Shown here piece by piece: positions 1 through 64,000 of a stretch of 64,000 nt of DNA. How positions within the stretch are numbered: position 1 is the stretch's first letter; each line of letters begins with the position of its first letter. The notes below the pieces were generated by a model. That model saw only the letters and a list, made by a program, of their open reading frames with translations. It had not been told where the DNA came from and searched no databases. The stretch is from a virus. Taxonomy: Duplodnaviria; Caudoviricetes. Made by a program: the position numbers and the translations under genes. The DNA lies in IMG/VR virus record IMGVR_UViG_3300048549_001527; one strand, 5' to 3'.

Positions 1-3000
1 ACTATTGAAGATTCAGATCTTGTTGACTTTGATATGGATCTTCGTAAATTATGGCAACCTGAAATGGACGAAGACTCATACTTCGCCATTAAAAATGCTA
101 AGACTGGTGAAACCGAACAAATTACTTATCGTCAATATTATGATGAAATTTCCAAGTCAACAGAAAACGCATTAAAAGTTTATGCTTCTGTAAGTGGTGA
201 CGATAACAACCCAGGAACAATTTTACAGCCTGTAAGAAACCTTAAAAGAGCCGCAGACATTGCGCTTGAAAAGGCAGGTGGGAAATACGACCGTAACGAT
301 ATTAACAACGCAGTTCACATTTCAGTTGGACCTGGTGTTTACTTTGTTGATGAACCAATTTCGCTTCCTGATGATTGTGCAATGACTGCCGAAGCTGGTC
401 AGTACGCAACTATTATTCGTAAGAAGCCAGGTTGGGAAAGAACAAACGGTATTCAAGTTGGATCAGGTTGCTATGTTCAAGGTTTTGCATATATGAACTT
501 TGAGGTTGACAACTTTGACTATCCTGAAGGCGGATTTGCTATTGCTTATCGCCCAGGTGCAAAACTCAGAAGATCTCCATACATTCGTGACTCCTCACAG
601 TTGTCAAACTTTAATCGTCTTGACGTTGAACCACCTTTACAGCCGTTTAACTCAAAAGGTACTATTGCTGATCTCGGTCTTCAACTTATAATGGAGCCAG
701 GACATAGTGCTGAAGCGCTGTTTGCTGAAGGCGACGAAGTTGAGTTTTCAAATGGAGCAACAGGGTTTGTTTCTTGGACGGACGATATCAATTCAGATCG
801 CGAACTTTATGTTCGTAACATTAAACCTTGGGGTTCTGTTAAGGCTGGTATGACTTTTATGACACAGCAAGGTTCAACAGGAACAATCCAAACAGTTGGT
901 ATTGATGACTTCCCTAACAGATTAGTTGGTCGCGGCGGCGGTTGTTTGTTGGCCGATAGAAGAGTAGTTGATCCTGACTCGTTATATATTTACGTTCTTT
1001 GTTTTGGCTTTACTCCTCGTACTCAAAATGGTATGGGTTATGTTGCTAGAGACGGTGCTGGTGTTAACGGAATTGGTTCATTGTCAATCTTTGTTCGTAC
1101 TGCGTTCTATGCATTAAACGGTGGCCAGATGACCTTGAACAACTCAGGTACTCAGTTTGGCGATATATCAATGCGCGCTAAAGGTACAACTAATGTTGTG
1201 CAACCATCTTCAACAAGTGCAACTCTAATTGGTAACACTGATTTTGCTCAAGCTATTGTTGATAATAAAGATGCAATCATTGAAGATATGGTAAGTTACT
1301 TAAATGCCAATACCGCAAACGGTGGTCTTGGTTATCAAGGATATGACTCAATGAAGTGTCGCAGAGACACAGGTATTATTATTGACAACGTAGGTTACGA
1401 TGTTGCTCTTGATACAAACTATTGGGGTCGCCTAAACGGAATTACATACCAGTCGCCAATATCATATGTGGTCGTTGGTGAACAGCTTACTGAAACTGCA
1501 GGCGCAATTGAGCATCTGCAAGGAGATATTAATTACGCGTTTAGAAATGCGGATGCAAGTGTTAACACTCGCGTTGACAGATCGCTTGATGAAACAATTA
1601 ACATTCTTAATAACGGTGTAGAAAATCAAAGTACTCTTATCTTTGCTGATACTGGAGTTGAGGCAAGAACAAATGCTCGTGAATTAATTCAAGATAACCG
1701 CGACCTTATCATCAAAGGAATGGTGGATTGGATTGATAATAACGATGAATTCTTTGCCTACGATAGCAATAAATGTCGTCGCGATATTCAAGAGTATATT
1801 TTGCCAGCAACAAAATGGGACATGGTTCTTGACACAAACTATAACTCAGTTACAGCAGGTAATGCATATTATTTTAAACAAGCAAAAGTTTCAATTGAAA
1901 ACCAAAGAGATGAAACCGTTGGATCGTTTAAATATTTAAGAGACATAACTGATACCTTAATTGATGGAAATACTGCGTTAGGTTCCACAAGACTTTACGA
2001 CAAGTTTAATCAAGTTATTGATATTCTTGATAATAAAGGTGATAAATTTACTCCAACAAATGCATCTTACGACGGCACAACTGGAGAGTTTGTAATTACA
2101 ATTGCGAACCACGGTTTGACTGTTGGGCGTTATATTACACTTATGGATAACAGCTTTAAATTTACTTGTGAAGCTGATGGAAACACGGTTGTTAAAATTC
2201 ATCCAACAAAAGCTGATCCGGCATATCGCGCTTTATTGCCAATTACTGCAGTAACTGCCAACACAATTACTGTTAACGTTGGCGACGGCGGTGGATATAA
2301 AGGTGCACATACATTCGTAAGTGCAGAAAAAAGTTCAGTATCTGTTCTAGGTACGTCAATCACATTCAGTGACGATGCCTCAATTTCAGAAGACAAGAGA
2401 AACGCTCGTAAGCTGCTACAAGCTAATAGAGAGTACATCCAAGACTATATGATGACTTGGGCTGAAAACGAATGGTATTTCTACGATAGCGATAAATGCC
2501 AACGCGACACAAGTGAGTATATCTTACCTGCAGTTAAGAGAGATATGATAACAGGTTCCACATACAATGCAATCCAAGCTGGTTTTGCATATCGTACTGG
2601 AACTGGCAAGTTTCTTATTGATAACCAACTGTCTGAAACTATCGGCGCGTTTTCTCACTTAAGAGATGAAGTGATGGAAGATCTTACAGATCCAGTTGCT
2701 GAAAAGCATGCAACTGACTCCTTTAATACTCTTATTGATATTATGCAAAACTCTGGTAGAAAATATACTATCACAGACGCAACATACGATCCAGTCACAG
2801 GTGTTCAAGTATTGACTCTCGGAGAGCATGACTTTGAAACTGGAGACGAATTCTTAATGGAAACAGGAGCAGTTACATTTAGCTGTGTTAACACCGCAAC
2901 TTCAGACACAGTTGAAATTGCTCATCCAAGAACCACGGATCCATGGCATAAAACACCAATTACAATTACAGGCATAACTGATACAACAATTACTGCAAAT

Positions 3001-6000
3001 GTTGGTGGAGCAGGTGGATACACCGGCGTTCATACGTTTGTAAGAGGATTGCTAAATGGTGTTCAAAAACAAGAACCGCTAAACAACGCATTTACTCCAA
3101 CTGACTCGTCATATGATCCAGTAACTGGTATTACAACGTTTGACTTTGGAGCAAGTCATGATTTCATAATTGGCGATACAATTATGATTGACCCAATGTC
3201 AGTAACATATAGTTGTGATAATGGAAATGGTGTTGAAGAGGCTACATATCCAAGACTTACAGATCCTGCTTATAATGTTGCATTAACAATTACTGCAGTA
3301 ACTGCCAACACGATAACAGTTAACACCGGTGACGGAAACGGTTACACAGGAGCTCATACATTCGTCGGCTCCAAACCAAATGCAATTAAGAAAGCATCGT
3401 TTTATACCGGTGCGTTTACTCCAATTGATGCAACTTACAGCGCAAACACTGGACAGCTTGATGTTAAAATCGGTCAACACAGTTTACCTGTTGGCAGATG
3501 GATTAAAATCAAAGGTGAAGGAATTACCTTTACTTGCGATCATGATAACAATTTAACTGAACATGCATATCCAAGAAGAACCGATCCAGCGTTTAAACAA
3601 ATTGTTAGAATTACAGATGTGTCTGACGAATGGATTACAGTTAACGTAGGAAACGGCGGAGCAGGTTATCAATACTCTGCAAACACAGCTCATACCTTTG
3701 TATCAGCCTTACCGCATGCAATTGATACAAATGTTTCATACTTTACTGACGCAGCTAAGATTACAGATTGGCTTACACCGACAACTGCAACATACGATCC
3801 TGTGACAGGCGATATGGTTGCAACAGTTCCTAACCACGGTTTAACAACAAATGATCATGTTGAAATGAAACCGCTTGGCATGACATTTAGTTGTGACCCA
3901 GGTACTGGCGGAGGCGTTGCAAACGATTCTAATCCAAGAATTGGCGAACCAAATTACGGTAAGCCACTTGCGGTAACAGCCGTCACAACAAATACATTTA
4001 CATTTAACGTTGGCAGTGCAGGTACATATACTGGTGCTCATACGTTTGTAAGTGCTGAAGCTGGCGCAATTATGAAAGTTAGCTCAACAACCGAAGGTAG
4101 AAACGCAGCGGATCAATTAAGAGCAAATAAAGTATTCTTACAAAATGAAATCGGCGCATACATGGAAGCCAATTACTTTATCTATAACAAAGATAAGTGC
4201 ATGAGAGATACAGGTTATATCCTAAATGCTGTCGCAAGAGATATCGCAACTGGATCAAACGTCAACTCAATTTATGTAGGACAAGGATATCGTATTGGTA
4301 CTGTAGGTGCTAACAACGTTATTAATAATCAGCTTACAGAAACTGTTGGCGCAATCACTTGGCTCAAAAATAAAATTGCAACTGAAGTCTTAACAGACGC
4401 AACTGCAATTGCTCGCTCTAACGCTGCATTTGATGATATCATTGATATTATGCAAAATGGTAACGCAAGTTCGGATCCAATTGATTTTGGTGTACAAGCA
4501 ACCGAGCTTGACGCATACCACGCAAGAGTTGCATTACAAACAAATAAACAGTTTATCCAAGAAGAAGTTATTGGTTGGCTCGCAACAAACTATCCTGGGT
4601 TTGTTTACGCATACGATGCTTGTAAGCGTGACTTAGGAGTATTCATTGATACCGTATCATATGATATTCAACACGGTGGTAACGCAGCTACAGTAAATAA
4701 CACAAGACTGTATTTTGAAAATGCAATGCCAGTTTTGGCTGATGACGAAATTGTTCCAACTTCAGAAGCATATAACTTTATCGCCAATTTGGTAGGTCAA
4801 GTTATTCGTGGCGAAAATGTTATCGAACTAACATCTAACACAGCTCAAGTATTGACAGCTGAAGCAGCATATACACCAACAGGTGCAACATACGATCCTG
4901 TAACTGGAATTATGGAAGTCACAATCGGTTCCCATACATTTGCCGAAGGTGACCGTCTTTCAATTGACCCAGCAGGAATTACATTTAGTTGTGCATTTAA
5001 CGGTGGCGGACAAGACTCTCATCCAAATGTAAATGATCCAAATTATAAAGGAACATTTATCGTAACTGCAAATACTGCAACTACTGTAACAGTGAATGCA
5101 GGTACAGCAGGAACAAATACAGATGCACATACATTCGTAAGCGCAACAACTGACGCGGTAAGAGCCGCAAATATGCCTGAAGCTTATACGCCAACTGATG
5201 TATTCTACGATCATATGACAGGTCGTATGACTATGACACTTGGAAACAGACATAGATTTGCTGCAGGCGATTGGTTAATCTTCGACGAAGGCGCAATTAC
5301 ATTGTCTTGTAAAGATGTAAACGGTATTACATTTAACCTAGCACACCCAAGACCAACAGACCCAGTGTGGAATACACCAGTATATATTGATGAAGTTACT
5401 GCCGACACTGTAACTTGTAACGTTGGCGCTGCTGGAGTTGATAAAGTACATACATTCGTAAGTGCTACTGTAAACGGTGTAAGAAGATCTATTAAACCTG
5501 CTGTTGCTAATCGTGCGGTTAAAATGTTTGAAGATATCGGTCAAACATTGCGTAACAATGATGGCGAAATGGTTGCAGTTACCGAGGCAATCTTTACACT
5601 GCCAGCAACATACGGCGTTGCATTAATTGCTGATGCTGATAAAGTTTGGGGAAATAAAGCAAAATACCAAACTGAAATTATTGACCATATTACTGAAGCA
5701 TATAACGGACTTGGTTACGATGTATCCAAATGTCCACGTGATGCAGGATATATTGTTGATGCGGTTGCAGAAGACATGGAATACGGTGGTAACGCCGCAA
5801 CAGCATGGGCTGCCGCTTACTATTTTGAGAACGCAATCAACGTCTTACCTCTATATCAAAGAGCCCCAACTAAGGCCGCGTTTGAACATCTAGCAAACGT
5901 TGTAGAGGCTATTATTCAAGAAACCACAGTCACCCCAACCACAGGAAATGTAACGGTACAAAACACTTCAGGGACTGCTGCTAGTGCTTCTACCGCATTA

Positions 6001-9000
6001 ACTGCTAAGAACCTTGTAAATGTTATTTCTTCAATAGCTGATGATAATTCGCCAGTTAATGTTCCTGCTGTAACCAATGCGCCATTAATGGAGCCAAGCA
6101 GAACATTTGCACGGAAAGCGTTACAGAAAAACCGCGAGTTTATTCAGGAAGAAGTTATCAACTTTATTGATGAACAATTCTTTACAATCAACGAAGGTAA
6201 GTGTGCAAGGGATGTTGGATTTATTGTTGACGCGGTTAAGAGAGATGTTCAAACCGGTTCTGACTATAACTCTAAGTACAATGGTAAAGCATATCGTGTA
6301 GGTAACCCACTTGCAGAAAAAGTAATTGAAGAACAGCTTGCGGAAACTATTGAGTCACTCAAATATGCTCAAAGAGATCTTGAAGCTCAATTGACAGGTA
6401 CAGCATTATCTCGTACTACTGCGGCGTTTAACAATGTTTACGACGCAATGACTAATGACTATACAGCGGATGGAACTAATTACGAATATGGTGACTCTTG
6501 GTATACATTAGGCTCAGTATCCACCGAGCAAGGTATGCAGTTTAACAGAACATTCCTTCAAGAAGAAGCAATTGCATGGATCACACAAGAGTATCCATCC
6601 TTGGTATACGATCAAGCAAAATGCCGTAGAGATACAGGGTTTATCGTTGATGCATTAACTTGGGACTTAATGAACGGTAGTAATACCGCAACTCGTAACG
6701 TTGCTAAACTATACTTTGAAAATGGCGTACAAGTTGGACTACCTGCTTCACAAAGAGCTGAAGCTGCAGCGTGGTACAATCAAATGGCAACTTTAGTTGA
6801 AGCAATCCTTCTTAAACAAACTGTAACACCAACAAGTGGTAATGCAGAAAATGTTTCACAATCATTTGGGACAGTGACTGTTGCAGTTGCGCAAGAAGCA
6901 GAAGACTTAGTTAAAATAATTGCTCGCGCTGTTGCAGAAAATACTTTAATCAATATGCCTGATGAAGTTGAGCCACGTGGTTTGACAGGAGCAGGCGCAG
7001 CTGGTTATATCGTTGACGTCGCAATCTTTGATACTCGTAAGCCAATTATTCAGGCAGGAGTTGTTAACTATCTCAAAGAAAACTTCAACTATCTTCAGTA
7101 CGACCAAGACAAATGTCGCCGCGATACTGGATTTATTATTGATGGTATTTCACATGATATTCAATACGGTGGTAACTCAGCAACAGTTGGTAATGCAGGT
7201 TTGTATTTTGCCAACGCGGTTTCAATCCTGCCAATGAAACAAAGAGATGCAACTAAACTTGCATTTGAACATATGGCTGAAGTGGTTCGAAGAGTTGTTA
7301 GAAACGAAGAAGTTGATATTAAAACAGGACAAGAATTTACTCCAACCAATGTTGTTTATGACGGTGTTGCCGGCACAATGGTAATTACTCTCGGTGCAGG
7401 ACATGATCTTAAGGTTGACGATTATATTTTGTTTGCCCCAGAAAGTATTGTGTTAGATTGCGGTGCTTCGGTTGAAATTGCTCATCCACGAGTTCAAGAT
7501 CCTGCATATCAAACTCCTTGGAGGATTTCAGCAAGAACTGCTACAACTATTACATTGTCTGACCTAAAAGCTAATTATGCTGGTGCTCATACATTTGTAA
7601 GAGCTTCACTCAATGCAATTTCTAAAGTTATCGGTAATACTGAAACCCAATGGAAATCGTATACGCCAGCAAGAAGATCTATTGCAAACGAAGCAAAAGC
7701 TCTCGCAGCAATGATTGCAGATATTTCAGATGATGCAACACCAGTTAACTTGCCTCAAATGATCCAACCAAAATTAGATTGGGTACCAGCAAGACTTGTT
7801 GCAGAAAAAGAACTAATTGAAAATAATACCGTTGAATTGTCCAAGGATATGATTAACTATATTTCAAAAACATACAATGGTATCAGTTATGCTAAGGAAA
7901 AATGTCGTAGAGATGTTGGAGGTCTTGTTGATGCAATTTCACACGATGTTCAATACGCAACAAACTATGCAACAATAAGATCCTCAGAATTGTACTTCGT
8001 AAATGGATTGAGCATCTTACCGTTTGACCAAAGACAACAAACTGCAGACTTCTATGCTGAAATGGGATTATTAGTACAAGGTATTGCAACTGCAAACACA
8101 GCTACTGTTCCAGGTATGGCAACTCCAGTTGCGGGCGGTACCGCGGTTGAAGGTGAATGGGCTCAAGATATGATTACTCATATTGAAGAAGTAATTCGCC
8201 GTGATACTTTAGATGCAATGCCTGAGCTTATCGAGCCTGATACATCTTGGGTCGATAACAGTTTGGTTTGGGCAGCTGATCTTATTGAAGAAAATCTTGA
8301 TGAATTGGCCGATGATGTTACAACTTGGATCAATACAAATTACGACGTTCTTGATTACGATAAAGCAAAATGTTACAGAGACGGTAATTATTTACTCGAT
8401 GCAATTAGCCACGATCTTAATTACGGTGGTAACCTCGCATCAAGATGGAATGCTGATTTCTATTATTGGAATAACACAGCAAGACTTCCCGAGTCACAAA
8501 GATTGCCAACAGCATCAGCATATAAACAATTGGCTGAAATTTGTAGACAGGTTGTACTAGGAGATTATCCAGGGCAGGTTATTAAAGGTGACGTTTCAAC
8601 AGTTGAAGAATCAAAACATGCTTATGAGCTTGGATTAATATTCTTTAATATACTGTTTGAAGATGGACCTAAGAGAGGACTACCACCTCTTGAATATCCT
8701 GATTTTGATTATGCAGATGTTGATACATATTCTTTCGCAAGACGTATTCTTATTAATCGTAGAAAGAAATTACAATATTCAGTACAAGGATTTATCGGAA
8801 AAGAATATAAGTTCTACGATGTTAATCTTACACGCCGTGACGCAGGTAACTTACTCACATCGTTGAAACAAGACTTTGAATTTGTAAGTAACACAATTAA
8901 TCCATCTACTCAAGTTTTAACAACAGTGGAAGGTTCACAACAATCTATAAGAACATTTGCTGCTTCCCTCTTTGATGGAAACGCAATGCACGTGTTCCCT

Positions 9001-9645
9001 GTATTTAATCCAACATCTGGCAAACGAGGTCTAAATTTTATAGGAACAGTTCAGAATACCGGAGATCTGCCTGCGACTGATAAGATAAATAATGCGTATA
9101 TAGTATCAACTACGAACTATGCCGCAGGCAATAGGTATGATGGCGATATATATTACTGGAACGGAACAGTATGGGTAAACGACGGAGCAAATAACGTGGA
9201 TCTATTATATAGCTTCTATAAAGCGTGGGAAAGAATGAATACATATATTAAAACTAACCTTTCGCCAAACGCAGCTACAAATACAATGCTTGATGGTCTA
9301 TTTAATGATTGCTTGATTGCAACAACATTAAGACCAGCAAACCTAACGTTTGGAGCACTCGTCGAGTCAATTGCTCACCAGTTTAACGGAGCATCAGCTG
9401 GTGTTAACAGAACAGCATTACCACTAAACTTCAGAAACCTTGGCGCTGCAATTTCAGCATCGGCCTCGGTGATAGCTGAAGACGGTGGCAGAACTCGTTG
9501 GTCAGGCGCCGACGAATTGAATAACCAATACTTCGCAAGAGGTCTTAGAATTAACGGTAGAACAGGTCGAATTGAAGGTCGTCCGTTTACATCGTCAGTA
9601 AGAAAACTTGCAAGAAGAGCATCACAAAGTAGGGCAAGCATCTAA
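1..9645 (+). CDS. Giant modular virion structural protein (>3,203 aa; 5'-truncated by window edge): N-terminal beta-helix-like region, 12 KCxRD repeats and 8 YDxxTG...HTFV repeats
   Basis: Frame is open from base 1 (TIEDSDLVDFD) into the listed ATG at 34. GDDNNPGT..P..L..A beta-helix entry motif. Repeats visible in the translation. Sits upstream of fibre and neck genes, like the giant structural proteins of T4-like marine phages. Confidence 0.8.
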   Translation, partial: TIEDSDLVDFDMDLRKLWQPEMDEDSYFAIKNAKTGETEQITYRQYYDEISKSTENALKVYASVSGDDNNPGTILQPVRNLKRAADIALEKAGGKYDRNDINNAVHISVGPGVYFVDEPISLPDDCAMTAEAGQYATIIRKKPGWERTNGIQVGSGCYVQGFAYMNFEVDNFDYPEGGFAIAYRPGAKLRRSPYIRDSSQLSNFNRLDVEPPLQPFNSKGTIADLGLQLIMEPGHSAEALFAEGDEVEFSNGATGFVSWTDDINSDRELYVRNIKPWGSVKAGMTFMTQQGSTGTIQTVGIDDFPNRLVGRGGGCLLADRRVVDPDSLYIYVLCFGFTPRTQNGMGYVARDGAGVNGIGSLSIFVRTAFYALNGGQMTLNNSGTQFGDISMRAKGTTNVVQPSSTSATLIGNTDFAQAIVDNKDAIIEDMVSYLNANTANGGLGYQGYDSMKCRRDTGIIIDNVGYDVALDTNYWGRLNGITYQSPISYVVVGEQLTETAGAIEHLQGDINYAFRNADASVNTRVDRSLDETINILNNGVENQSTLIFADTGVEARTNARELIQDNRDLIIKGMVDWIDNNDEFFAYDSNKCRRDIQEYILPATKWDMVLDTNYNSVTAGNAYYFKQAKVSIENQRDETVGSFKYLRDITDTLIDGNTALGSTRLYDKFNQVIDILDNKGDKFTPTNASYDGTTGEFVITIANHGLTVGRYITLMDNSFKFTCEADGNTVVKIHPTKADPAYRALLPITAVTANTITVNVGDGGGYKGAHTFVSAEKSSVSVLGTSITFSDDASISEDKRNARKLLQANREYIQDYMMTWAENEWYFYDSDKCQRDTSEYILPAVKRDMITGSTYNAIQAGFAYRTGTGKFLIDNQLSETIGAFSHLRDEVMEDLTDPVAEKHATDSFNTLIDIMQNSGRKYTITDATYDPVTGVQVLTLGEHDFETGDEFLMETGAVTFSCVNTATSDTVEIAHPRTTDPWHKTPITITGITDTTITANVGGAGGYTGVHTFVRGLLNGVQKQEPLNNAFTPTDSSYDPVTGITTFDFGASHDFIIGDTIMIDPMSVTYSCDNGNGVEEATYPRLTDPAYNVALTITAVTANTITVNTGDGNGYTGAHTFVGSKPNAIKKASFYTGAFTPIDATYSANTGQLDVKIGQHSLPVGRWIKIKGEGITFTCDHDNNLTEHAYPRRTDPAFKQIVRITDVSDEWITVNVGNGGAGYQYSANTAHTFVSALPHAIDTNVSYFTDAAKITDWLTPTTATYDPVTGDMVATVPNHGLTTNDHVEMKPLGMTFSCDPGTGGGVANDSNPRIGEPNYGKPLAVTAVTTNTFTFNVGSAGTYTGAHTFVSAEAGAIMKVSSTTEGRNAADQLRANKVFLQNEIGAYMEANYFIYNKDKCMRDTGYILNAVARDIATGSNVNSIYVGQGYRIGTVGANNVINNQLTETVGAITWLKNKIATEVLTDATAIARSNAAFDDIIDIMQNGNASSDPIDFGVQATELDAYHARVALQTNKQFIQEEVIGWLATNYPGFVYAYDACKRDLGVFIDTVSYDIQHGGNAATVNNTRLYFENAMPVLADDEIVPTSEAYNFIANLVGQVIRGENVIELTSNTAQVLTAEAAYTPTGATYDPVTGIMEVTIGSHTFAEGDRLSIDPAGITFSCAFNGGGQDSHPNVNDPNYKGTFIVTANTATTVTVNAGTAGTNTDAHTFVSATTDAVRAANMPEAYTPTDVFYDHMTGRMTMTLGNRHRFAAGDWLIFDEGAITLSCKDVNGITFNLAHPRPTDPVWNTPVYIDEVTADTVTCNVGAAGVDKVHTFVSATVNGVRRSIKPAVANRAVKMFEDIGQTLRNNDGEMVAVTEAIFTLPATYGVALIADADKVWGNKAKYQTEIIDHITEAYNGLGYDVSKCPRDAGYIVDAVAEDMEYGGNAATAWAAAYYFENAINVLPLYQRAPTKAAFEHLANVVEAIIQETTVTPTTGNVTVQNTSGTAASASTALTAKNLVNVISSIADDNSPVNVPAVTNAPLMEPSRTFARKALQKNREFIQEEVINFIDEQFFTINEGKCARDVGFIVDAVKRDVQTGSDYNSKYNGKAYRVGNPLAEKVIEEQLAETIESLKYAQRDLEAQLTGTALSRTTAAFNNVYDAMTNDYTADGTNYEYGDSWYTLGSVSTEQGMQFNRTFLQEEAIAWITQEYPSLVYDQAKCRRDTGFIVDALTWDLMNGSNTATRNVAKLYFENGVQVGLPASQRAEAAAWYNQMATLVEAILLKQTVTPTSGNAENVSQSFGTVTVAVAQEAEDLVKIIARAVAENTLINMPDEVEPRGLTGAGAAGYIVDVAIFDTRKPIIQAGVVNYLKENFNYLQYDQDKCRRDTGFIIDGISHDIQYGGNSATVGNAGLYFANAVSILPMKQRDATKLAFEHMAEVVRRVVRNEEVDIKTGQEFTPTNVVYDGVAGTMVITLGAGHDLKVDDYILFAPESIVLDCGASVEIAHPRVQDPAYQTPWRISARTATTITLSDLKANYAGAHTFVRASLNAISKVIGNTETQWKSYTPARRSIANEAKALAAMIADISDDATPVNLPQMIQPKLDWVPARLVAEKELIENNTVELSKDMINYISKTYNGISYAKEKCRRDVGGLVDAISHDVQYATNYATIRSSELYFVNGLSILPFDQRQQTADFYAEMGLLVQGIATANTATVPGMATPVAGGTAVEGEWAQDMITHIEEVIRRDTLDAMPELIEPDTSWVDNSLVWAADLIEENLDELADDVTTWINTNYDVLDYDKAKCYRDGNYLLDAISHDLNYGGNLASRWNADFYYWNNTARLPESQRLPTASAYKQLAEICRQVVLGDYPGQVIKGDVSTVEESKHAYELGLIFFNILFEDGPKRGLPPLEYPDFDYADVDTYSFARRILINRRKKLQYSVQGFIGKEYKFYDVNLTRRDAGNLLTSLKQDFEFVSNTINPSTQVLTTVEGSQQSIRTFAASLFDGNAMHVFPVFNPTSGKRGLNFIGTVQNTGDLPATDKINNAYIVSTTNYAAGNRYDGDIYYWNGTVWVNDGANNVDLLYSFYKAWERMNTYIKTNLSPNAATNTMLDGLFNDCLIATTLRPANLTFGALVESIAHQFNGASAGVNRTALPLNFRNLGAAISASASVIAEDGGRTRWSGADELNNQYFARGLRINGRTGRIEGRPFTSSVRKLARRASQSRASI

Positions 9646-10067
9646 TGGCATACACAACAATTACAACATCACAGGCGCCCGACGCAAAACCGGTCGCTTC
9701 CAATTTAGAAGTAACTACAAATTGGCAAGTCATCATTGAAGTACCAGATTATGAAGTTCCGGAACTTGTATTTGGTGGATCTACTACAGTCGAAAGCGGG
9801 GTAGGCGAAGTTATTTCCCCTTTAATGTTATGTAATTACACAGCCAATACGGTTTATGTAGATTTACAAGCATTTAGATATGTATCTGGGGATTATTTTT
9901 ATATTTTAAATAATTTTCCTGTACCTGGGTTTGACACTGTACCAATTCCAATTAATGGTCAGTTTTTTAAATCAGGTGATCGTTTAGAAGTTAAGTGTGA
10001 CACAAACTTAGCTCTTCATTCCACATTGTCCTTTACATTAGGTCAATCGGAGGAGGATGACGTATAA
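9645..10067 (+). CDS. Small virion-associated protein, 140 aa
   Basis: TAATG coupling to both neighbours; beta-rich; structural context. Confidence 0.7.
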   Translation: MAYTTITTSQAPDAKPVASNLEVTTNWQVIIEVPDYEVPELVFGGSTTVESGVGEVISPLMLCNYTANTVYVDLQAFRYVSGDYFYILNNFPVPGFDTVPIPINGQFFKSGDRLEVKCDTNLALHSTLSFTLGQSEEDDV

Positions 10068-13000
10068 TGGCTTTTAATTCTCTCGCAGGCGGAAAAATAA
10101 TAGGACAAGGTCGGCCGTTACCTACTCCTATTGCCTTAGATCCAGCACCATTTAAAGGTGCATTAGTTTACGGAGACGACGGTGTTGTTTATGTTTCAAA
10201 TGGCACTGCATGGGTTGACGTTGGATCCGGTGCGCAAGGCACAATCGGTATTCAAGGTAACAACGGGATCCAAGGTATTCAAGGTACATATGGTCCAGGA
10301 TTTACAATCCTAGGATCTGTTCCTGACGTTGATGCGGGAGGAAATCCACAAACAACTCTTACTACAGCATTCCCATCACCAAATATTGGTGAAGGTGTTA
10401 TTGATGAAGCTGACGATGAGTTGTGGATTTGGGATGGTACAAACTGGGTAAACATTGGAACGTTTCGCGGTGTCCAAGGTATTCAAGGTAGTATAGGCCC
10501 ACAAGGGGCTCAAGGTACAATTGGTGAAGAAGGTATTCAAGGTTCGCGCGGTGATAGAGGTGTCCAAGGCGTTCAAGGATTACAAGGTACACAGGGTCTT
10601 CAAGGCTTTACTGGCAACCAAGGTACACAAGGCGTTCAAGGTGTTCAAGGACCTCAGGCATTCCAGGGTGTTCAAGGCATTCAAGGTTTTACTGGTAATC
10701 AAGGTGTTCAAGGCCCGCAAGCATTCCAAGGTGTTCAAGGTATCCAAGGTTTTACTGGTATCCAAGGTGATACTGGCGATTTTGGTGGATTGACTTTTGA
10801 TTACACGTATGATAATACTACAACTGATGCAGACCCAGGAACGGGTATTATTCGTTTTAATAACACAGCACTAAACAGTGTTTCAATGGAAATGTATATT
10901 GACGACGAAGATGATGCTGCTGTCAATGTTATGGATGCTCTCTTAGGTGAATATGCTGGAATTGGAGGATCCGTTAAGGGTTACTTCAAAGTTATAAATG
11001 GTGCTGATGTTACTAAATATACTACTTATCGTATTGACTCAATTACAGATGCCACTGGGTATTGGAGATTGGGCATTACATATTTGTTTGGTGAAACAAG
11101 TTACACAAATGGAGCGGACTTACGAATAACATTTACCCGTAATGGTGACCAAGGCATTCAAGGTATACAAGGCCCACAGGCGTTCCAAGGTATTCAAGGT
11201 ATTCAAGGTCCTCAAGCCTTTCAAGGTATTCAAGGTATTCAAGGTTTCACTGGATCACAGGGTGCTCAAGGTCTACAAGGCTTTATCGGTATTGATGGCG
11301 GTTTTTCGTTTGACTTTAACTTTAACGCTTCAACGACTCCAAGCACAGATCCTGGAGTTAACAGTTGGAAAATTAACAACTCAAACCCAACAACCGCAAC
11401 AATCCTAACCATCGATGATATTCCCGCAGATCAATTCACAACACAAATTGATGCATTTTACGATTTCATTGATGGTCAGACTGCAACTCCTAAAGGCTAT
11501 TTGGTAATTAAAAACAGACCTACGGGTGCTAGCGGTATCGGCGGTCACCATTTTGTAATGTACGAAATTACAGATTGGACTTGGGATAGCGGTGCTAAAA
11601 ACTGGGGCTACTTCAACGTAGTTTACATTGACGGTAACGTTACTGACTGGCAAACTGTTGCATCAACTCATGGAACAAAAACTCATTTTTCATTCGTACC
11701 TGCTGGCCCAGTTGGTGTTCAAGGTAACCAAGGTGTTCAAGGCGTTCAAGGCATTCAAGGTGACTTCGGACCTCAAGGCTTTACTGGTATCCAAGGTAAT
11801 ACTGGGATCCAAGGTAACTTTGGTCCTCAAGGTATCCAAGGTTTCACTGGGGACACCGGTATTCAAGGCGCGCAAGGTGTTCAAGGTCTACAGGGTGTGC
11901 AAGGAGTACAGGGAGTACAAGGTGTTCAGGGTACCCAAGGCGTGCAAGGTGTTCAAGGCGTTCAAGGTTACACCGGTGTTTCTGGCGGAATTACATTTAC
12001 TTATAATTATAACACAACTTCAAATGTTGCCACTGATCCTGGTTCGCAAATATTCAGATTAAATAATAACACATATGCAAGTGTAACTGAAATCTTTGTT
12101 GATGCTGAAGCAGGTCCTGGTCCAGTTGACTTATCAACTCTTTATAATAGTTTTGACGCAGTCACAGGACCTTATAAATCAATTTTAAGAATTGTAGATC
12201 CTGCAAATACTGAACAATTTTTGCTTTATAAAGTTAAAGATATTACAGACAACACAGGCTGGTTTACGTTATCAGTTGAATATGTTACTCACAACGGAAT
12301 GGTATATTCTGACGGAGATGCTACGCTGTGGACATTTAGTGAAGTTGGTGCTCAAGGCGTTCAAGGTCCTCAGGCATTCCAAGGTGTTCAAGGTATTCAA
12401 GGCGAAATCCTACAAGGTGCTCAAGGTTTCACTGGTGATACTGGGCTCCAAGGTGTTCAAGGTATTCAAGGTGACTTCGGACCTGCCGGTGAATTTGGCG
12501 GTATGACATTCTCTTATGAGTTTGACACTGATAATACTGCAACGGACTTTACAGGATTTGGTAAAGTTAAATTTAACAATAGTAATTTGGCGCTCGCAAC
12601 GGCTATGTACATTGATGACCGTGATATAAACTTTGTTGATATACAAGCTTTCTTTAGATCTATGGATGAACCAACATCTGCGGTTAAAGGATTTGTTAGA
12701 ATTATTGACGCGTTCACGACATCAGACTATGCTGCATTTGAAATCACTGAAATAACAGAAGCAAGCGGATATTTTCAAATTGATGTTACATTCTCAGTTG
12801 CTTCACAAACAGCATGGAATGCCGCGGAACCAGTCAAAATAACATTTTCAAGAACAGGTGATGCTGGTACTGATGGCGCACAAGGTGTCCAGGGTATTCA
12901 AGGTAATGACGGTACAGGTGGCTCGCAAGGTACAACAGGCGCTCAAGGGATAACTGGTTTTGGTTTCCAAGGTATCCAGGGTATTCAAGGTAATGACGGT

Positions 13001-14704
13001 AACGATGGGTTTGGGTTTACAGGTACACAAGGTACACAAGGTGTCCAGGGTATCCAAGGCTTTAGCGGTACTGACGGTGACGATGGCGAGGCTGGTCTCC
13101 AAGGTGTCCAGGGTATTCAAGGTAATGACGGTAACGACGGCTTACAAGGCGCAGATGGTGTTCAAGGTATTAGCGGTAGCGATGGGTTTGGCGGAGTCGG
13201 TGTTCAAGGTAACCAAGGTGTTCAAGGTCTGCAAGGAGAAGGACCGCAGGGTGTACAAGGTATACAAGGCGCATTAGGATTTGGTTCACAAGGTATACAA
13301 GGTATCCAAGGTTTTACTGGATCACAAGGTATTGCAGCAGAAGAAGGCGGAACTGGCGCACAAGGTTTCACTGGTGGGCAAGGTGTCCAAGGTTTCCAAG
13401 GCGTAGGTATTCAAGGCGTTCAAGGTATCCAAGGTGAAAGCGGAGACGCAATACAAGGTGTTCAAGGTAACCAAGGTTTTACTGGATCAGGATCATCTGG
13501 CATCCAAGGTAACGACGGTATCCAAGGACCGCAAGGAATAGATGGTGATCTCGGAAATGAAGGTCCACAAGGTACACAAGGTTTCACTGGTGGGCAAGGT
13601 ATCCAAGGTACTGACGGTACTGGTAACGTAGGTCCGCAAGGTATACAAGGTTCCCAAGGACCACAGGGACTCCAAGGTTTTTCAGGTCTTGTAGGTGGAG
13701 CCGGTCCTCAAGGTATTCAAGGTGACCAAGGTGTTCAAGGTTTCACTGGCGCAAACGGTACTGGTGCTGACGGTGTTCAAGGTGTCCAAGGTATTCAAGG
13801 CGACTTTGGTCCTCAAGGTGTTCAAGGTGTTACTGGAACTGGTAATGCAGGGGTTCAAGGTTCGCAAGGTATCCAAGGTATTCTAGGTAACGAAGGCCCA
13901 CAAGGTGTTCAAGGTTTACAGGGTACAGCTGAAGCTTCAGAAATTATTACAAATAATGTTCACACAGCCGATGTATCTTTGCAAAACGCGGCCTTGTTCC
14001 CTGCAATGGTAGAAGGTGGAGGTGGAGCAGAACCACCATACACAACAGCCGGTATCAACCCAGGTAGTGAATCAAACTTCTATTACATTAGTTCCGAAGA
14101 TAAACTGTACGTTGAAAACATGCAGGTTGAAGGAAACATTCAGCTAACAGGTACATTGAATGGCGGATCAGGCGATTTCTTACAAGCTGATGTTGCTGAT
14201 ACAAAAACCACTGGAGACCTAACGTTTAGTAGCAACGTTGCTGCTGTCTTTGGCCCGGTAAATACTTCTAAAGTTTATTATAAATCGGCTGATGGTAAAA
14301 TGCACATCGAGCAAAAGTCAAGTGTTACTAGTTTAATAATAACAGAAGATAACGCCGGAACTATAACAACTAACTTTGAATTAACAAACTCAAGCGGTAA
14401 CTTAACTGTTAGAGGAAACGTAAATTCAACATCTGACGCAAGAACTAAGGAAAATGTTGTAACTGTTGATAATGCTCTTGATAAAGTAACAAAGCTAAGA
14501 GGTGTCTATTTTGATAAAATAGATAACCCAGGAACAAGATACTTAGGTGTCATTGCACAAGAAATACAAGAAGTCGTTCCTGAGGTTGTTTTAGACAATG
14601 GCCCAGATACTATGTTAAGTGTTTCATACGGAAACTTGGCAGGACTCTTTATTGAAGCGTTAAAAGAGTTGAAGAAAGAAGTCGACGAAATCAAAGGACT
14701 TTAA
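10067..14704 (+). CDS. Collagen-like (Gly-X-Gln) tail fibre with four globular inserts and C-terminal S74 intramolecular chaperone
   Basis: Long GxQ triplet runs; C-terminal SDARTKENV...GVIAQE...YGNL...IEALKEL motif. Confidence 0.85.
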   Translation: MAFNSLAGGKIIGQGRPLPTPIALDPAPFKGALVYGDDGVVYVSNGTAWVDVGSGAQGTIGIQGNNGIQGIQGTYGPGFTILGSVPDVDAGGNPQTTLTTAFPSPNIGEGVIDEADDELWIWDGTNWVNIGTFRGVQGIQGSIGPQGAQGTIGEEGIQGSRGDRGVQGVQGLQGTQGLQGFTGNQGTQGVQGVQGPQAFQGVQGIQGFTGNQGVQGPQAFQGVQGIQGFTGIQGDTGDFGGLTFDYTYDNTTTDADPGTGIIRFNNTALNSVSMEMYIDDEDDAAVNVMDALLGEYAGIGGSVKGYFKVINGADVTKYTTYRIDSITDATGYWRLGITYLFGETSYTNGADLRITFTRNGDQGIQGIQGPQAFQGIQGIQGPQAFQGIQGIQGFTGSQGAQGLQGFIGIDGGFSFDFNFNASTTPSTDPGVNSWKINNSNPTTATILTIDDIPADQFTTQIDAFYDFIDGQTATPKGYLVIKNRPTGASGIGGHHFVMYEITDWTWDSGAKNWGYFNVVYIDGNVTDWQTVASTHGTKTHFSFVPAGPVGVQGNQGVQGVQGIQGDFGPQGFTGIQGNTGIQGNFGPQGIQGFTGDTGIQGAQGVQGLQGVQGVQGVQGVQGTQGVQGVQGVQGYTGVSGGITFTYNYNTTSNVATDPGSQIFRLNNNTYASVTEIFVDAEAGPGPVDLSTLYNSFDAVTGPYKSILRIVDPANTEQFLLYKVKDITDNTGWFTLSVEYVTHNGMVYSDGDATLWTFSEVGAQGVQGPQAFQGVQGIQGEILQGAQGFTGDTGLQGVQGIQGDFGPAGEFGGMTFSYEFDTDNTATDFTGFGKVKFNNSNLALATAMYIDDRDINFVDIQAFFRSMDEPTSAVKGFVRIIDAFTTSDYAAFEITEITEASGYFQIDVTFSVASQTAWNAAEPVKITFSRTGDAGTDGAQGVQGIQGNDGTGGSQGTTGAQGITGFGFQGIQGIQGNDGNDGFGFTGTQGTQGVQGIQGFSGTDGDDGEAGLQGVQGIQGNDGNDGLQGADGVQGISGSDGFGGVGVQGNQGVQGLQGEGPQGVQGIQGALGFGSQGIQGIQGFTGSQGIAAEEGGTGAQGFTGGQGVQGFQGVGIQGVQGIQGESGDAIQGVQGNQGFTGSGSSGIQGNDGIQGPQGIDGDLGNEGPQGTQGFTGGQGIQGTDGTGNVGPQGIQGSQGPQGLQGFSGLVGGAGPQGIQGDQGVQGFTGANGTGADGVQGVQGIQGDFGPQGVQGVTGTGNAGVQGSQGIQGILGNEGPQGVQGLQGTAEASEIITNNVHTADVSLQNAALFPAMVEGGGGAEPPYTTAGINPGSESNFYYISSEDKLYVENMQVEGNIQLTGTLNGGSGDFLQADVADTKTTGDLTFSSNVAAVFGPVNTSKVYYKSADGKMHIEQKSSVTSLIITEDNAGTITTNFELTNSSGNLTVRGNVNSTSDARTKENVVTVDNALDKVTKLRGVYFDKIDNPGTRYLGVIAQEIQEVVPEVVLDNGPDTMLSVSYGNLAGLFIEALKELKKEVDEIKGL
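10229..13930 (+). repeat. Collagen-coding 9-nt periodic repeats rich in CAAGGT, in six blocks
   Basis: caaggtgtt/caaggtatt/caaggtatc units repeated throughout. Confidence 0.9.
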
Positions 14705-14732
14705 TCTTGAATGATCTCTGCGAAAATAAATG

Positions 14733-14760
14733 AGGGGGCTTTATGTCCCCTTATCTATTT
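14733..14760 (+). terminator. Probable intrinsic terminator after the collagen fibre gene
   Basis: AGGGGGC-TTTAT-GTCCCCT stem-loop followed by TATCTATTT. Confidence 0.6.
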
Positions 14761-14774
14761 CCCCATCTTAGTTT

Positions 14775-14782
14775 TATAAATA
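14775..14782 (+). promoter_or_regulatory. T4-type late promoter
   Basis: TATAAATA, 20 nt upstream of the ATG at 14803. Confidence 0.8.
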
Positions 14783-14802
14783 AAGAAAAAAGAGAATGAA
14801 AC

Positions 14803-15132
14803 ATGTCCACAAAAGTTAATTTATATGCAGATCAAGGAACGGACTTTCGTACCACTATCGAATTATTTGATGGTGATAACGATGAATTGGGTATAAGTAC
14901 ATATACATTCTTTTCAGATATAAGAAAAGTTTATTCCGAAACAAAAAAAGCGTCCTTTGATATAGAAACTGCAAATAATGACGTTACACTGGTATTATCT
15001 GCAAATACCACTTCAAACCTTACTCCGGGTAAGTACCAATATGATGTGTTAATGCGAAAACAATCTGGGGAGCTATCTAAAATAGTTGATGGAACAATCT
15101 TTATTCTTCCAACTATGACGGAGGTATCATGA
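14803..15132 (+). CDS. Small baseplate/fibre-attachment protein (BppU-N-like Ig fold)
   Basis: YADQGTDF...LSANTTSNLTPGKYQYDV...IVDG pattern typical of this small phage family; behind a late promoter. Confidence 0.6.
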   Translation: MSTKVNLYADQGTDFRTTIELFDGDNDELGISTYTFFSDIRKVYSETKKASFDIETANNDVTLVLSANTTSNLTPGKYQYDVLMRKQSGELSKIVDGTIFILPTMTEVS

Positions 15133-18100
15133 CCATTAAAGTTAAAGTCGGACAGCCATCCGTAAGACAAAACTTAAAAATTATTGCTAGGGGCGAAAAG
15201 AAACCGGTTATTGTACCGGACTCAGTTACCTTGGGTGTTGACACTGTTGGAAATTACATTGCTCAAATATATGCAGGCGATGGAATAATTGTTTCAAACA
15301 ACAACATAGAAACTGCAAATGTTACTATCACTCATGGTGATACTGCAAACGGCGCTACGAGTATAGTTAATCCTGAGTTGGGATTTATAAGAACGACTGA
15401 AATAGATCAGTTCGGCCATGTTATTGGATTAACTAGTACAACATTTAATTCTGCAGATTTTTCAGCAGCCAACAATGAACTATCATTAGCTGACAATTTA
15501 AATATAGATGTTGACTCAATTGTCGGCACAAGCAATACTGTAAACTTCCCAGGACAAATACTTAGCGGTGTTGAAAACCCAGTCGCAAATAACGACGTTG
15601 TAAACAAAGCATTCTTACTTCAAGAACTTGACTCTCTTGAAACAACAATTAAAGTATTTGACGATCCTATACTTCCAACTGATGCAGCGAACAAAAGATA
15701 CGTTGATGGTATTGCACAAGGTATTGTTGTAAGACCTTCGGCAATCGCAGCTACAACTGCAACACTTAGTGGAACTTATGCAACAGGTAATACTTCAGTA
15801 GGTGATACAATTACCTTAGCACCAGTTGCAACTCTTAATATTGATGGAGTTACCACTTGGGAAGTTGGCGATAACATTGTTGTTAAAGATCAAACAGATG
15901 CAAAACAAAATGGTAGCTATGATATTCTTCAAGTCGGTGATGCAACGACATCTTGGATTTTAAGAAGAGCTAAATGGCAATATTCATCTGATGATTTACC
16001 AGGATCTTTTGAATTTGTTACAGATGGTACTGTAAACGGACAAACAAGTTGGGTTATTACCGTTGCGGATGCAGAAAGCTTTGCAGTTAATATTGACGAT
16101 ATTACATGGACTCAGTTTTCAGGTGTAGGAACATTTACAGCTGGTACGGGATTAACTTTAAACGGTACTGAGTTTGTAGTTAACGAATCACAAATCATTG
16201 AAACTATCAATACGCCAAATCAATCGTTTTTAATAAACGGTACCGGCGCTATAAAAATCCCAGCCGGTGAAACAGTAGATCGTCCTACTCCAGCGTCAGG
16301 TATGCTTCGCTTTAATACAACAGATGGTAGATTTGAAGCATATGATGGATCGCAATGGGCAGGTCTTGCTGGTTCAGTTATTGACGTTGACCAAGATACT
16401 AAAATCATTGCCGAAAGCGCGGCTGGTACAGATAATGACCAACTTCAATTCTATACAGCTGGAAACCTATCAGCTCAGATTGATAACGATGGCACATTTA
16501 AAGTTTATGATAGATTTGTTTTACCAACAGGAAATACCGCAGTAAGATTTTCGCCATCTGCACAAGGTTCAATTAGATTTAACACAGAAGATTTAATCTT
16601 TGAAGGTTATGATGGAACAGCTTGGGCTGGTTTAGGTGGTGTGGTTGATGGCGACCAAGATACAAAAATCACGGCGGAAAGCGCTCCTGGTGTTGATGAA
16701 GATCAATTACAATTTTTTACAAACGGAACTTTAGCTGCTAAAATTGACAACGCAAATAACGCATTCTTTTATGGTGATGTTGATATTACAGGTAATCTTA
16801 CACTTGGTGGAAATATTACAATCGGTGACCAACAAACCGACTCTATTGAAGTTATTGCAGACTTTACAAGTAATCTTGTACCAAACGAAGACTCAACATA
16901 TAATTTAGGTTCATCAGTTAACAATTGGTATAAATTGTGGATTGATGAAATCAAAAATAAAGATAATATAATTAAGATTGCTTCCACAGGATCTTTGATA
17001 TTACCAGTAGGCGCAACAGGAGACCGTCCAACTGCAGCCACAGGTATGATTCGTTATAACACTTCTACTTCTCAGTTTGAAGGTTACGACGGAAATGCGT
17101 GGGCAGGTTTAGGTGGTATTATTGACGGCGACCAAGATACTCTTATTAAAGCTGAGTCGTCTGCAGGAGCCGATAACGATGAATTAGAATTTATCGCAGG
17201 CGGTACAAGTCAATTAAAAATTGGTACTCAAATTGTTGCTAATTCTACAATTACATCAACTGGTGATTTGGTGCTTGATGCACCGGCCAACAGTCATATC
17301 AGTGTAAGTAATAACAGAATTATTAATGTAGGAACTCCAGTTAACGCTAATGATGCTGCAACAAAAAGTTACGTTGATACTTTTGAGTCAGTACTTACAG
17401 TTACTGACGGTGCAAATACTTTTAATAATATTGACCTTATCCAATCACCTACCCTTACACTCGGTAGAGGTATGGCGGTTGAAGAAGAACAAGCTTCTAA
17501 CAATGCTATCACAATTGGCGTCGAGCAATCAGGTGTAACCGCAGGCCTTTATGGCCAAGATGGATTTTCTCCAAGAATTGCGATTGACGATACTGGACGA
17601 ATTACATTTGCTACTGACATCCCAGTTGAACTTCAAGCTAATGCTATTCCTGACTTTACTGAAACCGTGCATGACCTTGTCGGCGAAATGTTTAGAAACA
17701 ATATTGAAGAAGGCATTAGAATTACTCATGACGATGCTAACGACAAAATTGATGTTGTCATTACTGCAGACTTTGTCGAAAGTTTTAACGCAGGATTTGG
17801 TATTACAATTGACCACACTGTTGAAACTGGTTCTGTTGCCAATGTTTCAATTAATACAGTGGAAACTGACGCAAGATATCCAAAATTGGATGGCGGTGCT
17901 AATGCTGTATTTACAGACACAATTACCGCAACACAGTTTATAGATGCCGATGATAATTCATTCTTTGCGGATCCTGCATCTGAAAGTAGTTTCAATACAC
18001 TGAAACTCGGTGAAGGTCAAAACAGTACTCAAATCAAATTTAGAGGCAGTGAAGGTACTGCATACTTAAACTCAGACGGTAAGAAAATACGCTTTCTTAA

Positions 18101-19025
18101 CTCAGGATTTGGTACAGGGTTTGAATATGACAGATCTACTGGAAATGTTGATATTCCAGGCGGTGATGTATTAGCTGAAAGATTTATTGATACTGACGAC
18201 CAAACATATATGATCCATCCAGGCGGTTCTGGCTCTAAAATTAAATCTATAGAAATAACCGAAACTGCTACCGTAGGCAATTTAACTCTTACTGGAAATC
18301 AGCTTACATCAAATACAGGTATAGTTAGTCTCGCCACAAATAAAATTGCAAATTTAGGTACTCCTACAGATGCAAATGATGCTACAAATAAATCATATGT
18401 TGATAGCGTTGTCCAAGGTGTTGTTGTAAGGCCTTCGGTTCTTGCCGCAACAGTTGCCGATTTAAGTGGTACTTATAATAGTAACGATGGAACAATTACC
18501 TTATCAGCTAACACAACTCTTGATATTGATGGCGTTGTGGATTGGGTACTCGGCGAAACATTACTTGTTAAAGATCAAACTAATGCTCTACAAAATGGTG
18601 CATACGAAGTAACAACCGTAGGTGATGCTAGTACTGATTGGGTATTCACTAGAACTGTTTATTCAAATGACTCAGCAGAAATACCTGGAAGTTTCCACTT
18701 TGTAACCGACGGCGATACATATCGTAATACAGGTTGGGTGGCAACGGTTGTAGATGCTGAGTCTTTTGTAATCGGAGTTGGTGATATTGTTTGGACTCAG
18801 TTCTCAGGATCTGGTACATTTACTGCTGGCGTTGGTCTAACATTAACAGGAACCGAGTTTTCAATAACTAATCCACAAATTACTATTTCTGGTGAAAGTG
18901 GGGCAAACCAAGATATATCATTAGGTGGAACTTTAGAGTTTGAAGGTACAGATGGAGTAAATACGACTATCTCTGCCGGTAAAGTTTCCATCGCTGTTGA
19001 TGAGATTGATGGTGGTACGTTTTAA
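15129..19025 (+). CDS. Modular baseplate/tail fibre protein, 1,298 aa
   Basis: Three PxGxTxxRP..G.IRFN....FEGYDG.AWAGLGG..D.DQDT repeats; two copies of a VRPS..AAT...VKDQT...QNG.Y domain; ends IDGGTF. Confidence 0.75.
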   Translation: MTIKVKVGQPSVRQNLKIIARGEKKPVIVPDSVTLGVDTVGNYIAQIYAGDGIIVSNNNIETANVTITHGDTANGATSIVNPELGFIRTTEIDQFGHVIGLTSTTFNSADFSAANNELSLADNLNIDVDSIVGTSNTVNFPGQILSGVENPVANNDVVNKAFLLQELDSLETTIKVFDDPILPTDAANKRYVDGIAQGIVVRPSAIAATTATLSGTYATGNTSVGDTITLAPVATLNIDGVTTWEVGDNIVVKDQTDAKQNGSYDILQVGDATTSWILRRAKWQYSSDDLPGSFEFVTDGTVNGQTSWVITVADAESFAVNIDDITWTQFSGVGTFTAGTGLTLNGTEFVVNESQIIETINTPNQSFLINGTGAIKIPAGETVDRPTPASGMLRFNTTDGRFEAYDGSQWAGLAGSVIDVDQDTKIIAESAAGTDNDQLQFYTAGNLSAQIDNDGTFKVYDRFVLPTGNTAVRFSPSAQGSIRFNTEDLIFEGYDGTAWAGLGGVVDGDQDTKITAESAPGVDEDQLQFFTNGTLAAKIDNANNAFFYGDVDITGNLTLGGNITIGDQQTDSIEVIADFTSNLVPNEDSTYNLGSSVNNWYKLWIDEIKNKDNIIKIASTGSLILPVGATGDRPTAATGMIRYNTSTSQFEGYDGNAWAGLGGIIDGDQDTLIKAESSAGADNDELEFIAGGTSQLKIGTQIVANSTITSTGDLVLDAPANSHISVSNNRIINVGTPVNANDAATKSYVDTFESVLTVTDGANTFNNIDLIQSPTLTLGRGMAVEEEQASNNAITIGVEQSGVTAGLYGQDGFSPRIAIDDTGRITFATDIPVELQANAIPDFTETVHDLVGEMFRNNIEEGIRITHDDANDKIDVVITADFVESFNAGFGITIDHTVETGSVANVSINTVETDARYPKLDGGANAVFTDTITATQFIDADDNSFFADPASESSFNTLKLGEGQNSTQIKFRGSEGTAYLNSDGKKIRFLNSGFGTGFEYDRSTGNVDIPGGDVLAERFIDTDDQTYMIHPGGSGSKIKSIEITETATVGNLTLTGNQLTSNTGIVSLATNKIANLGTPTDANDATNKSYVDSVVQGVVVRPSVLAATVADLSGTYNSNDGTITLSANTTLDIDGVVDWVLGETLLVKDQTNALQNGAYEVTTVGDASTDWVFTRTVYSNDSAEIPGSFHFVTDGDTYRNTGWVATVVDAESFVIGVGDIVWTQFSGSGTFTAGVGLTLTGTEFSITNPQITISGESGANQDISLGGTLEFEGTDGVNTTISAGKVSIAVDEIDGGTF

Positions 19026-19095
19026 CTAATTGTTTTAACAAACCATAGAGTATTATTATTAAGGTATATACCTATTATAACAAAGGGACATAGAT

Positions 19096-21393
19096 ATGTC
19101 AACAATTAAATTACGCCGTAGTTCGGTTGCTGGCCGAATTCCGACCACCGCTCAGTTAGAGCTCGGTGAAATTGCTATCAACACTGCTGATGGTAAATTA
19201 TATTTTAAGAAATACGACGCTGTTGCTAATACGGAATCAATCATTGACGTATCTGCAGATTTAGATGCAGCAGCAATCCTTTCACTTTTAACTGGAGTTG
19301 ACGGCGCAGGTTCAAACCTTGATGCTGACCTCCTTGATGGTGAGGAAGGATCCTATTATTTAGATTGGGCAAACTTTACGAACACGGCCACAGGTGTAGT
19401 CGCAAATACGTATGGTTCTTCAACAGAAATTCCAGTTCTTACAATTGATGCTGATGGAAGAATCACAACAGCTAATACGACCGCCGTTGCCGGTGTTGAT
19501 GATTTTACATATGATGCGGCAAATAACCAATTGGCTCTTACAACTGGTGACGGTACTGTATATAACTTATTCTTAAATCAATTTAAAGATTTAGTTGTTG
19601 AAGATCTTACCGCCAACTCAATTAACATTGATACACTTGGCTTTGATGCGTTAGACGTCGCTGGTGATATTAGTGCAAACAACGGATTTTTCGCAGGAGA
19701 CATTACAGTTGATGGCGTAGTTAAATCTGATTTAACAGTTACCCTTACTGGTGATGTTACTGGTACAACAACTTCAAACACAGGAACTATTTCTGTTGTA
19801 ACTGATATTGCGGCATCAGGTGTAACCGCAAATACATATGGCTCTGCAACCGCCATTCCAGTTGTCACGGTTGCGGCAGATGGTCGTATCACAAACGCAA
19901 CAACAACTCCAGTTGCTGGCGTTGATAGTTTTACTTATGCTGCAGCTAATAACACAATTACATTAGAAACTGGCGACGGTTCAGTATTTCATATTGCAAC
20001 TGAAACTGAAGTTACGCTTACAGGTGATGTTACAGGAACCGCCACCGCAACCGACGGCAATCTTTCAATAGCCGCAGATATAGCTAACTCAGGGGTCACT
20101 GCAGGCTCGTATGGATCATCTTCACAAATACCAGTTGTTACTGTTGGCCTTGATGGGCGCATCACCTCTATGTCTAATACGGCTGTTGCGGGTGTTGATG
20201 ATGTATCTTGGGTATCCGCAAACAGCACTTTAGTTATTGAAACCGGTGACGGATCAACATACTTTACGACTATTGATACATTTGACGAAATCACAATGGT
20301 TGGAAACGGAACTGTTGATGGAAGAGACCTTTCGGTTGATGGCGCTAAACTTGACCTAATTGAAGATGAGGCAACCGCAGATCAAACCGCCGCAGAAATT
20401 CTTGCAGCGCTGATAACTGTTGACGGAGATGGATCCGGCCTTGACGCAGATACAGTTGATGGATATTCCGCAGCTGAAATTCTAGATGCAGCGGCTAATA
20501 ACGCGCAATCATTAGTTGGCGCTGGTGATGTTACTATCACGGCAAATAATGGCTTAATCGGCGTTGCATCGTTTAATGTTAATACATCAAACACTGAAAA
20601 CTTTTCAATATCACACGCTGATACGTCAAGTGTTTCTGATGTTGATAATTCAGCAGGTAATGTATTACAAGATATAAGTTTTGATACTTATGGGCACGTA
20701 CAGACAGTTTCATCAGTAGATCTTGATGGCCGTTATTATACTGAAACAGAAACAGATGGATTTTTAGTACTTAAAGCTGATAAGACTATCGCAATCACCG
20801 CAGGCACAGCATTAACTGGCGGAGGGACGCTCGGCGCAAATATAACTATTAATCATGGAGATACTTCATCACAGGCAAACCTCGCGTTTGCAAATACAGG
20901 TTTAAATCCTGAATTTATTGATGCAATAAATTTTGATGACCACGGCCATGTCTTATCAGTTGTAAAAGGTATTAGGCAATATTTAGATACTGCAACTGCA
21001 GACGCAAGATACGTTAATGTAACAGGCGACACAATGTCTGGAGCGTTGACCGTTAACGCAAATATCAATCAAACAAACTCTACACATATTGACGCATCTG
21101 TTACGACTACGGCAACAACACAGGCAACAGTATATGCATTCCCATACGCATCCTACGGTGGAGCAGAGATTACAATTACTGCGTCAAGTGGAAGTAATCG
21201 TCACGTGACTAAACTTCTAGTTACACACGACGGTTCAACTGCAATCGCAACGGAATACGGTGTTGTTTATACAAACGCAGAATTAGCAACATATGATGTA
21301 TCAATTTCAGGGCCTGTCTTGCTAATTCAAGCAACACCTGCTTCTGTAAGTTCTACAAAATTCCAAACCTTTGGGCAGCTTGCCAAAGTATAA
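19096..21393 (+). CDS. Tail fibre/adaptor protein with gp37-like N-terminus
   Basis: IKLRRSSVAGRIP...LELGEIAIN.ADGKLYFK resembles the T4 gp37 N-terminal motif; GSGLDAD(L/T)(L/V)DG and TYGS.T.IPV.T...DGRIT repeats; C-terminal THDG...EYG domain. Confidence 0.75.
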   Translation: MSTIKLRRSSVAGRIPTTAQLELGEIAINTADGKLYFKKYDAVANTESIIDVSADLDAAAILSLLTGVDGAGSNLDADLLDGEEGSYYLDWANFTNTATGVVANTYGSSTEIPVLTIDADGRITTANTTAVAGVDDFTYDAANNQLALTTGDGTVYNLFLNQFKDLVVEDLTANSINIDTLGFDALDVAGDISANNGFFAGDITVDGVVKSDLTVTLTGDVTGTTTSNTGTISVVTDIAASGVTANTYGSATAIPVVTVAADGRITNATTTPVAGVDSFTYAAANNTITLETGDGSVFHIATETEVTLTGDVTGTATATDGNLSIAADIANSGVTAGSYGSSSQIPVVTVGLDGRITSMSNTAVAGVDDVSWVSANSTLVIETGDGSTYFTTIDTFDEITMVGNGTVDGRDLSVDGAKLDLIEDEATADQTAAEILAALITVDGDGSGLDADTVDGYSAAEILDAAANNAQSLVGAGDVTITANNGLIGVASFNVNTSNTENFSISHADTSSVSDVDNSAGNVLQDISFDTYGHVQTVSSVDLDGRYYTETETDGFLVLKADKTIAITAGTALTGGGTLGANITINHGDTSSQANLAFANTGLNPEFIDAINFDDHGHVLSVVKGIRQYLDTATADARYVNVTGDTMSGALTVNANINQTNSTHIDASVTTTATTQATVYAFPYASYGGAEITITASSGSNRHVTKLLVTHDGSTAIATEYGVVYTNAELATYDVSISGPVLLIQATPASVSSTKFQTFGQLAKV

Positions 21394-21396
21394 ATA
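21389..21396 (+). promoter_or_regulatory. T4-type late promoter
   Basis: TATAAATA overlapping the stop of the upstream gene; GGGGAG SD precedes the GTG at 21430. Confidence 0.8.
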
Positions 21397-21429
21397 ATAG
21401 AAAATAAGCCAATTTGGGGAGAGTGAACC

Positions 21430-24400
21430 GTGGCGAACGATAAAAAGTTTATAGTCAAGAATGGTCTCTTGACACAAGAAAATGTTGTTATTGGATCTAC
21501 TACTGATACCGGAGAAAAGCTCCAGGTAACAGGTACTACAAAGGCCACTGGGCAAGTTGAAATTACCCAAGCTACAGCATCTCCTAGTTTAGTCGTAAAG
21601 AATACTAATAACACCGTTGGTGATCAATTCGTAGAATTTGAAGGTAGAACAGCATCCCTTGTTTTACGTGATGTCGGTGACGGTGATTATGCTTGGTATA
21701 ATACAAGTGGTGCAACTGAACTTAAATTTAATAACAATGCCGGAAACGGATTAGAATTTTCTGTTGGCGGTAATAGCAAATTTCAAATCACAACAACTCA
21801 AGCAGATTTTAAAATTGACCCAACAGTTAATGGTAGTACTATATGGTACGCTAATAACGATGGCGCAGGATCAGGATTAGATGCAGACCTCCTAGATGGA
21901 GTTGAAGGCGCAAGTTTTGTAAGATCTGACGAAGACGACACGATGTCAGGTAGTTATGTTATCACTGGTAACTTAACAGTCCAAGGCGTAACAACCACAG
22001 TCAATTCTGAAACCGTTTTAATCGCTGATAACTTACTTACCCTTAATAGTAATTACACTGGATCTACTCCTACTGAAAATGCAGGTTGGGAAGTAGAACG
22101 CGGTACATTAACTAATTCATCTTTACAATGGGATGAAACAAACGATTGGTTTAAACTAATTTCAGCAGGTACAGACTTAGGTCGTATTATTACAACTGCA
22201 GATGAAGGTTCAGGTAACGGTTTTGATGCTGACACGGTTGACGGTTTAGAGGCTGCGCAATTCTTACGAGCAGATGCAGACGATACTGCAACCGGTAATA
22301 TTACAATTGAACAAGTTCTTACAATTGGTAACAACTCAGGTCCTGCCCGAATTAACTTTGATGGCAATGGAACAAACCGATCCATTTACAGCACAGCTGG
22401 AAATATTGGGTTTACAAATAATTCCTTATCTTGGTCAGCATATTCTGACACAAACGATGACTGGATTGTAACCAACGATATCTATGCAAAGCGTTTCCTT
22501 GACTCCGATGATAATACATTTTTAGTAGATCCTGCATCAACTTCTAAAGTTAATAATATTGAATTAGCTGGAAACCTTAGTGGTGCTGGCGGAAATACTA
22601 ACGATTATATTACTTTTGCTAGCAGCACAGTACAGACTCATATTGATAACACTTTAAGATGGACCGTTGGTTTAACTGAAAACGTATCAAACGTTATAAT
22701 TAAAGCTCCTGCATACTATGACTTAAACGATGTAAATTATTTCTTAGATCCTGCTGGTGACTCAGAATTAAAAACAATCCTACTTGATGATTACATTATT
22801 CATAGAGGTGACGCTGATACTTATATGGGGTTTGACGCGGCAGACGCAATGACATTCGTGACAGGCGGAACAGAAAGATTTAACCTTGATAACGATAGCG
22901 CTGATTTTTCTGTAAATGTATATGCTCCAAAATTTATCGACTCAAATAACAATACTTATTTCTTAGATCCTGGTGCAACATCAGGACCGTCTCTTATTGT
23001 AAGCCAACAAATTCAAGGTGATGATGGTACAGCTAGTATTCCAGGTTATGGTTTTGAAGCAGGCACAAGTACTGGTATGTACAGATCTGGAGCTGATGTT
23101 CTTGCATTTACTCAAGGCGGGGTAAATCGTTTCTTCGTTGGTTTTTCTAGCGGTGCAGCTAACTATTCATTGGTTGATATGAGAGCTCCTAGATTTGTTG
23201 ACTCTGATAATACAGCTTATTATGCGGATCCTGCATCTGACTCTCAAATGAATACTATTGACATTGATGATTATATTCGTCACCGTGGTGATATCACAAC
23301 TTATATTGGTTTCCCAACTGATGGACAAATATCAACATTTACTAACGGCGCTGAAAGAATGCGCACAACCGATGCTCTTACGTATTTTGACCAAAATGTA
23401 AGTGTTGGTACAACAAGTAATTCTTATACTTTAGATGTATATCATGCTACTCTTGATACGATTGCACGATTTAAGAGTGGTGATAACAGAGCGTCTATTG
23501 CAGTATCAGATGATGATACAACCGCATATGTTTTAGCAGAAAATTCGCTTGCTCACTTTGGTATGACATCATTTATTGATGAAGCCAATTTAGTTATCAA
23601 CGCAGATGGTAATGTTGGTATTGGTACTGTCACGCCAACCGAAGCAAATCTTAATCTTAGTACAAGATCGGCCGCAACAAACAATCCGTTTGCTGCAGCT
23701 AATAAACTGCTATCATTGCAAGATAACGATACTGAAAAATCATATTGGGCTTTGGATAATTCAAGTAATGTTTGGATTATTGGAAACGGCGAATACTTAT
23801 TCTCGACCACAGGCGCAAGCATCGGTGTTACAATAGATGCAACCAACGGCGAACTTGTTGTTGGTGACCAAAACGGTACTTATGCAACAATGGATGGCAC
23901 TTACGAAGGAGTTTCAATTTCTGCTACTCCTTCTCCATCTGCAAACAAACTCCATGTAAATGGCTCAGTTCAATTAAATTCACAGACCGACGTATTTGCA
24001 ATTAGCGCAGCTGATGGTGGTAATGCTAATATCAACGCAGCCACATTCTTAGGTGTTAATGAATTAGGATTTTCTGCCGGTGGTGGCTTCTTTATGGACG
24101 ACACTACTACAATAAAAACTCGTGGGAATAAAAATATACAAACCACAGGCGATATGTATGCAGGCCGTTTTTATGATGATGATAATAACAATTACTATGG
24201 CGACTTTGCATCTACATCTCAAATGGCGCAAATTGATATTGATACATATATTCGTCATCGCGGAGACACAAATACATATTTTGGATTTGAAGCTAACGAC
24301 ACATTTAGAATTTGGACTGACGGAACGCAAAGATTTAACATTGATAATAATTCTGCTGATTTTGCTGTTAACGTATATGCTCCAATATATTTTGACTCCA

Positions 24401-27400
24401 ATAACAATACTTATTATGGCGATTTTGGTAATACTGATGTTTCAATCAAAATGGCAGGAGAAATACTTGGCGGAGATGGCGCACTTGCTACTCCAACATA
24501 TGCGTTTAATAGTCAAGCAAATAGCGGCATGTACAAGTATGCTGCAAACGTATTAGGTTTTTCTGCAAACGGTAACGATGAGTTTAGAGTATACAGTAGC
24601 TATTCATTATCTCCAGGTTCTTCAAGAGCACCAATCTTTTATGATAGTGATAACACTGCATATTATACAAATCCAGCAAGTACATCTTACTTGTATAATG
24701 CGTATATTAAAGGTGGACATGATGACACCAGATTACAGCTTTGGTATCCAAGCGCTACCGCGGCAAACGAAGCATTCTTAACTTTATGGGCATCAGAGCC
24801 AGCACTCACTTATCATGGTGCAGGTATAGGTGCAAACATTGACTTTAATGGCCAGTATTATGGGCGTGAAACCGCAGGTCAACCGTATGGTGTTTATTTA
24901 AGATTTAGACCAGATATAGGTGAGGCTTCATTAAATACAACAATTGGTACACCTGATACTGCTGGCGCAGCTCAAGTAAAACATTTTTATGTTCTGCCAG
25001 ACGGTAACGTATTTGCAAGAACATCATCCCGCGCTCCAATCTTTTATGACTCGAACAACACTGCGTTTTATACAGACCAAGCAAGTACTTCACTTCATAA
25101 CGTTCAAAGAGTTCAGCAACTTCAAGTCGACAGTGCAACATATACAATTGATGGTGTAACTGGCGATTATGGTTCTATTAAAGTTTCAGGCGATACAGGT
25201 AGTTATGCAGGATACGCAATTAACGATGATTGGGTATTCATGGCAACCGGTAGCACTAGTGCTGGTATTTTTAATGATACTCGTAACGAATGGGTTTTGC
25301 AGGCAACTGATAATAGCTGGACAAGATTGTACGCAAACGGCGTTCATCAAATTGGCGCTGAAAACGGTTATGGCTATGCTCCAACTCAAATGCGAGCTCC
25401 AGTATTTTATGACTCAGATAACACTTCATTCTTTGCCAACTTTGCAGCTGGAAATACAAGTACAGCGATTAGTATTAATGGTCAAATAAGCAGAACAGGT
25501 TTTGCAACCGGAGATGTTACGACTAACAAATATCTTATAGCCGAAGATCGTAACCATTGGGTTTGGACTCCTACAAATAATTGGGGTATTTTCTGGGCTA
25601 CAACAACATCGTCACTCGCTCATTTTGGATCTGCTAATCCAAACGAACTTACATTCGTAGGTAATGGCGATATTAAAGCATCTATTGATTTGGATAACGG
25701 TAACTTCTACGCCAAAGGCGAAGGTACATTCTCAAATATCAGAATTAGCGGCGGTAACGAAGATCTTCCACTTCTCAAATCATATGGCTCAGGTCTTGCT
25801 GATACAGTTCTATTCGATGGAACAATGTATTGGGAAAAACGAGTTATTCAGGCTATGCAAGGTACTGAAGACAGCGCAACAACTTCTACAGCGGACTTTG
25901 TTAAATCAGGTATCGCGCCAGTTGCATCAAGTTATATAATCAGAACAAGCGGCTATCGTACATTTGTATCTGACTATATTGAGGTTGAGCCGGGTGAAGA
26001 ACTTTATGGCGAAATTGCTGCAAGATATGTATCAGGCAGTGGATCAACCTTGTATTATGGTATTGAGCGTTTTGATAAAGATAAAAACCCAATTGCCGCT
26101 AACACTGGCACAACATATTTCGTTGCAAGTAATGTTAACGTTAGTTCAACAAGTTGGACAACATATTCGGGTCACACGACAATTCCAACAAGTCATACAG
26201 CTTTTAGCGGCTCTGATGGATCAGGTGTTAAATACGTTCGTATTCGCCTATTAATGAACTATCAAACAACCGGTGCTCTTCGTGAATTTGGTCCTCCAAT
26301 TCTAAAAAGAACACAGGTTCATAGTAGACTTCGTAGCTCAAATATTTATGCTCCGATTATGTATGATGCCGATGATAACAATTATTATGTAGATCCAAAC
26401 GCAACATCTAAGATGAACGTTGTTGATGCAAGTAACTTTAGAGATAGAGATAACACTGCTTACTTTATGAATCCTCAAACTGGTGGTAGGGTTTCAGGAC
26501 CTTGGGATTGGTCAAACGGTTCAATTGAAAATCTAAACAACCTTTCATTTAACGATCCAGGTCCACAAGAAGGTATTAAGTGGAAAGGTGGTGAGACCTG
26601 GCAAATTTACGAATCACCAAACGATCTAACTACAAATGCAGGCGGTAACCTACAGTTTACTTCTTCTTCGTTAGGAACTGGCGCAGGTACAATGCGTATG
26701 CGTGTTGAAACTGACGGAGACGTACACGCTGGAAACAGAATGTTTGCCACAGCATTTATTGACTCAAACGACACTGGCTTTTCTGCAAATCCTGCAAGTA
26801 CTTCTGTATTCAGTAAACTTCACATTGGCTCAACATCAAACTTAGGCGATGGCACTGATCCAGATATTTCAACTAGTATAATTCAAGCTACATCTAAAAT
26901 TGTAACACCAAGAGTTGTATTCTTAAACGATGGCACTGGTGATGACAATTATATTCAGCACAGTGATACTAACAGCGCACACACTGTAGCAGGACAGCAA
27001 ATGGGCGCATGGTTTGAATTTATTGGTGATAAGATTTCAGCCACAGACTCTAACTCAGCAGGTATTGTTGCTTCTGGCCTTAAATCAAGATACGGATCAT
27101 TTCAAAACCGACTTGATGCTGCAATTATGTACGACTACAGTAGCACAAGTTATTATGTAGACCCTGCGTCAACCTCACGTCTTAATACACTGCGTACCAA
27201 CAGATTATATCCTGCTTACGATAATAATTCTAGTGTTTACTTTGATTATCCATCTTCATATGGCACCTACGGTTCTGTTGCAGTTTATGGTTCTGGTAGA
27301 AGCGGGTATTCAGGATATTCTATTAACAATCGCTATGTCTTTATGTCGTCTAGCATTACAAACATGGGCCTCTATAACGATTACGATAATGAATGGATGT

Positions 27401-30400
27401 TATATGGTATAAGAAACGCGGGTGTTGACTTATATTATAACGGGGCGGTTCAGCTTGAAACTGAAAACGGATTTGGATACGCAAGAAACCAAATGCGTTC
27501 ACCGATCTTTTATGACTCAAACAATACTTCTTATTATGGCGACTTTGCAAGTCTATCTAGATTTAATGCTGTTAACCTCAACACGTTACAATTTAATGGT
27601 TTAACATTCACAAACCCAGAAGTTGGTATTTGGTATGAATATGCGTCAAGCTATGGTAGTGGCTATAATCAACTCTATACTCGCTTAGGGCGTCAGCAAA
27701 ATTCTGATAGAACTACAATCATTGAATATTATTTCACTCAAAACTGGAATGGTTTTGGGCAAGTTGGTGGTAAAATTTATGTTAGACGAGGTTCTGGAAC
27801 TAACAAAATGGGTATCACCCACGTTCCTAATGAAGTTAATATGTATCATACTACAGCCGGAAGTAATTTAGCAAATGCTCCTGAAGTATATGTTGATAAT
27901 TCTAATTACGTTTGGGTTGGTATGCCATATGGCGCAGACGCTGATGCAAAAATATATTTTAGATATGTACAAAAGGCTGGTTTTGAAGAAGGATTTTATT
28001 TCGGTAACCATTTTCAAAATTCTGCAATTACACAAACGAACGGCACCACCCTTGCCCACGCAGGACCGATTGGCCCAGGCATTCACTGGAATGTAGGTGT
28101 TGGTAATGCGTCAGCTGATTTTGCAGGTGGACCATATAGTTATGGAGGGTTTGGTTACCTTCACGCAAACGCAGTTTATGTTAGTGGAAATGTGCAAGCT
28201 CAAAACAATGCTCAAAGATACTTAGATTTAACTGGTAACTCTCATTTAACTAGTCTTGATCTGTTTGGCAATCTCCGCATAGATAACGGTAATGAAATAC
28301 GACTTGACACATCGAGTGGTACCACTCGTGGATACATTGAGGCAACTGAAACTAACGATGCGCATTTAATTATTGCTACATCAGGCGGCGAAGACATCTC
28401 GTTTAGAGATGGTGGAATAGGTGGTCAATGGAATATGATCGTTCGCGGAGACGGTGATGTTCTTACAAACAGAAACCATTATGCTCAGGCATTTTATGAT
28501 CGTAACGACTCGGCTCGCTACGTAAATCCAAATGGTACTTCTGAAATGGGTACTATACGAGCTGATCGTTTTGATATGCGTGATCGCGGCGACTTTATTA
28601 CTTTTTATGGTGATGATAGTACAAACCATTCTATATCATCTCGTAATAATGCCGGCGACGCATCTGACGATATTCGTATTAACACATACGGAAGCTTGTG
28701 GATTAACTTAGATTCAAACAACAATAATACTTCAGGCGCTGATTTTAGAATTGGCCGTCATGGTGGTGCAACTGGTGACATTGTTCAAACCGGTTTATTT
28801 GATGTTTACGGTGACTCGTTGTATGCTTACAGTGCTTATAGTTTCCGTTCACCAATCTTCTATGATAGTAACGACACAACTTATTATACAAATCCGGCTA
28901 GCACATCAGTAATGAACACGCTTGATGTTCGTAGCGAAGTGTATAATGATGGTTGGTTCCGTAACGACACAGGTGGTCGCGGTCTTTACAGCACAGCTCA
29001 CGCAATGCATTGGTATGCAACCGATGATAACTATTGGGATCTTTCTCATAACGACGATAACGCATCAATTGGTATTCGTCTAAGAGGTACTTATGATGGC
29101 ACAATTCGCGGTTATCTTTATGCCGAGTCTGATAACGATTTTGGTCTATTAGGATCACAAGGATCATGGAGACTTCGGGTTGTTGCCGGTGATTGGATTG
29201 ACGCTGCTGGGTCAAGTGTTCGTGCTAAAATATTCTACGATCGTGATAACACTGGTTATTATTTTAATGGTGCTTCAACTTCACGTTCGAACTATCACAG
29301 AATTAACAACCTATATGACTCACAAGAACGTAGATATACTGCCCCTAATGGTGGTCAATATACTACAACGACGAGCTCTGTAACTGGTGCAATTCGTATT
29401 AGACTGCCGACCAATCGGTTTAAATCTAATACAATGATGAAGTTTAAAGTTTCTGTTTATGAATACTCAACAGGTAGAACTCACGAATTTTTGATCTCTG
29501 GCTATAATAACAACAACACAAACCAACAATGGTACAACGTAGCTGCAACTCAGTTAACGGACGACAACCGAGGCGCCTACAATATTCGTTGGGGCGGTAA
29601 TGGAACTGATAACATTGTTTGGATTGGTGAAACCAACAGCTCTTGGTCTTATCCGCAGGTTCACGTTCAGTGGGTTGACGTTGGTTATTCTGGTTACTCA
29701 ACAAACTGGGGACAAGATTGGGTCATTGATTTTGTAACATCGTTTGATACAGTCCGCACAACCAGAATCGCATCTTTAGTTTATACCTTAAATAACAGAG
29801 ATAACTGGGCATACGATCTTCGTGGTACATTGTTTTATGATAACAATAACACCGGTTATTATTGTGATCCTAATAGTATATCAAACCTTAACGTGGTATA
29901 CGCAAATCGCATTCGCGTTGATGACGGCGGGACAGGCGGTCACATTTACACTGATGATACGTATTTAGATCTTTCATACGGCGCAACCGGTGGTGGAGGT
30001 ATTCGTCTATATGATAGCAATGATGACCTTCAAGGTTATTGGTACGGTAACGGTTCCGGCGAGCATGGCTTCTTAGATAATGATGAAAACTGGGCAATTC
30101 GAATTCGGACTGGATCCAATTCTATGCTGTTCTATACTGATACCAATAACGAATTCCAAATTCACACTACTTATACATATTCGCCGGGTTCTTCGAGAGC
30201 ACCTATTTTCTATGATAGTAATGACACAGCCAAATATACTAACCCTGCTGGCACCTCACAGATGTATAGGATTAGCCAGTTAGATCGTTTAACGTTTGTG
30301 AGTGGCCCATACATTGATGATGGAGATGAAGATAATAGGTTGAATTTTTATACTTCTGATACCGATAACGGCCAGTTTTATTTTACAGAAGCAAACGGTC

Positions 30401-31032
30401 AAGGTGGTAGAATTAGAGCTGACGATGATGGTTCTATTTTTGCATTGTATCATGATAATGGCGAAGCAATTCTTTACGCCGACCAAGATTATATTACATA
30501 CATTTATTATAATGGTACTTGGGAAGGTCGTACAAGATCTGGTTACTTTGAAGCTCGCGGTTCGTTCCGGGCGCCATTATTCTATGACCAAAACAACACA
30601 TTCTACTATACGAATCCTGCATCAACTTCACGCATAAATGCTCTAAACGCATACGGTGAAATTCGTTCAGATGAAAACATTATTGCTTACTACGATTATT
30701 CTGATATTCGTTGGAAAGAAAATGTTAAAATTATTGATAATGCTGTAAATAAAGTTAAGCAACTTGATGGTATTACATATAACTACATTGACCGTGAAGG
30801 AGAATTCACTGGTGTAATTGCGCAGCAAGTTGAAAAGGTTCTTCCTGGAGTCGTATATGACACCGAAGATATGAAAACTGGTAAAGAACGTAAAGGTGTT
30901 CGTTACGGTAATATGGTTGGCTTATTGATTGAAGCCACAAAAGAGCAACAAAAAACTATAGAAAATCAGCAAGAAGAGATTGACAAATTAAAAGAATTGG
31001 TATATAGTCTAATGGACAAGTTAGATAAATAA
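21430..31032 (+). CDS. Giant long tail fibre / receptor-binding protein (3,200 aa) with C-terminal S74 chaperone
   Basis: GTG start with SD; GSGLDADLLDG motif; about 20 RAPIFYDSNNT.YY.NPASTS-like linkers; SDIRWKENV...GVIAQQV...VRYGNMVGLLIEA C-terminus. Confidence 0.85.
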   Translation: MANDKKFIVKNGLLTQENVVIGSTTDTGEKLQVTGTTKATGQVEITQATASPSLVVKNTNNTVGDQFVEFEGRTASLVLRDVGDGDYAWYNTSGATELKFNNNAGNGLEFSVGGNSKFQITTTQADFKIDPTVNGSTIWYANNDGAGSGLDADLLDGVEGASFVRSDEDDTMSGSYVITGNLTVQGVTTTVNSETVLIADNLLTLNSNYTGSTPTENAGWEVERGTLTNSSLQWDETNDWFKLISAGTDLGRIITTADEGSGNGFDADTVDGLEAAQFLRADADDTATGNITIEQVLTIGNNSGPARINFDGNGTNRSIYSTAGNIGFTNNSLSWSAYSDTNDDWIVTNDIYAKRFLDSDDNTFLVDPASTSKVNNIELAGNLSGAGGNTNDYITFASSTVQTHIDNTLRWTVGLTENVSNVIIKAPAYYDLNDVNYFLDPAGDSELKTILLDDYIIHRGDADTYMGFDAADAMTFVTGGTERFNLDNDSADFSVNVYAPKFIDSNNNTYFLDPGATSGPSLIVSQQIQGDDGTASIPGYGFEAGTSTGMYRSGADVLAFTQGGVNRFFVGFSSGAANYSLVDMRAPRFVDSDNTAYYADPASDSQMNTIDIDDYIRHRGDITTYIGFPTDGQISTFTNGAERMRTTDALTYFDQNVSVGTTSNSYTLDVYHATLDTIARFKSGDNRASIAVSDDDTTAYVLAENSLAHFGMTSFIDEANLVINADGNVGIGTVTPTEANLNLSTRSAATNNPFAAANKLLSLQDNDTEKSYWALDNSSNVWIIGNGEYLFSTTGASIGVTIDATNGELVVGDQNGTYATMDGTYEGVSISATPSPSANKLHVNGSVQLNSQTDVFAISAADGGNANINAATFLGVNELGFSAGGGFFMDDTTTIKTRGNKNIQTTGDMYAGRFYDDDNNNYYGDFASTSQMAQIDIDTYIRHRGDTNTYFGFEANDTFRIWTDGTQRFNIDNNSADFAVNVYAPIYFDSNNNTYYGDFGNTDVSIKMAGEILGGDGALATPTYAFNSQANSGMYKYAANVLGFSANGNDEFRVYSSYSLSPGSSRAPIFYDSDNTAYYTNPASTSYLYNAYIKGGHDDTRLQLWYPSATAANEAFLTLWASEPALTYHGAGIGANIDFNGQYYGRETAGQPYGVYLRFRPDIGEASLNTTIGTPDTAGAAQVKHFYVLPDGNVFARTSSRAPIFYDSNNTAFYTDQASTSLHNVQRVQQLQVDSATYTIDGVTGDYGSIKVSGDTGSYAGYAINDDWVFMATGSTSAGIFNDTRNEWVLQATDNSWTRLYANGVHQIGAENGYGYAPTQMRAPVFYDSDNTSFFANFAAGNTSTAISINGQISRTGFATGDVTTNKYLIAEDRNHWVWTPTNNWGIFWATTTSSLAHFGSANPNELTFVGNGDIKASIDLDNGNFYAKGEGTFSNIRISGGNEDLPLLKSYGSGLADTVLFDGTMYWEKRVIQAMQGTEDSATTSTADFVKSGIAPVASSYIIRTSGYRTFVSDYIEVEPGEELYGEIAARYVSGSGSTLYYGIERFDKDKNPIAANTGTTYFVASNVNVSSTSWTTYSGHTTIPTSHTAFSGSDGSGVKYVRIRLLMNYQTTGALREFGPPILKRTQVHSRLRSSNIYAPIMYDADDNNYYVDPNATSKMNVVDASNFRDRDNTAYFMNPQTGGRVSGPWDWSNGSIENLNNLSFNDPGPQEGIKWKGGETWQIYESPNDLTTNAGGNLQFTSSSLGTGAGTMRMRVETDGDVHAGNRMFATAFIDSNDTGFSANPASTSVFSKLHIGSTSNLGDGTDPDISTSIIQATSKIVTPRVVFLNDGTGDDNYIQHSDTNSAHTVAGQQMGAWFEFIGDKISATDSNSAGIVASGLKSRYGSFQNRLDAAIMYDYSSTSYYVDPASTSRLNTLRTNRLYPAYDNNSSVYFDYPSSYGTYGSVAVYGSGRSGYSGYSINNRYVFMSSSITNMGLYNDYDNEWMLYGIRNAGVDLYYNGAVQLETENGFGYARNQMRSPIFYDSNNTSYYGDFASLSRFNAVNLNTLQFNGLTFTNPEVGIWYEYASSYGSGYNQLYTRLGRQQNSDRTTIIEYYFTQNWNGFGQVGGKIYVRRGSGTNKMGITHVPNEVNMYHTTAGSNLANAPEVYVDNSNYVWVGMPYGADADAKIYFRYVQKAGFEEGFYFGNHFQNSAITQTNGTTLAHAGPIGPGIHWNVGVGNASADFAGGPYSYGGFGYLHANAVYVSGNVQAQNNAQRYLDLTGNSHLTSLDLFGNLRIDNGNEIRLDTSSGTTRGYIEATETNDAHLIIATSGGEDISFRDGGIGGQWNMIVRGDGDVLTNRNHYAQAFYDRNDSARYVNPNGTSEMGTIRADRFDMRDRGDFITFYGDDSTNHSISSRNNAGDASDDIRINTYGSLWINLDSNNNNTSGADFRIGRHGGATGDIVQTGLFDVYGDSLYAYSAYSFRSPIFYDSNDTTYYTNPASTSVMNTLDVRSEVYNDGWFRNDTGGRGLYSTAHAMHWYATDDNYWDLSHNDDNASIGIRLRGTYDGTIRGYLYAESDNDFGLLGSQGSWRLRVVAGDWIDAAGSSVRAKIFYDRDNTGYYFNGASTSRSNYHRINNLYDSQERRYTAPNGGQYTTTTSSVTGAIRIRLPTNRFKSNTMMKFKVSVYEYSTGRTHEFLISGYNNNNTNQQWYNVAATQLTDDNRGAYNIRWGGNGTDNIVWIGETNSSWSYPQVHVQWVDVGYSGYSTNWGQDWVIDFVTSFDTVRTTRIASLVYTLNNRDNWAYDLRGTLFYDNNNTGYYCDPNSISNLNVVYANRIRVDDGGTGGHIYTDDTYLDLSYGATGGGGIRLYDSNDDLQGYWYGNGSGEHGFLDNDENWAIRIRTGSNSMLFYTDTNNEFQIHTTYTYSPGSSRAPIFYDSNDTAKYTNPAGTSQMYRISQLDRLTFVSGPYIDDGDEDNRLNFYTSDTDNGQFYFTEANGQGGRIRADDDGSIFALYHDNGEAILYADQDYITYIYYNGTWEGRTRSGYFEARGSFRAPLFYDQNNTFYYTNPASTSRINALNAYGEIRSDENIIAYYDYSDIRWKENVKIIDNAVNKVKQLDGITYNYIDREGEFTGVIAQQVEKVLPGVVYDTEDMKTGKERKGVRYGNMVGLLIEATKEQQKTIENQQEEIDKLKELVYSLMDKLDK
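22483..30640 (+). repeat. About 20 dispersed copies of a ~24-aa linker repeat within the giant fibre
   Basis: For example RAPIFYDSDNTAYYTNPASTS (24625), RAPIFYDSNNTAFYTDQASTS (25030), RSPIFYDSNDTTYYTNPASTS (28846), RAPLFYDQNNTFYYTNPASTS (30568). Confidence 0.9.
31024..31031 (+). promoter_or_regulatory. Possible late promoter variant (NATAAATA)
   Basis: GATAAATA at the end of the fibre gene, upstream of two small genes. Confidence 0.45.
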
Positions 31033-31061
31033 ACTTATAATTAACAACGGAGAAAATAAAA

Positions 31062-31442
31062 ATGGCTTTTACATACGAATGGTCGGTGACCAACCTGAAG
31101 GTTAAGGATCAAGTTAACTCAGAAGGTGCTACACTTCAAAACGCAGTTGTCCAAACTCATTGGTCAGTAACTGGAACTGACGAAAATGGTAATTCCGCTT
31201 CCTTTTCAGGCGCAACACCATTTACCGCAGAAAACGTGCCAGCCGGTACATTTACGGCATTTGCAGATTTAACAGAAGCAAATGTTTTAGCTTGGATCCA
31301 AAATGTGGTAAATAGCGACGCAGGATATAAAGCGCATATTGACGAACGAATTCAATTTGAAATTGATAAAGATCTTGTAACTGAGATTGAAGAAGATTCG
31401 CTTCCGTGGGCTGCTGGTGGCGACGCCGAAGCTCCAGAATAA
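31062..31442 (+). CDS. Small fibre-associated protein, probable assembly chaperone (paralogue 1)
   Basis: Y(E/T)W....K..D.VN..G.TL...V....W...G...G.S..F.G.T......F..LTE..V..W.Q shared with the next ORF; GGAG SD. Confidence 0.65.
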   Translation: MAFTYEWSVTNLKVKDQVNSEGATLQNAVVQTHWSVTGTDENGNSASFSGATPFTAENVPAGTFTAFADLTEANVLAWIQNVVNSDAGYKAHIDERIQFEIDKDLVTEIEEDSLPWAAGGDAEAPE

Positions 31443-31459
31443 GAAGAGGTACTTAATCC

Positions 31460-31792
31460 ATGGAATATACTTGGAAAATAATAAAGTATAGGACTAGGGA
31501 CGAGGTAAATGCTGACGGCATTACTCTTTCAGATTCTGTGGTGTCAGTAGATTGGAAAAAAACCGGTACTGCGCTTAACGGGGTATCTTCACGTTATATA
31601 GGAACAACTGACATATCGGCTGCTAGCACTGCAGCGGCCGATTTTGTTTCTTTAACAGATATCACTGAAGATCATTTAATTGGATGGGTTCAAGAATCTT
31701 TATCATCTGAAGATGAACACGTCATAAATGAAACTTTAGCTAAAAAAATTGCAAAAAAGAACGACGTAAAACGCGCCGCGAATTTTAGCTAA
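31460..31792 (+). CDS. Small fibre-associated protein (paralogue 2)
   Basis: Aligns by eye with 31062..31442; GAGG SD. Confidence 0.65.
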   Translation: MEYTWKIIKYRTRDEVNADGITLSDSVVSVDWKKTGTALNGVSSRYIGTTDISAASTAAADFVSLTDITEDHLIGWVQESLSSEDEHVINETLAKKIAKKNDVKRAANFS

Positions 31793-31821
31793 ATAAATTA
31801 AATTTATATTATGGAGGTACT

Positions 31822-32862
31822 ATGCACGAACTGCATACAGGTGGCCTAGTTAAATACGCATTACGCAGAGGTGGATCTATTCACCCGGTCATCGTCCCAG
31901 AGTCAGTTTTAGGTAACCAAACCGGGACGATGAATCCATCTATCTTTGTTCATAAAGATAAAATTCTTATGAACTTACGTCATATCAATTATATTTTATA
32001 TCATAGCGAAGGTAAGAAGTTTCCTCACACGTGGGGTCCTTTGGTATACGTACATCCACAAAACGATGTGACATTAACTACATATAATGTTATGTGTGAA
32101 TTTGATTTAAATTTGAATTTAGTATCCGCGGGCAAAGTTAATACTTCTGATTTTGATACTAAACCAACATGGAACTTTATTGGCTTAGAAGATGCTCGTT
32201 TATTTAGTTGGGATGACAAGCTTTATCTTTGCGGCGTACGTAGAGACTGTTATGATGCCAATGGCAAAGGCCGAATGGAAATGGCTGAAATAGAATTTCA
32301 TAACAATGAATGGAAAGAAGTATCTCGTAATCCAATTCCAGCACCAGGAGATGATAGTAGCTATTGTGAAAAAAATTGGATGCCAATTAACGATATGCCT
32401 TATCATTTTGTTAAATGGTCAAATCCAACTCAGGTAGTACATTACGATATTGATAAAAGAGTTACTACTGATGTGACTCTCAAAACAATGGAAGAAAGAT
32501 TTCCATTACAAAAAGATCTCCGTGGTGGATCTCAAGTTATTCGTATAAATGAAAACCGCCAAATGTGTTTAGTTCATGAAACAAATCTATTAAAAGATCC
32601 ATTCAATAGAAAAGATGGAAATTATGCTCACCGTGTTATTATATATGATAATGATTGGAACATAACTAACGTTTCACCCGAGTTTCATTTCTTAGGTACT
32701 TATTATGATCACGTAAAAGGTCAAGATTACAATATTGAATTTTGCACCGGTGTTGCGCTTGTCGGAGAAGATTTATTAATATCTTTTGGTTTATCAGATA
32801 ACGTATCTTATATACTGAAAATTCCAACAAGTGTGTTTTTTGATTTTGTATCTAGAGGATGA
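31822..32862 (+). CDS. Five-bladed beta-propeller glycoside hydrolase/transferase-like protein (GH130/GH43-like clan)
   Basis: Motifs NPSI, GLEDARL, EKNWMP, LRGGSQ, IEFCTG; GGAGG SD. Confidence 0.65.
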   Translation: MHELHTGGLVKYALRRGGSIHPVIVPESVLGNQTGTMNPSIFVHKDKILMNLRHINYILYHSEGKKFPHTWGPLVYVHPQNDVTLTTYNVMCEFDLNLNLVSAGKVNTSDFDTKPTWNFIGLEDARLFSWDDKLYLCGVRRDCYDANGKGRMEMAEIEFHNNEWKEVSRNPIPAPGDDSSYCEKNWMPINDMPYHFVKWSNPTQVVHYDIDKRVTTDVTLKTMEERFPLQKDLRGGSQVIRINENRQMCLVHETNLLKDPFNRKDGNYAHRVIIYDNDWNITNVSPEFHFLGTYYDHVKGQDYNIEFCTGVALVGEDLLISFGLSDNVSYILKIPTSVFFDFVSRG

Positions 32863-32865
32863 TAA

Positions 32866-34104
32866 ATGAGTAATATTCAACAACTCTTAAATGACTTTGT
32901 TATGGACTACAAAAATCCATTTAAAATGTATGAACTTGCGAAAGAATACGATAAATTGGATCAAGATGCCGCAGCGTTTACTTATTACTTAAGAGCTGCA
33001 GAGTTTTGTAATGGTGAAACGTATGATGAAAAACTACTTCAATATAAATCTTTGATTTTAGGAGCAAAATGTTTTGCAGATCAAAAAAATAGGGAAGTAA
33101 CAGTTTACAGTTTATTAAAAATGGCAATCACGGTTCTACCAAACAGACCTGAAGCTTATTATTTTATGTGTAATTATTGTGAGGAAAACGGTGAATGGCG
33201 CGAATCTTTAGTTTATTCATCAATCGGATTATTATTTGTTAATACTGAGTTAAGTATAGGTGATAACGATATTGATTATCCAGGTAAGCAAGGATTGTTA
33301 TATCATAACGCATCGGGGTCCTGGAAAGATAATGGTACCGACGAGTCTAAACGTTTATTGTTTAATGTAGCTTATGATAAAAATATTGACAAAGAATGGA
33401 AAGATAAATCAATTGGGTGGTTAAATAATATAGGATATCCAAGTTATATTCCATACGAAGGGGAAGCTGAAAAATACAAGTTTCCATTCCCTGGTATTGA
33501 AAAGGTTGAAAAGAATTATGCAAGGCATTATCAAGATATGTTTGTGTTATCTGCATTGGACGGAAAAGAAAATGGCATTTGGGTAGAAATTGGATCTGGG
33601 CTGCCATATAAAGCAAATAATACCGCATTACTTGAAGACACGTTTAATTGGAAAGGATTGTCTATTGACAATTCAGAAAGAGCATGTTATAATTATTCCA
33701 AAGAAAGAACAAGTACTGTAGTGATGGCAGATGGTAAAGATATTCATTATCCTTCAATGTTTAAGCAAAGCTGTCTAACTGATTGGATTGACTTTTTAAG
33801 AATTAACGCAGAACAAGTATCACTTGACGTATTAAAGAAAATACCTTTCGGCCAATACGAATATGGTGTAATTCAATTTCAGCATAATGCATGTTGGTGG
33901 GGTCCTGAGTTTAGAGAAGAATCAAGAGCATATCTTAAAGATATAGGATATGTGTTGGCAGTTAACGATGTGGCAATGGATCCACTTTCAAATTATGAAG
34001 ATTGGTGGTTGCATCCACAAGTGGCGCAACAAAAACCAAACATGATTGTAAATGGCCACCCTGATAAGAAAAACTTTATATATGATTATGTAATGAAGGA
34101 GTAA
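32866..34104 (+). CDS. TPR-repeat protein fused to a FkbM-like class I methyltransferase-like domain
   Basis: Helical N-terminus (A..YY..AAE, PNRPEAYY); C-terminal QDMFVL..LDGK.NG.WVEIGS...NNT.LLE..FNWKGLSID. Confidence 0.6.
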   Translation: MSNIQQLLNDFVMDYKNPFKMYELAKEYDKLDQDAAAFTYYLRAAEFCNGETYDEKLLQYKSLILGAKCFADQKNREVTVYSLLKMAITVLPNRPEAYYFMCNYCEENGEWRESLVYSSIGLLFVNTELSIGDNDIDYPGKQGLLYHNASGSWKDNGTDESKRLLFNVAYDKNIDKEWKDKSIGWLNNIGYPSYIPYEGEAEKYKFPFPGIEKVEKNYARHYQDMFVLSALDGKENGIWVEIGSGLPYKANNTALLEDTFNWKGLSIDNSERACYNYSKERTSTVVMADGKDIHYPSMFKQSCLTDWIDFLRINAEQVSLDVLKKIPFGQYEYGVIQFQHNACWWGPEFREESRAYLKDIGYVLAVNDVAMDPLSNYEDWWLHPQVAQQKPNMIVNGHPDKKNFIYDYVMKE

Positions 34105-34107
34105 ATT

Positions 34108-34881
34108 ATGAAAATTGTTATTGTTACTGGCGGATTTGATCCAGTTCACTCAGGCCATATTGAATATTTTAAAGCTGCAGCTAAGTTAGGAGATAGTCTT
34201 TTAGTAGGCGTTAACAGTGATGAATGGCTATCACGCAAAAAAGGTAAACCATTTATGCCTATAGAAGAACGTACCGCAATCTTAGACGCCTTAGCAGTTG
34301 TTGATAGTGTGTTTGAATTTGATGATAGTGATGATACTGCAGTAGGAGCTATAAGACAAATACGAAAAGAATTTCCTGATGCTACAATTATATTTGCAAA
34401 CGGAGGAGACCGCCAAAAAGGTACAACACCTGAAGTTGAATACGCAAAGGAATTGATTGAAGAAGGTAAGATAAGTTTTGTTTTTGGAGTTGGCGGAAAC
34501 GATAAAAAGAACAGCTCATCTTGGTTACTTGAAAATTGGGATAAGCCTGAGGTACAAAGACTATGGGGTAAATATCGTAACCTTGATAACAATGGCCACT
34601 GGCAAGTTAAAGAATTATCTATTGATGTTAAAAAATCGCTTTCAGATCAAAAACACTTTGTTCGCTCGGAGCATTGGCATATTGTTGATGGCAAACTTGA
34701 AATGAATCTTGAGTTTCCAAATGGATATAAGACATCTAAGATTTACTCTACTGGCGATAGTATTGACATCCCTCCACAAACTTGGCACAAGGCAATAAAC
34801 GTTGGTAAACGGCCAGTAAAAGTAATTGAAGTATGGATGGGCGACGTTTTATCAGAGGATGACATAGAAAGGCGAAATTAA
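34108..34881 (+). CDS. Cytidylyltransferase-like (HxGH) domain fused to a mannose-6-phosphate-isomerase-type cupin
   Basis: TGGFDPVHSGH...VGVNSD...FANGGDR; then RLWGKY...VKEL.I....LS.QKH..RSEHW.IV.G...WHKA.N. Confidence 0.8.
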   Translation: MKIVIVTGGFDPVHSGHIEYFKAAAKLGDSLLVGVNSDEWLSRKKGKPFMPIEERTAILDALAVVDSVFEFDDSDDTAVGAIRQIRKEFPDATIIFANGGDRQKGTTPEVEYAKELIEEGKISFVFGVGGNDKKNSSSWLLENWDKPEVQRLWGKYRNLDNNGHWQVKELSIDVKKSLSDQKHFVRSEHWHIVDGKLEMNLEFPNGYKTSKIYSTGDSIDIPPQTWHKAINVGKRPVKVIEVWMGDVLSEDDIERRN

Positions 34882-34902
34882 TTTTGCCCTACCTCTACAT
34901 AT

Positions 34903-34910
34903 TATAAATA
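34903..34910 (+). promoter_or_regulatory. T4-type late promoter for gp13
   Basis: TATAAATA. Confidence 0.8.
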
Positions 34911-34943
34911 GACTATAAAGCAAAAGTATCTTAGAGGTTTACT

Positions 34944-35687
34944 ATGGCTCAGCCTACAAGCAAAGAAGAATTTAAAGATTACGTCCTTAGAAAATTAGGC
35001 GCACCGGTTATTGAAATAAACGTATCCGAAGAGCAAATAGACGATCGTGTAGATGAGGCTGTTTCTTTTTGGAGAGATTATCATTATAACGGAAGTCAAC
35101 TTGTTTATTTAAAACACGCTATTACACAAGATGATATTGATAATGGTTACATTACACTTCCTACACGACTTTTAGGTATATCAAAAGTATTTGATTTGCA
35201 AACTTCTATTAGCGCAGGTGTTGGAATGTTCAATGTTCAATACCAATATACTTTAAATAACATAAGAGATATCACCGGATATAATATTCAAAACTATTAT
35301 ATGACTATGTCTTATATTGAATTCTTACAAGAAATGCTTGTAGGAAAACCTTTAATCAGATTTAACAAACATGTGAATAAGCTGTACGTTGATGTTGACC
35401 AAAAGATTTGGACTGTCGGCGATTTTATTATTATTGAAGCTTATGATATTATTGACGAAACAGAATATGCTGAAGTTTGGACGGATCGTTGGCTGCAAAA
35501 TTATACTGCCGCTTTAGTAAAAGAAAACTGGGGCGCAAACCTTACAAAGTTTGTTGGAATGCAACTAGTCGGTGGCGTAACTTTTAATGGCGAACAGATT
35601 TTACAAGAGGCAAGAGAAGAACGTCAGCGAATGGAAGAAGAAGCTGTTAATTCTCTTCAGCCACTCACATATAATTTTATTGGATAA
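34944..35687 (+). CDS. gp13: Neck protein gp13
   Basis: Y.LRKLGAPVIEINVSEEQIDDRVDEA; W.D.WL..Y..AL.K..WG.NL.KF.G.QL.GGVT.NG; synteny. Confidence 0.95.
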   Translation: MAQPTSKEEFKDYVLRKLGAPVIEINVSEEQIDDRVDEAVSFWRDYHYNGSQLVYLKHAITQDDIDNGYITLPTRLLGISKVFDLQTSISAGVGMFNVQYQYTLNNIRDITGYNIQNYYMTMSYIEFLQEMLVGKPLIRFNKHVNKLYVDVDQKIWTVGDFIIIEAYDIIDETEYAEVWTDRWLQNYTAALVKENWGANLTKFVGMQLVGGVTFNGEQILQEAREERQRMEEEAVNSLQPLTYNFIG

Positions 35688-35690
35688 GTC

Positions 35691-36398
35691 ATGGCTACGA
35701 ATCCCTATTTCCGAAACTACGGTAACTTTAACGAACAAAACTTAATAGACGATTTAGTCATTGAGTCAATTAAAATGTATGGTGTTGACATTGCATACAT
35801 ACCAAGAAACTTTGACTCTATTGACAATATCTTAAATGAAGATGATACCTCAACCTTCGGTGGTGATTTAACAACACAAGGTGGTAACAACTATAGCATT
35901 GTTTACGATATGGAAATGTATGTTAAGAGTGTTGATGGTTTTGAAGGAGAAGGGGATTTCTTAAGTAGATTTGGTTTACAAATACGAGATCAAGTAACGT
36001 TTAGCGTTGCATATAGAACTTTTGAACGTTTTGCTACTCGCTTAGATCCTGACCAAACAAGACCAAATGAAGGTGATGTAATTTACTTTCCACTTAATGA
36101 TAAAATGTTTAAAGTTATGTTTGTTGAACATGAGTCAGTATTCTATCAACACGGTGCATTACAAGTATATGATTTACGCTGCGAATTGTTTGAATATTCT
36201 GGCGAACGTTTCCAAACAGGTCGTTACGAAATTGACCATCACTTTGATGATGTTGATATTACACAGGCAACTACTTTAACTCAATTGGCAAATACAGACC
36301 CAGTTGCAAAAAATGTTTACTTTGAAGCTGAAGCTGATAGTGTTCTTGACTTCTCAGAAATAGATCCATTCAGTGAAAACATTAGTATACCGGATTAA
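35691..36398 (+). CDS. gp14: Neck protein gp14
   Basis: NPYF....EQ.L..DL..ESI.MYG.D..YIPR; GFEG.GDF.S.FG.QI.D; RP.EGD.IYFP; synteny. Confidence 0.95.
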   Translation: MATNPYFRNYGNFNEQNLIDDLVIESIKMYGVDIAYIPRNFDSIDNILNEDDTSTFGGDLTTQGGNNYSIVYDMEMYVKSVDGFEGEGDFLSRFGLQIRDQVTFSVAYRTFERFATRLDPDQTRPNEGDVIYFPLNDKMFKVMFVEHESVFYQHGALQVYDLRCELFEYSGERFQTGRYEIDHHFDDVDITQATTLTQLANTDPVAKNVYFEAEADSVLDFSEIDPFSENISIPD

Positions 36399-36403
36399 TA
36401 TAA

Positions 36404-37309
36404 ATGGCAATAGCAAATTACTTTTACAATCAAACGACAAGAAAATATGTTGCCATCTTTGGTACACTGTTTAATCAGTTGTCTATTCAGCGCGTGAATG
36501 CGCAAGGAACAACTTTTCAAACTGCAATTGTTCCATTATCATATGCTCCTTTTCAAAAAATACTTGCAAGAGTTGAGCAAGATGCAAATCTTAATCGCCA
36601 GTCGGCTATTACATTACCGCGGATGTCTTTTGAAATTACATCTATGCAATATGACGGCGAACGTAGGATTTCAGTAAGACACAAGATACCAAAAACATTA
36701 AGAGAAAGTGACTCCTCTTTAAATTACGTTTATGCAGGAGCTCCATATAACTTAGAATTTTCATTGTATATCATGGCAAAATATCAAGAAGATGCAACTA
36801 AAATAGTTGAGCAAATTATACCATTCTTTCAACCTGACTTTACAGTAAGTGCAAAACTAATTGAAAATCTTCCACCTTTAGACGTACCTATTATTTTAAA
36901 TAGTGTAGTGAACGAAGAATTATATGAAGGCGATTTTACTGAAAGACGAACAGTAATGTACACTCTTAACTTTACGTTAAAAGGAATGTTTTACGGACCA
37001 GAACGGACCAAAAAAGTTATTAAGTTTATTGATACTCAATATGCAACAGATACGGCAGATGATTCTCCTTTTGAAGAAAGTACTGAAACGTTTGTTGTTG
37101 ACCTTGCAAATAGCGCAGTAGGTTGGGCAGACGTTGAGTATACTGATAATTGGGTTGCAAACACTGTATTCCAAGGTAGTGGCCTATATGGAAATAGTGC
37201 TCCTGTTGAACTTGATATCTTTACAGGTAATACTGCTGTAGATCTTGATAGCGGCAACACTAGCATTGATTTAGAATCAAGCGATATTGCAATTGATGAC
37301 TTAGATTAA
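36404..37309 (+). CDS. gp15: Tail terminator / sheath stabiliser gp15
   Basis: YFYN...RKY...FG.LFN; VPL.YAP..K.L; LPRMSFE; VPI.L.SV...YEGDF..RR...YTL.FT.K. Confidence 0.95.
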   Translation: MAIANYFYNQTTRKYVAIFGTLFNQLSIQRVNAQGTTFQTAIVPLSYAPFQKILARVEQDANLNRQSAITLPRMSFEITSMQYDGERRISVRHKIPKTLRESDSSLNYVYAGAPYNLEFSLYIMAKYQEDATKIVEQIIPFFQPDFTVSAKLIENLPPLDVPIILNSVVNEELYEGDFTERRTVMYTLNFTLKGMFYGPERTKKVIKFIDTQYATDTADDSPFEESTETFVVDLANSAVGWADVEYTDNWVANTVFQGSGLYGNSAPVELDIFTGNTAVDLDSGNTSIDLESSDIAIDDLD

Positions 37310-37337
37310 TCAATACAGATAATAGGAAAAAACTCAA

Positions 37338-39995
37338 ATGGCACAAACATTACGATTTAGAAGAGGCACAACCGCAGAGCTTTCATCTGAAGCCGGTATT
37401 GAAGGAGAGGTTTTCATTGATACCACAAAGAAAACTGTGGTTGCGATGGACGGAGTACAAAGTGGTGGATATCCGTTAGCAAGATTTGATGATATTCCAA
37501 CAAACATAAGTGCATTTACAAATGATGCTGGATTTATCACGGCAGCTGGAACTTTTTCTGGTAATTATAATGATTTGACTAACTTACCTTCTTTATTTGA
37601 TGGCGATTATAACTCTTTATCAAATATTCCTGCGCCAACTCCTGGACCACAAGGTACTAATGGAGCTCAAGGTACAACAGGTGAAACTATTCAAGGTCCG
37701 CAAGGAACTAATGGTTTGCAAGGTACATTAGGCGCGCAAGGTGTTCAAGGATTTGGTGGTGCCAATGGCGGTATTGGACCAACAGGTCTTCAAGGTTTAA
37801 CTGGAGCTACAGGAGCAACTGGTGCTCAAGGCACATCAGGGTCTACAGGTTCTACAGGTGTTCAAGGTTTAACAGGAGACGCAGGTGCTCAAGGAACGTT
37901 AGGTTCTACAGGTGTTCAAGGTTTAACTGGAGCTACAGGTTCCCAAGGTGTTCAAGGTATTACAGGGTCTATAGGTTCAACTGGCGTTCAAGGTTTAACA
38001 GGAACAGGTGTTCAAGGTTTAACAGGATCCATTGGTATTCAAGGACCTTCTGATGGCGCTGACGGCGCAGCTGGTGCGCAAGGTATTCAAGGTACAACTG
38101 GGACAGCAGGGCCCGCCGGTATTCAAGGACCTTCTGATGGCGCTGATGGTGTACAAGGTACTACGGGGTCTGCTGGTCCAACCGGATTGCAAGGTGTAAC
38201 TGGTTCAACTGGTGTTCAAGGCTTAACAGGAACTGGCGTTCAAGGTACTACAGGGTCTGCTGGTTCAACCGGATTGCAAGGTGCAACTGGCCTTCAAGGA
38301 ACCGAGGGTGCAACTTCTGTTAGTGAAAGCGATAACCTTGATTGGACTGGCAATCATCAATGGACTGCAGGAAACGGTAATTGGATTAAAGTTGATAGCT
38401 CAAACGCATATATGACGTTTGATGATGATGCTTATTTACAATTTGGTGCAAACACTGCAAGTGTTGACGCAAAAATGTTTACAACAGGTAGCGGATTTGG
38501 TATATTAACTCAAAAAGGTACTTTCTATTTAAATAACACCGGTAGCGGTTCAGACGCAGGCGATGTCATTATAAGAGCTCGCAATTCTGTCGATGATGGT
38601 TTAGTTGATTACGTCAAAGCAGATCATGCACTTGGTGGCGTAGATTTACATCATGACGGTGTACTTAAACTAAGAACCACATCCACTGGGATTGATGTTA
38701 ATACAAATAAAATATATAATTTAACAGATCCTGCCGCAGCACAAGACGCAGCCACAAAGGCATATGTTGATGCAGAAATTGCAGGTCTTTCTGATAGCGC
38801 GCCAGCAACATTGGATACTCTAAATGAATTGGCTGCAGCATTAGGAGACGATGCAAACTTTGCAACAACTGTGACAGACAGCATTGCAACTAAACTTCCA
38901 CTTGCTGGCGGAACAATGTCAGGAGATATTGACGGCGCAGGAAACAAAGGACTTTTTGCTAACGTATATTCAGCACTCGGCGATTTGCCAAGTGCATCGA
39001 CATATCATGGTATGTTTGCCCATGTTCACGGAACAGGTAAAGGCTATTTTGCACATAGCGGTAGCTGGGTTGAATTGGCCAATGCGGCAACTACGTTAGC
39101 AGGTTATGGAATTACTGATGGATTAGCAGCAGGCGGGGCCTTAACTGGCAGTAGTTTGGCATTCCCAGTTGGCGCCACCATTACAGAATTTAGTACTGAC
39201 GATACACTCGGAGGCAATAGTAATATAGCAGTTCCAACTGAGGCGGCAGTAAAAGGATATGTAGATACTAATGCAATGGCCACATCAGGCGGAACCTTTA
39301 CAGCCGAAATTACTGTTGACGGCGATGTTACTATTGATAATAGAAATAAACTTAGGTTGGCAGACGCAGGTGTTGATAAAGCACTGATTGGACTTAACCA
39401 AGGTACATATCTATACATGGGTTCTGAAGGTACTAATTCAGATCCAAGAATAAGATTTGATGGTGAATCTACTCAAGCCGCAATTGTTCCCACACTCCCT
39501 GGAGGTGCAACAACCGCAGGTGCTTCTGGATACCTAAACTTAGGTTCCTCGACTTCTGGATTTAAAGACTTGTATTTGGATGGTGGTGTATATCTTGGTG
39601 GTGATACAGCGGCTAATTTTTTAGACGATTACGAAGAAGGAACTTGGACGCCTACTTGCAGTATCGGAACTGTTACTGCGGACAACGCTTGGTATGTAAA
39701 AGTAGGAACACTTGTTACAGTAAATTGTAAACTAGATGCTTTTACTGATAATAGTGACGCCAACTTAATTTCAATTGAAGGATTACCATTTACTAGTAAA
39801 GCAAGCAACCATACAGCAACAGGTAGTATGATGGCTGATGAAATGGCCGGCGGTCCGTATTTTCCTTATATTTCTTCTAACGGAACCAACATAAGAATGT
39901 ACGCACAAACATCTGGAGGTTTTTCAAATTTGCGCTATACTGATACAAACGGCAATACCACTATTTACCTTACAATAACTTATCAATCTCAATAA
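37338..39995 (+). CDS. Collagen-containing fibre with Mtd_N-like N-terminus and [11 protein letters not shown]-terminal domain
   Basis: LRFRRGTT.E......GEV.IDT.K.TVV.MDG...GG.PLA; Gly-X-Y run at ~37641-38310; [20 protein letters not shown]; [10 protein letters not shown] at 39624. Confidence 0.8.
37641..38310 (+). repeat. Collagen-coding repeats with DNA-level direct repeats
   Basis: GGTATTCAAGGACCTTCTGATGGCGCTGA occurs twice (~38033 and ~38119); ACAGGTGTTCAAGGTTTAAC is repeated. Confidence 0.85.
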
Positions 39996-40043
39996 CCCCA
40001 CACCATAAGGGTCGGACAGTCCAACCATCATAGGAGATAAACG

Positions 40044-40292
40044 ATGGCACTAACAGAAGAAACAGTACAAGATAAAATCGAAATCATAGGCAAATACAAG
40101 CATGTGCAAGTACGCACTGCTACAGTAATTAAACGCGACGGCACAGAAATTAGTAGATCTTTTTCACGCCATGTTGTTGCACCAAATGCGGATATTACTA
40201 GCGAAAGCGCAGAGGTTCAAGCTATCTGCAATGCAGTTCATACTGACGATGTTAAAGCAGCTTTTGCAGCTCATTTGGCTGAGGCTGAATAA
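40044..40292 (+). CDS. Small fibre-associated protein (putative assembly chaperone)
   Basis: MALTEETVQDKIEI....HVQVRTATVIKRDG.EISRSF.RHV, the small ORF that commonly follows YEEGTWTP fibres in marine phages; TAGGAG SD. Confidence 0.65.
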   Translation: MALTEETVQDKIEIIGKYKHVQVRTATVIKRDGTEISRSFSRHVVAPNADITSESAEVQAICNAVHTDDVKAAFAAHLAEAE

Positions 40293-40336
40293 TAGCGCAT
40301 CAGCAAACTAATATATAATATAAAGTAGGATGAAAC

Positions 40337-40783
40337 ATGAGTGATGAACACATTTCTAAAGCGTTAGGTTTAACACCGCTTTCAGAATTAAACGATGAAA
40401 TGAAAAGCGTACAAGAAGTGCAATCAACGGAAGTGCAAAACATAGAAAAGTTTGAAGTATTACCTACTGAAGGTAATGACGAAAATCTTAACGATATGGA
40501 ACTTGCACGTCAGAATGTTAAAAACATTATTGAACTCGGAGATGACGCAGTTAAAGAAATGGTTGAAATAGCTAAGCAATCAGAGTCTCCTCGGGCCTTT
40601 GAAGTTGTGTCGACTTTAATGAAAACATTACTTGACGCAAACAAAGATTATGTTGATATATCTACCAAAAAGAAATTTGCACAGGATGATAAACCTGAAA
40701 AGGAAACAAATGTTACGAATAATAACTTGATAGTCTCAACTGCAGATTTACTTAAAATGATTAAAGGCGATGATAATGCTTGA
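40337..40783 (+). CDS. gp16: Terminase small subunit gp16
   Basis: D.E.AR.N....I..G..A..EM.E.A..SESPRAFEV...L.K...DAN; TNNNLIVST..LL. Confidence 0.95.
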   Translation: MSDEHISKALGLTPLSELNDEMKSVQEVQSTEVQNIEKFEVLPTEGNDENLNDMELARQNVKNIIELGDDAVKEMVEIAKQSESPRAFEVVSTLMKTLLDANKDYVDISTKKKFAQDDKPEKETNVTNNNLIVSTADLLKMIKGDDNA

Positions 40784-42374
40784 GATGATGAAAGGTTATC
40801 TCGGTAATAATAATCTTAAAAGAGTTGGTGAGCAATTAGAATGGACTCCTGATATGCTAAAGGAGTACATGAAATGTGCTGAAGATCCAATATATTTTGC
40901 TAAGGAATATATAAAAATTGTTCATGTTGATAGAGGCCTAGTTCCTTTTCAAATGTATCCTTATCAAGAAAACATCACAAAAAAGATTACAGATAATCGC
41001 AGAGTTGCAGTATTAACTGCACGTCAGTCTGGTAAAACAACCACTGCAATGGCAATCATTTTACATTATGTATTGTTCAATGAATTTAAAACCGTCGCTA
41101 TTTTAGCAAACAAAGGAGATGCTGCAAGAGAAGTTATGGCTCGAGTCAAGTTGGCTTTTGAGGCTTTACCTAAATGGTTGCAGCAAGGAGTTGAAGAATG
41201 GAACAAAGGAAACATTGCGCTTGAAAACGGTTGTCAGGTTTTGGCAGGAACGACATCATCATCAGCAATTCGTGGTAAGTCAGTTAATTTTCTATATCTC
41301 GATGAGGTTGCATTCATCGAAGGATACGACGATTTTTTCGCATCTGTTTATCCTACTATCTCGTCTGGTGAGTCAACAAAACTTTTAATGACTTCAACTC
41401 CTAATGGTCTAAACCATTTTTGGAAAACTTGCAAAGGCGCAAGAGAAAAAACTAATGGTTATGAATACGAAGAAGTTATGTGGCAAGATGTTCCAGGACG
41501 AGACGAAAAGTGGAAAGAAGAAACACTCGCTGCATTAGATTACGATGAACAGAAATTTAGACAAGAATATTGTTGTGAGTTTTTAGGATCCTCAGGAACG
41601 TTGATTGATGGATCCAAACTAAAACAATTAGCATATGATAGACCTATACACGAACAAGAAAACACATTTCAATATTTTAAACCTGAAAAAGACCACAGTT
41701 ATGTTATGACTTGTGATGTATCTCGAGGAAAAGGTTTAGACTATTCAACCTTTAACATTATAGACATTAGCAAAATGCCGTATCAACAAGTATGCACATT
41801 TCGCGACAACTATATTAGCCCAATTGATTTCGCTTCATTTATATATAGAATAGGTAATCTATATAATGAAGCTGCTGTTCTTATAGAAATTAATGATATA
41901 GGCGAACAAGTTTCAGATGTTTTATTAATGGATTATGGATACGAAAATTTACTTTATTCCGAAAGCGCAGGCGCGAAAGGCAAACGAATTTCGTCTGGAT
42001 TTGGAGGAAGAAAACTTGATAATGGAATACGAACTACCAAGACTGTAAAAGCTCAAGGTTGTTCTATGTTGAAAATGCTCATTGAGCAAGATCAACTTAT
42101 ACTAAGAGATTATAATACTTTGCAGGAATTATCACGTTTTTCCAAAAAGGGTCCATCTTATGAAGCTGAGCCCGGAGCACATGATGATTTAGTAATGAAT
42201 TTGGTTTTATTTGCTTGGTTATCTGACCAAGATTATTTTAAAGAATTAACTGATATTAATACTCTTCAAGCACTGCGCGAAAAGACTGATGCGCAAATTG
42301 ATGAAGAATTACTCCCCTTCGGATTTATAGATGACGGTGGGGAATTGTGGGAAGACGAAAACATCAGGTTCTAA
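40776..42374 (+). CDS. gp17: Terminase large subunit gp17
   Basis: YLGN.NLK; Walker A RQSGKTT; IRGKS..FLYLDEVAF; STPNGLNHF; DVSRG.G.DYS; HDDLVM. An alternative in-frame ATG lies at 40770. Confidence 0.97.
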   Translation: MLEMMKGYLGNNNLKRVGEQLEWTPDMLKEYMKCAEDPIYFAKEYIKIVHVDRGLVPFQMYPYQENITKKITDNRRVAVLTARQSGKTTTAMAIILHYVLFNEFKTVAILANKGDAAREVMARVKLAFEALPKWLQQGVEEWNKGNIALENGCQVLAGTTSSSAIRGKSVNFLYLDEVAFIEGYDDFFASVYPTISSGESTKLLMTSTPNGLNHFWKTCKGAREKTNGYEYEEVMWQDVPGRDEKWKEETLAALDYDEQKFRQEYCCEFLGSSGTLIDGSKLKQLAYDRPIHEQENTFQYFKPEKDHSYVMTCDVSRGKGLDYSTFNIIDISKMPYQQVCTFRDNYISPIDFASFIYRIGNLYNEAAVLIEINDIGEQVSDVLLMDYGYENLLYSESAGAKGKRISSGFGGRKLDNGIRTTKTVKAQGCSMLKMLIEQDQLILRDYNTLQELSRFSKKGPSYEAEPGAHDDLVMNLVLFAWLSDQDYFKELTDINTLQALREKTDAQIDEELLPFGFIDDGGELWEDENIRF

Positions 42375-42400
42375 ACTATATTTCTGTAAATCAAATAATT

Positions 42401-42408
42401 TATAAATA
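42401..42408 (+). promoter_or_regulatory. T4-type late promoter for gp18
   Basis: TATAAATA. Confidence 0.85.
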
Positions 42409-42457
42409 GAAACAGTGATATGAACTAAACGCGTTTAAATACATAAAGGAGAAAAAT

Positions 42458-44332
42458 ATGGCTTTTTCTGTAAGTCCTTCCGTCATTGTTCGTGAAGTGG
42501 ATGCATCACAAGCCGTGCCAGCCGTTGCGACATCGCCAGCTGCCATTGTTGGTGTATTTCAATGGGGACCAGTTGACGAACCTATTCTAGTTTCATCTGA
42601 AGATGAGCTAGTGGATCGTTTTGGCAAGCCTTCAGCGGATACATACGAAACATTTTTTACTGCGGCAGATTATCTTGCATATGCAAATGCATTGTGGGTA
42701 GTTCGCGCAGACAATAATTCAAACACAGCTATTGCAGCAAGCGGCGCCTTTTCGGCAAAGCACCCTGGTGCTTTAGGAGATAACATTGACGTACATTGGG
42801 TTACCTCAACAGGATATGAAAATGCAGTAATTGCAGCAGGTGATATCCCAGCGAATAAAATTTCCAATGCTGCAGTTCCACAAACAATTCCATTTAATTC
42901 CGCTGCTGTAACTTTTGAAGTTGCTCCTGCAGACAGGATTACTGCAATTGGCGCAGGAGATGTACTTGTAATAGGTAACGATAGCTCAGGCTATGTAAAT
43001 GTTACAGTTGCAACTATTGCAGAAACGGAACTTAACGATGGCGCATCGCCAACACCGAATGTAACAGGATACGAATACGCAATTACATTTGTAGGCAAAT
43101 ACACACTCGCCGAAACTGATCTTACCGTTCTTGCGATTACAAAAAAGTGGGGACAAAACAATTTCTTTGCTTCTGCACCGAGTGCTGGAAGTATTCACAT
43201 TGCAGTTGTTGACCGCGGCGGAAATATTTCAGGAACAGCAGGACAAGTACTTGAACTGTTTGAAGATGTTTCAACCACAGCAGGCGCACAGCTTCAGGAC
43301 GGTTCGCAAAACTATTGGGTAGACGTTATTACCAATCAATCAAGCTGGGTTAAAGTTGCTAATTCGGCAGTTGTAGGAACCGCCGCAACCGCGGTAACTT
43401 CATACGAAGTAATGGCAAACGGTAGTGATGCTCAAACTGAAAGCAATGCAACTTTGGCCGCAATTGGTAAAGGTTGGGATTTATTTAAGAGTGGAAACGA
43501 AATTGATATTTCATTCTGCTTACAAGGTAAAGGCGATGATAGCGCAAACCGTGCAAACTATATTATTTCTAATATCGTTGATAGTAGAAAAGATTGTGTT
43601 GCATTTGTTTCCCCATCAGCATCAGATGTTGTTAGCGAAGTTAAATCAAATACACAACTTAAAAACGTAATTGCATATCGTAATGCGCTTCAGAATTCAT
43701 CTTATTGGTTCATGGATAGCGGTTATAAATATCGTTACGACAAATACAACGATACTTATCGTTACACACCTTTGAATGGCGATATGGCAGGTTTGGCAGC
43801 AAGAGTTGAACCGTGGGAATCTCCAGCAGGTTATAGAAAAGGTGTTATCAAAAACGTAGTAAAACTAGCGTTTAACCCAAACAAATCGCAAAGAGATCAA
43901 CTGTATACTTCAGACATTAACCCAGTTATGGCTCAAGTAGGTCAAGGTATCGTATTATTTGGAGATAAAACTGGTTACGGATTGCCAAGCGCGTTTGATC
44001 GTCTTAATGTTCGTAGGTTGTTTATTGCTATTGAGAAATCAATTGCAACTGCGGCTACATCGTTCTTGTTTGAACTAAACGACGAATTTACTCAAACACA
44101 GTTTAAGAACATTGTTGATCCGTTCCTACGTGATATTCAAGGAAGACGTGGCATTACTGATTTCCGAGTCGTATCTGACTCAACCGTGAATACTCCTGAA
44201 ATCATAGACCAAAACAAGTTCCGTGCTAACATTTTTGTTAAACCAGCCCGTTCAATTAACGTTATAGAACTTACGTTCGTAGCAACAAGAACTGGAATTG
44301 AGTTTGACGAAATCGTTGGTCAGATCGTCTAA
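42458..44332 (+). CDS. gp18: Tail sheath protein gp18
   Basis: SPSV.VREVD; G.FQWGPVDE; PW.SPAG..KG.I; FGDKT...SAFDR.NVRRLF; FELNDEFT; IKPARSIN.IEL.F.ATRTG. Confidence 0.97.
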   Translation: MAFSVSPSVIVREVDASQAVPAVATSPAAIVGVFQWGPVDEPILVSSEDELVDRFGKPSADTYETFFTAADYLAYANALWVVRADNNSNTAIAASGAFSAKHPGALGDNIDVHWVTSTGYENAVIAAGDIPANKISNAAVPQTIPFNSAAVTFEVAPADRITAIGAGDVLVIGNDSSGYVNVTVATIAETELNDGASPTPNVTGYEYAITFVGKYTLAETDLTVLAITKKWGQNNFFASAPSAGSIHIAVVDRGGNISGTAGQVLELFEDVSTTAGAQLQDGSQNYWVDVITNQSSWVKVANSAVVGTAATAVTSYEVMANGSDAQTESNATLAAIGKGWDLFKSGNEIDISFCLQGKGDDSANRANYIISNIVDSRKDCVAFVSPSASDVVSEVKSNTQLKNVIAYRNALQNSSYWFMDSGYKYRYDKYNDTYRYTPLNGDMAGLAARVEPWESPAGYRKGVIKNVVKLAFNPNKSQRDQLYTSDINPVMAQVGQGIVLFGDKTGYGLPSAFDRLNVRRLFIAIEKSIATAATSFLFELNDEFTQTQFKNIVDPFLRDIQGRRGITDFRVVSDSTVNTPEIIDQNKFRANIFVKPARSINVIELTFVATRTGIEFDEIVGQIV

Positions 44333-44338
44333 TAAATA
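44331..44338 (+). promoter_or_regulatory. Late promoter variant (AATAAATA) for gp19
   Basis: NATAAATA consensus, 25 nt upstream of the ATG. Confidence 0.6.
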
Positions 44339-44362
44339 GATTTAATTAAAGGAGAATAGAAA

Positions 44363-44896
44363 ATGGCATTTAACATCAACCAGTTCAAATCAGAACTCGT
44401 CGGTGGCGGTGCACGTCCTACGCTATTCCAAGTTCAAATCACTAACCCTATTGACACAGGCGCAGATTTTAAAGTACCATTTATGGTTCGTTCTGCAGGT
44501 ATTCCTGAGTCAATCGTCGGTCAATATGTTGTACCTTACTTCGGTCGTGAAGTAAAGTATGCAGGTGATAGAACGTTTGCGGACTGGGCGGTCACAGTTA
44601 TCAACGATGAAGACTTTGCAATTCGCAACGCGATGGAAGCATGGTCAAACTTCATTAATTCCCACGACTCTAATTCAAGAGGATTACCACAGCAGTATAA
44701 GTCTACTGCATCGGTTACTCAATATAGTAAAGATGGATCACCACTTCGTACATATATTTTCGAAGGATTGTTTCCAACTACTATTGATGGTATTGCCTTG
44801 GATTGGTCTCAGCAGGATACAATTGAAGAATTCGGCGTCACATTCCAATATGATTTATGGAGAGTTGAAGGAATTACCGGCGTACCGACAACCTAA
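44363..44896 (+). CDS. gp19: Tail tube protein gp19
   Basis: GGGARPTLFQV; VPYFGR.VK.AGDRTF.DW.VTVINDEDF.IR; IEEF.VTF.Y. Confidence 0.97.
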   Translation: MAFNINQFKSELVGGGARPTLFQVQITNPIDTGADFKVPFMVRSAGIPESIVGQYVVPYFGREVKYAGDRTFADWAVTVINDEDFAIRNAMEAWSNFINSHDSNSRGLPQQYKSTASVTQYSKDGSPLRTYIFEGLFPTTIDGIALDWSQQDTIEEFGVTFQYDLWRVEGITGVPTT

Positions 44897-44920
44897 TTTT
44901 TATTATGAGGATATGAAGTT

Positions 44921-46444
44921 TTGAAGATATTCGGTTACGAAATCAAAAGAGAAGAGGAAGAGACTCCAGTAGTCTCTTTCGCTGAACCGTCTAATGAAGA
45001 CGGCGCAATTACTGTAGGAAACGCTGTTGGCGGGTTTTACGGCACGCTTCTCGATATGGAAGGCACAGCAAAGACTGAGTCTGAATTAGTTACAAAATAC
45101 CGTGGCATGTCACTGCAGCCTGAAATTGTTTCAGCTGTAGACGAAGTCATTAACGAAGCAATTTCTATAGGAACGGATGATAAAGTTGTAGAGCTTGTGC
45201 TCGATGACACTGATCTTCCTGACAAAGTCAAAAAGAAATTAAGTGAAGAATTTGATAATGTTTTATCATTATTAGATTTTTCAAATGCAGCATACGATAT
45301 TTTTCAAAAGTTTTACGTTGATGGCAGACTTAATTATCATGTCATTATTGATAAAGAAAACTTAAAAGATGGTATAAGGGAACTACGATATGTAGATCCT
45401 CGCAAGTTAAAACTTATACGCGAAGTTGATAAAAAGCAAAAAGATCCACATTCTGGTATTCCAGTTAAAACACTAAAAAGCGAATATTATATGTATTCCG
45501 AAAACGGTTTTACTGGTGATAATGCTGGTGGTAATGCAAGTACTGGTACTCAAGGATATAGAATTTCTAAAGACTCTGTTGCCCGTGTTACTTCAGGATT
45601 AATGAACGAGAATAATTCTTTAGTTCTTTCATACCTACATCCGGCAATTAAGCCTTTAAATCAATTAAGAATGCTTGAAGATGCAACAGTCATTTACACT
45701 CTTACACGAGCTCCTGAAAGACGAATTTTTTATATTGACGTTGGGAACCTTCCTAAATCGAAAGCTGAGCAATATATACGAGACATGATGGTTCGCCATA
45801 AAAACAAATTGCAATATAACTCAGCAACTGGTGATATTACTGATAGCCGTAAAATGATGACTATGACTGAAGACTTTTGGTTTCCACGCCGAGGTGGTGA
45901 AAGATCTACTGAAGTTGATACATTAGTTGGCGGTTCTTCACAAGCGCTATCGTCTGATGAAAATATGCAATACTTTCAGCGTAAATTGTTTAAAGCGTTA
46001 AAGGTTCCACTAACAAGGCTTGAGCCTGAAACAATGGCAACCTTCGGCCGTACATCTGAAATCACTCGTGACGAACTGAAGTTTAGCAAATTTATTCGTC
46101 GTGTAAGATCTAGGTTTTCTTCAATCTTTACAACAATTTTAGAAAAGCAAGTTATCCTTAAAGGTATCATGACCCCTGAGGAATATAAAGAAATTAAAAA
46201 TAGTATTCGTTATGACTTTATGCAAGATAATTATTTTAACGAATTAAAAGAAGCAGAAATACTCCGCGAAAGAATGGCGACATTACGTGATGTTGAAGAT
46301 CATGTTGGAGTATACTATTCAAGAGAATGGGTTATTCGTAACATCCTACAGTTAAGTGAAGACGACTCTGAGGAAATGAAAACGCAAATGGAAGCTGAAA
46401 AAGAACAATTTGGCGATCCGAATGACCAAGAACAGCAGAATTAA
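44921..46444 (+). CDS. gp20: Portal protein gp20 (TTG start)
   Basis: KIFG; PEI..AVDEVINEAI; FYVDGR..YH; LRYVDPRK; YTLTRAPERRIFYIDVGNLPK.KAEQY; EDFW.PRR.GE..TEV.TL. Confidence 0.97.
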   Translation: MKIFGYEIKREEEETPVVSFAEPSNEDGAITVGNAVGGFYGTLLDMEGTAKTESELVTKYRGMSLQPEIVSAVDEVINEAISIGTDDKVVELVLDDTDLPDKVKKKLSEEFDNVLSLLDFSNAAYDIFQKFYVDGRLNYHVIIDKENLKDGIRELRYVDPRKLKLIREVDKKQKDPHSGIPVKTLKSEYYMYSENGFTGDNAGGNASTGTQGYRISKDSVARVTSGLMNENNSLVLSYLHPAIKPLNQLRMLEDATVIYTLTRAPERRIFYIDVGNLPKSKAEQYIRDMMVRHKNKLQYNSATGDITDSRKMMTMTEDFWFPRRGGERSTEVDTLVGGSSQALSSDENMQYFQRKLFKALKVPLTRLEPETMATFGRTSEITRDELKFSKFIRRVRSRFSSIFTTILEKQVILKGIMTPEEYKEIKNSIRYDFMQDNYFNELKEAEILRERMATLRDVEDHVGVYYSREWVIRNILQLSEDDSEEMKTQMEAEKEQFGDPNDQEQQN

Positions 46445-46451
46445 ATAAATA
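46444..46451 (+). promoter_or_regulatory. Late promoter variant (AATAAATA)
   Basis: NATAAATA upstream of 46483; AGGAG SD. Confidence 0.55.
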
Positions 46452-46482
46452 AACAAAATGAGATTAAACCAGGAGATCTACA

Positions 46483-47376
46483 ATGAAGTCCTTTAAAAAT
46501 TATATGGCTGAAGTAGCAGAACCAAAATCCTCAGAGGAAAAGAAGTTCAAGGATATGCATCAGCCTGAGGTTAAACCTCACCCAGTTGCAGAACCAACTC
46601 AGCATAAAGCTGAAAAGCCAAAGGCAAAACGCAAAGCTGACCAAGAAGGTGATGCTAATTACGATAAAGCATATACTACAGAAGACGCAGAGCAAATTGA
46701 TGAGATTTCAAAAGGTTTAGCAGGTCGCTATATTAAAAAGGCGCAAATGGATACAGCACATGCTGGTGATCAAATTGCTACAGGAAGTATGGGACAAGCA
46801 GGTGCATCTCCTGATGTTAAAAAAGGTTATGAAAAGCAACGCAAAAAAGGTATTGCTAAACTCGTTCGCCGTCGTGTAGGAACAAGAGATGCCGTTTCTA
46901 AACTAACAGGAACAGCAAGAGTTCCGGCAAGAGAGGAAGTTAGCGAGGTTACTCAATCTGCCATAAAAAAGCCTATGAACATTACAGGACCAGACGGTAA
47001 AGTTCGTACTGTGATGAAAAGAACAAAAGATATAGCTACTGATGATCACGGTCAAGAAAAGATCCGTGAAAACAAAAAAGCTGATTTAATGAAAAAATTA
47101 GCAAAGACAGCAGCTACAACGGAAAAAGGTAAAAAAGCAGTAACATTGAAAAAAGCTCCTTGGGAGAAAAAAGAAGATCTTGATGAAGCTGTAAAAGTAG
47201 GCAATATGAAATTAAAAGATGGGTCTTCAATGAAAGTTACGAAAGAAGATGCAAAGCTTTTAAACCAGATGTTTAAAGGGTTGAACAATCAAAACCGCAA
47301 ACAAATGGAAAAAGTTATGATGACAGATAAAAGTGGGTTCAACGAAATTGTTGGATTTGCAAGGGAAGCCATGTAA
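46483..47376 (+). CDS. Lys/Glu-rich prohead core / internal head protein (gp67/68 position)
   Basis: Between gp20 and gp21; highly charged; repeated (I/L/V)xE motifs such as IDE-ISK and LDE-AVK. Confidence 0.7.
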   Translation: MKSFKNYMAEVAEPKSSEEKKFKDMHQPEVKPHPVAEPTQHKAEKPKAKRKADQEGDANYDKAYTTEDAEQIDEISKGLAGRYIKKAQMDTAHAGDQIATGSMGQAGASPDVKKGYEKQRKKGIAKLVRRRVGTRDAVSKLTGTARVPAREEVSEVTQSAIKKPMNITGPDGKVRTVMKRTKDIATDDHGQEKIRENKKADLMKKLAKTAATTEKGKKAVTLKKAPWEKKEDLDEAVKVGNMKLKDGSSMKVTKEDAKLLNQMFKGLNNQNRKQMEKVMMTDKSGFNEIVGFAREAM

Positions 47377-47621
47377 TGGCTTTTGTGGCGGTCCTAGGCT
47401 CAAATAGTATTTGGGAGTACGATAATGCTGCCACGGCCGCGGGCTCCGACACATATAATGATGCTAACGGGACCGTCACAGCAGGTGTTCGTGCTTATAC
47501 TCCACCAGGAGGAAATGTACAATATACATACATAAGGTGTAGGAAAGCAGGCGAAACAATTATACGAGGCGAATTGAATAAAAACTTTTATGACAACAGA
47601 AATGCTAATGGTATACCTTAG
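47376..47621 (+). CDS. Small hypothetical head-region protein, 81 aa
   Basis: TAATG coupling; position between core gene and gp21. Confidence 0.65.
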   Translation: MAFVAVLGSNSIWEYDNAATAAGSDTYNDANGTVTAGVRAYTPPGGNVQYTYIRCRKAGETIIRGELNKNFYDNRNANGIP

Positions 47622-47629
47622 TATAAAGT

Positions 47630-47637
47630 TATAAATA
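47630..47637 (+). promoter_or_regulatory. T4-type late promoter for gp21
   Basis: TATAAATA. Confidence 0.85.
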
Positions 47638-47662
47638 AACAGAGTTCAAAAGGAATAATAAA

Positions 47663-48361
47663 ATGAAACTGATTACCGAAGTAGTAGAAGAGGTTAGTTT
47701 AACCACAGAGCTTGATGAAGCAACGGGTAAAAAATCCCACTTCATTGAAGGTATTTTTATGCAAGGCGACCTTAAAAATCGCAATGGTAGAATTTATCCG
47801 TCTGCAGTTCTTGAAAAAGAAATGGTTCGCTATCAGAAAGATTTTATTGATACGAAACGTGCTCTAGGCGAATTAGGACATCCTGAAGGACCTACAATTA
47901 ATGGAGATAGAGTATCGCACCTTATCACCGAAATGAAAAGAGACGGTTCAAACTTCATTGGTAAAGCTAAAATTCTTGGCACGCCAATGGGTGAGATTGT
48001 TAAAACATTTATGGACGAAGGCGTACTTTTCGGAGTTTCAACGCGTGGCCTTGGTTCTGTCAAAGCAACTAAAGAAGGCATTATGGAAGTACAAAACGAT
48101 TTCCATTTGTCGACTGTTGATATTGTAACAGATCCGTCTGGTCCTAATTGTTTTGTAAACGGCGTAATGGAAAACGTCGAATACTATTACGATATTGCTT
48201 CTAATTCTTGGCTGCCAGCGCAAGCTCAGGCCGAAGTTGCAGAAGTAGTTGAAGAAATCCAAAAAGAAGTAAAGGTAGCTTATAAACGGACTGTTCGTCA
48301 AATTGATGAAAATTTGGCAGGTAGAATGTTTGAAAAGTTCCTAACATCGCTGAGAAAATAA
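47663..48361 (+). CDS. gp21: Prohead core protease gp21
   Basis: IEGIFMQGD.KNRNGRIYP; RALGELGHP; TPMG.IV; GVSTRGLGS; DIV.DPS. Confidence 0.97.
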   Translation: MKLITEVVEEVSLTTELDEATGKKSHFIEGIFMQGDLKNRNGRIYPSAVLEKEMVRYQKDFIDTKRALGELGHPEGPTINGDRVSHLITEMKRDGSNFIGKAKILGTPMGEIVKTFMDEGVLFGVSTRGLGSVKATKEGIMEVQNDFHLSTVDIVTDPSGPNCFVNGVMENVEYYYDIASNSWLPAQAQAEVAEVVEEIQKEVKVAYKRTVRQIDENLAGRMFEKFLTSLRK

Positions 48362-48367
48362 AATTAA

Positions 48368-48375
48368 TATAAATA
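48368..48375 (+). promoter_or_regulatory. T4-type late promoter for gp22
   Basis: TATAAATA. Confidence 0.85.
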
Positions 48376-48418
48376 TGATTACCAAGAAGAACGAATCCAT
48401 AATAGAGGAGTAGTACAT

Positions 48419-49399
48419 ATGTCAGAACATGACCTAGACGAAAAGTTCACGGTTGACGACGGTGGTTCGACTGTTCCTGCATCTTCAGTAGAAGATCCAG
48501 CAGCACCAGCCGGCGGAGCAGCCAAAAAGAAAAAAGCAGATGTTAAGAAATCAGTTGATCCAAAAGCTGATAAACTTGACGCTAAAACACCAGGAATGAA
48601 CGAAGAAGAAGCATCCGATACTGATGCCGTTGAAATCGTTGAAGAAGAAGTAATTTCTATCGACGAATCAATTGCAAAAATGTTTGAAGGAATGGACCTT
48701 TCTGAGGAATTCACAAATAAAGTTACTCTAGTTTTTGAAGCAGCTGTTAATGAATCGGCCACGAAAAAAGCTGAAGCTATGACAGAAGAATATGCAGCTA
48801 AAGTTGACGCAGAAATGCAAGAATCAGTCGACTCAACTGTAAGCACTATTATTGAGAATCTTGATTCATATCTCGACTACGTCGTAGAAGAGTGGATGAA
48901 AGAAAACGAACTCGCCATCGAATCCGGTATTAAGGTCGATATGGCAGAATCGTTAATGGACGGCCTGAAGGATCTTTTCACTGAGCACAACATTGCAGTA
49001 GACGACGAAGTCGTTGATGTGGTTGCAGGACTTGAAGAGAAAGTTGGAGAAATGACCGACGATGCAAACAAACGTATTGATGAAAATCTTGCGCTTGCAA
49101 AAGAGATCTCGGCTCTGAAGGCTGAAAAAGTTTTTAACGAAATGACTGAAGGACTTACGCTAACACAAGCCGAGCGTCTGAAAGTACTTTCCGAAAAGCT
49201 TGACTTCGAAAACGTTGATGAGTATACAGATAATCTAAATACTCTTAAAGAATCATTCTTTGCAGAATCCAAACCGGTGGTTGCAGAGGAAGCTCAAGAC
49301 GACGAAGAAGAAATCTTGACTGAGGAAACAGTTGTTGCTAAACCAGCTTCTGAAGATCCGTCAATCAATGCTCTTCTCGCAGCTTTTGCGAAGAAATAA
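48419..49399 (+). CDS. gp22: Prohead core scaffold gp22
   Basis: LSEEF..K...VFEAAV; LDSYLDYVVEEW..EN.LAIESG.K; LK.LF.EH; acidic coiled coil. Confidence 0.95.
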   Translation: MSEHDLDEKFTVDDGGSTVPASSVEDPAAPAGGAAKKKKADVKKSVDPKADKLDAKTPGMNEEEASDTDAVEIVEEEVISIDESIAKMFEGMDLSEEFTNKVTLVFEAAVNESATKKAEAMTEEYAAKVDAEMQESVDSTVSTIIENLDSYLDYVVEEWMKENELAIESGIKVDMAESLMDGLKDLFTEHNIAVDDEVVDVVAGLEEKVGEMTDDANKRIDENLALAKEISALKAEKVFNEMTEGLTLTQAERLKVLSEKLDFENVDEYTDNLNTLKESFFAESKPVVAEEAQDDEEEILTEETVVAKPASEDPSINALLAAFAKK

Positions 49400-49416
49400 T
49401 TTGAAAACCTTAACTT

Positions 49417-49424
49417 TATAAATA
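49417..49424 (+). promoter_or_regulatory. T4-type late promoter for gp23
   Basis: TATAAATA; AGGAG SD. Confidence 0.85.
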
Positions 49425-49464
49425 ATCCTAGACGAACAAACAATAAACAAGGAGATAGAAAGAT

Positions 49465-50772
49465 ATGACTCAGTCAAACTATCAAGCGCTTGTAGAAAAG
49501 TGGGGCCCAGTTCTGGAGCACGACTCTTTTGCAAACATTAAAGATCAGCACCGTAAATCGGTCACTGCAACTGTTCTAGAGAATACTCAAAAAGCTCTAG
49601 TATCTGAAGGTGATCTGAGTGCAAACATGACTTCGCTTTTGTCTGAAGCAACTCATGTAAACGACGCAGGCACAGGTGGCTTCGGCGCAGACTCAACTGC
49701 TGCTGGTCCAACTGCAGGTTACGACCCAATCCTAATTTCATTGGTACGTCGTGCAATGCCAAACTTGATCGCATATGACATCGCTGGTGTTCAGCCGATG
49801 ACTGGCCCAACAGGCTTGATCTTCGCAATGCGTTCAACACATACTACGCAAGCTGCGGCTAACGAAGTATTTTATAACGAAGCTGATACAGACTTCTCAG
49901 GTACAGGTACTCATGCACAAGCATTGGGTTCAGCCAACTCAACAGTTACTACAACTGGTACGGGCCTTGCTACTGCAGATGCTGAATCAGACGCCAACTT
50001 CAACGAAATGGCATTCTCAATCGAGAAGGTTTCCGTAACAGCGAAATCACGCCAGTTGAAAGCGGAATACACAGCTGAGCTTGCTCAGGATCTTAAAGCC
50101 GTACACGGTTTGGATGCTGAAACAGAATTGGCTAACATTCTGCAATCAGAAATCTTGGTTGAAATCAACCGCGAATTGGTTCGTACTATTTACACAAACG
50201 CGGTACTCGGCGCAGCCGGTACAGCAACTCCAGGTACTTTTGATCTGGATGTTGATGCAAATGGTCGTTGGTCAGTTGAAAAATTCAAAGGCCTGATGTT
50301 CCAAATCGAGCAAGAAGCAAACGCAATTGCAAAAGGTACACGTCGTGGTAAAGGTAACATGGTTATCTGTTCTTCCGATGTTGCATCCGCATTGCAAATG
50401 GCAGGTGTTCTTGATTATACTCCAGCATTGAACAGCAATGCACTTGACGTAGATGACACAGGCAACACATTCGCCGGTGTTCTGAACGGTCGTTACAGAG
50501 TATACATCGATCCATATGCCGGAGCTAACTACATGGTTGTAGGTTATAAAGGTTCTTCATCTTTCGATGCAGGTATCTTCTATTGCCCATACGTACCGTT
50601 GCAGATGGTTCGCGCAGTTGGTGAAAACAGCTTCCAGCCAAAAATCGGATTTAAGACTCGCTACGGCATGGTCTCTAACCCGTTCTCAGCTGGCGCTTCA
50701 CAAGGCAACGGCGCATTGACTGTAGACTCAAACGTTTACTACCGTCGTGTAACTGTAAGCAACTTGTTTTAA
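49465..50772 (+). CDS. gp23: Major capsid protein gp23
   Basis: L.EKW.PVLEH; YDP.LISLVRRAMPNLIAYDI.GVQPMTGPTGLIFAMR; AKSR.LKAEY..ELAQDLKA.HGLDAE; YCPYVPL; FQPKIGFKTRYG; probable maturation site LLSE-AT. Confidence 0.98.
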   Translation: MTQSNYQALVEKWGPVLEHDSFANIKDQHRKSVTATVLENTQKALVSEGDLSANMTSLLSEATHVNDAGTGGFGADSTAAGPTAGYDPILISLVRRAMPNLIAYDIAGVQPMTGPTGLIFAMRSTHTTQAAANEVFYNEADTDFSGTGTHAQALGSANSTVTTTGTGLATADAESDANFNEMAFSIEKVSVTAKSRQLKAEYTAELAQDLKAVHGLDAETELANILQSEILVEINRELVRTIYTNAVLGAAGTATPGTFDLDVDANGRWSVEKFKGLMFQIEQEANAIAKGTRRGKGNMVICSSDVASALQMAGVLDYTPALNSNALDVDDTGNTFAGVLNGRYRVYIDPYAGANYMVVGYKGSSSFDAGIFYCPYVPLQMVRAVGENSFQPKIGFKTRYGMVSNPFSAGASQGNGALTVDSNVYYRRVTVSNLF

Positions 50773-50808
50773 TAACAAGAAGTAAGGTTAACTTACCACA
50801 AACTAATT

Positions 50809-50834
50809 GGGGAGCTTTTCAGCTCCCCTTTTTT
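50809..50834 (+). terminator. Intrinsic terminator after gp23
   Basis: GGGGAGCT-TTTC-AGCTCCCC followed by TTTTTT. Confidence 0.9.
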
Positions 50835-50852
50835 ATATCTTTTCAACAGAAT

Positions 50853-51197
50853 TTACATTCCTAGAGCATCCATATACATTTCAGTCATTGCGTTTTCATT
50901 ATCAATATCATCACGGTTACGTTTACGAATTGAGACAATTTTACGCATTACCTTTGGTTCATATCCGCTGCCTTTTGCTTCGGCATAAACTTCCTTGATA
51001 GAGTCCATGATATCTCTCTTTTCTTGTTCCAAACGCTCAATCCGCTCAATGAATGCGCGAAGTTCATCTGCTGTTACTGTTGCTGTATCTTGTGCCATTA
51101 AATAATCTCCTGCTGTTGTAAATTTCAAATCACCCATATTATTACGATTAACAGCATCATAATCAGGGTAGCCTTTTTCAAAGACTGGGCTTTCCAT
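50853..51197 (-). CDS. gapR: DUF2312/GapR-like nucleoid-associated DNA-binding protein (core 81 aa from the ATG at 51098; optional 33-aa N-terminal extension from 51197)
   Basis: ADELRAFIERIERLEQEK..I...IKEVYAEAKG.GY..KVMRKIV..RKR is the GapR signature; SD present at both in-frame ATGs. Confidence 0.9.
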   Translation of the reverse strand: MESPVFEKGYPDYDAVNRNNMGDLKFTTAGDYLMAQDTATVTADELRAFIERIERLEQEKRDIMDSIKEVYAEAKGSGYEPKVMRKIVSIRKRNRDDIDNENAMTEMYMDALGM

Positions 51198-51619
51198 TAA
51201 AGTTTTCCTTCTTCTCTCATTTGTTTACGGATTTTAGTTGCCGATATATCATGTATATCTTTACCAAGATCGTGCTCTGTAAAGGTATATCCAACACCAC
51301 GGCCATAACTAATATCAACAATATTAGGTACTTCTAAAATCATATATTCAAATCCATTGTGATATCCGTGTTCAGCTAAACCATTTTCGATATTCTCAAC
51401 AACTTGGATCATACCAAACGGATTATCATCTTGAGCTGCAGTACGCCCAGCGCCTGCATCTCCTTCAAAATTAAATACGTCACGTATCATAATAAGGACT
51501 TGACCTGTTTCCGCGAGTGCGCATTTAAACAGTTCAGTGTGACCGTCATGCCAAGGTTGCCATCGGCCTAACATTTGTGTGGTTGGTTTTTTATAGTCAA
51601 ATTGTGGTTTATCATACAT
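51197..51619 (-). CDS. Small HxGH-type nucleotidyltransferase (cytidylyl/NMN-adenylyltransferase-like)
   Basis: LGRWQPWHDGH; ISATKIR C-terminal motif. Confidence 0.8.
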   Translation of the reverse strand: MYDKPQFDYKKPTTQMLGRWQPWHDGHTELFKCALAETGQVLIMIRDVFNFEGDAGAGRTAAQDDNPFGMIQVVENIENGLAEHGYHNGFEYMILEVPNIVDISYGRGVGYTFTEHDLGKDIHDISATKIRKQMREEGKL

Positions 51620-52040
51620 TTCCGTGTAACCTTACGTGCCGCTCTACAGCATCAGCTAAAGTTTCATCAGTGTTATCAAACCATTTAGTCACATGATAAT
51701 CTGCTTGAGTTGGTTTTTGAAACATCTTGTTTGTATCTCCAAATCGCCCTTCTTTAATAGTATCCATCCATACTGTATAGTCAGCATCAAAGATTTCACG
51801 AGTTTCTTCAAGTGGACAGACAAAATCGCAAATAACAGTTCGTTTCATTTCTTTTTCGTAATCGGCAATTCCTTTCATACGATAAGCTTGACGTAAACGC
51901 GCTGCTTCGCTGAATTCCCAATCGTTTGCCATTTCGCGGATTTTATCGGCATTAAACCAAGCGCAATTCAAACGCTTTTGTAGTCTTTCTGCTAGCCAAG
52001 TTTTACCTGACCCAGGCAACCCAAAGATCAATATTTTCAT
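51612..52040 (-). CDS. Adenylylsulfate (APS) kinase-like P-loop kinase
   Basis: GLPGSGKT; NAD.IR.....FS...R; CDFVCP....R resembles the CysC ISFISP...R motif. Confidence 0.75.
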   Translation of the reverse strand: MKILIFGLPGSGKTWLAERLQKRLNCAWFNADKIREMANDWEFSEAARLRQAYRMKGIADYEKEMKRTVICDFVCPLEETREIFDADYTVWMDTIKEGRFGDTNKMFQKPTQADYHVTKWFDNTDETLADAVERHVRLHGNV

Positions 52041-52402
52041 TCATTGTCTCCTTCTGACATATCGATGTTAGATATAGTAATAAGCAGCGCAGTAAATACA
52101 ATAATTGAATAAAATGACATAAATCCAACCATAAAGAAATAGCCTGCTTTATAAAGATACGCAAGTGTAATTAAAGCTGAGCCTTGCACCAAAAGCTTTT
52201 CTCTCCATGTTGACTCTTCGTCAAACGCTAACTCAATGGTCCAATTGGGACTCAATATTAACGCTGAAATCTTTCCAAACTGATACATATTATAAAAAAT
52301 TAATACAGCTCCTGGAATTAAAAAGTATTCGTTGCCGTGCGTATAAAAATATCCAGCGCCACCTATGATGTGAGTTAATATAATTCCATAAAGATAAAGC
52401 AT
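52037..52402 (-). CDS. Hypothetical membrane protein (3-4 hydrophobic segments)
   Basis: Hydrophobic stretches; ATGA overlap with the kinase gene. Confidence 0.6.
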   Translation of the reverse strand: MLYLYGIILTHIIGGAGYFYTHGNEYFLIPGAVLIFYNMYQFGKISALILSPNWTIELAFDEESTWREKLLVQGSALITLAYLYKAGYFFMVGFMSFYSIIVFTALLITISNIDMSEGDNE

Positions 52403-52458
52403 TTAATATATACCACCTGGGATAAAGTTCATATCAAGCCAAATTGCTACTAGACCTA

Positions 52459-52483
52459 GAAATAGCCCATAAAGGACTATTTC
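52459..52483 (-). terminator. Stem-loop downstream of the DUF932 gene (terminator or processing/stability hairpin)
   Basis: Minus-strand GAAATAGTCC-TTTAT-GGGCTATTTC, 10 bp with one G-U pair; no clear U tract. Confidence 0.45.
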
Positions 52484-52517
52484 AACAGGTTTTAGATTTT
52501 TCATATGGTTATGAAAT

Positions 52518-53474
52518 TTACGAAGCATTAGCCATCTCCAACGCAAGATCTAACGCATCAACTTTGCGCTTTGCGTTTGTTCCGAACCAAGCAGATGCCA
52601 TACGTGTATCTGCAGAACGACCTAGTTCATGGTCAGCCATATAGGTAACTGCATTATACGCGTTCCACCAAGTGCCAGGGCGGAAGTTATCTCCTGGTTG
52701 GTTTTCAACAACTTCAACAGCACGTTCAGCTGTTCGCGACAAATCACGGTCTTCGCGAGTCGACTCTCCAAAGATCTTTGCCATAAACCGGTTAAGTACT
52801 TCTTTGTCATAGTTTTTAGAACCAAGAAACTCGGCGGCTTCTTTAAACTTTTCAACTTTGTTGTGAGATAAACCAAGAATTTCTTTAACACTTTCAGGAT
52901 CAAACACTGAACGGTGATTTACACGCACAGATGGTTGGTTCTTTTCGTTAAGAGCTACAGCCAATGTGTTATTGCATACAACACGTTCCATTACGAACTT
53001 GATGTCAATGCTTTTTCCGTAAACATGTGGATTAGAAAACAAAAGGTAGCCTTTAACGGCATCACCACCGAAAAGCTCAAAGCCATCACGGACATCGGCA
53101 AGAGCCCAAACCAAACGGCCATCTTTCAACGAACCGGCTGTATCCATAGCCATATCTCCGTTTGAAACAAAGTCGTTAAAAAACTCAAATGCTTCAGAGT
53201 TTTGTACTGGGTTCCAACCAGTTCCAACTTGTGTAAGGATTTTTCCATCTGATGAACGGACCAACGCTTGTTGACCAGTTTCTTTTTGCTCACCGTTGTA
53301 ATTGATGAATGTGTTGACTTTTTCAACTGACCAGTCAAGGCCTGCTGCTTCCATCATTTGCTGCGGCGACATATCGTCACCAACAGGAACACCTAGTCCA
53401 TGCCAAGGTAGACCTTGACTTTCACGGTACGCCATTTGAGCTTGACCGTTAATCATTTCCAATTCATGTGCCAT
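52518..53474 (-). CDS. DUF932/DUF945 phage-plasmid family protein (TIGR03299-like)
   Basis: MAY....PWHGLG; QN.EAFEFF; TAGSL..G..VW.LA; YLL..N.H; RVVC.NTL..AL; GTWW..YNAVT. Confidence 0.85.
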   Translation of the reverse strand: MAHELEMINGQAQMAYRESQGLPWHGLGVPVGDDMSPQQMMEAAGLDWSVEKVNTFINYNGEQKETGQQALVRSSDGKILTQVGTGWNPVQNSEAFEFFNDFVSNGDMAMDTAGSLKDGRLVWALADVRDGFELFGGDAVKGYLLFSNPHVYGKSIDIKFVMERVVCNNTLAVALNEKNQPSVRVNHRSVFDPESVKEILGLSHNKVEKFKEAAEFLGSKNYDKEVLNRFMAKIFGESTREDRDLSRTAERAVEVVENQPGDNFRPGTWWNAYNAVTYMADHELGRSADTRMASAWFGTNAKRKVDALDLALEMANAS

Positions 53475-53506
53475 AGTATATTTTCCTTTTCATTTTGTAT
53501 ATAACT

Positions 53507-53535
53507 AGTATATACTGATTCCATTATAATGTCAA
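53507..53535 (-). promoter_or_regulatory. Sigma70-type early promoter P1
   Basis: TTGACA-17-TATACT; GAATC in the spacer. Confidence 0.85.
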
Positions 53536-53542
53536 CTGTTAA

Positions 53543-53836
53543 TTAAGCTAATTCATAACCAAAGTAAGACTTAACAAACTCGTTATCACAGTCTTTAGCA
53601 AAAGCCAAAACCAATGCCTCACGAGGTGATGTATCCATAAATTGAACGTGGTTTGCAAGTGTTTCGGAATCTGATTGACGGAACAAGCTGATAGCTTTGT
53701 GAAAATCGTCAGCATCTTCGTTATACATATCAGAAAGATCGCCGCTATCTTTAGCATATTCACGATACACGGCAACCAATTTAGCTACGTTTGTAAGAGG
53801 TGTTTCCGTCCAAAATTTTTGAGCTTGAGTTGTCAT
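53543..53836 (-). CDS. Hypothetical early protein
   Basis: AAGGA SD favours the ATG at 53836; directly behind P2. Confidence 0.65.
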   Translation of the reverse strand: MTTQAQKFWTETPLTNVAKLVAVYREYAKDSGDLSDMYNEDADDFHKAISLFRQSDSETLANHVQFMDTSPREALVLAFAKDCDNEFVKSYFGYELA

Positions 53837-53867
53837 TGTCTGATTCCTTTTCATTTGTTATATTAAT

Positions 53868-53896
53868 AATATAACTGATTCTATATAGAATGTCAA
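53868..53896 (-). promoter_or_regulatory. Sigma70-type early promoter P2
   Basis: TTGACA-17-TATATT; spacer TTCTATATAGAATCAGT. Confidence 0.9.
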
Positions 53897-53924
53897 CAAT
53901 AAAATGAAAATAAATTAAATTATT

Positions 53925-54257
53925 TTAGTGGATCGTTTCGTTATACATTGGCAAAGCGTCAACCATGTCATGAGTATATTGAGTAAACCCAGATTTAATC
54001 AAATCCACTACATCAACATATTGACCGTCAGAATGTATTTCCGCAACTTTACATAGAGGATAGTCCTCAATTAAAAAGGCTTGCATATATTTAAATGCTT
54101 CTCTTTTTGTATCAAAAGAATATGCCCTGCTGATACCGAACATATCATTTTTTGAAAATATTCTCATGATACTCAGTATACCATTTCCGCCAGGAGCGGG
54201 CATACGATGAGTACCAAGGAATACTCCCATTTCTTCGTCAATGATTACATATCTCAA
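53925..54257 (-). CDS. Hypothetical protein
   Basis: Open frame from 54287; likely TTG start at 54257 (AAGGA SD, TTGA overlap with the denV stop). Confidence 0.6.
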   Translation of the reverse strand: MRYVIIDEEMGVFLGTHRMPAPGGNGILSIMRIFSKNDMFGISRAYSFDTKREAFKYMQAFLIEDYPLCKVAEIHSDGQYVDVVDLIKSGFTQYTHDMVDALPMYNETIH

Positions 54258-54823
54258 GCTGGATATCCTTGAAAACCTTGCCACCAATAAGGAGCTTCAC
54301 GGCCTTTATTCCATACGGCAAAGTCTTTAGTCATATGATAGTATTTACGATATGCCGCGACTGGATCGCCTGCAACTTTACACAATGGAAAGTTATTCAT
54401 TGCTTGAGGAAATTCTGTCAAACCTACATCTGGTATATTTTCGGGTGGCTGAGCAAGTACTTCAGTCAACTTATTTGCAGTCATATGAAGCTTTTTGTAT
54501 CTTACTAGAAACTCATCTACAAGCCCGAGAAAGTGCTCATAATGCCATAGATAATTGGCCTTTGATTTCATAGACCAAATTGTGCATGGATGATGGTGGT
54601 GAACTGCTTTATATAAGGTATTTTCTAGGTTACTGTTAGGATGAACATAGTACTTAACCATAACCTTACCTGACTTTGAAGGACGTTTTTCCATGTAACC
54701 GTCAAGCATACGATGAGCCGTGGACAGCATTTGTCCAGACTCAATAATCATCTTACTGCAGTGTTTGTCGCAGACCATCTGAGCCGCTTCTCGCGGCTCT
54801 TCAGATAACACAAATATATTCAT
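54254..54823 (-). CDS. denV: Pyrimidine-dimer DNA glycosylase (DenV/endonuclease V family)
   Basis: MNIF.L...P..AA...CDKH..KM..E..QMLSTAH; H..HPC.IW; FPQAM; V.AYR.YY. Confidence 0.8.
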   Translation of the reverse strand: MNIFVLSEEPREAAQMVCDKHCSKMIIESGQMLSTAHRMLDGYMEKRPSKSGKVMVKYYVHPNSNLENTLYKAVHHHHPCTIWSMKSKANYLWHYEHFLGLVDEFLVRYKKLHMTANKLTEVLAQPPENIPDVGLTEFPQAMNNFPLCKVAGDPVAAYRKYYHMTKDFAVWNKGREAPYWWQGFQGYPA

Positions 54824-55122
54824 ATAGCAAATCCTTTGTTTTGCAAGATACGAAGCGGAGCACCGTCAATACCTTCGTCTTTACGAGCTTCAACATATTC
54901 TTCAACTGTGAAGTTATTAATAAGGAACTTTTTGAAAGCACCCATTTTAACAGGTCCACCGCTATACTTAAAGCGAGCGATAAACAATTCTTTTGGCATA
55001 CCTACGCGTGAAGGATGACAGTTAGGAGCAACTTGATCCCATGTTGGCTGACCTTCGTAAGTACCTGTGTACTCAAGATATCCGCCGTGGTAGGTAAACT
55101 TTTTTCTATCAAACTTAGTCAT
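54820..55122 (-). CDS. Hypothetical early protein
   Basis: AAGGAG SD; directly behind P3. Confidence 0.7.
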   Translation of the reverse strand: MTKFDRKKFTYHGGYLEYTGTYEGQPTWDQVAPNCHPSRVGMPKELFIARFKYSGGPVKMGAFKKFLINNFTVEEYVEARKDEGIDGAPLRILQNKGFAI

Positions 55123-55134
55123 AGTGATTCTCCT

Positions 55135-55142
55135 TATTTATA
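55135..55142 (-). promoter_or_regulatory. T4-type late promoter in tandem with P3
   Basis: Minus-strand TATAAATA, 5 nt downstream of the P3 -10. Confidence 0.55.
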
Positions 55143-55147
55143 GAATC

Positions 55148-55176
55148 AATATAATCTATTTCATAATGAATGTCAA
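55148..55176 (-). promoter_or_regulatory. Sigma70-type early promoter P3
   Basis: TTGACA-17-TATATT followed directly by GATTC; the -35 overlaps the TGA stop of the exonuclease gene. Confidence 0.85.
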
Positions 55177-55844
55177 TGGCGTTCTTTCATTTCTTTGTAC
55201 TTTTTTCGTACTGCAATGAAATGCTCTAAATAATCATAAGTGTTGACTTTAAAAATTTGTGGTTCTGAACCGTCTACAGTTATCAAGATTACACCTTGTT
55301 TAATGGGTATGGAAGTTCGTTCGTAAAATGCAGCTGCATAAAAAGATGCTTGAATAAAATAGTTAGTAATCCATTCTTCTTTCTTTGGTTTCCTTGATGT
55401 TTTAAAATCAACAATAGAAAGCTGACCGTCAAACTCAGCAATACAGTCAACCTGTCCTGCGCATTTTAGTCTATCAGAATATAAGAACTCTTCTTGAAAC
55501 CAAACATTATTTAAGCGTTGGTCAAGTATAGATTTTAAATCATTAAAGGATTGGAGATTTGAAGGCATTGCACCTTTGTTCCAATCCTCTTTGTTATCTA
55601 AATAATCTTCTGCAAGTTTGTGTACCGCAGTACCACGAGTTGCAGCTTGTTGTGATATTCTGTTGGCTTCTGCTTCGCCGACTCTTTGTCGCCATGCAAG
55701 AATGCCTTCTTTATTCAATACACCGAGAACCGTTGTGATTGACGGATATGCATTACCTTCCGGTGTAAAGTATTTTCTACCACTTTTAGTGGTTTCGCGT
55801 GTTAATTTGGGAAGCACCACGCCGTGCTCAACATGATTAAACAT
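55173..55844 (-). CDS. PD-(D/E)XK exonuclease (Cas4/RecB-like)
   Basis: YPSITTVL; RGTAVH...EDYL; AG.VDCIAE..G...IVDFKTS; YF.Q...YA. Confidence 0.85.
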   Translation of the reverse strand: MFNHVEHGVVLPKLTRETTKSGRKYFTPEGNAYPSITTVLGVLNKEGILAWRQRVGEAEANRISQQAATRGTAVHKLAEDYLDNKEDWNKGAMPSNLQSFNDLKSILDQRLNNVWFQEEFLYSDRLKCAGQVDCIAEFDGQLSIVDFKTSRKPKKEEWITNYFIQASFYAAAFYERTSIPIKQGVILITVDGSEPQIFKVNTYDYLEHFIAVRKKYKEMKERH

Positions 55845-55852
55845 AATATAAA

Positions 55853-56200
55853 TTAGCCGCCTATAATTACTTTAGACGCTCCTGATGTTATTTCTGCGCC
55901 GCACAGATAGGTATCACCTTTCCGTCCAGCTTTCTTTCCTTCAATTTTAACCTTAGTAGAACCTGAGTTAAATTTTGGAGTATGAGTAGAACAGGTGCCG
56001 CCTATTGGATGAGCAGTAACTTTGTTGTCTCCACGAACAACACCTGTTCCCATTGCAAAAACTTTTTCGCTGCACTCGTTGGTTGTAGTGTCAATAGGAT
56101 CTACGTCACAGAATGAACTATCATCTGTATCTTCGTCTCCTGTTGCAGGATGTACTGTATCCACAGTATCTACTGAATCTCCACGTGCAGCTTCTGGCAT
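55853..56200 (-). CDS. PAAR-domain spike tip protein (T4 gp5.4 equivalent)
   Basis: AAR.GD-like repeats; H and C ligands (CSTH...GS..V.IEG....R.GD...CGA.I.SG...V.IGG). Confidence 0.75.
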   Translation of the reverse strand: MPEAARGDSVDTVDTVHPATGDEDTDDSSFCDVDPIDTTTNECSEKVFAMGTGVVRGDNKVTAHPIGGTCSTHTPKFNSGSTKVKIEGKKAGRKGDTYLCGAEITSGASKVIIGG

Positions 56201-56201
56201 T

Positions 56202-56951
56202 TTATGCAGCCTCTAAAAGTTTTTCTTTTGCAATTATATATTCTTTAACTAATCCTGACCGAACAATATCTTCCACTCCAAATCTTACTACGTCAAAAGA
56301 TGGAATGGCGCTTAAAACTTTTATAAAGTCATGTAAGCCTGTAATATCTGCTCTGTTTCGAGATTGCTGAAGATCGTCTTGCTTTGTATCACCACAGAAA
56401 ATAATCTTTGATGATTCGCCGACTCGAGTAATAATGCTATCAAGTTCGTGGTAAGTCATTGACTGGCATTCATCTACGATAATGATTGCGTTGTCAAACG
56501 TGAGTCCTCTTACAAATGATGATGTTTTAAACTCTATCATACCTTTTGTTTTTAAAATTTGATAAGCATCCTTTCTTCCAAATAGATCGTTTGTGATATC
56601 AGTGTACGGTGCTTCGAACACTGCCTCTTTCTGTGCCTGAGAACCTGGCATAAAACCTTGCTCTCTTGTCTGAACTGCAGATCTAATTATGACGACCTTT
56701 TCATATTCTCCTTTCTGTAGTACATCATTGAGTGCCAAATATGTAGCACACATTGTTTTTCCTGTACCTGCCGTTCCGATGGCTGCTAGATTAAATCCTT
56801 GTTGATAAGAGTCAAATAAATCAGATTGAGATGGTGTTAATGGTTTTATTTGTCGCATTGAAAACTTAGTGTTTAAAACACGCATCATATGTTCTTGATC
56901 TCTTTCTGCTCTTCTTCTTTCTTTCCGGGATAGTCTGCGCTGTTTAGCCAT
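56202..56951 (-). CDS. phoH: PhoH-family ATPase
   Basis: GTAGTGKT; R.QGF.PG...K; SF.RG.TFDNAIIIVDE.Q; TRVGE.SKIIF.GD..Q.D; DIVRSGLVK. Confidence 0.95.
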   Translation of the reverse strand: MAKQRRLSRKERRRAERDQEHMMRVLNTKFSMRQIKPLTPSQSDLFDSYQQGFNLAAIGTAGTGKTMCATYLALNDVLQKGEYEKVVIIRSAVQTREQGFMPGSQAQKEAVFEAPYTDITNDLFGRKDAYQILKTKGMIEFKTSSFVRGLTFDNAIIIVDECQSMTYHELDSIITRVGESSKIIFCGDTKQDDLQQSRNRADITGLHDFIKVLSAIPSFDVVRFGVEDIVRSGLVKEYIIAKEKLLEAA

Positions 56952-56970
56952 GAAACCTCCTAGTGGTTTA

Positions 56971-57231
56971 TTACCACGTGTTTATTTTATTTTGAGCTCC
57001 ACCTTTTTTAATTGAACTTGGATGGTGCTTTTTTACGTTGCTTAAAACATCACGAAACCCAGCGTCAGGCTTTTTAAGACCAAGACGTACTGAGTCACCA
57101 ATAGCTGGTGGCCTTCCAATTCTTTGAGTTATATTAGGGTTTTCTTTGAGGTAGAGATCTCGCTCTGAGATCTTCATAATTTTATCAAATACAGTACCAG
57201 TGTTTGTATCTTCAAACGTATAGGTTGGCAT
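56971..57231 (-). CDS. FmdB-family zinc-ribbon-like regulatory protein (Cys-less variant)
   Basis: MPTY.F....TG..F......SE; GF..VL..VKK.HP; the usual CxxC is absent. Confidence 0.6.
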   Translation of the reverse strand: MPTYTFEDTNTGTVFDKIMKISERDLYLKENPNITQRIGRPPAIGDSVRLGLKKPDAGFRDVLSNVKKHHPSSIKKGGAQNKINTW

Positions 57232-57286
57232 CAAGTCTCCTCTTTTTCAAATAATTCATAGTGTACCAATTTACCAATTGTAAAAC

Positions 57287-57294
57287 TATTTATA
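57287..57294 (-). promoter_or_regulatory. T4-type late promoter driving the FmdB-PhoH-PAAR-exonuclease unit
   Basis: Minus-strand TATAAATA in the intergenic gap; GAGGAG SD follows. Confidence 0.75.
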
Positions 57295-57305
57295 ACGCAA
57301 AACAG

Positions 57306-57917
57306 TTATCCAACGATTAATTCATAAATTTCTTTCCAATTATTTGCACGAGTGGTTAGAGAATTAATTTCAGTATTTTCATTATGATGGTGATTGACTA
57401 GAATTGCTTCTAAACCAAGCGCAGTGCCAAGGTCAGCATTTTGTGGTTTGTCTTCAACCCAATAACAACCAGTTCCAGAATATGGCGCAAGAGCATCATC
57501 TTTGTCAGCTCCAGTGTCAAGGTAAGTAAAGTTTTCAAAGACGCTAGGACCAAACATTTCAATCAAGTTTTTAGTTCGAAGATGTTGAGAATAATAGCAA
57601 GTACTCAATGAACTGATTACTCGGAAGACATATCCGTGTTCCTCATGGAGTTTCCGAACATACTTAATTGCATCACGTAAAGGCGGAAGTTTACGGATCC
57701 AAGCAGACTCGTTGAACATACGAACAATCCGTTCTTTATCTTCAACTCGTAAGCCATAGCGAAGAGTCATATCATACTGATCTTCCATGCCTTCTTGGAT
57801 TTGATAATCATGACGTTCCATCCAACCTGTGAACGCGTATTCCCAATCAAGGAGTACTCCGTCAACGTCAACTAGGATGACTTTGTCGGCAATGGTTTCA
57901 TTAGAACGGTTATACAT
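57306..57917 (-). CDS. HAD-family 5'(3')-nucleotidase
   Basis: VILVDVDGVLLDW; DK; WVEDKP.N. Confidence 0.85.
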   Translation of the reverse strand: MYNRSNETIADKVILVDVDGVLLDWEYAFTGWMERHDYQIQEGMEDQYDMTLRYGLRVEDKERIVRMFNESAWIRKLPPLRDAIKYVRKLHEEHGYVFRVISSLSTCYYSQHLRTKNLIEMFGPSVFENFTYLDTGADKDDALAPYSGTGCYWVEDKPQNADLGTALGLEAILVNHHHNENTEINSLTTRANNWKEIYELIVG

Positions 57918-57918
57918 A

Positions 57919-58191
57919 TTAGGCTACTTTCTTTAATAGTGATGGTGTAACTTTCCAAGTTACGGTAGGAGTTTTAACGACGATAGTCTTCTGATTGATT
58001 TTTGAAATCAGACCTTCAATACGACCACGGCGATTTGCGTCAAACCAAACTTTATCTCCGACGTTAAATGCGTTTCCGATTTCACGTTGCGTTTGACGTT
58101 GACGATTTTTGACTTCTGTGATAATTGCATCAAGTGTATCCTTGTCAGCGTTACGGATTGTTTTCAGTGTTGTTTGGTTTAACTTTTTCAT
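57919..58191 (-). CDS. Hypothetical protein with KOW/SH3-like C-terminus
   Basis: FNVGDKVWF...G.I.KIN.KT..V; SD AAAGGA favours the ATG at 58191. Confidence 0.65.
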   Translation of the reverse strand: MKKLNQTTLKTIRNADKDTLDAIITEVKNRQRQTQREIGNAFNVGDKVWFDANRRGRIEGLISKINQKTIVVKTPTVTWKVTPSLLKKVA

Positions 58192-58217
58192 TTTCATTTT
58201 CCTTTGTTGATATATAC

Positions 58218-58246
58218 AATCTATCTGATTCGCGAGCAAATGTCAA
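58218..58246 (-). promoter_or_regulatory. Sigma70-type early promoter P4
   Basis: TTGACA-17-TAGATT; CGAATCA in the spacer (TGATTCG on the + strand). Confidence 0.8.
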
Positions 58247-58252
58247 TAGTTA

Positions 58253-58645
58253 TTATGCAGACTCCGCAAATAAATTCATTTCAACTTCTTCCATTAACCA
58301 AGTGCCATTTGGTCCATAAGTTGAAGTGAAGAACCACGCGTCACCATCGAAAAGATAAAGATAATCAGCAGAGGCAAATTCGCGTCCTTCTGCTAAGAAT
58401 TCTTCAACTGAATTATATGTTACAGGGGATTGGTTTGAATGGACTGACTCATCCAAAGATGTTTGTAGGTCATCTTTTAAAGATGAGATATAACCAGCAT
58501 TTGCCAATTCTTTGGCAAGCTTTGGTGTGTTATACCATTCGTACAACTGACGGCCGTTATAAGCAAGATAACCATCATAATGACAATATGTTGCAGTAAC
58601 TGTGCCGTCTTCGTTGTAGTTTGCGATCATTGATGAAGTACCCAT
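58253..58645 (-). CDS. Hypothetical phage protein (YCHxDGY family)
   Basis: MGT.S.I...YCHYDGY...G..L...Y; DYLYLF; behind P5. Confidence 0.75.
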   Translation of the reverse strand: MGTSSMIANYNEDGTVTATYCHYDGYLAYNGRQLYEWYNTPKLAKELANAGYISSLKDDLQTSLDESVHSNQSPVTYNSVEEFLAEGREFASADYLYLFDGDAWFFTSTYGPNGTWLMEEVEMNLFAESA

Positions 58646-58679
58646 AAGATTGATTCCTTTTGTTTTACCTTATAGAATC

Positions 58680-58708
58680 AATATAACCTATTTGTACTCA
58701 AATGTCAA
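58680..58708 (-). promoter_or_regulatory. Sigma70-type early promoter P5
   Basis: TTGACA-17-TATATT followed directly by GATTC. Confidence 0.9.
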
Positions 58709-58727
58709 TAGTTAATATGAAAAAGAA

Positions 58728-58901
58728 TTATCTTTTTTGTTCTTCAGTATCAAGATTGGAATATTTTTCTTGCCGTTTCAGTTTCTTTTTATCACGACGA
58801 TTTTTCATACGCTTTTCCTTACTGCGTACGCTTCGTTCTTCGTTGTGACCCCATTCATCGTGTTCCCAATCTTCACGGAACTCTTTAAAACTTTTAGCCA
58901 T
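58728..58901 (-). CDS. Small charged protein, 57 aa (not in the ORF track)
   Basis: Translated by hand: MAKSFKEFREDWEHDEWGHNEERSVRSKEKRMKNRRDKKKLKRQEKYSNLDTEEQKR; AGGA SD; fills the gap exactly. Confidence 0.7.
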   Translation of the reverse strand: MAKSFKEFREDWEHDEWGHNEERSVRSKEKRMKNRRDKKKLKRQEKYSNLDTEEQKR

Positions 58902-58910
58902 TGGTCTTTC

Positions 58911-59351
58911 CTATGATACTTTCTCTTTAATTTCTATTAAGTCAGGAAATGCTGTCATGACTGTCTTTAAAGATAATCCTTTTGGTGATTTTCTAGTAAT
59001 CATTTTACACAACATTTCAGCGTCATCATTATCAACATCTTCTAATAAACTAATGAATAAACTTTCACGCTTAATTTGGTTTAAATTATCATAACCGCCG
59101 CCTTTGATAAAAATCTTAAGGCGACGAGCTTCGTGATACAACAAACTTTTAGCTTCATCCTCGTACTCATTTTTTTTCCAAGGTGGAGGTGTGTCAGGAA
59201 TTAAAAACTCAACAGTTTCGTCATACCAAAGTTTAAGAATAGTTTTTAGTGGTTGATTTTCGTTTTCTTGAAGCCACGCCACTTTATCCTTCTTAACTGG
59301 TATTTCTATTGCTTTATTTATGATTTCTGAAATTGATCTTCTAACTGCCAT
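58911..59351 (-). CDS. Conserved T4-like hypothetical protein adjacent to RNase H
   Basis: K..KV..L.E.....L..IL...YD..VEF..P...PP..K; L..E.R.L..F.KGG....L...KRE..FI.LLE. Confidence 0.75.
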   Translation of the reverse strand: MAVRRSISEIINKAIEIPVKKDKVAWLQENENQPLKTILKLWYDETVEFLIPDTPPPWKKNEYEDEAKSLLYHEARRLKIFIKGGGYDNLNQIKRESLFISLLEDVDNDDAEMLCKMITRKSPKGLSLKTVMTAFPDLIEIKEKVS

Positions 59352-60212
59352 TTAAAAATCCTGTATATCTGAAATTAGGTTTTTGAGTTTTCGGTTAACA
59401 AAGAAGTTAAACAGTTGAGACCGTCCAACATCTTTGTCTATGTTATACTCTTCAAGAATTGCCGTTTGATAATTTGTAGGAATCTGAGACAAGTCAATCA
59501 TTGTCTTGTTGCGATGATAACGGCGTAATGTTTCTTCGTCCATTCCATCTGTTCCAGCACGGAATTGCTCTATGCGCTTTTTAGTCATAGGCTTTTGACG
59601 TTGGCCAACTGCTAAGCAATTGTCTGGTGAAAGAATATTTGGAACACCGTCACCAGTGTCACCTTTTAAGACATGCTCAATTAAATATTGGTCAGGATTG
59701 TCATTACGAATCCAACGTTTGCGAACTGGGTCAAACTGATCTACATTAGCGTAAGTATGTAACTGTATGTAGTCCTTGTCTCCAGATAGAACAAGAAATT
59801 GTTCAGCTCCGCCATTTAGGACAGTGCCATTCTCGTGGATGATGGTACCAATGATATCATCAGCTTCAAGATGATCCATATGAAGAACTTTGTAAGGAAA
59901 GAACTCCTTTAGCTCGTCGCGGATAGTATTCATAATACCAAACAAATGAGTCCAATCGAGTTCAGACTCATCACGAGACTTTTTACGATTAGCTTTGTAA
60001 TATGGATATAGTTCACGGCGCCATGTATTTTTGCCATCAGCGCATATTACGATTTCTCCGTAATCTTCGGTAAACTTTTTACGATTAGCTCGTATTGAAT
60101 TTAGGAACATATGACGAATAAGATTTTCGTCAATGTCCACGTTGTGGTGGTTACCGATGCTTGCGAATAGCGAAGCAAGAATAACTTGATTGTAGTCAAC
60201 TAGTATAGCCAT
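59352..60212 (-). CDS. rnh: RNase H / 5'-3' exonuclease (T4 rnh)
   Basis: ILVDYNQ; RHM.LNSIR; D....WRR..YP.YKA.RK; EADDIIG; LSGDKD.IQL; KGD.GDGVPNILS. Confidence 0.95.
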   Translation of the reverse strand: MAILVDYNQVILASLFASIGNHHNVDIDENLIRHMFLNSIRANRKKFTEDYGEIVICADGKNTWRRELYPYYKANRKKSRDESELDWTHLFGIMNTIRDELKEFFPYKVLHMDHLEADDIIGTIIHENGTVLNGGAEQFLVLSGDKDYIQLHTYANVDQFDPVRKRWIRNDNPDQYLIEHVLKGDTGDGVPNILSPDNCLAVGQRQKPMTKKRIEQFRAGTDGMDEETLRRYHRNKTMIDLSQIPTNYQTAILEEYNIDKDVGRSQLFNFFVNRKLKNLISDIQDF

Positions 60213-60249
60213 TTTGTTTTCTCTGTTTCAATTTTATTTAATAATTACT

Positions 60250-60278
60250 ATACTAATCTAAATCTTCTTCAATGTCAA
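60250..60278 (-). promoter_or_regulatory. Sigma70-type promoter P6 for rnh, embedded in the 3' end of the upstream gene
   Basis: TTGACA-17-TAGTAT; encoded by codons V-D-I-E-E-D-L-D-stop; no GANTC. Confidence 0.65.
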
Positions 60279-60615
60279 CCATTTTTTTAGCTTCTGCCTC
60301 AAAATTTTCTATTTCTTCAATATCAACAAATTCTGAAGCAAACTCTTGCAATGGATGATGAACGCCATGAGCTTGTAAATGTAAGGACCTAATTGCTTCA
60401 AGTACTAATACCATAGATGGAAAATGCTTTTTTATTTCTTTATCAAAATCGCATCCCATACGTGACATTTCGCCAAGAAGATTTCTCCATAAGTATTCAG
60501 AAGCTTCTTCGGCTATTTCTTCCTTATAATCAATAAGAACTTGCTGTAGTTCTTCACGTGTCTTTGCTGACGCGTTAACTTTGTCCTTTACAGGAAATTC
60601 TATGACATTAGACAT
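60253..60615 (-). CDS. Hypothetical acidic protein
   Basis: MSNVIEFP start; TAATG coupling. Confidence 0.7.
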   Translation of the reverse strand: MSNVIEFPVKDKVNASAKTREELQQVLIDYKEEIAEEASEYLWRNLLGEMSRMGCDFDKEIKKHFPSMVLVLEAIRSLHLQAHGVHHPLQEFASEFVDIEEIENFEAEAKKMVDIEEDLD

Positions 60616-61580
60616 TATCCGTTTCCAGCGCTATTTAAATCTTGCAATAATCTGTTCCAACTATTTGTAAAACTATTTATACTGTTCCGTGCTAAATTGA
60701 AGCGATCTGATGTTGTAAACTTTGGAATGAAGTTTGGATCAGATTTTTGAATATCTAATACTTGCTTTACAACTGAAAATGCGCGATTAGCATGTACGTT
60801 AGGATCCTCATGCCAATCATATGTAATTGTTGCGTTGGCTGCGGTTTCAGATAGTCCACCGTAATTTGGATGAATACAAAGTACGCCGCTTTTAATTGCT
60901 TCAATTAACGCGATACAAGATGTTTCTTTCCAAATATTTGGATATAAGAATATGTGAGCTTTATCCAACGCGGCTAATACTCTTTCATTAGGAACTGAGC
61001 CATGATATGTCATATTAGGATGAGCATGGATTTTCGTAAACAAATCAACGTAAGGATCGTCTCTTTCAACCCAGCCATAAATTGCAAAAGAAGAATAAAC
61101 ATCAAGATGAATATTTTTATAATCTTTAGACAACGCATCTACGATTGGATACAAAAGTTCAAGACCACGGTGCGGAGTAGTATGATAAATCAAACGGATT
61201 TCATTTGCATCTTTATCGAGATTTGGGTTATAAGGTTTTTCAACCGCGTTAGGAATTACTGAACACATTGAGTACGGAATGTTGTAATACGTGATGTACA
61301 TATCTCGTTGCCATGCTGTTACAAAAACAAAATGGTCAAAGTCTTTCCATCCGTTATTTGCAAGAACTTTGTTTTCAGGATCTTCAGCTAAGTCATGGCA
61401 GTACATAATGTTTTTTACGTTAGTGTACATTTCACGTGGGCGCGAAAAATGAATAGCAAAATTTTGCAATACATCGCTTGGCACATTATCAATAACGCGC
61501 TTACGCATCATTTCAGTTCCGCCTATTGAATTTTTGGACTGTTCTGTTTCAATAATGTTACCTTGGTAAATACAGCTCAT
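60615..61580 (-). CDS. GT-B fold glycosyltransferase (GT4-like)
   Basis: GGTE; HD...D; FV..WQ; VIPNAV; IY.TTP.RGL..L; HG.V....V...L..AHIFLYP.IW.ETSCIALIEA..SG. Confidence 0.85.
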   Translation of the reverse strand: MSCIYQGNIIETEQSKNSIGGTEMMRKRVIDNVPSDVLQNFAIHFSRPREMYTNVKNIMYCHDLAEDPENKVLANNGWKDFDHFVFVTAWQRDMYITYYNIPYSMCSVIPNAVEKPYNPNLDKDANEIRLIYHTTPHRGLELLYPIVDALSKDYKNIHLDVYSSFAIYGWVERDDPYVDLFTKIHAHPNMTYHGSVPNERVLAALDKAHIFLYPNIWKETSCIALIEAIKSGVLCIHPNYGGLSETAANATITYDWHEDPNVHANRAFSVVKQVLDIQKSDPNFIPKFTTSDRFNLARNSINSFTNSWNRLLQDLNSAGNG

Positions 61581-61834
61581 AAATTAAACTCCGTGCTAAA
61601 ATCTTTAATTGTATCCCAACGGAATGAACGCCAGCCTTTAGCTTCAACATCCCATACTGCGAGAACATCAGGATTTGGTTTCTTTTTTTGAATTTGTTCT
61701 TCAATGTCAATTTGTTCTGGTAACATTGATTCTTGAAGTGTACAATGCATGATGCGCTCATCACCATTCTTTTTTGTAAAAACAACTTTACATATGCCTT
61801 TATGAAGGCTATCTTTCATTTCATCATTTGTCAT
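61577..61834 (-). CDS. Small SH3/WYL-like phage protein (DUF2693-like)
   Basis: L..G...V.FTK.NG.ER.M.CT; V.AVWD.E..GWRSFR. Confidence 0.75.
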   Translation of the reverse strand: MTNDEMKDSLHKGICKVVFTKKNGDERIMHCTLQESMLPEQIDIEEQIQKKKPNPDVLAVWDVEAKGWRSFRWDTIKDFSTEFNL

Positions 61835-61856
61835 AATCTATCTCACTTTATATATG

Positions 61857-62096
61857 TTATTTAAATACCAACTTTACTACTTCGTAATCTCTTAATACTT
61901 CAAAGGTGGCCGTAGCTAAATCAATAGTAGGTTCTTTTCTTATTCTTGATAAAACCCTGTCTACAAAGAATAGTTCTTTTCCATTATCTGCCATGATTTC
62001 AAGGCCTTCAAAAAAAGTTTCAATGTCATAAGGATTTTCATTGAAAACACTTTTCAGATAACGCTGAGTTTCTGTTCTGTTTGCTGATTTGTCCAC
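61857..62096 (-). CDS. Hypothetical protein
   Basis: AGGAAGGA SD; start overlaps the end of the kinase gene. Confidence 0.55.
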   Translation of the reverse strand: MDKSANRTETQRYLKSVFNENPYDIETFFEGLEIMADNGKELFFVDRVLSRIRKEPTIDLATATFEVLRDYEVVKLVFK

Positions 62097-62712
62097 GTTG
62101 TCCTTCCTTTTTATATATTGCTTCTAAAACATTATGAAGGTCTTTAAGATTTCCATTGTTATGGATTCTGTAAGTGTCAACTTCAAACTTATGAGGCAAT
62201 ACATATTTTTTATTGATTGCGGTCTGTTTTTCGTTAGTGAACTCTTGAATAACGTTACCGTCAAAATAACGCCTTGAGTCCGTCGAATAATCACAGCCTT
62301 CACGTGTAAGCTGCACTAATACGAAATTATTGGATCCAACTCTATTTATAACAGGAAGGAGTTCGTCAACAAATCCGCCGTCAGAAATTGCGTAATTCTT
62401 ACTCATATCAATTTCGTTTGCAACTTGTAGACCAAAATAATCTAAACCACGTTTAGGCTTAATTACTTTTTCTGAAACATAAATCATTGCTTCACGGCAA
62501 GACATATGGCCAAGATCCATATGAGGAACTTCTTTTACAGAACGATCGTCATATCTATTCATAAACCATTCATAGCTTATATCAAAGTATTTTGCGGTTT
62601 CTTTATACAATTGATATTTAAAAGAAAGGTGTTTCCAACCTTTTTGTTTTTTGAAATAATCAGCAGCTGCGTCTTTTCCTGAAAGAGGAGGACCATTAAA
62701 TAAAATGATCAT
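62038..62712 (-). CDS. gp1: Deoxynucleoside monophosphate kinase (T4 gp1-like)
   Basis: NGPPLSGKD.AA; HLSFK..L; SCREAMI..SE...KP..G..YFG; ISDGGF.DE; start at 62712 by ATGA overlap. Confidence 0.8.
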   Translation of the reverse strand: MIILFNGPPLSGKDAAADYFKKQKGWKHLSFKYQLYKETAKYFDISYEWFMNRYDDRSVKEVPHMDLGHMSCREAMIYVSEKVIKPKRGLDYFGLQVANEIDMSKNYAISDGGFVDELLPVINRVGSNNFVLVQLTREGCDYSTDSRRYFDGNVIQEFTNEKQTAINKKYVLPHKFEVDTYRIHNNGNLKDLHNVLEAIYKKEGQRGQISKQNRNSALSEKCFQ

Positions 62713-62939
62713 GCAAATTGGTCCTCCACGATATTTAGAATTTCTTCGGAAAACGCATTTTTCCATTCTTGAGGTGTCATGCCCGAAAGAATGAATTCAC
62801 GATCTTCAATTGATAAGTAAGGAAGTAAGTCATCCATACTTCCGTACCCAGCTTCGTATTGAGCAAAGTCTTTAGGATCCATAGGAATATCCTTTGTGCG
62901 GACAATTCCTGAAAAGGCACTTGTTTTTTTGATAATCAT
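62709..62939 (-). CDS. Hypothetical early protein
   Basis: GGAG SD favours the ATG at 62939; LS.EDREFI.SG.TP.EW motif; behind P7. Confidence 0.7.
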   Translation of the reverse strand: MIIKKTSAFSGIVRTKDIPMDPKDFAQYEAGYGSMDDLLPYLSIEDREFILSGMTPQEWKNAFSEEILNIVEDQFA

Positions 62940-62967
62940 GACATTCTCCATTAACTGATTCTAGATT

Positions 62968-62996
62968 AATATAATCTATTCTAATAGAAATGTCAA
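62968..62996 (-). promoter_or_regulatory. Sigma70-type early promoter P7
   Basis: TTGACA-17-TATATT; GAATC 6 nt downstream of the -10; the -35 overlaps the TGA stop of the GIY-YIG gene. Confidence 0.85.
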
Positions 62997-63427
62997 CCAT
63001 TACTATCATCCATGAGCCATTTTAATCCCTTAACGTGGCTTCTATGGATTTTAGCTTGGCATATGCCGTTATAATATGAGTCGTCCAACAACGCATGACG
63101 AGTAATTTGTTCATAAAGTTCGAGATAGCCCATTTCACCTTTCTTATCGCAAAGATGTATTATTTCACGGTAAAAGTTATCTGGGCCTTTTTCTTCAACC
63201 ATAAGTTTGACTTCTTCAGAAGAACCATAATATTTTTGCCAATCTGACTCAACAACTTTTGTGCGGCGTCGAGTTTTACCTTTTAAAGGTTTAAGTCTTC
63301 TTTTTGATTTGAAAAGCTTTTTACCGATATATTTTTTATCGTTAGAACCATCAGTGATTATATAGACAAAGCCAATATAATCTCCAATATGTTCAGAGGT
63401 GAATTCCTCACCTTTGTAATGCCACAT
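62993..63427 (-). CDS. GIY-YIG nuclease (single-domain, T4 EndoII/DenA-like)
   Basis: GFVY.IT...N.KKYIGKK; W..YYGSS; F.REI...C; E. Confidence 0.8.
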   Translation of the reverse strand: MWHYKGEEFTSEHIGDYIGFVYIITDGSNDKKYIGKKLFKSKRRLKPLKGKTRRRTKVVESDWQKYYGSSEEVKLMVEEKGPDNFYREIIHLCDKKGEMGYLELYEQITRHALLDDSYYNGICQAKIHRSHVKGLKWLMDDSNG

Positions 63428-63451
63428 AGAATAACCCCATAGTAATAGGAT

Positions 63452-63459
63452 TATTTATA
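63452..63459 (-). promoter_or_regulatory. T4-type late promoter upstream of the GIY-YIG gene
   Basis: Minus-strand TATAAATA, 25 nt upstream of the ATG. Confidence 0.6.
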
Positions 63460-63462
63460 CCA

Positions 63463-63618
63463 TCATTTAGCGATCTTAGTTTTGATATTACCACACATTT
63501 TACATTGCATAGTATATTTACGTGATAGCTTTTTACTAGGAAGTTTAACGATGTCAGTTTGAATGATATGCCACCGATGAACGTGGCCATAAACAAGAAG
63601 CTGAATAATATTCCACAT
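63463..63618 (-). CDS. Small putative zinc-binding protein, 51 aa (not in the ORF track)
   Basis: Translated by hand: MWNIIQLLVYGHVHRWHIIQTDIVKLPSKKLSRKYTMQCKMCGNIKTKIAK; HxH...CxxC; TAATG coupling to the upstream stop. Confidence 0.7.
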   Translation of the reverse strand: MWNIIQLLVYGHVHRWHIIQTDIVKLPSKKLSRKYTMQCKMCGNIKTKIAK

Positions 63619-63965
63619 TAGGATCTCCGCATTTGTGCTGCGTCAACCATTGCTTTTTTGTTGTCCTTGCGAACTGGCATAAGGTTGGATTTATGAGTAG
63701 TTACAATGCCTGCAATTTCATTACCAGTGTATTTCATTTGTTCTTTCATAGAGCCATTACCAGCAACACGATCAGAGGTTACTCGAGGTCCTGTATTATA
63801 ATTGGGTAGCTCATAACGGTAATCTTGTTTCTTACCAGTATACCCTACGCGTGCTAGAAACGCCTCGTGTTCAGCCTCTGCAGCTTGCAACCGTTTGCTT
63901 TTATTTTTAATTTTACGTTTTTTAGTATTAAGGGAACTCATCCCTCGCACAAGATGCATAGTCAT
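63618..63965 (-). CDS. Basic hypothetical protein
   Basis: MTMHL.RG...LNT.KRK; GI.T.HKSN..PV; GAGG SD. Confidence 0.7.
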   Translation of the reverse strand: MTMHLVRGMSSLNTKKRKIKNKSKRLQAAEAEHEAFLARVGYTGKKQDYRYELPNYNTGPRVTSDRVAGNGSMKEQMKYTGNEIAGIVTTHKSNLMPVRKDNKKAMVDAAQMRRS

Positions 63966-63967
63966 TA

Positions 63968-64000
63968 CTATACCTCTACAAACATAGTTTTAAGTTCTTC
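63968..64000 (-). CDS. 3' end of a gene truncated by the window edge (…EELKTMFVEV*)
   Basis: Open frame from 64000 to a TAG at 63968. Confidence 0.35.
   Translation of the reverse strand, partial: EELKTMFVEV

Follow-up and report, generated by a model that had tools for sequence, protein, structure and literature searches.

In this study, we asked what a gene of the GapR family does on the genome of an uncultured T4-like phage, and why its reading frame holds two start sites that could each be used. The window, as we call the whole stretch of DNA analysed here (64,000 nt, IMG/VR record IMGVR_UViG_3300048549_001527), belongs to a T4-like phage and has a G+C content of 39 %. Since GapR genes have already been reported in phages, the presence of GapR alone would be ordinary; the questions concern the place that the gene occupies and the make-up of its N terminus. 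The initial annotation had described a 114-aa ORF with two in-frame ATGs, each with a Shine–Dalgarno (SD) sequence at about 8 nt, and a TAATG coupling of the first ATG to the stop codon of the gene upstream. This layout was reproduced together with the quoted protein sequence, both 5-nt SD cores lying at 8 nt, and the features of the gene are as follows.

50853–51197, minus strand: whole GapR ORF of 114 aa, consisting of tag, presumed older N terminus and GapR core, with the stop codon TAA at 50855–50853
51206–51210, minus strand: SD1, AAGGA, 8 nt ahead of ATG1
51197–51195, minus strand: ATG1, overlapping the TAA of the upstream nucleotidyltransferase-like gene (TAATG)
51144–51188, minus strand: portable motif, residues P4–R18, PVFEKGYPDYDAVNR, with conserved residues and varying codons, found elsewhere beside more than 60 unrelated flanks
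51135–51137, minus strand: M21, a third in-frame ATG, without an SD or purine-rich stretch ahead of it
51106–51125, minus strand: block AAATTTACAACAGCAGGAGA of near-invariant nucleotides, holding the internal SD (GGAG at 51110–51107)
51096–51098, minus strand: ATG34, at which the 81-aa form starts; in the alignment, relatives of 80–81 aa have their start codon at this place
50859–51074, minus strand: GapR DNA-binding domain, residues 42–113, a PF10073 match with two predicted long helices

The stop codon of the upstream 140-aa gene (TAA, 51199–51197) shares its last A, at 51197, with the first A of ATG1, and the AGAAGGAAAA..TAATG junction recurs in relatives. The internal SD reads (C)AGGAG (51111–51107), with 8 nt between the end of GGAG and ATG34.

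Judged by its sequence, the window gene is a true GapR-family gene of a phage. The DUF2312/GapR match claimed at the outset for the C-terminal part of the protein was confirmed with the Pfam profile GapR_DNA-bd (PF10073), the only Pfam family matched, over residues 42–113 and the complete model (positions 1–72 of 72; E 3.1e-31, 107 bits against a cut-off of 22.6), and the GapR chains 6CFY, 6CG8 and 6OZX in the PDB were matched with E values of 1e-19 to 1e-22. In a HMMER alignment to Caulobacter GapR, each helix lysine is paired with a lysine or arginine of the window protein, namely K60, K68, K75, K82, R85/K86 and K92, plus R91. Their Caulobacter partners are presumably K34, K42, K49, K56, K59/60 and K66 in native numbering, with R65 opposite R91. 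DNA binding by GapR was shown to depend on six conserved lysines of the channel, together with an arginine observed in the complex with DNA (Tarry et al., PMC6853979). An AlphaFold2 model based on 17 relatives places two long helices at residues 43–76 and 81–111 (pLDDT 79–94), with helices 2 and 3 merged in the monomer model, where the protomer of the tetrameric GapR clamp has a long N-terminal helix and shorter ones after it; residues 1–40 have a pLDDT of about 50 and therefore form a flexible tail. It has been reported that the first eleven residues of GapR are predicted to be disordered, and they were removed in one crystallisation construct (PMC6853979).

The window protein has the full-length domain and the basic channel residues in common with the GapR proteins (UPF0335/DUF2312) of Caulobacter crescentus and other alphaproteobacteria, its predicted helix layout may be the same, and its 81-aa form fits the usual GapR size of 80–95 aa. 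The hallmarks of cellular GapR are affinity for AT-rich or overtwisted DNA and a stimulating effect on type II topoisomerases. Unlike cellular GapR, the window protein is encoded on a lytic T4-like phage genome, and its N terminus is longer by 33 residues, which include a foreign portable motif; a second start is probable. Among named cellular proteins, the closest homologues come from Rhodobacterales (Jannaschia, Marivivens and Ruegeria; 68–70 % identity), and the host is probably an alphaproteobacterium. Because the core is about 70 % identical to GapR of Rhodobacterales, the earlier proposal that the phage protein poisons host GapR is plausible. That phage homologues exist, as had also been stated, is borne out by 155 GenBank phage records matching GapR and by a 2025 paper that reported GapR in Erythrobacter phages (PMC12185513). 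The proteins of cultured alphaproteobacterial phages, among them roseophage DSS3-P1, Loktanella phage pCB2051-A, Erythrobacter phage R34L1 and Rhodobacter phages with 'DsbA-like' genes, are likewise PF10073 proteins, of 85–109 aa; they differ from the window protein in having other N-terminal tails, without the PVFEKGYP motif. A GLDDL...AG likeness to the roseophage tails is weak and perhaps due to chance, and the comparison of MGDLKFTTAG with the GLDDLxxxxAG tails was dropped as too weak for use. The exact window protein was found on 35 public contigs, the longest of 210,865 nt.

The neighbour of the GapR gene is gp23, for the major capsid protein (49465–50772, plus strand; Pfam Gp23, E 1e-142), ahead of which a T4-type late promoter word, TATAAATA, is located at 49417–49424 as a consensus match only. 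GapR is the last of six minus-strand genes, preceded by genes for a DUF932 protein, two small membrane-like ORFs, a P-loop kinase-like protein and a 140-aa nucleotidyltransferase-like protein, and the surroundings contain the following elements.

50809–50828: 8-bp, GC-rich hairpin common to the convergent GapR and gp23 genes, with a T-run on the plus strand only; a candidate terminator by consensus match only
51197–52040, minus strand: overlapping gene pair upstream of GapR, kinase-like (51612–52040) and 140-aa nucleotidyltransferase-like (51197–51619), the conserved anchor of the slot held by DsbA or GapR
53507–53535, minus strand: sigma-70-like promoter TTGACA-17-TATACT (11/12) heading the six-gene unit; consensus match only

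This minus-strand unit is probably an early unit. The initial annotation had placed GapR at a point where early and late transcription converge; the convergent layout is indeed present, and the early and late timing agrees with consensus promoter words only. The accompanying idea was that GapR relieves positive supercoils at this point, which it may do. The kinase-like and nucleotidyltransferase-like pair is widespread, with 329 IMG/VR loci encoding a relative of the 140-aa protein.

The position downstream of this pair is what links the gene to T4 DsbA. In T4 the mechanism of DsbA itself is poorly defined. The protein is known to bind dsDNA and to help some late promoters, and it has been described as a homologue of the GapR family (Iyer et al., PMC7824862). 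T4 DsbA and the window protein are alike in their small size, in their remote homology and in the slot that their genes occupy in sister phages. At the level of sequence the likeness is weak: in an hhalign comparison, GapR and T4 DsbA were co-linear over 71 columns with an E value of 4.7e-4 and a probability of 32 %, and T4 DsbA matched PF10073 below threshold (E 0.026). Unlike T4 DsbA, the window protein belongs to the cellular-type GapR family and does not match the Phage_DsbA profile PF11126. A complete relative (G002), whose gp23 is 79 % identical to that of the window, has no PF10073 match in its genome and encodes a DsbA protein (PF11126, E 5.5e-11) directly 3′ of its counterparts of the window genes for the kinase (84 % identity) and the nucleotidyltransferase (74 %), and the C-terminal junction of the nucleotidyltransferase is alike in the two phages (...NERRRNIM in the relative and ...NERRRKTLM in the window).

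A census was made of the best 80 of the 329 nucleotidyltransferase loci, in which the 1.6 kb downstream of each was classified. GapR was found at 45 of these best 80 loci, a DsbA-like gene at 8, both at none and neither at 23, and the slot ran off the contig end in 4. The 45 GapR genes comprised 18 leader-tagged genes, all directly adjacent to the nucleotidyltransferase gene, 21 short genes and 6 of the DLKFTTAGD form. In one locus (L220) the order is nucleotidyltransferase, a 378-aa protein X, DsbA and a 248-aa protein Y; in another (L244) it is nucleotidyltransferase, a 387-aa X, GapR and a 248-aa Y, with X and Y homologous between the two. These flanks of the slot (L220, 2905–5093; L244, 2933–5120), a 378–387-aa gene (MEVKHNTNELYKRDS...) and a 248-aa gene (M[KR][SP]QYEITVPYYQQQESNEPQL...), are common in relatives and absent beside the window GapR. 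Within the best 80 of 329 loci, GapR and DsbA of sister phages therefore hold the same position and exclude each other. From the shared slot and the absence of both genes together we infer that GapR, a distant relative, would have replaced DsbA in situ, which would argue that the phage uses GapR as it would DsbA; the replacing gene likely came from an alphaproteobacterium or from a phage that infects one. The window spans 64 kb, and a DsbA gene may lie elsewhere on this phage genome. The alternation of a cellular-type GapR and a T4-type DsbA in one slot would amount to evidence from nature that either can do the work of the other. This supports the homology proposed for DsbA and GapR and suggests a GapR-like DNA clamp as the mode of action of DsbA, which has been poorly understood from the 1990s onwards.

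The N terminus of the window protein appears to have been built in layers. With the protein, 56 IMG/VR loci were recovered, and the GapR relatives form a nested series: the longest, of 112–120 aa, have the full extension; those of 105–106 aa have a decayed leader (MQTYEAVNG...); those of 92–94 aa start with M(N)DLKFTTAGDY... at a codon homologous to M21 of the window; and those of 80–81 aa start exactly at M34, a few codons downstream of stop codons. Two relatives of 94 aa (P0136) and 116 aa (P0138) have the same core from KFTTAGDYIM to the C terminus and the leader as their sole difference, and therefore the leader can be gained or lost quickly. The N terminus of the cellular Jannaschia GapR, MADLK..., resembles the M21 region of the window protein; since this cellular protein starts in this way, residues 21–33 are probably the original GapR N terminus, the match itself being suggestive only. 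In a codon table of 12 relatives, 10 of the 14 leader positions P4–N17 hold a single amino acid, and at 7 of these 10 that residue is written with two or three synonymous codons. With residues constant and codons varying, the extension is therefore coding and under purifying selection as a translated peptide, so that the leader stands as a real protein segment, and the tagged 114-aa isoform is very likely made. A reading of the extension as a regulatory arm specific to GapR was not upheld; the motif that makes up its first 18 residues is promiscuous and is also found on QueE, dCMP deaminase and other proteins. In one lineage of relatives (L197 and L198, 1492–1812) the GapR leader has decayed to MMQTYEAVNGMGDLKFTTAGDY..., with the PVFEKGYP half deleted, YEAVN kept and a fresh GAGGA SD, evidence that GapR itself can do without the tag.

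Comparison of the same relatives bears on the second start. The block AAATTTACAACAGCAGGAGA is nearly invariant over about 10 lineages. In the codon table, degenerate codons that each take one form only follow one another at a single place, AAA TTT ACA ACA GCA GGA (51125–51108), which spans the internal SD and belongs to the block found in nine of the rows; elsewhere in the table, 11 of 48 degenerate codons at conserved residues (23 %) are invariant. The chance of six invariant codons in a row is about 1.5e-4 per position and below 0.01 over the whole gene. When further lineages were added (L093, L136, L190–193 and L197–198), GCAGGAGA was still invariant, and they contributed one synonymous change, ACA to ACT, upstream of it (in L136). 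At the protein level GGAG could be recoded silently (GCAGGAGAT to GCTGGTGAT). The ATG is kept 5–8 nt after GGAG in every lineage compared, one codon earlier in the L009/L093 lineage, and a methionine that wobbles by one codon within a disordered tail is easier to explain as a start codon than as a structural residue. Short relatives start at the position of ATG34 after in-frame stops, as in the 80-aa form P0119, which was found on 106 contigs. Across the 54 genes of the window, a 5-nt SD core lies 4–10 nt upstream of 6 of 344 internal in-frame ATGs and, by the same measure, at 19 of the 54 gene starts; four of the six, ATG34 included, fall within the first 34 codons. The rarity of internal ATGs with an SD counts for a short GapR isoform. 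The gene thus has two in-frame starts, each with a ribosome-binding site of its own and both conserved. No RNA structure was seen over the internal ribosome-binding site (MFE z-score −0.14, no conserved pairing over the SD), and masking or exposure of the site by such a structure was discarded on these grounds. As to the suggestion that both isoforms could be made, the two starts are real and the comparative data favour the use of both; we consider it reasonably probable that the untagged 81-aa isoform is made as well.

The main competitor is the possibility that only the tagged 114-aa protein is made and that the internal GGAG–ATG is a non-initiating relic, kept for the KFTTAGD peptide or for a translational pause. 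The coupling of ATG1 to the upstream gene would speak for it, since translating ribosomes can occlude internal sites, as would the observation that all 18 leader-tagged GapR genes of the census are located directly 3′ of the nucleotidyltransferase gene. In the tagged QueE and dCMP deaminase genes, moreover, the internal canonical ATG has no good SD, and hence dual initiation is not general among tagged genes. The invariance of the SD block could also come from another constraint on the nucleotides, or from a strict need for the KFTTAG peptide together with codon bias. Against a relic stand the nucleotide fixation of six consecutive degenerate codons, set against less than a quarter of the other conserved codons, and the methionine that shifts by one codon yet stays within the same distance of GGAG. 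The region also belongs to the disordered N-terminal tail, whose structure gives no cause to keep the peptide fixed (residues 1–11 of Caulobacter GapR being dispensable for crystallisation, PMC6853979). We therefore regard exclusive production of the 114-aa form as unlikely, if the most serious of the alternatives. With the untagged isoform included, the nested starts would offer a well-documented comparative case in which a new tag was added in front of a start signal and that signal continues to be kept.

The tag itself is not confined to GapR. Leader-derived patterns also match loci without GapR, where the motif is carried by a QueE-like radical-SAM enzyme, a dCMP deaminase and small proteins, and it is internal in a glycosyltransferase-like protein. 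A 21-position profile run against 1.84 billion proteins gave 96 matches with E below 1e-3, most of 30–110 aa, which include false positives in the form of repetitive proteins with 5–24 partial stretches each (P0001, P0051, P0072, P0080, P0095 and P0096), and a degenerate-DNA scan of IMG/VR for EKGYPSY[DE]AVN by exact matching gave at least 120. Pooled, these amount to at least 203 motif proteins, whose flanks fall into at least 71 BLAST groups, 41 of them singletons among those listed. QueE-like proteins (46) and GapR (9) are partners among the matches listed; further partners are QueD-like, MazG-like, flavodoxin, dGTP_diPhyd_N-type pyrophosphohydrolase and AbrB-like proteins and many unknowns. 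The search for the 33-aa peptide as a separate protein, which the initial annotation had proposed, was thus productive, the peptide being found alone and on other proteins. A stop between the peptide and GapR in relatives, which it had named as evidence to the contrary, was encountered in another sense only, as relatives of 80–81 and 92–94 aa that lack the peptide and as the peptide alone or on other proteins.

Over the 153 distinct variants listed, the motif reads [SEA]-P-V-[FY]-E-K-G-Y-P-[SD]-[YF]-[ED]-A-V-N-[RK], with P, V, A, V and N each present in 147–153 of the 153. Of 89 called proteins, 36 have it at the N terminus, 48 internally and 5 at the C terminus. The carriers are uncultured marine viral contigs, and the motif is absent from 50,697 GenBank records of cultured phages; no domain covering it was found in Pfam or PHROGs, and the ESM Atlas gave no usable match. 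Third codon positions differ between copies of the motif, and it is therefore the peptide, rather than a DNA site, that is under selection. Nine of ten large motif-bearing records (48–275 kb), one a complete genome of 201 kb, have a single copy. In the exception (G012), two copies flank a local duplication at a distance of 956 nt from each other. At this locus (L133; 12030–13014, minus strand) the copies are an identical 29 nt and the 3′ end of the preceding gene and a QueE fragment are duplicated; the first copy forms a 21-aa micro-ORF (MKQTFEWQVYEKGYPSYEAVV), and the second is separated from its ATG by a stop codon, TGA in place of the TGG of the first. Translation of the intact QueE at this locus must therefore begin at the ATG of QueE itself. 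Tagged partners keep their canonical methionine after the tag (QueE ...KPAMKLRYSE, flavodoxin ...KPAMKQRIG, deaminase ...SKMKKWDNRF) and the ATG of the tag has a strong SD, and therefore the tag was added in frame upstream of complete genes. In the complete relative G002, from which GapR is absent, the motif is on dCMP deaminase; it is therefore retained even without GapR. In leader-less GapR relatives the motif was not matched elsewhere, within records that are 10–33 % complete.

Several simple explanations of this distribution were considered and set aside. A tie to the genomic neighbourhood does not hold, as the flanking genes differ among loci of the GapR, QueE, deaminase and glycosyltransferase types, and a tie to the 7-deazaguanine (QueE) pathway does not agree with G002, which has the motif and no QueE. 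A DNA-level repeat or regulatory cassette is incompatible with the varying third positions and with the single copy in nine of ten large records. Sulfation or another modification of Y13, prompted by the adjacent APS-kinase-like pair, is unlikely, since F, W or H is found at Y13 in 15 of the 153 variants listed and residue −1 is usually serine; modification of the invariant Y10 is possible.

Most likely, we suggest, the tag is a docking peptide for one phage or host partner, with a role independent of GapR, because the 15-mer is disordered, independent of position, almost always present in a single copy and highly conserved. More specifically, and only tentatively, we propose that it would work by itself as a docking peptide in a large clade of uncultured marine T4-like phages, with about one copy per genome, that it would engage one specific hub protein of the host or the phage, and that it would hardly matter which early protein carries it, or whether any does; hence its in-frame hops onto GapR, QueE, dCMP deaminase, MazG, flavodoxin and dozens of small ORFs. 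If this were true, the tag on GapR would tether its partner to phage DNA. The motif resembles known portable short linear motifs, such as clamp-binding motifs and the capsid-targeting sequence (CTS) of the T4 proteins IPI–III and Alt, in being short, conserved beyond unrelated flanks, disordered and mobile. Unlike these, it is nearly always single-copy per genome and independent of position (N-terminal, internal, C-terminal or alone), and it has no sequence similarity to either.

These considerations can be combined into one mechanism. GapR, the last gene of the probable early unit, would fill the slot that sister phages give to a T4-type DsbA, and most likely would take on the DsbA job of binding phage dsDNA and aiding transcription and topology during infection. 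Three layers would make up the gene: the portable 15-residue motif, translated from ATG1 through coupling to the upstream gene; an older GapR N terminus, the DNA of which still has a strictly conserved SD and ATG; and the GapR core. Ribosomes starting at ATG1 would give a tagged 114-aa protomer and ribosomes loading at the internal SD an untagged 81-aa protomer, and, because GapR is a tetramer, mixed rings with zero to four flexible tags could form, in which the tag, predicted to be disordered, would dock a phage or host partner. We favour this explanation as a whole, that is, a true GapR in the DsbA slot with a layered N terminus, tagged and untagged isoforms and a docking tag, with somewhat better than even confidence, and give the same standing to its joint statement that the window, from an uncultured marine T4-like phage, encodes a protein that forms rings and binds dsDNA in a DsbA-slot role.

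Alternatively, the motif might act in cis as a regulatory nascent peptide, with a ribosome pausing about 10 codons before the internal SD and so tuning ATG34 or downstream cistrons. Its length of 15 residues selected at the protein level, its frequent location just ahead of an intact canonical start (GapR, QueE, flavodoxin and dCMP deaminase) and its presence in micro-ORFs of 21–40 aa would be consistent with this. A leader ORF, however, would not need to be in frame with its partner, as the motif always is; copies at C-terminal ends have nothing obvious to regulate, and there is no RNA structure for a stalled ribosome to open. To our knowledge the motif resembles none of the known arrest motifs, which also counts against a nascent-peptide function, and we consider such a function improbable.

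A slightly less probable idea still is that the motif is a capsid-targeting sequence of the type found on T4 internal proteins, so that tagged GapR would enter the head during packaging and be delivered to the host along with the DNA. The architecture, in which the cargo varies behind a conserved leader at the N terminus, recalls the T4 CTS, PVFE agrees with a loose [ILV]-x-E protease site, the GapR gene adjoins gp23, and delivery of a DNA-coating protein with the genome would make sense. A CTS is N-terminal on several virion cargo proteins per genome and is cut off by the prohead protease, however, and the distribution of the motif is another: nine of ten large records have one copy and no cargo set, more than half of the called proteins have it internally or at the C terminus, and its partners are cytoplasmic enzymes (QueE, flavodoxin, MazG and dCMP deaminase). 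In addition, the residues past the putative cut site are the most conserved, and the gene is part of a sigma-70-type unit with no late promoter ahead of it. Finally, the notion that the extension is an untranslated, accidentally open 5′ UTR of a true gene of 81 or 94 aa, for which the common and viable short forms of relatives might be cited, is close to refuted by the leader residues held through synonymous change, by the same peptide in frame in about 200 proteins or more, and by an ATG1 with an SD and a stop–start overlap.

Seen as a docking peptide, the tag would be of interest in its own right, as an undescribed peptide of 15 near-invariant residues that is found about once per genome, beside more than 60 unrelated flanks and in uncultured marine viruses only. 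A peptide so conserved and so mobile should have a specific partner, which could reveal a hub of host takeover or replication in abundant ocean phages.

Two minor observations may be added. A second short module, roughly E-[SRG]-Y-[HWY]-[DE]-[YW]-M-[GLI]-R-R-x-R-E-E, is often located beside PVFEKGYP, on either side of it (in P0018, P0021, P0025, P0030 and P0050 and at loci L066, L099, L130, L175 and L178). The order of modules is B-A-C in P0018 and A-B-C in P0021, with the same C-terminal helix, and this reordering suggests that these phages shuffle modules of peptide size in frame and on a fine scale. Within the window, four other long ORFs have an early in-frame ATG with a 5-nt SD core (57919–58239, 62038–62766 and 62709–62951 on the minus strand and 40770–42374 on the plus strand), at codons 17, 19, 24 and 34; these would be either longest-ORF starts that were set wrongly or further nested starts.

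Follow-up and report, generated by a model that had tools for sequence, protein, structure and literature searches.

A kinase–adenylyltransferase gene pair of marine phages and bacteria as a candidate compact PAPS synthase

Overview

In an uncultured marine T4-like myophage, of which a stretch of 64,000 nt was analyzed (the whole of this stretch is referred to as the window), two overlapping genes were found to encode a trimmed kinase of the APS kinase family and a minimal HxGH adenylyltransferase. The pair is proposed to act as a compact two-gene PAPS synthase, a reading to which we would assign a probability of roughly 0.6. PAPS synthesis as such is well known from textbooks; what would be new is the class of enzyme that carries out the first step, along with the setting in phages and SAR11. 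It is about an even bet that the HxGH domain of 125–140 aa constitutes a third, undescribed class of ATP sulfurylase, which would have arisen from a NadM-like enzyme by losing the nicotinamide-binding part, and that SAR11, SAR86 and many ocean phages rely on this domain and a lid-less APS kinase to activate sulfate. PAPS synthesis was preferred over NAD+ synthesis because of the gene context, namely the sulfotransferases, CysQ and the gene content of the carrier genomes.

Gene order and operon structure of the locus

The Gp23-type capsid gene of the window is located at 49465-50772, and the isolates closest to the phage are the Sinorhizobium phages phiM12 and phiN3, the OM43 phage Melnitz and the pelagiphage HTVC008M. 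It is convergent with a tightly packed run of genes on the minus strand, which encodes, in this order, a DUF932 protein, a membrane protein, the kinase, the transferase and a GapR-like protein. The features of the locus were as follows.

53507-53535, minus strand: sigma-70-like promoter with 11 of 12 matches in a consensus scan; putative in its promoter function
52518-53474, minus strand: DUF932 protein, the first gene of the run
52037-52402, minus strand: membrane protein of 121 aa, a lineage-specific neighbor outside the kinase–transferase unit
51612-52040, minus strand: trimmed APS-kinase-family P-loop kinase of 142 aa, assigned by Pfam, profile, fold and residues
51612-51619, minus strand: overlap of the kinase and transferase genes, 8 nt, ATGTATGA on the coding strand, with the transferase start and the kinase stop
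51197-51619, minus strand: minimal HxGH (HIGH-superfamily) adenylyltransferase of 140 aa, proposed to be a compact ATP sulfurylase, by profile, fold and motifs
50853-51197, minus strand: GapR-like DNA-binding protein, the last gene of the run
50809-50828, no single strand: bidirectional terminator-like hairpin found by consensus scan between the GapR-like gene and gp23

The coordinates, the motifs and the 8-nt overlap that had been given for the pair in an earlier sequence-only reading all agreed with the ORF listing and the sequence. The Walker A motif of the kinase is GLPGSGKT, and the transferase carries GRWQPWHDGH at residues 18-27 and ISATKIR at residues 125-131. At the other junctions, the stop of the membrane protein gene and the start of the kinase gene share ATGA, and the transferase and GapR-like genes overlap by 1 nt. 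The promoter (53535-53507), combined with the hairpin (50809-50828), suggests that one operon extends from the DUF932 gene to the GapR-like gene, and this operon is presumably expressed early.

The 121-aa membrane protein matched no Pfam or PHROG family, and only two homologues were obtained for it in the homologue search. It is homologous to a 122-aa protein of the lineage relative L003, and Salvo, DLP_6 and RsoM2USA have soluble proteins in its place that are unrelated to it. A PnuC-like importer was ruled out as its identity, given that the protein belongs to no family, has two homologues, yielded Atlas leads that were all below 0.9 and is missing from other lineages.

The kinase retains the acceptor site of APS kinases

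Against the Pfam APS_kinase model (PF01583), the kinase scored 30.2 bits, above the cut-off of 21.1, and against the NCBIfam equivalog TIGR00455 it scored 20.6 bits, below the cut-off of 138.7. The best informative solved matches of the kinase family profile were APS kinases, with E-values of 1e-13 to 1e-8, and neither NadR nor CoaE chains were found among the 60 matches listed. When the kinase model was searched with Foldseek, a TM of 0.83 was obtained to 1m7g, a structure that holds ADP and APS. By query length, the TM was 0.80-0.85 to 1m7g, 2ofw and 4bzp, with gluconate and shikimate kinases ranking behind.

The kinase was aligned with a canonical cyanobacterial CysC for the comparison of residues, and D32, R35, F43, S44, R48, R54, F73, P76, R81 and F100 were found to match. 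The side chains of Mtb CysC that contact APS, namely D480, R483, F492, R497 and F576 (PMC4373884), correspond to D32, R35, F43, R48 and F100 of the kinase. The P-loop (GLPGSGKT) aligns with CysC, as do D32 and R35, which occupy the positions of the second Asp and of the Arg in LDGDxxR and lie near the 3'-OH and on the phosphosulfate, respectively (PMC4373884). R35 is invariant in the kinase family, and D32 is conserved in at least 90%. The APS pocket, in which two Phe sandwich the adenine and the second Arg lies on the sulfate (PMC4373884), is also kept, with F43, R48 and F100 aligning with the Phe, the Arg and the F-T-G Phe of CysC.

The first Asp of LDGD is replaced by Asn (N30) in the kinase, and the family consensus at this site is 'NAD'. 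In human PAPSS1, the first LDGD Asp (D87, a Mg-water ligand) is essential, and the D87A substitution abolishes activity (PMC8528679). In the lid, 19 residues are deleted, including the 'KGLYAKAR' segment with the ATP-contacting Arg and Lys, of which, in a full lid, the Arg stacks on ATP and the Lys is catalytic. Judged by its residues, the protein appears to be an APS kinase at the acceptor site, and a trimmed, atypical member of the family. In line with the earlier remark that the kinase motifs favor sulfate activation, the protein resembles APS kinases at the residue level.

The adenylyltransferase has a generic fold and distinct loops

When the PDB was searched with the transferase family profile, NadM and archaeal NMNATs were matched with E-values of 8e-11 to 1e-6 over the N-terminal half only, PPAT (E 0.03) and TagD (E 0.9) were marginal, and Sat (ATP sulfurylase) chains were absent at E<=1. 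The transferase scored below the cut-off of the Pfam ATP-sulfurylase model PF01747 (14.2 vs 24.3 bits, in the HxxH region only) and below those of the NMNAT models NF002243 (25.8 vs 127 bits) and TIGR01527 (20.8 vs 181.2). Global alignment of the transferase with Sat by hhalign gave a probability of <1%, too low to carry meaning. Local comparison of the profiles gave three weak matches, the best of 44% probability, and their collinearity is suggestive only.

Structural comparison with VIA-align, which is independent of Foldseek, gave Z-scores of 10.2 for NadM, 9.8 for PPAT and 9.2 for archaeal NMNAT. The ATP sulfurylase of T. thermophilus (1v47, with APS) was superposed with a Z of 8.2 over 119 residues, other Sats with Z 5-6, and PPAT, CCT, Fom1 and TagD all fell within Z 7-10. 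Given that NadM, PPAT, NMNAT and ATP sulfurylase all superpose, through a core common to the superfamily, the modeled fold would indicate the superfamily of the transferase rather than its substrate. The earlier observation that the transferase is nearer to NMNAT than to ATP sulfurylase held at the sequence level, but the substrate is not settled by it.

Within the transferase family, G18, R19, Q21, P22, H24, G26, H27, R46 and N99 are conserved, as are Y105, G106, R107, V109, G110 and Y111, and I125, S126, T128 and R131; the ATP-binding HxGH and S-x-T-x-x-R motifs are intact family-wide. Compared with NMNATs, the transferase is about 25 residues short between strands 3 and 5 (profile positions 78-95 vs 67-109 of 1f9a). 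This segment of NMNATs is the one that we take to carry the nicotinamide-binding helix (1f9a, 1ej2). After strand 2, the transferase has VRD (with R46) in place of the IGS of NMNATs, and its conserved YGRxVGY loop (with R107) has no counterpart in the alignments of solved NMNATs. In ATP sulfurylase, sulfate is bound by two loops, RNP and GRD, located after the two central strands (PMC3779200). The Sat motifs used for comparison were QxRNPxHxxH (RNP) and GRDHAG (GRD); on the side of the transferase stand R19-x-Q21-P22-x-H24-x-x-H27 and the Arg loops VRD and YGRxVGY, the equivalence of the loops being assignable only with coordinates.

Split and fused forms of the unit

A single PHROG of 230 positions was matched by both proteins, by the kinase over positions 2-118 and by the transferase over positions 123-228. 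At E<=0.001, more than 8000 homologues of near-equal length and more than 2000 longer (fused) ones were obtained. The metagenomic fusions, also >2000 in number, are about 250-275 aa long, the common fused form being ~260 aa, and the kinase was N-terminal in all fused proteins examined (136 of 136). The start of the transferase at 51619 is supported by its N-terminal 'FDxxKPT' segment, which the fused relatives conserve as the linker between their two domains; the first 15 residues of the transferase correspond to that linker.

The unit is kept in lineage relatives of the phage, with a transferase identity of 74-98%, and the split arrangement recurs in L003 and G001/L012 of this lineage, with an identical 8-nt overlap in L003. 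Cellular loci are mostly split and overlapping as in the window (43 split vs 12 fused). The window pair is the split form of a widespread fusion, and the overlap is the fusion junction. A chance pair of ORFs is excluded because of the thousands of homologues, the same split in relatives and the confident AlphaFold models of the two proteins (pLDDT 92 and 95, the kinase having 95).

Isolates that encode the fused protein include the Stenotrophomonas phage DLP_6 as well as the Xylella phages Sano, Bacata and Salvo, where it is gp32, with their relatives. Beyond phages, carriers of the unit include dozens of species of the Pelagibacteraceae (SAR11), further Alphaproteobacteria and SAR86. In the samples examined, the transferase never occurred without the kinase and was always paired with one of the APS type. 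No description of the fusion in phages or SAR11 was found in the open-access literature searched. Prediction of a complex of the kinase and the transferase returned 'no answer' (score 0.01), which is evidence neither way.

Sulfotransferases and CysQ adjoin the unit

A sulfotransferase gene was located directly upstream of the unit on a 511-kb bacterial contig (L008) and in SAR86 (L078). In L020, genes for a GT2, a GT4 and a sulfotransferase share an operon with the unit, and in two T4-like phages (L010 and L178) the unit and a sulfotransferase belong to one co-directional glycan block. Adjacent sulfotransferases were also found in L214, L236, L222, L211 and L233, the adjacency cases as a whole being partly related to each other and not fully independent. 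In L022-L024, which among cellular loci are the nearest relatives of the window pair, a CysQ equivalog (PAP phosphatase), with 288 bits against a cut-off of 229, lies immediately upstream of the unit.

Among viral records with the fusion, a Sulfotransfer_3 gene was present in 11 of 50; all 14 matches were on the same strand as the fusion, and in 5 of the 11 records the gene was <700 bp away from it. One of these 5 records is a complete genome of 177 kb, in which the sole Sulfotransfer_3 match lies 689 bp from the fusion. The association of the fusion with Sulfotransfer_3 has a rough combined p of 0.003, to be read with the records not all being independent. When the search was reversed, the kinase was found on the same strand at 20 of 80 viral sulfotransferase loci, 9 of which have the transferase and 11 of which do not, and the transferase alone was found at none. 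The 11 kinase-only loci belong to glycan modules, and their surroundings contain no conventional sulfurylase.

Within the 64-kb window, no sulfotransferase of the viral ST1/3 type was found, and G001, a 49-kb fragment of the lineage, gave no sulfotransferase match; a single weak PF03567 match was obtained from five lineage fragments. In Salvo-type phages with the fusion, neither a sulfotransferase nor a PAPS reductase was detectable. The unit of SAR11 lies amid osmolyte and C1 genes with no adjoining sulfotransferase, and this neighborhood, which represents one conserved synteny, is uninformative.

Gene content of the carrier genomes

The unit was the only APS_kinase match in 16 of 20 carrier genomes. 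Sulfotransferases were present in 15 of the 20 and Sat in 2. In the SAR11 carrier genomes, Sat was missing, as was any convincing match to CysD or CysH. To our knowledge, the abundant marine bacteria SAR11 and SAR86 are regarded as having no known sulfate-activating genes. Each of the five carrier genomes tested had NadD and CoaE, and NadD exceeded its curated cut-off in four of the five, as did CoaD. The presence of NadD, CoaD and CoaE in the carriers argues against a housekeeping role of the unit in NAD or CoA synthesis.

Proposed pathway and alternative functions

In the first step of the proposed pathway, the transferase would use its intact ATP-binding motifs to move AMP from ATP onto sulfate, yielding APS and PPi, a sulfurylase role that is suggested by pathway logic. 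The second step, for which homology gives good support, would be phosphorylation of the 3'-OH of APS by the trimmed kinase to give PAPS; this would draw the unfavorable first reaction forward, as happens in fused PAPS synthases. Both activities would be kept in equal amounts by fusion or, in the window, by translational coupling, which would also assist this forward pull, and the two proteins may be physically coupled. The PAPS would then serve sulfotransferases that decorate virion or host-surface glycans during infection. A miniature PAPS synthase supplying sulfation had been one of two hypotheses drawn from the sequence, and it gained support from the kinase residues, as well as from the recurrent adjacency of sulfotransferases and CysQ. 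Against it stand the greater sequence similarity of the transferase to NMNAT than to Sat, the loss of the first LDGD Asp and of the lid Arg/Lys segment from the kinase, and the Salvo-type phages, which carry the fusion with no detectable PAPS consumer. Also unfavorable are the absence of sulfotransferases beside the SAR11 unit and from the window, and the partial relatedness of the adjacency cases.

The kinase could instead act as an APS kinase, or as a 3'-kinase of an APS-like adenylate, on APS from the host, with the transferase making some other activated compound, such as another anion in adenylylated form or, for the decoration of glycans, a polyol or sugar phosphate activated with a nucleotide, in the way of TagD or HldE. 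This is rather unlikely in our judgment, although the unit is often found in glycan clusters with epimerase, CMP-sugar synthetase-like, glycerophosphotransferase and glycosyltransferase genes, the fold of the transferase is generic (with PPAT, CCT, Fom1 and TagD alike), and the 11 viral loci with the kinase and a sulfotransferase alone imply that the transferase is not always needed. The absence of any transferase without a kinase from the samples, together with the fusion of the two in thousands of proteins, points to consecutive steps on one metabolite; moreover, SAR11, with neither Sat nor convincing CysD, would have no known source of APS, and the similarity of the transferase profile to TagD is marginal.

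Reconstitution of NAD+ in the manner of NadR or NARP3, with the kinase converting NR to NMN and the transferase converting NMN to NAD+ so as to counter NAD-depleting defenses, had been the other hypothesis drawn from the sequence, and it has become very unlikely. The nearest solved relatives of the transferase in both sequence and fold are indeed NadM and archaeal NMNATs, some source annotations read NMN adenylyltransferase, and a two-step pathway from NR to NAD+ is known in phages (NARP3; PMC13464706). However, the kinase groups with APS kinases rather than with the RNK of NadR, NadR chains being missing from the 60 matches listed; the order of kinase and transferase is opposite to that of NadR, and no PnuC-like transporter accompanies the pair, the upstream membrane protein being familyless and lineage-specific. 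The transferase also lies far below the NMNAT cut-offs, with VRD for IGS and a gap of about 25 residues between strands 3 and 5. NadD is already present in the carrier genomes, and the recurrent neighbors are sulfotransferases and CysQ, with no NAD genes. A unit resembling CoA synthase, in which a phosphopantetheine adenylyltransferase would be joined to a dephospho-CoA 3'-kinase, is extremely improbable. PPAT is among the best structural matches of the transferase, also with Foldseek, dephospho-CoA kinase phosphorylates the 3'-OH of adenosine as APS kinase does, and the SAR11 neighbors include enoyl-CoA hydratase and a CoA-binding protein, but those neighbors represent a single conserved synteny, the similarity to the PPAT profile is marginal, and the kinase profile leads to APS kinases, with CoaE missing from the 60 matches listed. 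In addition, the carriers already have CoaE (5 of 5 tested) and CoaD (above the cut-off in 4 of 5).

Comparison with known systems

The PAPS synthases (human PAPSS1/2; 1x6v) and the fusions of Sat with APS kinase (Aquifex 2gks, Penicillium 1i2d) likewise combine an adenylyltransferase of the HxGH superfamily with a domain of the APS kinase type, and in animal PAPS synthases such as PAPSS the kinase is N-terminal, as in the fused relatives of the window pair. The transferase of the present unit is about 125-140 aa, whereas theirs is ~400 aa; compared with Sat, it is without the PUA-like domain I, does not reach the Pfam cut-off and is nearer in sequence to the NadM NMNATs. The kinase differs from those of PAPS synthases in having NAD for DGD and a lid that is 19 residues shorter, and the halves are separate, overlapping genes in the window.

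With CysC (PF01583; Mtb 4bzq, P. chrysogenum 1m7g), the window kinase has in common the fold, the P-loop, D-x-x-R, both adenine-stacking Phe and both phosphosulfate-binding Arg. It differs in the Asn that replaces the first Asp of LDGD, in the deleted Arg/Lys segment of the lid and in its length (142 aa, vs about 175-200 aa in CysC). NadM and archaeal NMNATs (1f9a, 1ej2, 2qjt) have the best overall sequence and fold similarity to the window transferase and share GRxQPxHxGH, the NPF turn and S-x-T-x-x-R with it, whereas the transferase has ~25 residues fewer than NadM, VRD for IGS, an extra YGRxVGY and a kinase partner of the APS type.

For NAD+ synthesis, the closest known system is NARP3, in which a PnuC-like transporter is combined with a NadR-like NMNAT-RNK (PMC13464706); this is also a phage system of a kinase and an HxGH adenylyltransferase with two ATP-dependent steps. 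Its defining features are absent from the window pair, which has a kinase of another family, the reversed domain order, no PnuC and other recurrent neighbors.

Implications for marine sulfate activation and annotation

If the transferase is an ATP sulfurylase, it would represent a new and very compact enzyme class for a textbook reaction. An apparent gap would be filled, given that sulfotransferases are encoded by SAR11, SAR86 and many phages, from which all known enzymes of sulfate activation are missing, and the most abundant marine bacteria would still make PAPS. Abundant ocean phages would be self-sufficient in the sulfate donor for glycan sulfation during infection, which would imply sulfated glycans on virions or infected cells; we know of no experiment that has yet shown these for phages. 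Enzymatic sulfation would also profit from a PAPS synthase of ~260 aa. Caution is warranted with existing labels, as such genes are annotated as 'kinase', 'adenylylsulfate kinase', 'NMN adenylyltransferase' or 'hypothetical'; the fusions of the isolates carry only 'kinase', 'adenylylsulfate kinase' or 'hypothetical'.

Genes flanking the split pair in the window

The trimmed APS-kinase-family kinase and the 140-aa HxGH transferase, together a putative PAPS synthase, are flanked in the window by the following genes, listed in the order of the minus strand:

54254-54823, minus strand, 189-aa protein upstream of the DUF932 gene, matching phrog_624 ('DNA binding protein') and bearing a faint likeness to Pyr_excise
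52518-53474, minus strand, DUF932 protein (phrog_1221), first gene of the putative operon
52037-52402, minus strand, predicted membrane protein of 121 aa, assigned to no family and with just two homologues in databases
50853-51197, minus strand, GapR-like DNA-binding protein (PF10073, E 3e-31), downstream of the transferase

On the minus strand, the start codon of the GapR-like gene and the stop codon of the transferase have one base in common, and a homologue of a nucleoid-associated protein is thus translationally coupled to the putative sulfate-activation pair. At the other end, the 121-aa membrane protein is joined to the kinase by an ATGA overlap that is limited to the phage lineage of the window. 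An 'LSPNW..EL' block is common to this protein and to its positional counterpart in L003, a relative from that lineage with the same split pair. When the two halves of the pair were compared between the window and L003, their rates of evolution differed strongly: the transferases were 82% identical and the kinases only 52%, which hints at faster drift or at replacement of the kinase.

Distribution and gene context of related kinases and fusions

In two T4-like phage contigs (L010 and L178), the single-protein fusion of kinase and transferase was found at the close of a tail-fibre-adjacent block of sulfotransferase, GT25, GT32 and methyltransferase genes, opposite which an HldE-like PfkB/cytidylyltransferase and an epimerase are encoded; the set looks like a toolkit to decorate virion or host glycans. 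In five further viral contigs, all from T4-like phages (L297, L296, L302, L291 and L317), the gene immediately after a sulfotransferase gene encodes the trimmed kinase, unaccompanied by the transferase, within glycan modules containing GT2, GT4, carbamoyltransferase and 2OG oxygenase genes. The absence of the transferase beside the kinase suggests a dependence of such phages on APS made by the host.

Kinase relatives lacking the HxGH domain were also found in Ralstonia phage phiRSL1 (ORF238, L006), where the C-terminal half is unrelated and glucosyltransferase-like and NDP-sugar pyrophosphorylase-like genes adjoin, and as the stand-alone kinase RsoM2USA_248 (L007), with a more canonical 'KDLGFS' motif.

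In the SAR11 loci (L037-L064), the unit belongs to a conserved island that also encodes dimethylglycine/sarcosine-type oxidases, a methyltransferase, an enoyl-CoA hydratase and a CoA-binding protein; none of its neighbours there is related to sulfur. Among the metagenomic homologues, one representative of 311 aa (P0369) carries the transferase motifs N-terminally and the Walker A motif at residue 145, an arrangement in which the domain order may be reversed.

Follow-up and report, generated by a model that had tools for sequence, protein, structure and literature searches.

The 64,000-nucleotide stretch of DNA analyzed here (the window; IMG/VR record IMGVR_UViG_3300048549_001527) comes from a marine, uncultured and abundant T4-like myovirus. 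The region from 53507 to 62996 contains seven promoters of the form TTGACA-N17-TAnnnT, all on the minus strand (Table 1), and the whole window contains 10 matches to this form, compared with 1.2 expected from shuffled sequences. As claimed in an earlier note on this DNA, nine copies of the hexamer TGATTC/GAATCA were recovered at the positions listed in Table 1; they occupied six of the seven promoters or their leaders, and the rnh promoter P6 lacked the motif. The arrangement was also as described: the copies lie in the spacer of P1, P2 and P4, directly after the -10 element of P3 and P5, and 6 nt past that of P7, and a second copy adjoins the SD sequence in P2, P3 and P5. In particular, the P4 copy reads TGATTCG, the full YGAKTCG form. 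The rule YGAKTCK is obeyed by copies in P2, P3, P4, P5 and P7 but not by the spacer copy of P1 or by two of the copies beside the SD (TGATTCC).

The window also encodes a GapR-domain protein, which matched profile PF10073 (E 3e-31) and whose nearest bacterial homologues all belong to Rhodobacterales. This supports the alphaproteobacterial host proposed earlier, and the sequence points to a probable marine Rhodobacterales host. Five Rhodobacterales genomes, picked by GapR similarity, served as candidate hosts. All five encode GcrA (E about 1e-46) and one CcrM-sized N6_N4 methyltransferase of 373-398 aa, and the recognition helices of HTCC2255 GcrA, including R33, were identical to those of the Caulobacter DNA-binding domain. 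Neither the window nor five relatives of 52-82 kb nor 790 kb of related loci yielded a gcrA- or ccrM-like gene. The search of the window and relatives likewise detected no adenine methyltransferase. Production of CcrM by the host is normally brief.

Table 1. Promoters, motif copies and host-class marker in the window. Centers are numbered from a predicted start site, placed 7 nt past the -10 element by assumption.
Feature	Position	Strand	Sequence	Remarks
GapR-domain gene	50853..51197	-		host-class marker; PF10073 match
P1	53507..53535	-	TTGACA-N17-TATACT	sigma70-type early promoter; serves DUF932 gene 52518-53474
P1 spacer copy	53516-53521	-	GAATCA	GAATC center about -19; GATTC strand reads TGATTCC
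P2	53868..53896	-	TTGACA-N17-TATATT	
P2 spacer copy	53876-53881	-	GAATCA	center -18; template strand TGATTCT
P2 leader copy	53841..53846	-	AAAAGGAATCAG	adjoins SD of probable start 53836; TGATTCC, outside YGAKTCK
P3	55148..55176	-	TTGACA-N17-TATATT	
P3 post -10 copy	55143-55148	-	TGATTCT	abuts -10; center -4; followed by T4-type late-promoter word TATAAATA
P3 leader copy	55125..55130	-	AAGGAGAATCAC	center +14
P4	58218..58246	-	TTGACA-N17-TAGATT	
P4 spacer copy	58226-58231	-	cGAATCAg	center -18; template strand has full TGATTCG consensus
P5	58680..58708	-	TTGACA-N17-TATATT	drives 130-aa gene 58253-58645
P5 post -10 copy	58675-58680	-	TGATTCT	abuts -10
P5 leader copy	58651..58656	-	AAAAGGAATCAAT	center +20
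P6 (rnh promoter)	60250..60278	-	TTGACA-N17-TAGTAT	no GANTC; -10 includes stop codon of upstream ORF 60253-60615
P7	62968..62996	-	TTGACA-N17-TATATT	
P7 copy	62956-62961	-	AGAATCA	6 nt past -10; center about +3

Motif frequency and arrangement in the window and its relatives

The promoters and leaders, comprising 383 nt, contained eight motif copies, or nine if the P2 gene begins at its second ATG. Only 0.11 copies were expected from the window background (Poisson P 4e-13) and 0.28 from shuffles (P 7e-10), in agreement with an earlier rough estimate of about 0.3 copies by chance. Over the whole window, the hexamer was under-represented (26 versus 46.5 expected). Coding sequence contained 44 GAWTC sites versus 122 +/- 8 expected from synonymous-codon shuffles (z -9.7), and the intergenic density of GAWTC was 6.1 times the coding density, while GA(G/C)TC was enriched rather than avoided (91 versus 50 expected, z +6.6). 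The comparison of GANTC counts between promoter and non-promoter sequence, which had been proposed as a check, revealed enrichment in the promoters and depletion in the rest for GA(A/T)TC only.

This depletion was independent of the flanking bases, with a ratio of 0.67 for sites with Y..K flanks and 0.59 for the others. Among the 512 pentamers, GAATC/GATTC ranked first to third in depletion in the window, HTCC2255, Amylibacter, phiM12, HTVC008M and Cr30, versus rank 56 in Melnitz, a phage with a betaproteobacterial host. Strong GANTC depletion was common among alphaproteobacterial T4-like phages, down to 0.16-0.21 in HTVC008M, and candidate host genomes were depleted to 0.55 and 0.34 (ranks 1 and 2 of 512). 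No promoter enrichment of the motif was found in the other alphaproteobacterial T4-like phages that we checked. The GAWTC purge parallels that described by Gonzalez 2014 (PMC3973325). Outside promoters, the depletion also resembles CcrM-bearing genomes.

We surveyed 80 related metagenomic loci, which together with the window gave 204 unique promoters; in 793 kb of relatives, 356 promoters were found on the gene strand and one on the other strand. The motif recurred at three positions, namely the spacer (center -19/-18, beginning 14 or 15 nt past the first T of the -35 element), directly after the -10 element (spanning -6 to -2, center -4/-3) and the leader (centers +3 to +23). As evident from the flanks, 25 of the 26 spacer copies matched YGATTCK (TGATTCT in 18, TGATTCG in four, CGATTCT in two and CGATTCG in one) and 19 of the 20 post -10 copies read TGATTCT, where the local base composition predicts about 30% matches to the flank rule. 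The leader copies were mostly TGATTCC, which corresponds to SD plus ATCA. Additionally, GAATC was on the non-template strand in 25 of the 26 spacer copies, at spacer nucleotides 9-13 or 10-14.

The same promoter-leader cassette was found before unrelated gene families, and orthologues carried different cassettes and often box-free promoters, in which near-miss spacers (GAATAG, AAATAG) occupied the same place. The promoters belong to a few reused promoter-leader cassettes, and the caution that shared ancestry inflates the motif count was correct. At least five distinct cassette contexts contained the box, which preceded members of more than 10 gene families, and the remaining spacer varied. The proportion of promoters with the box fell from 83 to 62, 40, 14 and 6% as RNase H identity dropped from 95-100% to 71-73%, whereas the genome-wide depletion remained steady (0.66-0.72) across all identity classes.

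Candidate explanations of the motif

The explanation that we tentatively favor, as a possibility somewhat short of probable, is that the early-promoter hexamer is a host GcrA box co-opted by mobile early-promoter cassettes. The hexamer would form the center of a short cis element that tolerates either orientation and has the consensus TGATTCT/TGATTCG (YGATTCK), which may have spread via these cassettes within one marine T4-like phage lineage. Host GcrA, riding on sigma70-RNA polymerase, would dock its small DNA-binding domain on the spacer box at about -19/-18 or just past the -10 element or start site, where it would aid polymerase loading and promoter opening and bias early phage transcription to GcrA-rich, replicating-phase cells. 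The SD-side copies would form a separate layer: in read-through RNA they may supply the 3' arms of hairpins that occlude the RBS/AUG, or they may belong to a conserved SD context. The earlier note had suspected that these copies simply extend the SD sequence; they are mostly off the GcrA rule, and hairpin arms or SD context fit them better. We infer that GcrA is both the reader and an activator. The presence of the box in most early promoters and its purge from the remaining genome suggest that the early genes of the phage may be tied to the epigenetic cell-cycle machinery of the host.

The GcrA consensus is TGATTCG, or more broadly YGAKTCK, and sites of the GcrA regulon lie narrowly around -20 with a further spread from +2 to +30 (Haakonsen 2015, PMC4647560). 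The spacer position was later given as -20 +/- 1, and GcrA was described as a monomeric reader (Wu 2023, PMC9976885), which is consistent with a single short site in both orientations. The scaffold of the GcrA-RNAP cryo-EM structure is TTGACA-N17-TATAAT with GAATC on the non-template strand at spacer nucleotides 8-12, the strand arrangement shared by the phage spacer copies. With the predicted start sites used here, the phage spacer and leader copies fit or nearly fit the GcrA windows, and the -4/-3 class does not; Caulobacter GcrA sites are almost absent around the -10 element (PMC4647560). The earlier proposal of a GcrA/CcrM reading thus stands in part: the host class, the YGAKTCK match, the spacer and leader positions and the GAWTC depletion support it, but both use and avoidance concern GA(A/T)TC alone among the GANTC sites, and the post -10 copies are off the GcrA positions. 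In Caulobacter, TGAGTCG is the third-ranked GcrA word, and CcrM methylates every GANTC (PMC4647560). The near-consensus phage promoters should also be strong without an activator, which counts against GcrA. The stricter form of the proposal, a CcrM/GcrA gate in which early promoters would be efficient only with GcrA and the right adenine-methylation state of their boxes, appears unlikely to us; that state would have been acquired in the preceding host or on genomes that had replicated. If such a gate exists, infection would be timed to the replication phase of the host, and a lytic T4-like phage abundant in the sea would possess a methylation-read early switch.

A different dedicated reader, phage-encoded or from the host, might instead recognize AGAATCA, for example as a late shut-off factor acting on the core promoter, so that the GcrA match would be a coincidence; we regard this as rather unlikely, though somewhat less so than the gate. 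The boxes overlap the RNAP footprint at the spacer, discriminator and start site in either orientation, which is typical of repressors, and their specificity is narrower than GANTC. Box use differs between lineages that share the basic promoter, as expected if one lineage had acquired a factor. A candidate is the 130-aa gene under P5, the most box-rich promoter; the gene is absent from box-poor lineages, and in loci with it, 55% of the other promoters had the box, compared with 25% in loci without it. However, loci without the gene also have box-bearing promoters, no recognizable DNA-binding domain was found among the candidate proteins, and the confident model of the 130-aa protein (pLDDT 92) had no PDB match and only uncharacterized AFDB neighbors. 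A chance match to one of the four YGAKTC hexamers is also improbable, because the probable host of the phage falls in the sole bacterial class having GcrA, and the flank rule, spacer strand and position all agree.

It is about as unlikely as the gate that no trans-acting reader exists and that the hexamer hitch-hikes in a few mobile PeSL-type promoter-leader cassettes multiplied in the lineage, with local functions such as tuning of RNAP kinetics by the spacer and discriminator, RBS-hiding RNA hairpins in read-through transcripts, or AAAGGAAT SD context. The exchange of cassettes among genes matches T4-type cassettes (PMC2839356, PMC4122927), and the near-miss spacers and the SD-like leader copies also fit. 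In P3 and P5, the copies pair in predicted hairpins over the SD/AUG (-9.9 kcal/mol, z -2.5, and -8.7 kcal/mol, z -1.4, respectively). The leader copy forms the 3' arm in both; in P3 it pairs with the post -10 copy, and the fold in read-through RNA would cover the AUG and the SD edge, and in P5 the stem is 9 bp and includes the SD. Inverted repeats of at least 7 bp flanked the -10 element in 35 of the 204 promoters versus 11.6 expected, and some promoters had G-run/C-run-T hairpins over the -35 element; the longest inverted repeat around the -10 element of the seven window promoters was just 4-6 bp. The z-scores of the hairpins are weak, and compensatory changes were not observed. RNAalifold, run on the rnh promoters, returned no consensus structure. 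Moreover, the absence of a reader leaves unexplained why coding sequence has been purged of GAWTC by a factor of roughly three, why flank variation is confined to Y and K, and why the same 7-mer is selected, in both orientations, across five or more unrelated contexts whose neighboring spacer bases vary freely.

The depletion could alternatively reflect escape from a host GA(A/T)TC cutter (TfiI-type) or a cutter of unmethylated GANTC, with the promoter copies unrelated and tolerated. The loss of the bare pentamer whatever its flanks and the strong depletion common to alphaproteobacterial T4-like phages favor such an escape, and so does the sparing of GA(G/C)TC. Restriction avoidance would, however, leave the phage depleted and its protected host not, and this was not the pattern found: the candidate hosts are equally depleted and the phage spares GA(G/C)TC. 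Restriction of foreign DNA does not account for depletion in the candidate host genomes themselves, and a phage would pay a high price for retaining dozens of cleavable sites in essential early promoters. We consider this explanation very unlikely.

Comparison with known systems

The GcrA boxes of Caulobacter crescentus (Haakonsen 2015; Wu 2018, 2023) resemble the phage elements. Both belong to the YGAKTCK 7-mer family, methylated in Caulobacter, with TGATTCG as its top member there, and the Caulobacter boxes are likewise single sites, read by a monomer, in sigma70-type promoters, with spacer sites near -20 that place GAATC on the non-template strand and further sites in the first 30 nt past the start. 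Some differences were present: the Caulobacter boxes form a host regulon, whereas these lie in phage DNA, the phage sites are restricted to the central A/T form and include an additional class next to the -10 element, their spacer position is shifted 1-2 bp toward the -10 element relative to the solved complex, and the phage promoters are already near-consensus.

The inverted copies in P3 and P5 resemble the translational control by alternative transcripts of the T4 genes e, soc, 49 and I-TevI, in that read-through RNA may fold over the RBS/AUG, and RNA started at the promoter would lack the 5' arm. In T4, the internal promoter is late, whereas here it is of the early sigma70 type, and the stems predicted for it are short and statistically weak. 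The cassettes also resemble the PeSLs of T4-type phages (Arbiol 2010; Comeau 2014; PMC2839356, PMC4122927), which are repeated, near-perfect TTGACA-N17-TATAAT early promoters, often joined to stem-loops, before variable small ORFs and exchanged between genes; repeated near-consensus sigma70 promoters before variable ORFs, exchanged between genes, were found here as well. PeSLs are known from phages of enterobacteria, Vibrio and Aeromonas with no third box reported, whereas the cassettes here add a conserved 7-mer otherwise avoided in the genome.

A scan of cultured alphaproteobacterial phages for GcrA motifs revealed no positional bias (Mascolo 2022, PMC9437464). The CtrA boxes of phiCbK-like and other alphaproteobacterial phages ('lytic deferment', PMC9437464) involve a different regulator and motif (TTAA-N7-TTAA) and occur in siphoviruses; as proposed for the promoters described here, however, they place sites of a host cell-cycle master regulator in phage promoters, and expression would follow the cell-cycle state of the host.

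The box in the early promoters of a marine T4-like phage

On the plus strand, the window has late genes of T4 type, for terminase, tail sheath, portal, scaffold and major head protein. The minus strand is occupied by an early gene block that extends from about 50.8 kb up to the window end, with genes for GapR, DUF932, a PD-(D/E)XK nuclease, PAAR, PhoH, NT5C, DUF6433, a T4-type RNase H, a GT4 glycosyltransferase, WYL_2, a dNMP kinase and a SegE-like GIY-YIG nuclease. The major head protein showed 68% identity to its counterparts in phiM12 and phiN3, phages of Sinorhizobium, and 60-64% identity to those of Melnitz, pelagiphage HTVC008M and cyanophages. A megablast search of the window against phages gave no match, and a sequencing-run search found almost the full length of the sequence in numerous seawater metagenomes, which come from many studies. 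The window is from an abundant, uncultured marine T4-like myovirus.

Seven perfect TTGACA-N17-TAnnnT promoters (P1-P7) were found on the minus strand, each 40-65 nt upstream of a start codon, and nine copies of the hexamer TGATTC/GAATCA (the box), which contains the CcrM methylation site GANTC, are spread over six of them. The earlier note had read these sites as a possible methylation-sensing switch operated through GcrA. Its coordinates were all correct and the enrichment it described is real: 0.11 copies were expected in 383 promoter nt from the window background (P ~4e-13), and 0.28 from dinucleotide shuffles (P ~7e-10). Across the whole window, the hexamer and GANTC overall occur less often than expected. 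We conclude that the motif is real, is under selection and belongs to the core promoter.

We considered the copies beside the SD as longer pairing with the 3' end of 16S rRNA and rejected this, as GGAATCA does not prolong the complementarity to the anti-SD sequence. In P3, the box after the -10 is directly followed, within the leader, by the T4-type late-promoter word TATAAATA, so the gene at 54820-55122 may have both an early and a late promoter.

Features of the window, its relatives and phiM12 (box positions assume a start site 7 nt after the -10)
Feature	Sequence	Location	Strand	Observation
P1	window		-	GAATC centred at -19
P2	window		-	GAATC centred at -18; second copy at about +18
P3	window		-	box centred at -4; second copy at +14
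P4	window		-	GAATC centred at -18
P5	window		-	box centred at -4; second copy at +20
P6 (rnh)	window		-	no box
P7	window		-	box centred at +3
Late-promoter word in P3 leader	window	~55128-55140	-	TATAAATA
GapR gene	window	50853-51197		114 aa
130-aa gene	window	58253-58645	-	phrog_1987
Head scaffolding gene	window	48419-49396	+
-10-flanking repeat	window	60217-60278	-
-10-flanking repeat	locus L098	9937-9998
-10-flanking repeat	locus L079	9935-9996
-10-flanking repeat	locus L085	9936-9997
Terminator-like hairpin	locus L076	2831		-35 position
Terminator-like hairpin	locus L078	10920		-35 position
Terminator-like hairpin	locus L080	11503		-35 position
Spacer element	phiM12	98854-98882		GGGAATTTTTC
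Spacer element	phiM12	150044-150072		GGGAATTTTTC

Promoter cassettes and hairpins in relatives

An RNase H search revealed 80 related IMG/VR loci (71-100% identity, 793 kb in total). These loci have 356 promoters of the same type on the strand of the genes and a single one on the opposite strand, and the matches are therefore real promoters; about 200 are unique. GANTC was present between the -35 and about +45 in 71 of these, and at the preferred positions it was always GAATC or GATTC. In particular, 25 copies lie in the spacer, 14/15 nt after the start of the -35, where GAATC(A/G)G is constant and the bases upstream are free to vary. Another 18 abut the -10 or follow 1 nt later in the opposite orientation, and the leader copies are scattered, frequently adjoining the SD. 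A GATTC peak 46 nt upstream of the -35 of rnh promoters was rejected as a promoter element; it is coding sequence of the upstream gene.

When the promoters were grouped by the protein that they drive, identical promoter-plus-leader cassettes were found before unrelated genes, and orthologous genes had differing cassettes, box-bearing or box-free. Raw box counts are thus inflated by shared ancestry, as the earlier note had cautioned. This exchange between genes matches that of PeSLs, the mobile early-promoter/stem-loop cassettes of T4-type phages (PMC2839356, PMC4122927). The share of promoters with the box was 83% in the closest relatives and dropped to 6% in the most distant ones, whereas the genome-wide depletion was unchanged across the same relatives (0.66-0.72), which indicates that the boxes are recent and lineage-specific and the avoidance is older.

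The two box copies of P3, and likewise those of P5, one after the -10 and one beside the SD, are inverted relative to each other. A fold that covers the SD/AUG is predicted for the read-through RNA (-9.9 kcal/mol, z -2.5 for P3; -8.7 kcal/mol, z -1.4 for P5). The promoter-started RNA would be without the 5' arm of this hairpin, a logic known from T4 genes e, soc and 49 that is weakly supported here. RNAalifold gave no consensus structure for 34 rnh promoters. A direct comparison gave inverted repeats of at least 7 bp flanking the -10 in 35 of 204 promoters (11.6 expected), with 29 distinct arms; rnh promoters of relatives, among them those of L098, L079 and L085, are examples. Their sequence differs by lineage, and the -10 would lie in the hairpin loop of read-through RNA or single-stranded DNA. 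Among the seven promoters of the window itself, these repeats reach just 4-6 bp. Promoters in three relatives also lie within terminator-like hairpins, in which a G5 run is followed by a loop that includes the -35 and then by C4-5 and T6; this layout is that of the composite promoter-terminator described for PeSLs.

Avoidance of GAWTC in phages and candidate hosts

With amino-acid sequence and codon usage held fixed, window coding sequence contains 44 GA(A/T)TC sites against 122 +/- 8 expected (z -9.7) and 91 GA(G/C)TC sites against 50.5 expected (z +6.6); GAT-TC seems to be replaced by GAC-TC. Among 512 pentamers, GAATC/GATTC was the second most depleted in the window and the first in the relatives, independently of its flanks. 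It ranked 1-3 in HTCC2255 (ratio 0.55), an Amylibacter (0.34), phiM12 (0.58), HTVC008M (0.16) and Cr30 (0.79), and 56 (0.87) in Melnitz, which has a betaproteobacterial host. CcrM-bearing genomes under-represent GANTC at least two-fold yet over-represent it in intergenic DNA (Gonzalez et al. 2014, PMC3973325), and the GAWTC avoidance in the phage and its candidate hosts matches this signature. GAWTC is 6.1 times as dense in intergenic as in coding DNA in the window, against 1.1-1.9 times in the other alphaproteobacterial T4-like phages.

Some further composition features were observed. The most depleted pentamer of the window is GATCA/TGATC (95 vs 167 expected); GATCC/GGATC is enriched (137 vs 84), as is GA(G/C)TC (1.6-1.8 fold). 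The head scaffolding gene is a local exception to the avoidance: nine of the window's 52 GA(A/T)TC sites lie inside it or at its edge, and seven of these are Glu-Ser codon pairs (GAA-TCN) in frame. The whole genome of the SAR11 phage HTVC008M (NC_020484) is nearly free of GANTC, with 28 GAWTC against 180 expected and 15 GASTC against 72.

A GapR DNA-binding domain was identified in the GapR protein of the window (E 3e-31). Among the 58 homologues closest to this protein in species-representative genomes, the top ranks were all taken by Rhodobacterales (56-66% identity), other orders scoring lower; this ranking, from a pattern-seeded search, is only suggestive of a Rhodobacterales host. All five Rhodobacterales examined (HTCC2255, an Amylibacter, Thalassobium R2A62, LSUCC0387 and a Halocynthiibacter MAG) have GcrA (E about 1e-46) together with a single N6_N4 MTase, 373-398 aa long. 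The GC content of HTCC2255, 37% in sampled DNA, is similar to that of the phage (38-39%), and its GcrA DNA-binding domain is identical to that of Caulobacter through the recognition helices, including R33, whose role has been described (PMC5887438). A gcrA or ccrM gene was found neither among the window's early ORFs nor in five relatives of 52-82 kb, and tblastn with HTCC2255 GcrA and CcrM found none in 790 kb of relatives. The pattern TTGAC-N9-11-GAATCR-N1-3-TANNNT, which is too strict to inform, had no match in the five candidate host genomes.

No box enrichment was found in the promoters of phiM12, phiN3, HTVC008M or Cr30, and a published scan of cultured alphaproteobacterial phages found no GcrA-site bias (PMC9437464); the box is therefore not general to alphaproteobacterial T4-like phages. 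GAATC occurs in only 2 of ~21 promoters of phiM12 and phiN3 (NC_027204, NC_028945), which have a different spacer element, GGGAATTTTTC. This element is conserved in their TTGACA-type promoters directly upstream of a TATGTT/TATTTT -10, in the same part of the spacer as GAATCAG of the window phage. HTVC008M and Melnitz have TG-extended -10 promoters without GANTC, and Cr30 is without this promoter type.

Possible readers of the box and comparison with GcrA sites

Our best single explanation, held tentatively, is that one marine T4-like lineage installed host GcrA boxes in mobile early-promoter cassettes. The GcrA consensus is TGATTCG, more broadly YGAKTCK (Haakonsen et al. 2015, PMC4647560). On the GATTC strand, the spacer copies read TGATTCT (18), TGATTCG (4), CGATTCT (2), CGATTCG (1) and TGATTCC (1), so that 25 of 26 obey the Y...K rule and the variants occurring at the flanks are the permitted ones. 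The copies after the -10 read TGATTCT in 19 of 20, the Y there being merely the final T of the -10, and the leader copies are mostly TGATTCC, that is AAAGGAATCA, outside the rule. Several features count against a GcrA/CcrM reading. The phage uses or avoids GANTC in its A/T-centred half only, the promoters are near-consensus, and box use is lineage-specific. The class after the -10 and the main spacer class depart from known GcrA positions, the searches of the window's early ORFs and of relatives gave no gcrA or ccrM gene, and the cultured alphaproteobacterial phages scanned show no such enrichment. The further step, that adenine-methylation state is sensed, is doubtful.

Another dedicated reader of the box is a somewhat unlikely alternative, for which the 130-aa protein is a lead rather than a finding. 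Its T4-GC 66-like gene is driven by P5, the most box-rich promoter, and is present among relatives only in box-using lineages. The family also occurs in cyanophage-type T4-likes, and the confidently predicted alpha/beta fold (pLDDT 92.4) matched no solved homologue and no DNA-binding fold. Cassette ancestry combined with local RNA or promoter effects, to which the reused cassettes and inverted copies belong, is unlikely: shared ancestry notwithstanding, the 7-mer appears in either orientation, upstream of more than 10 gene families and in five or more distinct contexts, and no compensatory changes were seen in the P3/P5 hairpins. Restriction avoidance unrelated to promoters would concern the genome-wide depletion, and is improbable.

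If host GcrA does read the box, a very abundant marine phage group, probably of roseobacters, would couple the start of infection to the cell-cycle and epigenetic state of its host, with a bearing on infection dynamics in the sea; its promoters, which are compact, close to consensus and equipped with GcrA boxes at set positions, would be natural material for dissecting GcrA action. Even with another reader, two findings are new: a genome-purged 7-mer is installed in up to 83% of early promoters, and GAATC/GATTC ranks in the top three for avoidance in each of the alphaproteobacterial T4-like phages examined. Phages are known to exploit sigma factors of the host and, in the Alphaproteobacteria, CtrA sites as well; to our knowledge, the use of GcrA boxes or CcrM marks in phage promoters has no demonstrated precedent.

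GcrA is a monomeric reader tethered to sigma70, with sites at -20 +/- 1, -30 +/- 2 and +5 to +30 (Wu et al. 2023, PMC9976885). Sites of its regulon were described as 'narrowly centered around -20' and 'from +2 to +30', and hardly any lay around the -10 element (PMC4647560), and the phage class after the -10 thus occupies a position where Caulobacter GcrA sites are nearly absent. The cryo-EM scaffold was TTGACA-N17-TATAAT with G(m6A)ATC on the non-template strand at spacer nt 8-12 (PMC9976885). The phage spacer boxes, at nt 9-13 or 10-14, share its strand arrangement in 25 of 26 copies, and this main class is 1-2 bp off the solved GcrA geometry.
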